A stretch of 24,000 nt of DNA from Haladaptatus halobius (lineage in GTDB: Archaea > Halobacteriota > Halobacteria > Halobacteriales > Haladaptataceae): assembly GCF_020618475.1 (NCBI RefSeq), contig NZ_CP085338.1, positions 343,416 through 367,415 of the forward strand, written 5' to 3'. Within the stretch, counting starts at the first letter, position 1; every line of letters starts with the position of its first letter. Positions 1-24,000 of the stretch are shown here, one piece after another. The notes under the pieces are model-generated. The model had not been told where the DNA came from, did not search any database, and worked only from the letters and a program-made list of their open reading frames with translations. A program made the translations under genes and the position numbers.

Positions 1-425
1 ACGCATTTTTCTTTATCGGACGGCGTCTCGGCCATCCAGTTGCGCTCGAAGGGGCATTGAAGCTCAAAGAAATCTCCTATGATCATGCTGAGGGTTTCCC
101 AAGTGGAGAACTCAAGCACGGCCCACTTGCACTTGTGACCGATGAGACACCCGTGGTTGCGATCCTTACTGAGGGTACGAATGCCGACGAAACGCTCCAT
201 AACGTGAAAGAGGTCGAATCACGAGGTGCCCCTACTATTGGCGTCACATCAGCAACTGATCCGAATCCAGTATTCGATACAACACTTACGGTGCCAAAGG
301 TAGGGTTGATGGAACCTGTTGTCGCAAACGTCTATCTTCAGCTGTTCGCCTATCACATTGCAAAGCGGAAGGGCCGTTCCATTGACAAACCACGGAATCT
401 CGCCAAGAGCGTCACAGTTGAGTGA
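1..425 (+). CDS. glmS: glutamine--fructose-6-phosphate aminotransferase (isomerising), C-terminal fragment; the 5' end lies outside the window
   Basis: Frame 3 is open from nt 3. The translation ..FIGRRLGHPVALEGALKLKEISYDHAEGFPSGELKHGPLALV..DKPRNLAKSVTVE* matches the SIS-domain C-terminus of GlmS, including the conserved terminal KSVTVE. The TTG at 57 in the ORF track is internal. Confidence 0.93.
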   Translation, partial: AFFFIGRRLGHPVALEGALKLKEISYDHAEGFPSGELKHGPLALVTDETPVVAILTEGTNADETLHNVKEVESRGAPTIGVTSATDPNPVFDTTLTVPKVGLMEPVVANVYLQLFAYHIAKRKGRSIDKPRNLAKSVTVE

Positions 426-748
426 ACTACCCCGCCATTGAGGGCGGGGCTTCCTGCTTCCACGACACGCTTTTTTCCGGCGATGTGTCGCATAGAGAGC
501 GCAATCTCCACAGGCATTACGTTCGGACCGTCTCCTTCCTACCTGTTTGACGGTTCCGCTGGCGAACGTAGGAGACAGTGCATCCGTGTTCTTGGATTTG
601 AACGCAGTGCTACTCACCGACCGTCTTACTACCAGATTTGACTGCGAGGGGAGTAAGGCTAACCCGTACAATGAAAGTAACCTAAAGACGGCGTTGTCTC
701 CCCGCCTTGAAGGCCCATGTCAGGTTTTAGCGCCTGTATTCTACATAA
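422..748 (-). mobile_element. tnpB-less MITE derived from the IS1341-type family present at 6812-8346 (omega-RNA-like sense on the minus strand)
   Basis: 422-540 aligns with the right end of the IS at 6812-6930 (GTGAACTACCCC..GGGGCTTCCTGYTTCCACGACRCGC..AGCGCARTCTCC.CAGGCATT). The long stem there is replaced by the hairpin CCCCGCC-ATTGAG-GGCGGGG (430-449). 660-744 aligns with 9680-9762 (CCGTACARTGAAAGTAACC..AAGACGGCG..GC hairpin..GCCTG.ATTCTA). No credible ORF is present. Confidence 0.7.
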
Positions 749-1173
749 CCGATTCCTGACCGATTATTCGCTATCGTAGCTAACCATCTTACATCTTTTT
801 TGATGGAGTTGACATAAACACGTAGGAGGTGGAGTTTGTCAGATGAGACACCAATAAATAGGTCACAAGAAAGTAGCTTAGATCATGAATTTGTCAGTGT
901 ATACGATCATACGCTCAAAATACGAACAATAGGATATCTCGCTTTAGTGTAATAAATTACGCAACGAAACCATTCGATTTTCAATCTTCTTTTGAGGATG
1001 TGAATAAACAAGCAAACTTCCGCTACTGTATTCGCTTATCAACGAGTCTTTCTCAATGAAAATACAGATAATATATAAATAAACACTAATAGTAATAATC
1101 TTTTTTAACCCCTACGTTGTAGTGATCAATCAGGTAGTGTGAGAGACTACCAAGGAGGATTTAGGGAACGTCT

Positions 1174-1395
1174 ATGACATCAACTCAGCAAAGGAAGGGC
1201 AGTGGGACAAGTGTGCGCCCAGACAACAGACCCTATGCAGTCGTGGTTGCCTCAGATCGGGAGGGTGTAGATGTTGTCCTGCATGGGTTATCGGCTGACC
1301 AAGCAGAACAAATCACGACCCAAAAAAATCAGAATTTAGAGCGAGGCTTTTCAGCTCACGCCTTACCAGAAAATCAATTGAGCACCGCCAAGTGA
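1174..1395 (+). CDS. hypothetical small protein (73 aa)
   Basis: ATG ORF preceded by GGAGG (1154-1158). Its GC content is clearly higher than the AT-rich flanks. I recognise no family. The stop TGA lies inside the GTGACA terminus of the adjacent IS remnant. Confidence 0.45.
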   Translation: MTSTQQRKGSGTSVRPDNRPYAVVVASDREGVDVVLHGLSADQAEQITTQKNQNLERGFSAHALPENQLSTAK

Positions 1396-2085
1396 CATCC
1401 TCCCCGTCGTAAACGACGGGGCTTCCCACAACAGTGGGATTCCGGCAATGCCGTAGGTTTCAGTTCGAATACGCCGAGAGCGTCATCTGTCCGGTTCTCG
1501 AACTCGTCTCCCGGTGGACTGTGGCGGTGTCACTACCGCTCCCATCCTGTGGCGTGTCATCGCGTTCCGGTTTCCAAGGAACGCTCTCACCCCACGGGTC
1601 TACGCGTCCGGCGATATTCGTCGCTGCGTTAATATCTGCTTGGAACTCCGATACGTGGCAGTCGTCGTTCGTACATCGGAACTCAGCTTGCGAACCACGC
1701 CGTCCGATGTGGCCGCAGTCATGACACGTCTGGGACATGTATGCCGGATTCACGAACCGGACTGGTATTCCCACCTCGGTTGCTTTGTCCTCGATACGAC
1801 CCTGTAGCCGTGCAAAGGCTCATGCGTGAAGACGCCGATTCATGTACTTGCTGTAGTCCAACCGCTCGCGGATAAACGACAAGTCTTCGAGGACAATAAC
1901 GGGATTCTCTCGCTGTTTAAAGATAGAACCTTCGTTTGACAATACGTCATAATAGCAGAGGGTTCTGTTCTGTGGTCTCTTTTCCACAACACCGTTGAGA
2001 CTTTGCTGATGAGTTCATCTTTCCGGTAGAGAAGAAGCTCCGGCCTTGATGGCGGAGAAAAGTATCCAAAGGTATTCATTTCCAA
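1392..2085 (-). pseudogene. tnpB: 5'-truncated, disrupted IS1341-type tnpB (second subfamily) with a retained right end
   Basis: The minus-strand translation reads ..NPVIVLEDLSFIRERLDYSKYMNRRLHA*AFARLQGRIEDKATEVGIPVRFVNPAYMSQTCHDCGHIGRRGSQAEFRCTNDDCHVSEFQADINAATNIAGR... This covers RuvC-II E, the CxxC..C zinc finger and RuvC-III D. An in-frame TGA at 1820-1822 sits where TnpB proteins carry Trp. The frame changes upstream of ~1990 and the N-terminal half is absent. The terminus is GTGACATCCTCC plus the hairpin CCCCGTCG-TAAA-CGACGGGG (1402-1421). Confidence 0.85.
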
Positions 2086-2571
2086 ATACCGGATATGAAG
2101 ATAAGAGGATGATTTAGTTTAATTTTTGCTTTAGGTAACTAAAGTACGATTAGCAATAAGAGTAGCATAGACCAACTGATAAATGCTAGCCAGCCTGAAA
2201 CGACCAATCCCTGCCAAAAGCTACCTGACTCTTGGGGTGATCGATCTACTGAGTTTGGATTTTGGTTTGACCAACGATGAGCAAGAATGGTTTCGTACTC
2301 TCGTTCAATTTTCCAGTGGTCCATAGAAATAAATTGACGCCTTTAGTTTTAATTATTCCCCTAATTGTATTTCAGATGGTGCAGCAGGTTATAGATATGT
2401 TTATACTAATAAATATAAAACGTGTACTATTTTCTCACTGAAGCGATCGAGTTGGGTTAAACTGATTCTGATACACTTTTTAACGCATGGTAGCGTTGCA
2501 CTGCCAATGCCGTCGGTCATGAACCCTAGATTCCCAACCATCCGAATCGACGGGAGTAACATTAGAACCTC

Positions 2572-2607
2572 GGGAAGCCCCGCCCTTTAGGGCGGGGAGG
2601 ATGTCAC
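2572..2607 (+). repeat. solo right end (GTGACA subfamily) of an IS1341-type element or MITE; the body may extend left to ~2470
   Basis: GGGAAGCCCCGCCCTTTAGGGCGGGGAGGATGTCAC is the reverse complement of the terminus at 1392-1427. It contains the perfect hairpin CCCCGCCC-TTTA-GGGCGGGG (2578-2597). It overlaps the last 7 codons of the 478-aa gene. Confidence 0.75.
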
Positions 2608-4023
2608 TGTCGAAGTATCGTTTCCACCGTCTGTCGGCGGCCGATGATCGGAGTTCGGCCGTTCACCACATGATCCAAGGACGAAGAAGTTGGAGTAGGC
2701 GACATAGCGATACGTAAGGGTCGAGCCAGATGGGTATGTAGCTGTATAGATGTTTCCGTCGGATACAACAGGTGTGCCGGCTGCCGGTGGGTTTTCAGGG
2801 GACGTTTCGAGATCACTACTATCAAGTAGATACGCCCATGTTTGGTCACCTGTCTCTAGATCGAGCGCATAGATCACCGCTCGACCATTCCATTGGTTCG
2901 AAGCTGGCGTATAGCGACCACCGACGTATACTGTTTCGTCGGCAATGGCGGGACTGCTGAAGTATGATCCGTCCAGATTTGTCGTCCATAGTAGTGCGCC
3001 TGTCTCCGCATCCAGTGCCTTCACGATCGATTCGTCGTCGTTTGAATTGAGAAGGAGCACGTATCCGTCTGCGACTGCGAGTTGTCCATCCCATCTATTA
3101 CTGCCGTTGGATTCATACGTCCAAACGACCGTCCCATCGTCTGCTGACCGCGCTGTCACGCTGACCCTGTCATCGTCCCCGACGACAAACTCGGTTCGAA
3201 TATAGTACACCGTCCCGTCATTGACTGCGTGATTTCCAAGCGTTACTTGGTCATCAGCTACACGCCACTTTACTGATCCATTTGAAGCGTTTAATGCAGT
3301 TCCGTCTGCGAAAAAGATGGTTTCATCGCTGTAGCTTAATGCTGCGCCGACGCCGTCCACGAGACCTCCGACATTACTTTTTTTCCAGGCGGTGCCACCC
3401 GTCGTTTGGTCAAGTGCATATGCAGCGTTGCCGTTCGCTGTGTATACATGACCCTCCGTCACAATGGGGTTGGCCCACTCTCGGGTCTCGGTTCGGCTCC
3501 ACTCTGTCTCGCCAGTTTCGGCGTTGAGCGCGTAGAAACCACCTACGTCGGCGTCAGGAGTCGACGGCACTCTCGTTGCAAAATAAAGCATTCCATTGTC
3601 GAACTCAGGCGTCCGCGGCGCAGGCAGATCCGTTCGTTTCCACTGCTGGTCTCCAGTCTCGACATCATATGCACCGATATAGCCCTGGCTTTTCGAAGGA
3701 TCGTTGTCCGTCATGACGGCGAGATAAACTATTTCATTGGTTCCATTGACAGCAATGGGCTCAATGTTGTACATGCTACCATTGAGGTCCATTTTCCAAT
3801 CGGTCGTTGGGAATGGTGTTAGGCCATCTTTGGGAATTGCACCTGTTCGCCCTTGATTTGCCCGAACAGTTGTCCAGCTATCAGATGATTCTCGTCCGTC
3901 GACTGTTTTGCGTGCAACGGCAGTAGTTCCTTCGTAGCCCATGCCGCCCATCGCGATACCCACCGTTTTCAGGAACGTTCGTCGGCTATTTCGACCACTC
4001 CGCCTCCGTTGTTTCCAACTCAT
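2587..4023 (-). CDS. Tat-secreted PQQ-like (BamB/YVTN-type) beta-propeller repeat protein
   Basis: The N-terminus carries a twin-arginine motif (NSRRTFLKTVGIAMGG). The body is made of repeated ..G.VY....DG.L.ALDA.TG...W blades, for example ALNAETGETEWS, ALDAETGALLWT and ALDLETGDQTWA. The last 6 codons are read from the repeat at 2572-2607. Confidence 0.85.
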   Translation of the reverse strand: MSWKQRRRSGRNSRRTFLKTVGIAMGGMGYEGTTAVARKTVDGRESSDSWTTVRANQGRTGAIPKDGLTPFPTTDWKMDLNGSMYNIEPIAVNGTNEIVYLAVMTDNDPSKSQGYIGAYDVETGDQQWKRTDLPAPRTPEFDNGMLYFATRVPSTPDADVGGFYALNAETGETEWSRTETREWANPIVTEGHVYTANGNAAYALDQTTGGTAWKKSNVGGLVDGVGAALSYSDETIFFADGTALNASNGSVKWRVADDQVTLGNHAVNDGTVYYIRTEFVVGDDDRVSVTARSADDGTVVWTYESNGSNRWDGQLAVADGYVLLLNSNDDESIVKALDAETGALLWTTNLDGSYFSSPAIADETVYVGGRYTPASNQWNGRAVIYALDLETGDQTWAYLLDSSDLETSPENPPAAGTPVVSDGNIYTATYPSGSTLTYRYVAYSNFFVLGSCGERPNSDHRPPTDGGNDTSTVTSSPP

Positions 4024-4472
4024 GTGGTAATAGTTAAAACAAGACTATCTCACTTTGTTATGGGCTGCTTGAATAGTAAAAACATGAACTGTAGATGTTA
4101 TCTTCGGTTATCAACGTACATAATCAATGGAAATGACGAATGAAAACCCGAATCAACGTAGAATAGAGTTCCGCAATAAAATAACAGAAGCCAGTCTTAT
4201 TCTCAAGCTAAATGTTCAGTCTATCCAAATTAATTTTCTTTTTCAACTCTAATATCTAGCGTAGGGTCCGTAGAACAATCTTCCTTTCTTCATATGATTG
4301 TACCATGGATTGGAGTAAAACTACCGACGATAAAATTGATGCAATCAGTTCGACTGATCAGAGTCGCCCCGTGAAAAATTTCGATGACGAAAAACCCCAG
4401 GTGTCCAAAGACGCCAGTTGCTACTCAAGCAGCCAAACTATCGCTACAAATTCATTGAAGGAGGTGATGTGA

Positions 4473-6815
4473 ATGCCGACGTACGATATCGTTGAGCAAG
4501 GCGCAAACAACTCCGGAAACGCGGCAATTGACCCCGTTCTCAACAACCTTGTCGGCAGCAATACGACCATCATCTTTCCGCCAGGCACCTACCTGCTTAA
4601 CGAACTCATAGTTCAGTCCGGCACTGATAACCTTAAACTCATCGCGCCAGACGGCGCGCGTCTCGTTCCGGGTCAGTCAGGCGATAACGTGCGGTGGCTA
4701 GATGTCTACTCGAGTGGGTTCGTACTTGATGGATTCGAACTCGATATGCGAAATATACTGGTTCCACCTTTCGTGCGAATGAACTCTAGTGCTGGTAATT
4801 GGGAACTCAGGCGACTCATTACTCGTGGGAAAGTTCCGGCAGCTACAGACACTAACGTTGGATCGAATAGTTCGAGCGATGCACGGACGTACTTCCGCCT
4901 GTCAGCAGCTGCGGGAACACGCGGTCTCTTACAAGATTGTTACTTCCACGCGGGATCGTGCGCGCCGACTGAAGCAAGTAATCGCCGGGCAATCCTGATC
5001 GAATCATCGAAAGGTGCACTCACGTTGAACCGCTGTTGGTTCCAGCATTGGGGCGAGAACACGATTTATGCGAAGAAACCAGAAGGTAGTCTCAAAATTC
5101 TAAACTCTTTCTTCAGGAATTCGCAAAATGGTCTACGGCTTGGCGGTAACACAGAGGTTCGTAACTGTGTCTCAATTAAAAATAACGAGCATCCACGGTC
5201 GGCGTGGTCGAATGGGGCCATCCAACGTGGCGTTAACGCGGAGGCCATCGATCCAGCGAATTCGTCGGCAGGCATCAATAGCTATGACGGAACGCTAACC
5301 ATCGCCGATTGCGACTTCTACCACCGCTATTTAGCCAGCAGTTGTGGCGGGGCGATTACGGCACCTGTTACATGCCAGCGCATCGATATCCAGCGCGTCC
5401 GAATCAGCTATGAGTCCACAAAGAATCACGATGCAATCTACACGTATGAGGGGAGGATGGAAGACGGTACGCTCGCGAACCTTGAATATCTCCAACTTGA
5501 GGACGTCCACGTCCGTAATGATCACAGCTCAGAATACGCTATCTACATCGGACAGGTACCAGACACGTGGGGGACAGTGTCTGGCGTCTTAGGCGGAAGC
5601 GGTCCCCAAACTAACTCCTCCGTCATTAGTGAGCGAATGACTGTTAACGGCAATCCACAGTCACCAAACCGAACCCCGCCACTCCGGAGTCCGCCACCAC
5701 TTGGGGAGGTGCCGATGCAGTCGGCACAGCTCGTTCGAATTGATAACACCGGTAATGAAACACCGACATCCTACCAAATTACAGCTGGCGAGGATGTTCT
5801 TCCGGCGGGGAACGACGGTGCAACGATACCAACGTCTTGGGGGCCAGACGGAGGGCCACAGCGGCCGCCGAATTCAACAGAAGCCACTGGAACAGTTCCG
5901 GCAGGGAAAACGTATGCATTCTACGTCACTGGCGGTATCGTCGCCACTGAGGCCGACGGGCCAGCGACCTGGATTATCGATGGGGCAATCTATGATCCGA
6001 ACGCTGCAAATGGTTTCACCACGAGCACCATTTCTGGCGAGCAGCCGACTCGTGATCTCTGGCATCATATTGAGACTGGTGTCCAACAGCCTCGTGTCAT
6101 CTGTGCAAAGCCCCTCTCGTTCAACGGGAGTCATCCTGCTCACACTCGCCTACGGAACGTTACCGAGAGTGGTTTTGAGTATAAACTCGAAGAATGGTCG
6201 TATCTCGATGGACGACATGGAAGAGAAATGTTCCACATGCTTGCCGTGGAACCAACTGAACATGAGTTCCAACTGAGCGATGGGACATGGTATCGGATGA
6301 AAGCTGGAACTGCGTCTGTTTCCACCACTTTCACTACTGTCTCGCTGGCAGACTTTTTCGGCACAGCGACACCGGTAGTCCTGGCGCAGGCCCAAACGTT
6401 AAACGGTCCGGATCCAATCGTTACACGACTAACGGATGTCTCAAGTAGTTCGTTCAGGGTACGTGTCCAAGAAGAAGAACAGAACGCCACTACTTCGCAT
6501 ACTAGTGAGACAGTCGGCTATATCGCGCTCCAGCAAGGGACGGGGCAACTCAACGGCAGACCATTTGAGGTAGCACGAACCGGAACAACGGTCACCGATC
6601 AATGGTCTCGGATCTCCTTCCAGCAACAGTATGATGCGCCCCAGTTTATTGCCAATCTGCAAACGTTCATCGGCCCTGATACGGCAAATCTGCGCTACCG
6701 AAATCTCACTGGAACTGGCGTTGAGGTCAAGGTCGAAGAAGAGCAAAGTGCCGACACTGAAACGGCTCATGCCGCGGAATCGATCGGATATGTTGTCTTT
6801 GACGGTTCTGTGTGA
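4473..6815 (+). CDS. right-handed parallel beta-helix (pectate-lyase-fold) protein with three C-terminal ~55-90-aa repeat modules; function unknown
   Basis: The N-terminus YDIVEQGANNSGNAAIDPVLNNLVGSNTTIIFPPGTYLL resembles the start of pectate-lyase-superfamily proteins. No signal peptide is evident. The C-terminal third holds three copies of the pattern P.(V/F)(I/V).A....(F/L).G.D......R..(N/D)(V/L)T..GF.(V/Y)(K/R)(L/V).EE......H..E..GY(I/V)A. Confidence 0.8.
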   Translation: MPTYDIVEQGANNSGNAAIDPVLNNLVGSNTTIIFPPGTYLLNELIVQSGTDNLKLIAPDGARLVPGQSGDNVRWLDVYSSGFVLDGFELDMRNILVPPFVRMNSSAGNWELRRLITRGKVPAATDTNVGSNSSSDARTYFRLSAAAGTRGLLQDCYFHAGSCAPTEASNRRAILIESSKGALTLNRCWFQHWGENTIYAKKPEGSLKILNSFFRNSQNGLRLGGNTEVRNCVSIKNNEHPRSAWSNGAIQRGVNAEAIDPANSSAGINSYDGTLTIADCDFYHRYLASSCGGAITAPVTCQRIDIQRVRISYESTKNHDAIYTYEGRMEDGTLANLEYLQLEDVHVRNDHSSEYAIYIGQVPDTWGTVSGVLGGSGPQTNSSVISERMTVNGNPQSPNRTPPLRSPPPLGEVPMQSAQLVRIDNTGNETPTSYQITAGEDVLPAGNDGATIPTSWGPDGGPQRPPNSTEATGTVPAGKTYAFYVTGGIVATEADGPATWIIDGAIYDPNAANGFTTSTISGEQPTRDLWHHIETGVQQPRVICAKPLSFNGSHPAHTRLRNVTESGFEYKLEEWSYLDGRHGREMFHMLAVEPTEHEFQLSDGTWYRMKAGTASVSTTFTTVSLADFFGTATPVVLAQAQTLNGPDPIVTRLTDVSSSSFRVRVQEEEQNATTSHTSETVGYIALQQGTGQLNGRPFEVARTGTTVTDQWSRISFQQQYDAPQFIANLQTFIGPDTANLRYRNLTGTGVEVKVEEEQSADTETAHAAESIGYVVFDGSV

Positions 6816-7000
6816 ACTACCCCACCCTGCTCGGCCTGACGGCCTCGCTGCAGACGGGGCTTCCTGTTTCCACGACGCGCTTTGCAGACACAACCGTGTC
6901 CGTAGGGAGCGCAGTCTCCGCAGGCATTGAATCGGGGTGAACCACCCCTACTTGATCAAGTCCGCGAGCAAGGATGTTGTAGGCGGCGTTGAGGTCGTGG
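6796..7000 (-). ncRNA. predicted omega-RNA (reRNA/sotRNA) scaffold overlapping the tnpB 3' end, plus ~16 nt of flanking guide
   Basis: In IS200/IS605 TnpB systems the guide RNA comes from the tnpB 3' end and RE and reads into the flank. This segment is the part conserved in the tnpB-less copies at 422, 13651 and 16262-16443. Both the 5' boundary and expression are unverified. Confidence 0.45.
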
Positions 7001-8043
7001 TTCACCTCGAATTCGCATGAGGGACACGAGTGCTCGCGCACCCACAATGGTTTCTCGGTTTCGACGCCGCACGAAGAACACTCCTTCGTCGTCCCGCGTG
7101 GATCGACGGCAACGAAGTGCGTTCCTTCGCGTTCGCACTTGTATTCGAGCATCTGAAGGAACGTCCCCCACGCGGCTCCCGCCCGGTTGCGGCTGTTCGA
7201 CGGGAGTTCCATCAGGCCCTTGGCGTCGAGGTCTTCGACCGCTACGAGGTCGTACTCCCGAGCGTAGTACGCTGAGAGCTTGTGAAGAAAGTCGCGGCGT
7301 TTTCGCTTCAGGTCGGCGTGGCGGCGGGCGACGACCCGTTGTTGCTTGCGGTAGTTCGCCGAACCGTGCTCCTTCCGAGATAGATTCCTTTGTGCGCGTT
7401 CCAACCGATCGCGTTCCTCGGAAAGGTCGGGACCTTCGACGGCGGTTCCGTCGCTGTCGTGGGCATACATCAGAATCCCCACGTCGATCCCGACGCACTT
7501 CTTGGGCTTCTCGGGCTTTGGTGGCGCGTCGTTCTCGGTTTCGAGTCCGAGGACGGCGAACCACTCGCCCGTGGGTTCCTGCTTCACGACGACCTCTTTG
7601 ATCGTCGCGTCGTCGGGAACCTCGCGGTGGTAGATCATCGGAATATCGCCGATCTTGGAAAGAGAGAGTACAGGTCGACCGCTCGTGTTGTTGAGCTTGA
7701 AGCCGGTTTGACTGTACTTGATCGAGCGATACTCCTGTGGGGCTTTCCACCGAAGTTCGCCGACTCGGTAGCCGTTGTCCTTCCGTCCCTTCAGCGTCGA
7801 GAGGTTGTCGTATAACCGCTGAACGACTTTCTGAAGGACCTTCGAGTGAACGTCCTTCAGATCGGTCCACTCGCGTTTGAGGTCCGGGAGAAGCTTCTGC
7901 TCGGAGTAGGCGGAGGTTCCGTCTACTCGGTTGAGTCGGTGAAGGAAGTGATTGTAGACCTGCCGGCAGGTATCGACGGTCCACGCTAACCGCTCGTGGA
8001 GTTCGTCGGTCGGTTTGAGCCGATACCTGTAGTTATAGCGCAT
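6817..8043 (-). CDS. tnpB: RNA-guided endonuclease TnpB (IS1341-type accessory protein), apparently intact
   Basis: 408 aa. RuvC-I (CVGIDVGI), RuvC-II (LVAVEDLD), the zinc finger (CSSCG..CPSCE) and RuvC-III (NHDLNAAYNI) are all present. The C-terminal ..VSAKRVVETGSP.. tail is typical of haloarchaeal TnpB. The stop TAG is 5 nt from the element end. Confidence 0.93.
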   Translation of the reverse strand: MRYNYRYRLKPTDELHERLAWTVDTCRQVYNHFLHRLNRVDGTSAYSEQKLLPDLKREWTDLKDVHSKVLQKVVQRLYDNLSTLKGRKDNGYRVGELRWKAPQEYRSIKYSQTGFKLNNTSGRPVLSLSKIGDIPMIYHREVPDDATIKEVVVKQEPTGEWFAVLGLETENDAPPKPEKPKKCVGIDVGILMYAHDSDGTAVEGPDLSEERDRLERAQRNLSRKEHGSANYRKQQRVVARRHADLKRKRRDFLHKLSAYYAREYDLVAVEDLDAKGLMELPSNSRNRAGAAWGTFLQMLEYKCEREGTHFVAVDPRGTTKECSSCGVETEKPLWVREHSCPSCEFEVNHDLNAAYNILARGLDQVGVVHPDSMPAETALPTDTVVSAKRVVETGSPVCSEAVRPSRVG

Positions 8044-8046
8044 GGC

Positions 8047-8199
8047 CTACTCGCCTGAATCGGCGTCGGGTTCGGAAACTCGAACGACCTTCACGTCCGC
8101 TCCGATCCACCGTTTCGGGACGAGGACGTGCGCGCCGTTGCCGACCGCGCGAACGTCTCGGTCGAGAACTTCGTAGCCCTCGATTTCGTGCCGATCCAT
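8047..8199 (-). CDS. DUF2080-like transposon-associated small protein (AbrB/SpoVT-like fold suspected), 50 aa
   Basis: Found by hand because it falls below the ORF-track cutoff: MDRHEIEGYEVLDRDVRAVGNGAHVLVPKRWIGADVKVVRVSEPDADSGE*. The G.G..V.VPK.WIG..V.V pattern matches the small archaeal ORFs found upstream of IS1341-type tnpB. Its stop lies 3 nt before the tnpB ATG (TAG-GCC-ATG). Confidence 0.75.
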   Translation of the reverse strand: MDRHEIEGYEVLDRDVRAVGNGAHVLVPKRWIGADVKVVRVSEPDADSGE

Positions 8200-8200
8200 T

Positions 8201-8231
8201 AACTGCGTATATACGCAGTTGTGACTTAAAT
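8201..8231 (-). promoter_or_regulatory. perfect 20-bp palindrome (candidate operator) plus a TATA-like box upstream of the DUF2080-tnpB operon
   Basis: AACTGCGTATATACGCAGTT (8201-8220) is its own reverse complement and abuts the start codon at 8199. ATTTAAG (minus strand, 8225-8231) lies ~29 nt upstream of the ATG, which would suit a leaderless transcript. Confidence 0.45.
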
Positions 8232-8372
8232 CCGCCGATAGCGTGGGCCTGCGGGCCTGCTACCGCGCATAGTTAATAGACGATGACGGCACTATCTCCC
8301 CTCCCTACTCGCTCCCTTCGGTCGCTCGTTGAGGAAGGGGCCTTAGTGCCTCAATTCAGCATTCGGTAGGGT

Positions 8373-8821
8373 GGCGCCTCCTTCCTCACCGAACGAAGTG
8401 AGTCGGGAGGAGAGGAAACCCGTTCGAGAAGGCTTAATACACCCGAAACCGTATGATAATCTACTGCTGCCTTGGCACAAGCCCAAGACAGTAGGTGCCA
8501 TGAGTAAACTGGCACCTGTGGTGCGGGAGTACCGCACCCTATACTCGGGAACGACGACCGCGAACGGGTTCAATTCCCTACCCATCTTGGGTTTGAGCGT
8601 GAGAACACCGGGAATTAAATCGGCGGGACAATCCCGGCCTTCGGTCGGAGTGGGAAGCATCAAACAATGCACCCACGCTGAAGGCAAGGACGGTAAGAGA
8701 AAGCCGGGCCGCGTCCATGCATGGGGTCGCGGGGCACACTGTCGTTGCGGTAAAGCCCCGCCCTCAAGGAGTGACCGACCGCCGCAAGGCGCGAGGAAGC
8801 GAGTAGGGCGGGGTAGTTTAC
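8373..8821 (+). mobile_element. divergent tnpB-less IS1341-type derivative, inverted and head-to-head with the IS; a candidate for a long structured RNA
   Basis: The right end GAGTAGGGCGGGGTAGTTTAC (8801-8821) is the inverted counterpart of GTGAACTACCCCRCCCTRCTC. 8373-8415 (GGCGCCTCCTTCCTCACCGAACGAAGTGAGTCGGGAGGAGAGG) resembles the reverse complement of the IS left end. The interior is full of stem-loops (8461-8494, 8520-8538). The ORFs overlapping it are basic and of low complexity. Confidence 0.5.
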
Positions 8822-9187
8822 GTAAACACCTCGCCTGTATTCACCATGATAGAGGAAAGGTGAATCTGTCTACAATTTCATTGGAAATCAGGTGAAGATT
8901 CACCCCATAATATTTCCTACCTTGAAAGAAAGTGGGTCGAATCTACCGTTCAAAATTACAGAACTGAAGCTAGCATACATATCCCTGAGAGTATGATATA
9001 TGCATTTCTCTGTTTAATAGCTTCTTTTTCTGCGAAGCAAAACTCCTTACTTTCGAATTAGCTTCACTAATTATTCGATATTCGGCTAGATTTTGTCGGC
9101 TTAGCGAAGATAGCGGATGAATACACTTAATATATGGACGGTAGGAGAGTGAATTCTTATTACGTTGGCTGCTAAAGGACAAGTGGT

Positions 9188-9337
9188 ATGCCATTCTCCG
9201 TCGCCGTGCGGCGGTGGTTAGCTGACGATGGTGCCATTATTTATGAGTGTCGTCATTGTGGGACCACAGTTGAATCCACTGAGCACCAGTGTCCCACTTG
9301 TGAGTCAACTGAAATTGTGACGTTCGACATCTCGTGA
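9188..9337 (+). CDS. small CPxCG-related zinc-finger protein (49 aa)
   Basis: Found by hand: MPFSVAVRRWLADDGAIIYECRHCGTTVESTEHQCPTCESTEIVTFDIS*. It has two CxxC knuckles (CRHC, CPTC), as in a zinc ribbon. The stop TGA lies in the GTGAC terminus of the next element. Confidence 0.7.
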   Translation: MPFSVAVRRWLADDGAIIYECRHCGTTVESTEHQCPTCESTEIVTFDIS

Positions 9338-9384
9338 CTCTTCCCCGCCCTCAAGGGCGAGGCTTTCTCCTCGATTCTACGTAA
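9334..9384 (-). mobile_element. ~50-nt mini-MITE (RE terminus, one hairpin and LE terminus) including the flanking GTAA
   Basis: GTGACTCTTCCCCGCCCTCAAGGGCGAGGCTTTCTCCTCGATTCTAC+GTAA aligns end to end with 12082-12134. The hairpin is CCCCGCCC-TCAA-GGGCGAGG (9343-9362). Confidence 0.65.
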
Positions 9385-9765
9385 GTGACATCCTCCCGCG
9401 CCTCAAGACGCGGGCCTCCCACAAGCCGGTCTTGCTGAGTTGGGATGTTTACGGTTCGCACCCCGACGGGGTGCTGGCGATGGCACGTAGCCGGTACTCC
9501 TATCGTATCCGGGAAACGGACGGGACTCGGAGGTACGTGGTTGTTTTATGTCGGTTCGCCGTCCGAGGGCTTACTTGTTTGATGAGGCAAACGCCCAGTC
9601 AACTGCCAGTTTTCGGACTGTCAGAATTCGATGGGGTACCATCGAATCGACACTGAGGGATACGCACGGAGAGCACCTAAGGCTGTACCGTACAGTGAAA
9701 GTAACCAAAGACGGCGATTCATCCACGCCCTCAAGGGCGTGGTATTCTCGCCTGCAATTCTATAA
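9385..9765 (-). mobile_element. MITE of the GTGACA subfamily (tnpB-less)
   Basis: It starts GTGACATCCTCCCGCG..CGCGGGCCTCCCACAA, like 1392-1432. It ends CCGTACAGTGAAAGTAACC..CCACGCCC-TCAA-GGGCGTGG..GCCTGCAATTCTATAA, like 660-748. Only implausible ORFs overlap it. Confidence 0.7.
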
Positions 9766-9781
9766 CCAAACCTGAATTAGG

Positions 9782-10042
9782 TTATGGCGAGGAGGATGTC
9801 GCTTCGATCTCGACGAGATCCTGCCCTGCCTCAACTTCGACTTCATTTTCAACGAAGAATTCGGTTATCTCACCCGGTTGCTCAGCCTTTATTTCGTGAA
9901 AGTTTTTCATCACACCGACGAGGCCGACGACGTCTCCAACGTCGACAGTATCTCCTACTTCTGCGAATATGTCTTCATCTGGATTGGGACGACGATAGAA
10001 GACGCCGGGCATCGGGGATTGAAGTGTTGTTGTTTCAGTCAT
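9782..10042 (-). CDS. biotin carboxyl carrier protein-like biotinyl-domain protein (86 aa)
   Basis: Biotinyl/lipoyl-domain pattern: ..GDTVDVGDVVGLVGVMKNFHEIKAEQPGEITEFFVENEVEVEAGQDLVEIE, with the candidate biotinyl-Lys in VMKN. It carries a 6-aa tail, ATSSSP, after the usual domain end. Confidence 0.8.
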   Translation of the reverse strand: MTETTTLQSPMPGVFYRRPNPDEDIFAEVGDTVDVGDVVGLVGVMKNFHEIKAEQPGEITEFFVENEVEVEAGQDLVEIEATSSSP

Positions 10043-10126
10043 GGTGTATTCTATTGTGGATCTTCAGTATCGATACTCTGGAATCGCTTGTATATGCTTC
10101 GTCCACTCGGCTGGTGTGAACGAATT

Positions 10127-11107
10127 TTATGAGTTATTCTCCTTCGTAACAGAGGAGCGTATCGCCTCAAGGCGGTCAGTGAGATCGTTTCGAGCGGAGA
10201 GTGCTTCGTCGATCGTAACTCCTTCGAACGAGAATGACTGATGCGTTCGATGCTGTGCAAGGCGATTTCGGTCGGGACTGATCACGGTTCCAATCGTCGC
10301 ATAGCCGCCGCCGGTCACTGCGTCTCGCATGAGAACGATCGGCTGTTCTGGAACTTGAATCGACCCAACAGGATATCCGAGATCGACGACGTTCGAGGGA
10401 TCAGTCCCTGCACCGAAGGGCTGTTCCCGCTCGATGAACTCAAGGTCAATTCCGTCGAGGCGGTATCCGACACGGTCAGCCTCTGGCGTCACGGTCCACT
10501 CCGTCTCTAAGAACTCTGCTTTGCTCTCATTGGTGAGGCGGTAGTCGCATAAGCCCATTACCACACGAATTGGATCCATTTCGCTGTATGTCGGGCGGTG
10601 TTCGTCTGGTACTTGGGTGCCAATACTGGCCGAATTACCCCTCGTATCTCCGATTGAGAGTGTATCTCCTTCTTGGAGTTGTCTCCCGTTGTAGCCACCG
10701 ATTCCGATGAGGGTGTAGGTTGATCGACTGTCCATCATGAGCGAAACATCGATCCCTCCGGCGACAGCGAGATAGCTTCGAGCCCCCTCTGTCGCAAAAT
10801 TGAACGAGAGAACATCCCCAGCGTCGATCTGGTTTGTTTCCCAATTGGAAATCGATTCGTCGTTAATGGTTGCCTCCATATCAGCGCCAGCAATCGCAAC
10901 GACGGCGTCCTCCTCGAATTTGAGGTCCGGCCCCTGATACGTGATTTCTAACGTAGCGCTGTTTTCATCATTGCCGACGAGATAGTTCGCGACTTTATGA
11001 GAGAACTGATCCATCGCTCCCGATGGTGGCATTCCGATGTGATAGTGCCCATATCGTCCAAGGTCTTGGACTGTCGTCGAAATTCCTGGTTCTAACACTT
11101 CAATCAT
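10127..11107 (-). CDS. pxpC: 5-oxoprolinase subunit C / allophanate hydrolase subunit 2 (KipA) family, biotin-dependent carboxyltransferase-like
   Basis: The N-terminus MIEVLEPGISTTVQDLGRYGHYHIGMPPSGAMDQFSHKVANYLVGN is characteristic of the AHS2/KipA family. There is an ATGA overlap with the upstream gene. Confidence 0.88.
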   Translation of the reverse strand: MIEVLEPGISTTVQDLGRYGHYHIGMPPSGAMDQFSHKVANYLVGNDENSATLEITYQGPDLKFEEDAVVAIAGADMEATINDESISNWETNQIDAGDVLSFNFATEGARSYLAVAGGIDVSLMMDSRSTYTLIGIGGYNGRQLQEGDTLSIGDTRGNSASIGTQVPDEHRPTYSEMDPIRVVMGLCDYRLTNESKAEFLETEWTVTPEADRVGYRLDGIDLEFIEREQPFGAGTDPSNVVDLGYPVGSIQVPEQPIVLMRDAVTGGGYATIGTVISPDRNRLAQHRTHQSFSFEGVTIDEALSARNDLTDRLEAIRSSVTKENNS

Positions 11108-12009
11108 CCGTATAGCACCTCTATGAGTTCCGCATTGTATGCCTCTGGATCTTCGAAAAATGCCTCCGGCGAGAACGTTATCTCTTCATACCGATACTGG
11201 AACGTCCCATCCTCAATTTCTGCACGAATGTCATCGTATTCACCACGGTCAATCTTTCTGAATTTCATGATATCGCCAGGCTGTGGGAAGACCATCGAAT
11301 CAGCAAAGTCGGAGAGATTCTGCTCTACATCAAGTACTTCAACTGGCGTCCGGCCGAATAGTTGATAGCCTCCTGCCCCTTGAACTGGATAAATCGCCGT
11401 GAATGCTCCCCCATAGCCGACGGCGCGACTGGGTGTGTCGGTTCTTGGTTGGACGTATTTCGGTACTTCAATCTGCTCGTCCCGCGGAACCATCTGAAAC
11501 GTCCACGGAAGTCCAGGCACAAAGCCGATCATGGTCACCATATGCGGTGCACCAGCGTGAGCGTCGATGAATGCCTCGGCGCTCTCGAACCCGTTAATTC
11601 GCGCTGAATACTCCAAATCCGTCGCATCTGGGTCTTGATGGTTCTCTCGGAAGCGCATCAGCGTTTCATGTGTCCATGGATCATCGTAGAGGATGGGAAA
11701 ATCGATAATACGCGTATCCCACTCATACTCAGAGATGTGAATCTCTCGGTCGAGTTCCTTCAACTCGGCAATGAGGGTATCTGGCTCAATCTCTTCCGGA
11801 CTGAAGTGAATTAGATACGATGCATTCGCCGGGCAGACTTCGACCAAGCCCGGCAGATCCGATTCCTGAATCTGTTGGGTGATTGCCATCGCCTTAAAAT
11901 TGGCGTCGAAACTCATCTCCTGGTCGAGTTCGACGAAGACGTAGTCATCGCCACCATATTCGTATCGCGCTGATGGCAACTCCGTTCGCTGAATCTGTTT
12001 TTCTGGCAT
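11104..12009 (-). CDS. pxpB: 5-oxoprolinase subunit B / allophanate hydrolase subunit 1 (KipI) family
   Basis: AHS1-type sequence: YEYGGDDYVFVELDQEMSF..LPGLVEVCPANASYLIHF. I prefer the ATG at 12009 over the GTG at 12024 used in the ORF track. Confidence 0.86.
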   Translation of the reverse strand: MPEKQIQRTELPSARYEYGGDDYVFVELDQEMSFDANFKAMAITQQIQESDLPGLVEVCPANASYLIHFSPEEIEPDTLIAELKELDREIHISEYEWDTRIIDFPILYDDPWTHETLMRFRENHQDPDATDLEYSARINGFESAEAFIDAHAGAPHMVTMIGFVPGLPWTFQMVPRDEQIEVPKYVQPRTDTPSRAVGYGGAFTAIYPVQGAGGYQLFGRTPVEVLDVEQNLSDFADSMVFPQPGDIMKFRKIDRGEYDDIRAEIEDGTFQYRYEEITFSPEAFFEDPEAYNAELIEVLYG

Positions 12010-12081
12010 GCTATGGAAGAACACACCCTGTATGCAAACGTATACTTATCGCCGATTGCTCTTCGGTTGTGATCGTATTGA

Positions 12082-12134
12082 TTGACATACTCCCCGCCCT
12101 GAAGGGCGAGGCTTTGCGCCTGCGATCTCCGTAA
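12082..12134 (-). mobile_element. ~50-nt mini-MITE in the pxpB/accC divergent intergenic region
   Basis: TTGACATACTCCCCGCCCTGAAGGGCGAGGCTTTGCGCCTGCGATCTCC+GTAA aligns with 9334-9384. The hairpin is CCCCGCCC-TGAA-GGGCGAGG (12092-12111). Confidence 0.6.
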
Positions 12135-12260
12135 TCGACCTCCTACGAGTCTGATGAGTAGGCGATTTCACGATTGGAACCAACGACCGTCATGGACAGC
12201 TGTTTACGGCGAGATTCTCTCGCGTTTAAAGATAGCAGACGTCGGTAGGTTGAACTTCGG

Positions 12261-12268
12261 TATTATAT
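12261..12268 (+). promoter_or_regulatory. TATA-box-like element for accC (short or no leader)
   Basis: TATTATAT is centred ~32 nt upstream of the accC ATG at 12296, the usual archaeal TATA-to-TSS spacing. Confidence 0.35.
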
Positions 12269-12295
12269 GCCAGGCTCTCGATTCACCTAGGGACG

Positions 12296-13651
12296 ATGTT
12301 TGATCGAGTATTGATCGCTAATCGGGGTGAAATCGCCGTCCGCATTATACAGGCCTGCCGTGAACTTGGCGTTGAATCAGTGGCAGTCTATAGCGATGCC
12401 GACGAGAATGCACGTCACGTACGACTCGCCGATAATGCGTATCATATTGGGCCGTCAGTTGCTCGTGAGAGCTATTTGAATCCGGAATCCCTGCTCGATG
12501 CTGCACGCAATGCAAATGTCGATGCGATTCATCCAGGATATGGATTTCTCGCTGAGAGCACGTCATTCGCAACTGCGGTCGAAGACAGTGATTTCGTTTG
12601 GATTGGCCCTCCAAGCGACGTCATGGAGCGGTTTGGCGAGAAAACGAAAGCGCGGGCAATTATGCAACAGGCCGATGTCCCGATTGTTCCTGGCACCACA
12701 GAACCAGTCTCCGACGTCGAAGAGATACAACGATTTGCCGACGAACACGGGTATCCGATTGCGATCAAAGCAGACGGTGGCGGTGGCGGTCGTGGACTCA
12801 AGGTCGTTCATGAAGAACAAAATATTGAGGAACAGTTCACGAGTGCTCAACGGGAAGGAGACGCGTATTTTGACAACTCAAACGTGTATGTCGAGCGCTT
12901 TCTAGAACAGCCGCGCCACATCGAAGTCCAAATTCTATGTGATAAACACGGGAACGTCCTGGATCTCGGGGAACGCGACTGTAGTATTCAACGGCGACAA
13001 CAGAAGCTCATCGAAGAGACACCAAGTCCAGCACTGACTGAGGAAGAGCGAGAGCAGATTCGACGTGCTGCCCGTCGCGGTGCCGACGAGGCAGGGTACG
13101 TCAATGCTGGGACGGTAGAGTTCCTCTATGAGGATGGAGAGTTCTATTTCCTGGAGGTGAATGCCCGAATCCAAGTCGAGCACCCCATCTCCGAGATCGT
13201 CACTGGACTCGATCTCGTCCAATGGCAACTCAAAATCGCTGCAGGAGAGACACTATCGTTTGACCAAGAAGAGCTTCAAACACACGGCACCGCGATGGAA
13301 TTCCGAATCAATGCAGAAGACCCACACGAGGAGTTCGCTCCGATGCCAGGAACGGTCGAGCGTTACCATCCGCCTCGTGGAATCGGAACTCGTGTTGACG
13401 ACGGAATTGACCAAGGAGACACCATTAGCCCGCATTACGATTCCCTCATCGCCAAATTCATCGTCTCCGGGGAAGATCGAACACAACTTCTCCGACGGGG
13501 AAAGCGAGTGCTTCAAGAAGCGGAAATCAGGGGGATTCCCTCAACTATCCCATTCCATTTGGCGATGCTCAACGACGATGCTTTCAACGATGGTGAATAT
13601 TCGACGAAGTACGTCGACGAGGTGTTCAGCATGCCCTCAGAAGATGAGTAG
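12296..13651 (+). CDS. accC: biotin carboxylase (ATP-grasp) subunit
   Basis: [56 protein letters not shown].. is canonical biotin carboxylase across all 451 aa. Confidence 0.95.
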
Positions 13652-13906
13652 TGAACTACCCCGCCCTGCTCGGCCTGATGGCCTCGATGAGGACGGAGCT
13701 TGCTGTTTCGACAACGCACGTTGCAGACACAACGATATCCGTAAGGAGCGCAGTCTTCACAGGCGTTGATTCGGAGCGTCCCACTCCGAACTTCTCAGGT
13801 AAAGCGGCCAAAGGGGATTCGATGGCGAGTGGACTACCCCACCCTACTCGCTCACCGCTGACGCAGCTTGCTCCGTGAGGAAGTGGACTTAGCGCCTGAA
13901 AACAGT
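13651..13906 (-). mobile_element. internally deleted (tnpB-less) copy of the IS at 6812-8346, with both end regions present
   Basis: 13651-13775 is about 80 percent identical by eye to 6812-6935. The minus-strand reading still shows a TnpB C-terminal remnant, ESTPVKTALLTDIVVSATCVVETASSVLIEAIRPSRAG, against DSMPAETALPTDTVVSAKRVVETGSPVCSEAVRPSRVG in the IS. 13829-13888 matches the IS left end. The right boundary is uncertain. Confidence 0.8.
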
Positions 13907-13922
13907 TATATCCCAACTGCTC

Positions 13923-14684
13923 CTACGCGATTTCGGTCAGTGATACGAGTTGGATATCGTGTTCATTAACCTGCTCATGAATCGTTTCGAGGAGTTCGAC
14001 GGCGTTTGGGCCATCGCCATGAATACAGATACTCTGGGCAGGAACATCGATCATTTCCCCGTTTTCGGCTTCGACTTCACCATCGAGTGCGATATCAAGG
14101 AACCGTTGGGCGATACGATCTGGGTCTTTCGGTTCCATTTGCTGCTCGACAATCAGACTTCGATCTGGCCGATAGGTTAGATCGACGTATCCCTCGAAGA
14201 CTGAGCGAAGCTCATCATACTCCTGTGCAACCTCGTAGATATTCATATCTGTCGCGAGATAGATGAGATCCTCGTTCACATCAAGAATTCCTTCCATCAC
14301 CGCGCGAGCGTGATCGTCGCTCTCAGAGAGCATCGAGTACATTGCACCATGCGGTTTGACGTGTTGCACTGTTGTCCCGTGTTGCTCGGCAAAGGCTTGA
14401 AGCGCCCCTAACTGATAGATGACGTAATCCTGAATCTCATCAGGACTCGCATCCATCGTTCGCCGTCCAAACCCCATTTTATCCGGAAGACCTGGGTGAA
14501 TACCGATGCCAACATTCTGTTCGACAGCGAGGGCAACGGTGTCGTTCATTACATGCGGATCTCCTGCGTGGTACCCCCCTGCGATGTTGGCCGAGGTGAT
14601 GTATGGCATTACTTCATCATCCCGCCCCATTTTCCAGTTTCCAAAGCTTTCTCCCATATCACAGTTGATGTCGATTGTTACCAT
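13923..14684 (-). CDS. pxpA: 5-oxoprolinase subunit A (LamB/YcsF family lactam-utilisation protein)
   Basis: [43 protein letters not shown].. is the LamB/YcsF signature N-terminus. Length is 253 aa. Confidence 0.92.
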
Positions 14685-14833
14685 GGTGGATACGTAGGTG
14701 GAGAAAGAGAAATAGCTTCGGTCGTCCGGTGGTGTTGGCCGGTTCGTTAGTAGTCAATACTAACGTTTCTCATGCTCAAATTCGATTGAGATCAAGACTA
14801 ATTCTACGCGCTGAAGCCTTGAGAAGTGATAAT

Positions 14834-16252
14834 ATGGCAAGTAACGTATTTCCCCCTGGTTTCCGTAGTATGCGTATGAGCCCCACACCGCCGATACAGG
14901 ATCTCCATTTCACTGATGCACCTGCTGTTGATCGTGTCCCCGGGCCTCGCTCGCAAAAACTGCTGCAGAAGCAGACAGAAATCGATAGTCGTGCTGTCGC
15001 CTATCCAAAAAGCGTCCCGATAGCCATTGAGGAAGCAAAAGGAGCAACGATCCGGGATGTCGATGGGAATCTGTTTCTCGATTTCTTTGCCGGTATCGGC
15101 GTCCTGAACGTCGGCCACTCAAATCCATACGTCCTCGATGCAGTTCAGGAACAGACCAAAAAACTCGTTCACACAATCGACTTCCCAACCGAAGCACGAC
15201 TTGACCTCATTGAAAAACTAAACGAAATTGCACCCGGTGACCTTCCAGACAACAACCGAGTTGTCTTTGGTGGGCCGACTGGGAGTGATGCAATCGAAGC
15301 CACGCTCAAAATCGCGAAGTACAACATCGCGAAGTACAACACAGGAAACACGGGACTCATCGAATTCCGGGGTGCGTACCATGGTGCGACGTCTGGCGCA
15401 CTGAGCATTGGCGGCGGACGAAAGTACAAGGAAGCGTATGAACCATTGCTTCCCAATGTGTATCATGTTCCGTATCCCTATCCATTCCGCCAGGGACTTT
15501 CTGACGAAGAGACATGTGAACGTGCGCTTGCTAATGTTCATGAACTAATCGAAGATCCGTATAGTGGTATCGCTGATCCAGCTGGTGTGTGGGTCGAGCC
15601 AATTCAGGGAGAGGGAGGTGTTGTCACACCACCGGATGGATTCCTCCGCGGATTGAAGAAAATCACGACAGAAAACGAGATTCCGCTCATCGTCGACGAA
15701 ATCCAAACAGGATTCGGTCGAACCGGCCAGTGGTTTGCGACCGAATGGGAGGACGTGACGCCGGATATCATGCCGATGGCGAAGGCGATCGGTGGCATCG
15801 GACTTCCATTATCTGCGACTATGTACCGGGAAGAATTGGATACATGGGAAGCCGGTGGACATGTCGGAACTTATCGTGGTAACGTCCCAGCGATGCGTGC
15901 AGGCATTCGAGCGATCGAGTACATTCAAGAGCACGACTTGCTCGCTCACGCCCGCGACGTGGGGTCATACATACAACGTCGATTCCAGGACGTTGCTGAT
16001 GAGACGCCACGTATTGGCGATATTCGAGGAAAGGGGCTGTTCATCGGCGCCGAGTTCGTTGACGAAAATGGACAGCCAAACAAACCTCTTGTGAAAGCGA
16101 TTCAGCAATACTGCTACGAACGAGGAGTCTTGGTCTGGACTGCTGGTCGAAACGGAAATGTCCTCCGAATCATACCACCGCTTGTTATCACGGAGGAACA
16201 GGCTGAGACAGGAATGGATGTCGTTATCGACGCTATCAAAACCCATGCTTGA
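14834..16252 (+). CDS. class-III (omega-amino acid) pyridoxal-phosphate aminotransferase, GabT/diaminobutyrate-transaminase-like
   Basis: ..[72 protein letters not shown].. I chose the ATG at 14834. The track start at 14675 adds a basic 53-aa extension that overlaps pxpA. Confidence 0.9.
15311..15340 (+). repeat. perfect in-frame 15-bp tandem duplication inside the aminotransferase gene
   Basis: ATCGCGAAGTACAAC occurs twice in direct succession (15311-15325 and 15326-15340) and encodes [10 protein letters not shown]. Confidence 0.95.
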
Positions 16253-16261
16253 CGGGCTACA

Positions 16262-16443
16262 TGGTTGAGTGTCCATCCAGTAGGAGTGGGACACTCCGAA
16301 CCCCCCGTCAAGGGAAATCGCCTGCGGAGTCTGAAACCGCTGTGGGACAGGTTCCTGCACGGTCCAACAACAGAAACAGGAAGCTCCGTCCGCAACAAGT
16401 GAGGGCCGGGTAGGCCCGAACGCGGTAGAGCGGAGTAGTTCAC
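16262..16443 (+). mobile_element. orphan right-end (omega-RNA-like) fragment of the GTGAAC subfamily, plus-strand sense; the left boundary is uncertain
   Basis: The reverse complement starts GTGAACTACTCCGCTCTACCG..ACGGAGCTTCCTGTTTC..TTCGGAGTGTCCCACTCC and aligns with 13651-13795. The plus-strand reading retains ETGSSVRNK, against VETGSPVCSE in TnpB. I found no LE-like end. Confidence 0.65.
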
Positions 16444-16502
16444 AGGGCAAACAAACTTATATTCATCTCTCAGAAAATCTACCACCGATAAAGGGATTCG
16501 AC

Positions 16503-16523
16503 AACGCCCGATAAGTGGGCGTT
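16503..16523. other. GC hairpin overlapping the amidase stop codon (a possible terminator or IS-end remnant)
   Basis: AACGCCC-GATAAGT-GGGCGTT has a 7-bp stem. The following TATTTCTCCGAT resembles the GGGCGAGGCTTTCTCCTCGAT segment of the mini-MITEs. Confidence 0.3.
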
Positions 16524-18036
16524 ATTTCTCCGATGAAAGCGTTGGCGTCGTCTCTGGAACAAAACGGGGATCCGCTTCTTGTTCATACGCATAGGCCAGT
16601 TTCAAGAGAGTCGCTTCGTCGTATGGTTTTCCGATAAGTTCAACACCAACGGGAAGTCCTTCATCGGTCAAACCGGCAGGTACCGACATTGCACAACATC
16701 CGGCCTGTGAGGCAATGACCGTATTCGTTGGGAACGTAAGCGTATTCAGTGCGCCAGATCGTACTTCGTCCGCTTTCGGTGGGACGACCTGCACATTCGG
16801 ACAGAGGAGTACGTCAAGTTGCTGCTCAGCGAACTTGTTGAGCAGAATCCGTTGAAAGGTATCCTGTAACACAATTTTGTGCCAGTAATCCGGATCATCT
16901 TCCGGGTTTGCAGGCCCTTCAGCGATTCCTTCGAGGAGGTCGAGAACCTCGTGGTATTGCTCCTCTTCGTATATCTTTTCGATCGATTCGGCGGGAGTAT
17001 CCGGCCGACTAGCGAGGAATTCATTGATATCTCGCTTCGATTGGACGAGATAGAGGGACGTCTCTTCGATGTATTGATCGACGTCAGAGACCTGCACTGG
17101 GTCGACAATCTCAGCACCAGCGTCGTCCATCAAGCCGATTACTTCCTCAACGAGGCGATTGACCGGAGCAGCCTCTGGATCACTATCGTCGCCGAACGCA
17201 TCGCGAAGAATACCAATTCGGGCATCTTCGAGCCCGTCTTCTGAGAGTTGATCAGTATACGACCCATCAACGTGTGTCAATTCGTTTGTGACGGTGTATG
17301 GGTCGGTCGAGTCGTATCCCACGACAACGTCTAACAGGATCGCAGCATCTTCCACCGTTCTGGTCATCGGTCCAGGAGTGTCCTGCGAGATGACCAGCGG
17401 TGACATTCCCGTTCTGCTAATTAGTCCTGGCGTCACACGGAGCCCAAAGAGATTCGTGAAAGACGACGGGAGCCGGATCGATCCACCGGTATCTTCTCCG
17501 ATACCGACTGTAGCGAGGTTAGCTGCCACTGCAGCACCGGTTCCACTGCTCGATCCTCCTGGATCGCGATCCAACGCGTATGGATTCTTTGTTCGCCCGA
17601 GAACGGACGAAAACGCGAACCATGAGGTGGCCCAATCGGGAAGATTTGTTTTTGCGAGGATGATTGCACCCGCATCTTCGAGTCTCTCGATAAGCGTCGC
17701 GTTTTGCTCAGGAACGTAGTCTTTGAAGGTGATGGAACCAAATGTCGTGGTAATGCCTTTCGTTTCGATTTGGTCCTTCACAACTACTGGAATCCCGTGC
17801 AGTGGGCCAACGAAATCACCGGTCTCTTGAAACTCTTGATCGAGTTCAGCAGCTCGATCTCCTGCATCAGAATTCACCGTAATGATTGACCGTATCTCTG
17901 GGCCACTCTGATCATATGCTGCAATGCGTTCACGATATCTGCCAACAAGTTCTTGACTCGTGAGATCTCCTTCGTTGTACGCTCGATGAATTTCACCAAT
18001 TTTCGCTTCTATGACGTCGAATGACGATGCTGCCAT
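16522..18036 (-). CDS. amidase-signature (AS) family amidase
   Basis: The signature block GGSSSGTGAAVAANLATVGIGEDTGGSIRLPSS is present, with the catalytic Lys context upstream at GIPVVVKDQIETKG. Length is 504 aa. Confidence 0.92.
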   Translation of the reverse strand: MAASSFDVIEAKIGEIHRAYNEGDLTSQELVGRYRERIAAYDQSGPEIRSIITVNSDAGDRAAELDQEFQETGDFVGPLHGIPVVVKDQIETKGITTTFGSITFKDYVPEQNATLIERLEDAGAIILAKTNLPDWATSWFAFSSVLGRTKNPYALDRDPGGSSSGTGAAVAANLATVGIGEDTGGSIRLPSSFTNLFGLRVTPGLISRTGMSPLVISQDTPGPMTRTVEDAAILLDVVVGYDSTDPYTVTNELTHVDGSYTDQLSEDGLEDARIGILRDAFGDDSDPEAAPVNRLVEEVIGLMDDAGAEIVDPVQVSDVDQYIEETSLYLVQSKRDINEFLASRPDTPAESIEKIYEEEQYHEVLDLLEGIAEGPANPEDDPDYWHKIVLQDTFQRILLNKFAEQQLDVLLCPNVQVVPPKADEVRSGALNTLTFPTNTVIASQAGCCAMSVPAGLTDEGLPVGVELIGKPYDEATLLKLAYAYEQEADPRFVPETTPTLSSEK

Positions 18037-18522
18037 TAATTTCCCCCCAAGTAACTCCTTCTTCCACAGTGGCGATAAAGATACCGCGAGTTTTACGGAA
18101 TTTGCCCCTTATTCGGCAAATACAAAATGACGTATTTCAACTAACCTTGACGCTCTTGATTAATCATTTCTCTTGCCAATCTTCAATGTCTGCAGCCCGA
18201 TGTGCGTTCATACCGTGAAGTGATACATGGATCGTATTCGTCTTAAAACGCGAAGATTAACACTTTAGTATAAAATTCCACCAGAGGATTACATGAATTT
18301 ATACACTTCTCCAGCAAGAATAGATACTCTTTCACCCGGACGATGCTTCAGGAAGGATTTGTGGAGATTCTCGACTGTCATCACCGTTGTATCGCGTTTA
18401 GCGGCGCGATGCAGCACCATTCATGATCCCGACGATATCTGCGCATCTAAGTTTGTATGGGCGGACACTAAGCGACTCATAATCGTTCTTGCCTCCATTG
18501 GGTCGCCGAACTTCTGACGTAA

Positions 18523-18556
18523 GGAATCCTCGCGCTTTAGCACGAGGAGATGTCAC
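18523..18556 (+). repeat. solo right-end hairpin of the GTGACA subfamily, 9 nt downstream of the 175-aa gene
   Basis: The reverse complement of GGAATCCTCGCGCTTTAGCACGAGGAGATGTCAC is GTGACATCTCCTCGTGC-TAAA-GCGCGAGGATTCC. This is the same architecture as 1392-1427, with 7 of 8 stem pairs. Confidence 0.55.
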
Positions 18557-18565
18557 TAGAGTGGA

Positions 18566-19093
18566 TTATTGCTCCTGCTGTGGAATAGTGAACTCTCGAT
18601 CACTCCCCGAAATCCCTTTGAATCCGATTTGTTCTGGAATTCTAACGGTAGCGTGGTACGTGTATGTATTTCCGGGTTGAAGCCGCCATTCCTCACTTTC
18701 TCGCGTGACGCCCTCCTTTCCGTATTCGAATGTCAGCGTAAACGTCGGCCCATGTTGATCTGTCTGCCCTGCCTTTGTTGGCCTTTTTCTTGGATTCCAG
18801 AGTTTAATTTCTTCACCATAACTTCCGCTCATCGTGCCCTTCTTCTTATAAAGAATACCGGCCCAAACGTAGTCTTTGTCCAGAAAGTCCGTTAGTGTTC
18901 CACAGATTGCCACCTCGGTAGGGTCTGTCCACGCGTTTCCTGTTCGGAGGATGTCTTCATCGAGTCTGGGTGTCTCAGTGGCTTGTGCACTTCCGATGGC
19001 GCTTGCCGTTACAAGACCAACGGCACTTCTCTGAAGAAACTTTCGACGTGTACTCTGCGTTGCATTTGAGTCGCCTCTCATCATGCTGGCCAC
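18566..19093 (-). CDS. Tat-signal secreted protein of unknown function (175 aa)
   Basis: A twin-arginine signal is present (STRRKFLQRSAVGLVTASAIGSAQA). The mature part is beta-rich. I recognise no family. Confidence 0.7.
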   Translation of the reverse strand: MASMMRGDSNATQSTRRKFLQRSAVGLVTASAIGSAQATETPRLDEDILRTGNAWTDPTEVAICGTLTDFLDKDYVWAGILYKKKGTMSGSYGEEIKLWNPRKRPTKAGQTDQHGPTFTLTFEYGKEGVTRESEEWRLQPGNTYTYHATVRIPEQIGFKGISGSDREFTIPQQEQ

Positions 19094-19820
19094 TCACGCT
19101 TGGGTCATTGTTATTCGGCCGTTTCTATGTCATATCCCATGAAGTTCAAACTGTTTTCATCATATTACGATCGTCGAGATTATCCCGCCTGAATACCATT
19201 TTCGGTTATCGATTAGTTTGTAGACTAGCGAACGCATCGGTCGCCGAAATCGCTCAGGGGGTGAACGAAGGCACGGCCCGTACGATTTGAGTGGGACGAC
19301 CACAACTGGTCAGGGAACTGCACCCTCACGACGGTTCCAAAAAATGCGCAGAAACCTGCAAGATGCCTCCGTAGTTCGGTAGCCCTCATGTTGAGGGTAT
19401 GAGCCGAACCCCAACGTGAGGAATCCTCGTCAGTCATATGTCTCTGTCTGTGAGCCAGATAGGCTGACTGCTCTGACCATTATAACTAGAAAGATCATTA
19501 GTTTATTGCAAAATACCGTTGAATCGGCGACTACACTCTCTTCTGTTTATAACTCCTGCAACGTAGTTCACTCGGCAGAGAGAACGTTAAACGGTATGCT
19601 GGTATTCGACTTCTCTCCGACCACAAACGCGGTGGTCAGTTCCATGTTTCCCCCACCCGCTGGTTTGTCGCCGATAGGTGCCGATACACCTGCCGTACTC
19701 ACGAGTAGTTGTCCCCCGTCAGTCCCGAACTGTGTTAATTCGGGGCGTCCAATTCCGCGTTCAGATGGGAGCTCATGTTAGAGCAGTCGCCCTCTCGGGC
19801 ATACACCTGTCCCGGCCACG

Positions 19821-20714
19821 CTACTCTCCGTCCACCGCATTTGTGGCCGAGTCATTGTCCGTGCTCTTGGTGACTTCTCCGGAGAGATCAACATCCGTCT
19901 TCAACACAAGACGATTCTCGTGATATCGTAGACCGTCTTTGGATCGCTGGCGTTTGATTTTCCCAAGACGCCCTTTCGATAACTCGAGCATCGCATCCAT
20001 CGTCCGGCGTGCAAGCTCCTGACTATATTTCTTGCTCACACCGGACTTTTTGAGGCGAATCCACTCAGCAAGGTCGGAGGCATCTACGTAGACACGAATA
20101 TCGCCACTGCCCGTCGACCATAATGAATAGCGACCGGCCTCATCGCGTTCACGCCATACCTTGCCCGCCAATTCATCGGGTTTGCGATTGGTGACTGATG
20201 CAAGCATCTCATCGTCATAGCGGGCCAACCGCTGAATCGGTAAGAGATCCGCCGTCGAATGCGCAACTGCGCCGCCTCGCTCGAGGGCGTCGTTCTCGCC
20301 GGGAAGTCGGACGTAGGTCTTACCATCGTCTTTTGTGATGCGTTCGAGTGTGCTTTCCTCGACGGTGATTCGATCGTGTTCGACATACTCGGCACGGAGA
20401 TGCGCGCCTTTCTCGAGTTCGCGTGCTTGCAGTTCGTCGACCCGATCATCGCATGCCTTCGTCTTGCGGGCAATTGCCTCACGATGGGCTTGCGCCTCAG
20501 TTGCAGTGGTTTCTAGTTTCTCGATGCGCTGCTCGAGCTCCTGGATTTGGGTATCTTTCTGAGTGAGGTTCGCACGGAGATCAGCGATTTGCTGGTCTTT
20601 CTCGGCTACGTTCTGTTCGAGTTCGTCGATGCGGCCGATGAGTGTTTGGACGTGTGCAGCCAGCTCACTGACCGAGACATCGTCCTCGCGGACGGCGGAG
20701 GGGGCGGTCGTCAC
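19821..20714 (-). CDS. coiled-coil protein with a globular C-terminal domain, unknown function (297 aa)
   Basis: Residues ~15-110 form heptad-rich coiled coil (ELEQNVAEKDQQIADLRANLTQKDTQIQELEQRIEKLE..). The GTG start overlaps the upstream stop (GTGA), which suggests translational coupling. The composition is acidic, as in haloarchaeal proteins. Confidence 0.75.
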   Translation of the reverse strand: MTTAPSAVREDDVSVSELAAHVQTLIGRIDELEQNVAEKDQQIADLRANLTQKDTQIQELEQRIEKLETTATEAQAHREAIARKTKACDDRVDELQARELEKGAHLRAEYVEHDRITVEESTLERITKDDGKTYVRLPGENDALERGGAVAHSTADLLPIQRLARYDDEMLASVTNRKPDELAGKVWRERDEAGRYSLWSTGSGDIRVYVDASDLAEWIRLKKSGVSKKYSQELARRTMDAMLELSKGRLGKIKRQRSKDGLRYHENRLVLKTDVDLSGEVTKSTDNDSATNAVDGE

Positions 20715-21049
20715 GATTGATCACCTACTTTCGGGTCGGTAATAGCCTCGACAGACACGCTAGTTCGAAACCAACTGTACTGACCATCAGAAATGCCTCC
20801 GTACTGGTCGAGAGTGACGTTGGTGTAGTCAATTTCGTCGTAGTAGGTGTATTGCAGGCGGTAGCGATCGTTACGGTCTGTGACCACGAACAGCGTGCAC
20901 TCGCCGGGTTCTGGGCCACGAAAAGTCAATTCTGGCTCACGGTGATCACAGTGGTAAACGACGCCCGTGATGGTGTATAGTTGTGTGCGAATCTGGATTG
21001 GGTCAGTGCATTCAAACCCGAGGACGGTTGCGGTCTGGTCGTTTGTCAT
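20711..21049 (-). CDS. hypothetical protein (112 aa), first gene of a two-gene operon
   Basis: ATG ORF with an acidic, beta-rich sequence (..TLFVVTDRNDRYRLQYTYYDEIDY..). It overlaps the next gene by 4 nt. I recognise no family. Confidence 0.65.
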   Translation of the reverse strand: MTNDQTATVLGFECTDPIQIRTQLYTITGVVYHCDHREPELTFRGPEPGECTLFVVTDRNDRYRLQYTYYDEIDYTNVTLDQYGGISDGQYSWFRTSVSVEAITDPKVGDQS

Positions 21050-21382
21050 CGGTCGGCCACCTCCACTGAGTCTGCTGTTTGTGGGCGATGGAGGATGGCT
21101 TCTCTGTGTGGTGAGTGGTTAGTCATTGAGCCCCACCTCTCCATGGGTGCAAGAAACGTGGCTTGGTGTGTCGGTGGCGGGTAGTTGGCGGGTGCTGCGG
21201 CTCTCGGACGGGACACTTTTGTCCCATGTTCTCGAATAGGTACATGGCTTCTCGGTAAAGAGCCAACTCGGATTCGTGCCGTGAACACGAATCCACTCCT
21301 ATCCTTTCGGAAGCAGTGAATTCCGAGTGAGCTCTTGGTACATCTTAATGACTCCATCCTAATAAAGCTGTAGCTCATATAG

Positions 21383-21403
21383 GCTACTATAGTAGCTTTT
21401 ATA
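21383..21403 (+). promoter_or_regulatory. 14-bp perfect palindrome abutting a TATA-like box upstream of the wHTH repressor-like gene
   Basis: GCTACTATAGTAGC (21383-21396) is its own reverse complement and is followed by TTTTATA (21397-21403). The first ATG downstream of the expected TSS is at 21460. Confidence 0.4.
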
Positions 21404-21459
21404 GGGTGGTATTTTCTATTATCGACGCGACTAAACGTGCTACCAGAATTGTCGCGGAT

Positions 21460-21729
21460 ATGCGTCCGCGGGTCTCATGGATGACGAACGCTGACGATGC
21501 TATCCTTGAGTTTTTCGAGGATCACGCCATCGCCCTTCCTCCTGCAGCTGTTGCATATAACATCGACTTCTCCTATTCTCATGTCCGCAATCGAATGCGA
21601 ACACTCGCTGACCACGCCCTTCTCCAGAAGGCAGACGAAGAAAAGGGCTACTACGAAATCACTGACCGAGGTATCGCATATCTCGCCGGTGAACTTGACG
21701 CAAAGGAACTGGAGTCAAACCAGGACTAG
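21460..21729 (+). CDS. PhiH1-repressor-like winged-helix DNA-binding protein (89 aa from the ATG; the ORF is open from 21406)
   Basis: MRPRVSWMTNADDAILEFFEDH...SHVRNRMRTLADHALLQKADEEKGYYEITDRGIAYLAGELD. The WMT..DD.ILE start and the Y.IT.RG..YL.GELD end are the pattern of haloarchaeal and haloviral PhiH1-type repressor homologues. Confidence 0.78.
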   Translation: MRPRVSWMTNADDAILEFFEDHAIALPPAAVAYNIDFSYSHVRNRMRTLADHALLQKADEEKGYYEITDRGIAYLAGELDAKELESNQD

Positions 21730-22022
21730 TGGGCAGTAACGAATTAGGTATTTTTCTTATTGGAGTGGTTGGTCTGCTTGTACATTATTCCTTGTAATAT
21801 AGGTCTACGTTCGCGCTATACCCTGAACACTAAAACGACAGTCCAAGTGGAAACGAACCAACGACTGAACAACTGAAATGCACTCAGTCGGTGAACCAGA
21901 ACGGTGATCGAGATCCTGTACGATTCTGGTAGTCTCGTATGGCGATCGTAGATTGCTAGCCTAACCTCCTTCGAATATTTCGATGAAAAGAGTCACAATG
22001 TCCTATCGAAAAGCCACTGGTG

Positions 22023-22610
22023 ATGTGGCCATGGGGACATCTCGCTGTCGGCTATCTCTGTTACGTTGCCGCAATTAAATTACGCAGCGAGGGTGAACAA
22101 ACGCTTTTCACACTGGTCGCCGTCGCCGTCGGCACTCAATTTCCCGACCTGATTGACAAGCCACTTGCGTGGAGTACGACGATACTTCCGTCAGGTCGAT
22201 CATTCGCTCACTCACTCATTACCGCTACACTGATCATTGGGATTGTTTACTGGATCGGCCAACGGTTAGATTCTGAAGAGGGAGCCCTTGCGTTCGGCAT
22301 TGGATACCTCTCGCATAGCATTTTTGATCTCGGCCCAAGAGTGGTGTTTGGTTTCTTAACTGGAGATTTGAGCCAGCTGAAGTGGACGACGTATCTTCTC
22401 TGGCCACTGCTGCCGTCACCGCCATACCCCCATGATAGCTCCTTTCACGAGCATTTTATAGCGCTGACGCTCGATCCCTATATGATAACTCAACTTGTGC
22501 TCTTAGGCGTGGCCGTCGCCGTCTGGATTATCACCGGGATGCCGGGAGTTACGGAGATTCAACAACGAGTAAAAAATCATCTTCATCGTGAACGTGAGAC
22601 TGACCATTGA
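22023..22610 (+). CDS. membrane-bound metal-dependent hydrolase, YdjM/DUF457 family
   Basis: MWPWGHLAVGYL..QFPDLIDKPLAW..GRSFAHSL..SHSIFD.. It has several hydrophobic helices and His/Asp motifs typical of YdjM-like proteins. Confidence 0.78.
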   Translation: MWPWGHLAVGYLCYVAAIKLRSEGEQTLFTLVAVAVGTQFPDLIDKPLAWSTTILPSGRSFAHSLITATLIIGIVYWIGQRLDSEEGALAFGIGYLSHSIFDLGPRVVFGFLTGDLSQLKWTTYLLWPLLPSPPYPHDSSFHEHFIALTLDPYMITQLVLLGVAVAVWIITGMPGVTEIQQRVKNHLHRERETDH

Positions 22611-23626
22611 CCGTCTAACGACGATGGGGGGCTGCTACCCTATGCTCGGTGTTCGGAAAATGATTAATCGTATGGATCGTTCTTTTTCTTGAATAAAGGT
22701 CAGAAAACACGCCATAGAGTGTATCTGTTGGGTGTATTGAGGAAGAAAAAGATGGGCGTGAGCTACAAGGGGTTACGAGTTGTTGGTCGATGACGCGATA
22801 GATGTCGGCGGACGTCACATCGAAATTACGTTTGACCATCCTGATCTGGCAGGGTGGATGCAAGTCCACGAAGCGAACATGGAGATAGCAACCGGATGGC
22901 GCTAATTATAGCGTTGTAATTCGCGCCTGCGCATTGGTTACCGCCAAGAAACCCGAAAATCACCTTAACATCCAAATCATGTCGGAATAGAACAACTGCG
23001 AGAACTCCGGGAAGGATCGCCCCCGGTATTGGTATAATATATCATCCTTAGTCTTCCACTGGGTTTCTGCCACACCGAGAGACAACATCATTTGTAAGAA
23101 TGTAGGAGATGGGATTTAGACAAGCAAAGTGACACCTATCAAAAAGGAAATCGAAACCAACGCAGATGATATGGTCGGAACCAATCTCTATGCAGAGAGC
23201 GCACCAAAATATATCATTTACGTTTGCGATAACGGCGTTTTCCCAATTCTTCTTAATGGAATAAGTTCTCAAGATGGGGGATAAAGGACTTGTATGTCAG
23301 CAACCGTGATGCCATCATTACTAATGGATCATGGGTGACGTAGGGTATTAACGGGATGAGGATTACTCTTAACGGTGTTGTGATGCAATCTGCTGCTCCT
23401 AGTTCGGCAGTCGCAGCTGATGAGTAAAATGGGGGAAGAAGTCCGAGCAGAACGTGAGAGTGTTTCGTTGTTGACGCATCGACCACCCCACCGTCGTTCT
23501 ATCGTGTTCTCAATGGAAGTTATCACGCAATAAACTAACCACCAAATTCGCGAGATAAAGATAATGGGGTCGGTTGATGACAACTTCTATATTAATAAAA
23601 GTAGTCAAAAGATACCAATTGAATCA

Positions 23627-24000
23627 TTACGTCTCCCATAAGGTAAAATTCCCGTTCGAATACACCCGCATAGTTGATTGGTCGCTTCGAAGTCGTCGTG
23701 TGTCTCCACGGTTATAATATTGGATCGAATCCAACCGGTCTTGTGAAGACCCTTGCCACCAATAGTAATCTCGCGTCTTCGTGATGGCATAGACATCTGA
23801 CCCAACTGCCCGTCTAAACGTCTTATTGCCAGGATATCCGAGGTGTTTCGGGAGTTGGTATTTGGGTTTGTGCAAGGAGAATGCCCAGTTCTCATACGAT
23901 ACCTCATTTCCGCCTTGGAGGTATATCGCAAGCACGTTCGCCATCTTGGACGACTTGACTTGGTCGGATGTATCACGATATTGGAGGAGATGGTCAGCGC
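23627..24000 (-). CDS. hypothetical protein, C-terminal part; the ORF stays open to the window edge
   Basis: The frame is open from 24000 (..ADHLLQYRDTSDQVKSSKMANVLAIYLQGGNEVSYENWAFSLHKPKYQLPKHLGYPGNKTF..YYWWQGSSQDRLDSIQYYNRGD..*). It reads more like protein than the overlapping 123-aa frame. I recognise no family. Confidence 0.45.
   Translation of the reverse strand, partial: ADHLLQYRDTSDQVKSSKMANVLAIYLQGGNEVSYENWAFSLHKPKYQLPKHLGYPGNKTFRRAVGSDVYAITKTRDYYWWQGSSQDRLDSIQYYNRGDTRRLRSDQSTMRVYSNGNFTLWET

What the first reader, a model, noticed from the sequence alone, without database searches (positions are those of the whole stretch)
417..750. IS1341/MITE right ends sit exactly on host stop codons and regenerate them; the inferred target TTAY is the complement of R+TAA
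Five independent right ends, read on the + strand as GTGAAC.. or GTGACA.., begin at 422, 1392, 6812, 9334 and 13651. In each case the first G is codon position 3 of the last codon of a + strand ORF, and the following TGA is in frame. The junctions are glmS GAG-TGA, the 73-aa ORF AAG-TGA, the 780-aa ORF GTG-TGA, the zinc-finger ORF TCG-TGA and accC TAG-TGA. GlmS ends at its conserved ..KSVTVE, so the element occupies the position of the native stop. At the other end, four copies align to ATTCTAC followed by RTAA (ATAA 745-748; GTAA 9381-9384; GTAA 12131-12134; TAA 9763-9765). Joining the flanks reconstructs GTT GAA TAA for glmS and ATC TCG TAA for the zinc-finger gene, which are intact ochre stops. 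On the element sense strand this is insertion 3' of TTAY, as in the IS608 paradigm (TTAC). The terminus ..GT(T)CAC then supplies a usually synonymous third base plus a new TGA. Insertion would therefore be silent for the protein, and the omega-RNA guide segment would be antisense to the last codons of the host gene. One caveat is that ORF ends are defined by the first in-frame stop, so about one third of 3'-proximal insertions would look like this by chance. A second caveat is that two out-of-phase cases exist (2607 and ~9803).
Basis: partly seen in the sequence, partly recalled or inferred. Interest (0 to 1): 0.8.

Follow-up and report, generated by a model that had tools for sequence, protein, structure and literature searches.

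The report
Transposon ends that replace stop codons
Mobile elements of a well-known family (IS200/IS605 with TnpB, plus gene-less miniatures called PATEs) in a salt-loving archaeon sit exactly on host stop codons and supply a new stop from their own end, which follows from the family's known target rule and is not a new mechanism.

Summary
At 422, 1392, 6812, 9334 and 13651 the element end reads G-TGA, with G as codon position 3 of a + strand ORF. Four opposite ends are followed by RTAA. The window alone is weak evidence (5 of 7, p about 0.045). An independent sample of about 110 related ends from metagenomes, plus about 43 from genomes, gives Pfam-verified host genes in phase 12:1:1 (p about 8e-5). 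All 12 in-phase proteins are complete at the C-terminus.

GlmS and the 780-aa protein end flush with their homologues, and two Haladaptatus orthologues end GTT-TAA and GTG-TAA.

The mechanism is the ordinary IS200/IS605 rule. Insertion occurs 3' of a transposon-adjacent motif. That motif is TTAY in the PATE family and TTTAN in the GTGAACTACCCC IS family. Its complement contains TAA. The element's own right-end motif, TTCAC, mimics the TAM, so N-TAA-A is replaced by G-TGA-A. TAM availability explains most of the concentration at stop codons; the residual enrichment is 2.6-4.5 fold (p about 0.04).

Weak points:
- The accC and 780-aa left flanks lack TAA.
- The 73-aa protein may be truncated.

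The elements are known kinds. I found no description of the stop-codon swap in the papers searched.

The parts
57..425 (+). 3' part of glmS (SIS domain). The last codon is GAG 420-422. The stop TGA 423-425 lies inside the element.
   Evidence: Pfam SIS. 111 of 120 homologues end KSVTVE.
422..744 (-). PATE-1, a gene-less IS200/IS605 derivative. On the + strand the right-end tip reads GTGAACTACCCC (422-433). The left end finishes ...GTATTCTAC (736-744).
   Evidence: Positions 438-550 are 77-79% identical to right ends of the haloarchaeal IS family. Hairpin shown. Coordinates.
745..748 (.). ATAA, the complement of the TAM TTAT. Joined to 421 it reconstructs GTT GA|A TAA.
   Evidence: Sequence.
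1174..1395 (+). 73-aa conserved small protein. Its stop TGA 1393-1395 lies in the element.
   Evidence: 7 homologues found. 5 of 6 run about 9 aa longer.
1392..1810 (-). Truncated IS: right-end tip GTGACATCCTCC plus a TnpB C-terminal fragment (1463-1774). The left end is missing and the inner boundary is approximate.
   Evidence: Pfam Cas12f1-like_TNB, profile positions 16-60 of 60.
2572..2607 (+). Right end of an oppositely oriented copy (...GGGGAGGATGTCAC). The PQQ ORF (2587-4023, - strand) reads 6 codons into it, out of phase.
   Evidence: I2. The Haladaptatus orthologue ends about 24 aa earlier.
4473..6815 (+). 780-aa ORF. The last codon is GTG 6810-6812 and the stop TGA 6813-6815 lies in the IS.
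   Evidence: The C-terminus is flush with 5 Haladaptatus homologues. Orthologues end GTT TAA and GTG TAA.
6812..8359 (-). Full IS1341-type element (1548 bp). The left end finishes ...CCTCAATTCAG 8349-8359 and the flank is CATTC.
   Evidence: The left end matches the family consensus GAGGAAGGGGCCTTAGCGCCTCAATTCAG.
6817..8043 (-). tnpB, 408 codons. Its TAG stop (6817-6819) lies in the right-end motif GGGGTAGTTCAC.
   Evidence: Pfam OrfB_IS605, Cas12f1-like_TNB and HTH_OrfB_IS605. Translation.
8360..8849 (.). Unexplained 490-nt segment next to the IS left end. It holds a right-end-like hairpin in the opposite orientation (8753-8821) and a PATE-type left-end tail CGCCTGTATTCAC (8832-8844), followed by CATGA-TAG.
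   Evidence: Only 8753-8821 has relatives among the 240 loci. There is a weak sub-threshold Rfam hit.
9188..9337 (+). 49-aa zinc-ribbon ORF with TCG 9332-9334 and TGA 9335-9337.
   Evidence: Pfam DUF7129, E = 1e-6, just under the family cut-off.
9334..9380 (-). 47-bp ends-only mini-PATE. GTAA 9381-9384 is the complement of its TAM TTAC, which reconstructs ATC TC|G TAA.
   Evidence: It resembles the 52-bp terminal-only PATE described in PMC3119063.
9385..9762 (-). PATE-2. Its right-end tip GTGACATCC directly abuts the neighbour's GTAA. The left end ...GCAATTCTA is followed by TAA 9763-9765.
   Evidence: (D11, D14).
9786..9802 (+). Right-end-like remnant (GGCGAGGAGGATGTCGC) inside the end of the biotin-carrier ORF (9782-10042, - strand). 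It adds the residues ATSSSP before a TAA.
   Evidence: Pfam Biotin_lipoyl, profile 2-73 of 73, ends at residue 79 of 86.
12082..12130 (-). Mini-PATE with a TTGACA tip (right-end motif TCAA, as in IS608). GTAA 12131-12134 follows. It lies between divergent genes.
12296..13651 (+). accC (biotin carboxylase). The G of its TAG stop (13649-13651) is the first base of the element.
   Evidence: Pfam. Homologue C-terminal tails vary in length.
13651..13905 (-). PATE-3. Its right end is 80% identical to 6812-6961. The left end ...GCCTGAAAACAG finishes at 13905 and the flank is TTATATCC, with no TAA.
   Evidence: (D1). The homologous left end in L199 is followed by TTAAAA.
16262..16443 (+). PATE-like copy between convergent genes, with right-end tip ...CGGAGTAGTTCAC at 16431-16443. 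The left boundary is approximate. It is not on a stop codon.
   Evidence: (I5, I6).

Best explanation
These are IS200/IS605-family elements: one intact IS1341-type copy that carries TnpB only, one truncated copy, and several PATEs.

A Y1 transposase supplied in trans pastes the single-stranded element immediately 3' of a short transposon-adjacent motif (TAM). The TAM is TTAY for the ATTCTAC PATE family and TTTAN for the GTGAACTACCCC IS family. On the other strand that reads RTAA or NTAAA. In a genome that is not AT-rich, much of that sequence sits at ochre stop codons.

An in-frame TAA inside a gene can only be its stop codon. So any insertion in that phase falls one base before a native stop. 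Insertions in the other phases break genes and are lost.

The right end finishes with its own cleavage motif, TTCAC (the transposon-encoded motif, TEM). The TEM must resemble the TAM because both pair with similar guide sequences inside the element. On the host strand, N-TAA-A is therefore replaced by G-TGA-A. The reading frame closes at the same position, usually with the same last residue.

The stop-codon swap is thus a by-product of TAM/TEM mimicry combined with purifying selection.

What is shown: junction anatomy, phase bias, intact host C-termini, TAA in orthologues, and the TAM consensus.

What is inferred: the order of events, transposase action in trans, and an omega-RNA whose guide is antisense to the last host codons.
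For: - TnpB domains are present. Both ends carry subterminal hairpins and there is no target duplication.
- Left-end flanks are RTAA in 4 window copies and in 2 of 3 mini-PATEs found elsewhere. They are [G/C/T]TAA[A] in about 19 copies of the IS family.
- Phase among Pfam-verified genes at junctions is 12:1:1. Each in-phase protein is covered to the end of its profile, for example DUF5793 1-157 of 157, DUF5786 1-55 of 55, HisG_C 1-73 of 73, GMC_oxred_C 1-139 of 139 and DsrE 14-115 of 116. Twenty further long ORFs at junctions have no domain.
- Three in-phase sites with both ends in the locus reconstruct to TAA stops: L139 TC|C TAA A, L159 GC|T TAA A and L239 TT|C TAA G.
- The 780-aa protein ends flush with its homologues. 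Orthologous genes end GTT TAA G and GTG TAA G, with synteny kept.
- GlmS ends KSVTVE.
- Background NTAAA sites already peak at stop codons: 22 at stops against 23 in the next 50 nt.
- Published rules agree. IS608 has left cleavage site TTAC and right cleavage site TCAA, both recognised by base pairing (PMC3201880). ISGst2 has TAM TTTAT and TEM TTCAC, differing only at positions 3 and 5 (PMC10055086). SisTnpB1 has TAM TTTAA.
Against: - The window's own full-length IS has a CATTC left flank and PATE-3 has TTATATCC. Two of the five sites therefore cannot be reconstructed. Nesting or later mutation is assumed, not shown.
- Stop-codon sites are still 2.6-4.5 fold commoner than TAM availability predicts (p about 0.04). 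Selection may not be the whole story.
- Whether the G belongs to the element (cut before N-TAA) or to the host (cut before TAA) could not be resolved, because N is constant within IS subfamilies.
- No tnpA is present in the window.
- Gene calls in the background model are heuristic.
Confidence: 0.8

Rival explanations
1. Adaptive stop-codon homing. The TAM and the right-end motif would have been shaped by selection so that the clade colonises ochre stops of conserved genes as safe, conserved homing sites. Its omega-RNA guides would then match conserved C-terminal codons.
For: - There is a residual 2.6-4.5 fold excess at stops over TAM availability.
- Variant tips keep a stop in the same phase: GTAAAC at 8810-8827 and in L142, TTGACA at 12082.
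- The GGGGTAGTTCAC tip is conserved from haloarchaea to Thaumarchaeota, Asgard archaea and cyanobacteria.
- One copy sits on glmS.
Against: - The excess is marginal (p about 0.04) and rests on heuristic gene calls.
- About 85% of copies are not on stop codons.
- TTCAC is also the right-end motif of a Geobacillus element, where it is explained by pairing with an internal guide.
- A GCGACA remnant and two out-of-phase ends exist in the window.
Confidence: 0.13
2. Chance. ORF ends are defined by the first in-frame stop, so a third of insertions near gene 3' ends would look like this.
For: The window alone gives only p about 0.045. The 73-aa ORF may be such a case.
Against: The independent sample gives 12:1:1, with all in-phase proteins complete at the C-terminus. 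Orthologues carry TAA at the same position.
Confidence: 0.02
3. Mis-set boundary. GTGA would be host sequence (a native TGA stop) and the element would start after it.
For: IS200/IS605 elements make no target duplication, so boundaries rest on comparing copies.
Against: - GTGAAC is constant in more than 150 copies with unrelated upstream flanks.
- Two copies in one Thaumarchaeota genome diverge upstream of GTGAAC.
- Orthologues of the 780-aa gene have TAA and no GTGAAC.
- TTCAC is the experimentally defined right-end motif of a related element.
Confidence: 0.02
4. Host exaptation. The PATE hairpins at gene ends would be kept because they act as 3'-end stabilisers, terminators or antisense regulators, as REP elements do.
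For: They are GC-rich hairpins placed immediately after stops. One Halobacterium sotRNA lies antisense to a neighbour's 3' UTR and shows anticorrelated expression (PMC4615843).
Against: There are no expression data here. Copies are diverse, partly decayed, and also occur away from gene ends. The insertions are not conserved in Haladaptatus.
Confidence: 0.05

Closest known systems
ISGst2-type IS200/IS605 elements of Geobacillus stearothermophilus (Meers et al. 2023, PMC10055086)
   Same: The pentanucleotide TAM is TTTAT and the right-end motif is TTCAC, the same right-end motif as here. The TAM and right-end motif differ only at positions 3 and 5. PATE-like derivatives exist. TnpB with its omega-RNA homes to the empty site.
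   Different: It is bacterial and has tnpA in the same genome. No association with stop codons was reported in the text searched.
IS608 of Helicobacter pylori
   Same: It inserts 3' of TTAC. The right cleavage site TCAA lies about 10 nt after the hairpin foot. Both sites are read by internal guide sequences. The complements GTAA and TTGA carry stops in the same phase, and the 12082 mini-PATE has exactly the TCAA tip.
   Different: It carries tnpA as well as tnpB. Its host genome is AT-rich, so TTAC is not concentrated at stop codons.
PATEs and IS1341-type transposons of Haloquadratum and Natronomonas (Dyall-Smith et al. 2011, PMC3119063)
   Same: They are gene-less elements with near-terminal palindromes related to IS605-type ends, a 4-5 nt targeting oligonucleotide, no inverted repeats and no duplications. 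Terminal-only versions of about 50 bp exist.
   Different: The passages retrieved from that paper with the search terms used here say nothing about stop-codon phase or regeneration.
Sulfolobus islandicus SisTnpB1
   Same: It is an archaeal TnpB with an experimentally supported TAM, TTTAA. Sulfolobus contigs carry the same GTGAACTACCCC tip.
   Different: Its host is thermophilic and AT-rich. Target context relative to genes was not analysed.
IS605 stem-loops at Borrelia lipoprotein genes (Delihas 2009, PMC2775950)
   Same: IS605 end sequence overlaps the last 8 nt and the TAA of a host gene. That paper notes that small mobile repeats often overlap gene 3' ends.
   Different: The overlap involves the left end in sense orientation. 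There is no phase statistic and no TAM/right-end-motif rationale.
Other harmless-insertion strategies: IStrons, Tn7 at attTn7 downstream of glmS, and integrases that rebuild tRNA gene 3' ends (the last two from my own knowledge)
   Same: The mobile element avoids damaging the host gene. One copy here sits at glmS.
   Different: Here there is no splicing, no dedicated target-selector protein, and no duplicated gene segment. Only 5 nt are mimicked.

Membership tests
IS200/IS605 family, IS1341 group (TnpB only) | Encodes TnpB with a RuvC-like OrfB_IS605 domain and a zinc-finger TNB domain | tested here: met
   For 6817-8043: PF01385 at 9e-23, PF07282 at 1e-23 and PF12323 at 3e-9.
IS200/IS605 family, IS1341 group (TnpB only) | No tnpA (Y1 transposase) inside the element | tested here: met
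   6812-8359 holds only tnpB and a 51-aa ORF with no Pfam match.
IS200/IS605 family, IS1341 group (TnpB only) | Subterminal hairpins at both ends, no terminal inverted repeats and no target-site duplication | tested here: met
   Hairpins fold at the right and left ends. The left end of the IS has z = -3.1; the short right-end hairpins are weaker, z -1.1 to -1.7. Flanks such as GTTGA|...|ATAACC are not repeated.
IS200/IS605 family, IS1341 group (TnpB only) | Left end preceded by a conserved 4-5 nt TAM | tested here: inconclusive
   Met for four PATE copies (TTAY) and about 19 related IS copies (TTTAN). Not met for the window's own IS (CATTC flank) or for PATE-3 (TTATA).
IS200/IS605 family, IS1341 group (TnpB only) | Right end finishes with a cleavage motif resembling the TAM | tested here: met
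   ...TAGTTCAC lies 8 nt from the hairpin foot. TTCAC equals the ISGst2 right-end motif.
IS200/IS605 family, IS1341 group (TnpB only) | Omega-RNA transcribed from the right end, with its guide taken from the flank | not testable with these tools
   There are no RNA data. Rfam gave no match at gathering score or at E <= 1 for 380-800.
IS200/IS605 family, IS1341 group (TnpB only) | Mobility by single-strand peel-and-paste transposition | not testable with these tools
   No empty or filled pair from the same species was found. Exact-protein look-ups returned nothing.
PATE (palindrome-associated transposable element) | Too short to encode a transposase, with ends related to IS605-type ends, near-terminal palindromes, and neither inverted repeats nor duplications | tested here: met
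   422-744, 9385-9762, 13651-13905 and the 47-49-bp forms all fit. Right-end homology to the IS family is shown, folds, and the definition.

The most novel reading that the evidence does not exclude
The TnpB clade with the ...GGGGTAGTTCAC right end would use ochre stop codons of conserved genes as a preferred landing and homing niche. TAM/right-end mimicry would be retained partly because it makes the insertion invisible to the host protein. The omega-RNA guide, matching conserved C-terminal codons, would let the element home into orthologous sites across strains and species. The antisense guide transcript would also offer a ready route to regulating the host gene.
Probability: 0.13. Interest if true: 0.75.

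Novelty: new member of a known kind. Interest (0 to 1): 0.45.

Why it matters
- About one in eight copies of this widespread archaeal IS family sits on a host stop codon. Many annotated stop codons and gene 3' ends in haloarchaea, and at least some in Thaumarchaeota and methanogens, are therefore supplied by a transposon.
- The finding gives a simple sequence-level reason why IS1341-type elements and PATEs can pile up in compact genomes with little damage.
- It predicts that many natural omega-RNA guides are antisense to conserved C-terminal codons.
- It shows a practical side-effect of TAM/right-end mimicry: the element rebuilds 3 of the 5 target bases.
- It does not require any new mechanism.

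Tried and rejected
- **Exact-protein look-ups.** Searches for accC and the 780-aa protein found nothing. The closest GlmS is only 72% identical. No same-species empty site could be found, so orthologues in Haladaptatus were used instead.
- **Genome scan pattern too short.** About two thirds of the 124 matches to the 15-nt pattern were chance hits inside bacterial genes.
- **ORF length and GC3 heuristics.** They could not separate genes from shadow ORFs on the opposite strand. L172, L186, L193 and L212 looked like genes but have no domain. Pfam was then used on every long ORF.
- **Naive enrichment estimate.** Stops make up 3.4% of non-genic NTAAA sites against about 12% of junctions. This overstated the effect. 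A distance-matched control cut it to 2.6-4.5 fold.
- **Reconstructing two sites.** Attempts for the 780-aa and accC sites from their left flanks failed.
- **One-base boundary question.** I could not decide whether the G is element or host sequence.
- **Rfam.** It gave nothing useful.
- **B-type ends.** Ends of the GTGACATCC type are too rare in the fetched loci for their own census.
Full report
**What is in the window.**
The window comes from a haloarchaeon. It has about 51% G+C and acidic proteins. The best GlmS match is 72% identical. The 780-aa protein and local gene order are closest to Haladaptatus.

The window holds:
- one intact IS1341-type element at 6812-8359, with tnpB at 6817-8043 carrying the OrfB_IS605, Cas12f1-like TNB and HTH_OrfB_IS605 domains;
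- one truncated copy from 1392, with a TnpB C-terminal fragment at 1463-1774;
- gene-less derivatives at 422-744, 9385-9762 and 13651-13905;
- 47-49-bp ends-only forms at 9334-9380 and 12082-12130;
- ends or remnants at 2572-2607, 9786-9802 and about 16262-16443.

The small forms fit the PATEs described for Haloquadratum and Natronomonas, including terminal-only versions of about 50 bp (PMC3119063). PATE-1 shares about 130 nt of right-end sequence with the haloarchaeal IS family. Both ends fold into subterminal hairpins. There are no inverted repeats and no duplications.

**Checking the observation.**
The four left-end flanks (ATAA, GTAA, GTAA, TAA) are also correct.

It lies 80 nt past the amidase stop.

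In the window, five of the seven ends that touch an ORF are in phase. At p = 1/3 this gives only about 0.045 (my arithmetic). The window alone therefore does not settle the matter.

**Independent census.**
I scanned the genome collection for GTGAACTACCCCNCC. About 43 true ends were found across a very wide range of hosts: haloarchaea, methanogens, Sulfolobus, Thaumarchaeota, Asgard and DPANN archaea, cyanobacteria, Deinococcales and some anaerobic bacteria. The rest were chance matches inside bacterial genes.

I then scanned the metagenome collection for GTGAACTACCCCRCCCTRC. This gave 111 distinct junctions, one of which (L158) is a chance match.

ORF length and composition alone confuse genes with shadow ORFs. 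I therefore ran Pfam on every junction ORF of at least 100 codons, plus shorter ones that looked coding.

ORFs with a domain:
- **TGA frame (12):** L125 DUF5793, L128 copper-binding, L130 PNP_UDP_1, L142 HNH_repeat, L148 DUF5786, L223 HisG, L236 DUF7575, L239 GMC_oxred_C, L139 MFS_1, L157 TrkH, L087 DsrE, and L118 Fer4 with CCG.
- **Frame +1 (1):** L200, which is the TnpB of another IS.
- **Frame +2 (1):** L044, a Na/H exchanger cut at profile position 145 of 375.

Twelve of 14 at p = 1/3 gives about 8e-5 (my arithmetic). In all twelve in-phase cases the profile is covered to its end, so the proteins are complete. The phase bias is real and general, and it means insertion at native stop codons.

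**The five window cases, one by one.**
- **glmS.** 111 of 120 homologues end KSVTVE. The left flank ATAACC reconstructs GTT GA|A TAA. This case is fully supported.
- **780-aa ORF.** Its end ...GYVVFDGSV is flush with five Haladaptatus homologues. In Haladaptatus sp. AB643 the neighbouring PQQ gene is conserved and the orthologue ends GTT TAA G. In strain CMAA 1911 it ends GTG TAA G. These act as empty sites in relatives, and they show an ochre stop with no GTGAAC. However, the IS left end (8349-8359) is followed by CATTC and then a 490-nt segment of unclear nature, so this site cannot be rebuilt from its own flanks.
- **Zinc-ribbon ORF.** It has a DUF7129-like signature, and its flank reconstructs ATC TC|G TAA. 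The next element abuts that GTAA exactly. The original sequence would therefore have been GTAAATAACC, which holds two adjacent TAMs.
- **accC.** TAG|TGA is in phase and the C-terminus is plausible. The left flank is TTATATCC, whereas a homologous left end elsewhere is followed by TTAAAA (L199). A mutated TAM is possible but not shown.
- **73-aa ORF.** It belongs to a real small-protein family. Five of six homologues are about nine residues longer. This may be a truncating insertion or a naturally short lineage.

**The out-of-phase cases.**
- The Haladaptatus PQQ orthologue ends about 24 residues before the point where the window's ORF enters the element. The end at 2607 therefore probably lies in what was 3' flank.
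- The biotin-carrier domain is complete at residue 79 of 86. The remaining residues, ATSSSP, come from an 18-nt right-end-like remnant in which GTGA has become GCGA. Translation now stops at the TAA beyond it.

**The target motif.**
The ATTCTAC PATE family is flanked by RTAA. The base before TAA varies (A or G) among close relatives, so it belongs to the host, and the TAM is TTAY. Two of three mini-PATEs found in other loci also have ATAA.

The GTGAACTACCCC IS family has left ends ...CTTAGCGCCT-N6-CAG followed by [G/C/T]TAA and then usually A. Its TAM is therefore TTTAN.

Three in-phase census sites with both ends present reconstruct to ochre stops:
- L139: TC|C TAA A;
- L159: GC|T TAA A;
- L239: TT|C TAA G. 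This one would be a Phe-to-Leu change.

**Why the stop is regenerated.**
Published work supplies the rule.
- In IS608 the target and left cleavage site TTAC, and the right cleavage site TCAA, are each recognised by pairing with a guide sequence inside the element (PMC3201880).
- In ISGst2 the TAM is TTTAT and the right-end motif is TTCAC, differing only at positions 3 and 5 (PMC10055086).
- An archaeal TnpB, SisTnpB1, uses TTTAA.

The elements here end ...TAGTTCAC, the same right-end motif. Read on the host strand, the target N-TAA-A is replaced by G-TGA-A. The stop-for-stop exchange is thus an automatic result of the right end mimicking the target motif.

The variant tips behave the same way. 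GTAAAC and TTGACA both keep a stop in the same phase.

**Is there targeting beyond the motif?**
In 530 kb of host DNA from the same loci, 22 NTAAA sites are stops of coding-looking ORFs, 626 are non-genic and 530 are genic. The naive expectation for stops is therefore 3.4%, against about 12% of junctions observed.

A distance-matched control is fairer.

| Comparison | Junctions at stop : nearby | Background at stop : nearby | Odds ratio | p |
|---|---|---|---|---|
| Stop vs 1-200 nt downstream of a coding-looking ORF | 13 : 15 | 22 : 66 | 2.6 | 0.037 |
| Stop vs the first 50 nt downstream | 13 : 3 | 22 : 23 | 4.5 | 0.038 |

Most of the spike at stop codons is therefore what motif availability predicts in genomes that are not AT-rich. 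A modest excess remains. Selection against insertions in regulatory DNA could account for it, or there may be a real preference. The gene calls used here are heuristic.

**Open points.**
- The one-base position of the cut is unresolved. It could fall before N-TAA, with the G supplied by the element, or before TAA, with the G belonging to the host. N is constant within IS subfamilies. Neither variant copies nor paired copies decide it. The outcome for the host protein is the same either way.
- The omega-RNA and its antisense guide are inferred from published architecture. One Halobacterium sotRNA is known to lie antisense to a neighbour's 3' UTR (PMC4615843).
- No tnpA is present in the window.

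**Comparison and novelty.**
The elements are ordinary members of the IS200/IS605 family (IS1341 group) and of the PATEs. Overlap of small mobile repeats with gene 3' ends has been noted before, for example IS605 left-end sequence over the last 8 nt and TAA of a Borrelia lipoprotein gene (PMC2775950).

I found no description of the phase-locked replacement of ochre stops by the right end, or of its explanation through TAM/right-end mimicry. My literature search was limited.

My verdict is a real, tidy and general pattern that known mechanism explains. It is of moderate interest.

Noticed in passing
window 8360-8849: A 490-nt segment lies between the IS left end and the host flank. Only its last 70 nt (8753-8821) resemble anything in the 240 fetched loci: a right-end-type hairpin in the opposite orientation, ending GGGGTAGTTTAC. 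It is followed by a PATE-type left-end tail CGCCTGTATTCAC and then CATGA-TAG. The only Rfam hit is sub-threshold (DUF3800-X, 22 bits against a cut-off of 38). It could be a nested or head-to-head PATE, or a structured RNA.
   Followed up: partly
window 8045-8200 (- strand): A 51-aa ORF (MDRHEIEGYEVLDRDVRAVGNGAHVLVPKRWIGADVKVVRVSEPDADSGE) sits inside the IS, ending 1 nt (8044) before the tnpB start codon at 8043. It has no Pfam match even at E <= 1.
   Followed up: partly
window 6813-6819: The host's new stop (TGA 6813-6815, + strand) and the tnpB stop (TAG 6817-6819, - strand, inside the motif GGGGTAGTTCAC) are one base apart. The right-end tip therefore carries a stop on each strand.
   Followed up: no
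window 9782-9802: An 18-nt right-end-like remnant (GCGACATCCTCCTCGCC...) adds six codons (ATSSSP) to an otherwise complete biotin-carrier domain. The ORF then ends at a TAA followed by CC, the same TAACC seen at other left-end flanks. It looks like a decayed mini-element whose TGA was lost.
   Followed up: partly
window 16262-16443: A further PATE-like copy has the tip ...CGGAGTAGTTCAC.
   Followed up: partly
loci L001-L120 (for example L118, L085, L078, L029, L006, L098): The right-end tip (hairpin, then TAGTTCAC) is nearly identical across haloarchaea, methanogens, Sulfolobus, Thaumarchaeota, Asgard and DPANN archaea, cyanobacteria, Deinococcales and some anaerobic bacteria. That is an unusually wide conservation for a 12-nt transposon end.
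   Followed up: partly
L241 2596-2650 (- strand) and 4550-6879: Haladaptatus sp. AB643 carries a 50-nt mini-PATE-like hairpin followed by GTAA in the PQQ gene's 3' region. Its orthologue of the 780-aa gene is called as two ORFs (451 and 292 aa).
   Followed up: no
L200 junction; L044 junction: In L200 one right end abuts the 3' end of another IS's tnpB (an IS next to an IS). In L044 a right end cuts a Na/H exchanger gene at profile position 145 of 375, which is a genuine gene-disrupting insertion.
   Followed up: partly
window 13906-13910: The left flank of PATE-3 reads TTATA where a homologous element elsewhere has TTAAA. If this is a mutated TAM, the element can no longer be excised.
   Followed up: no
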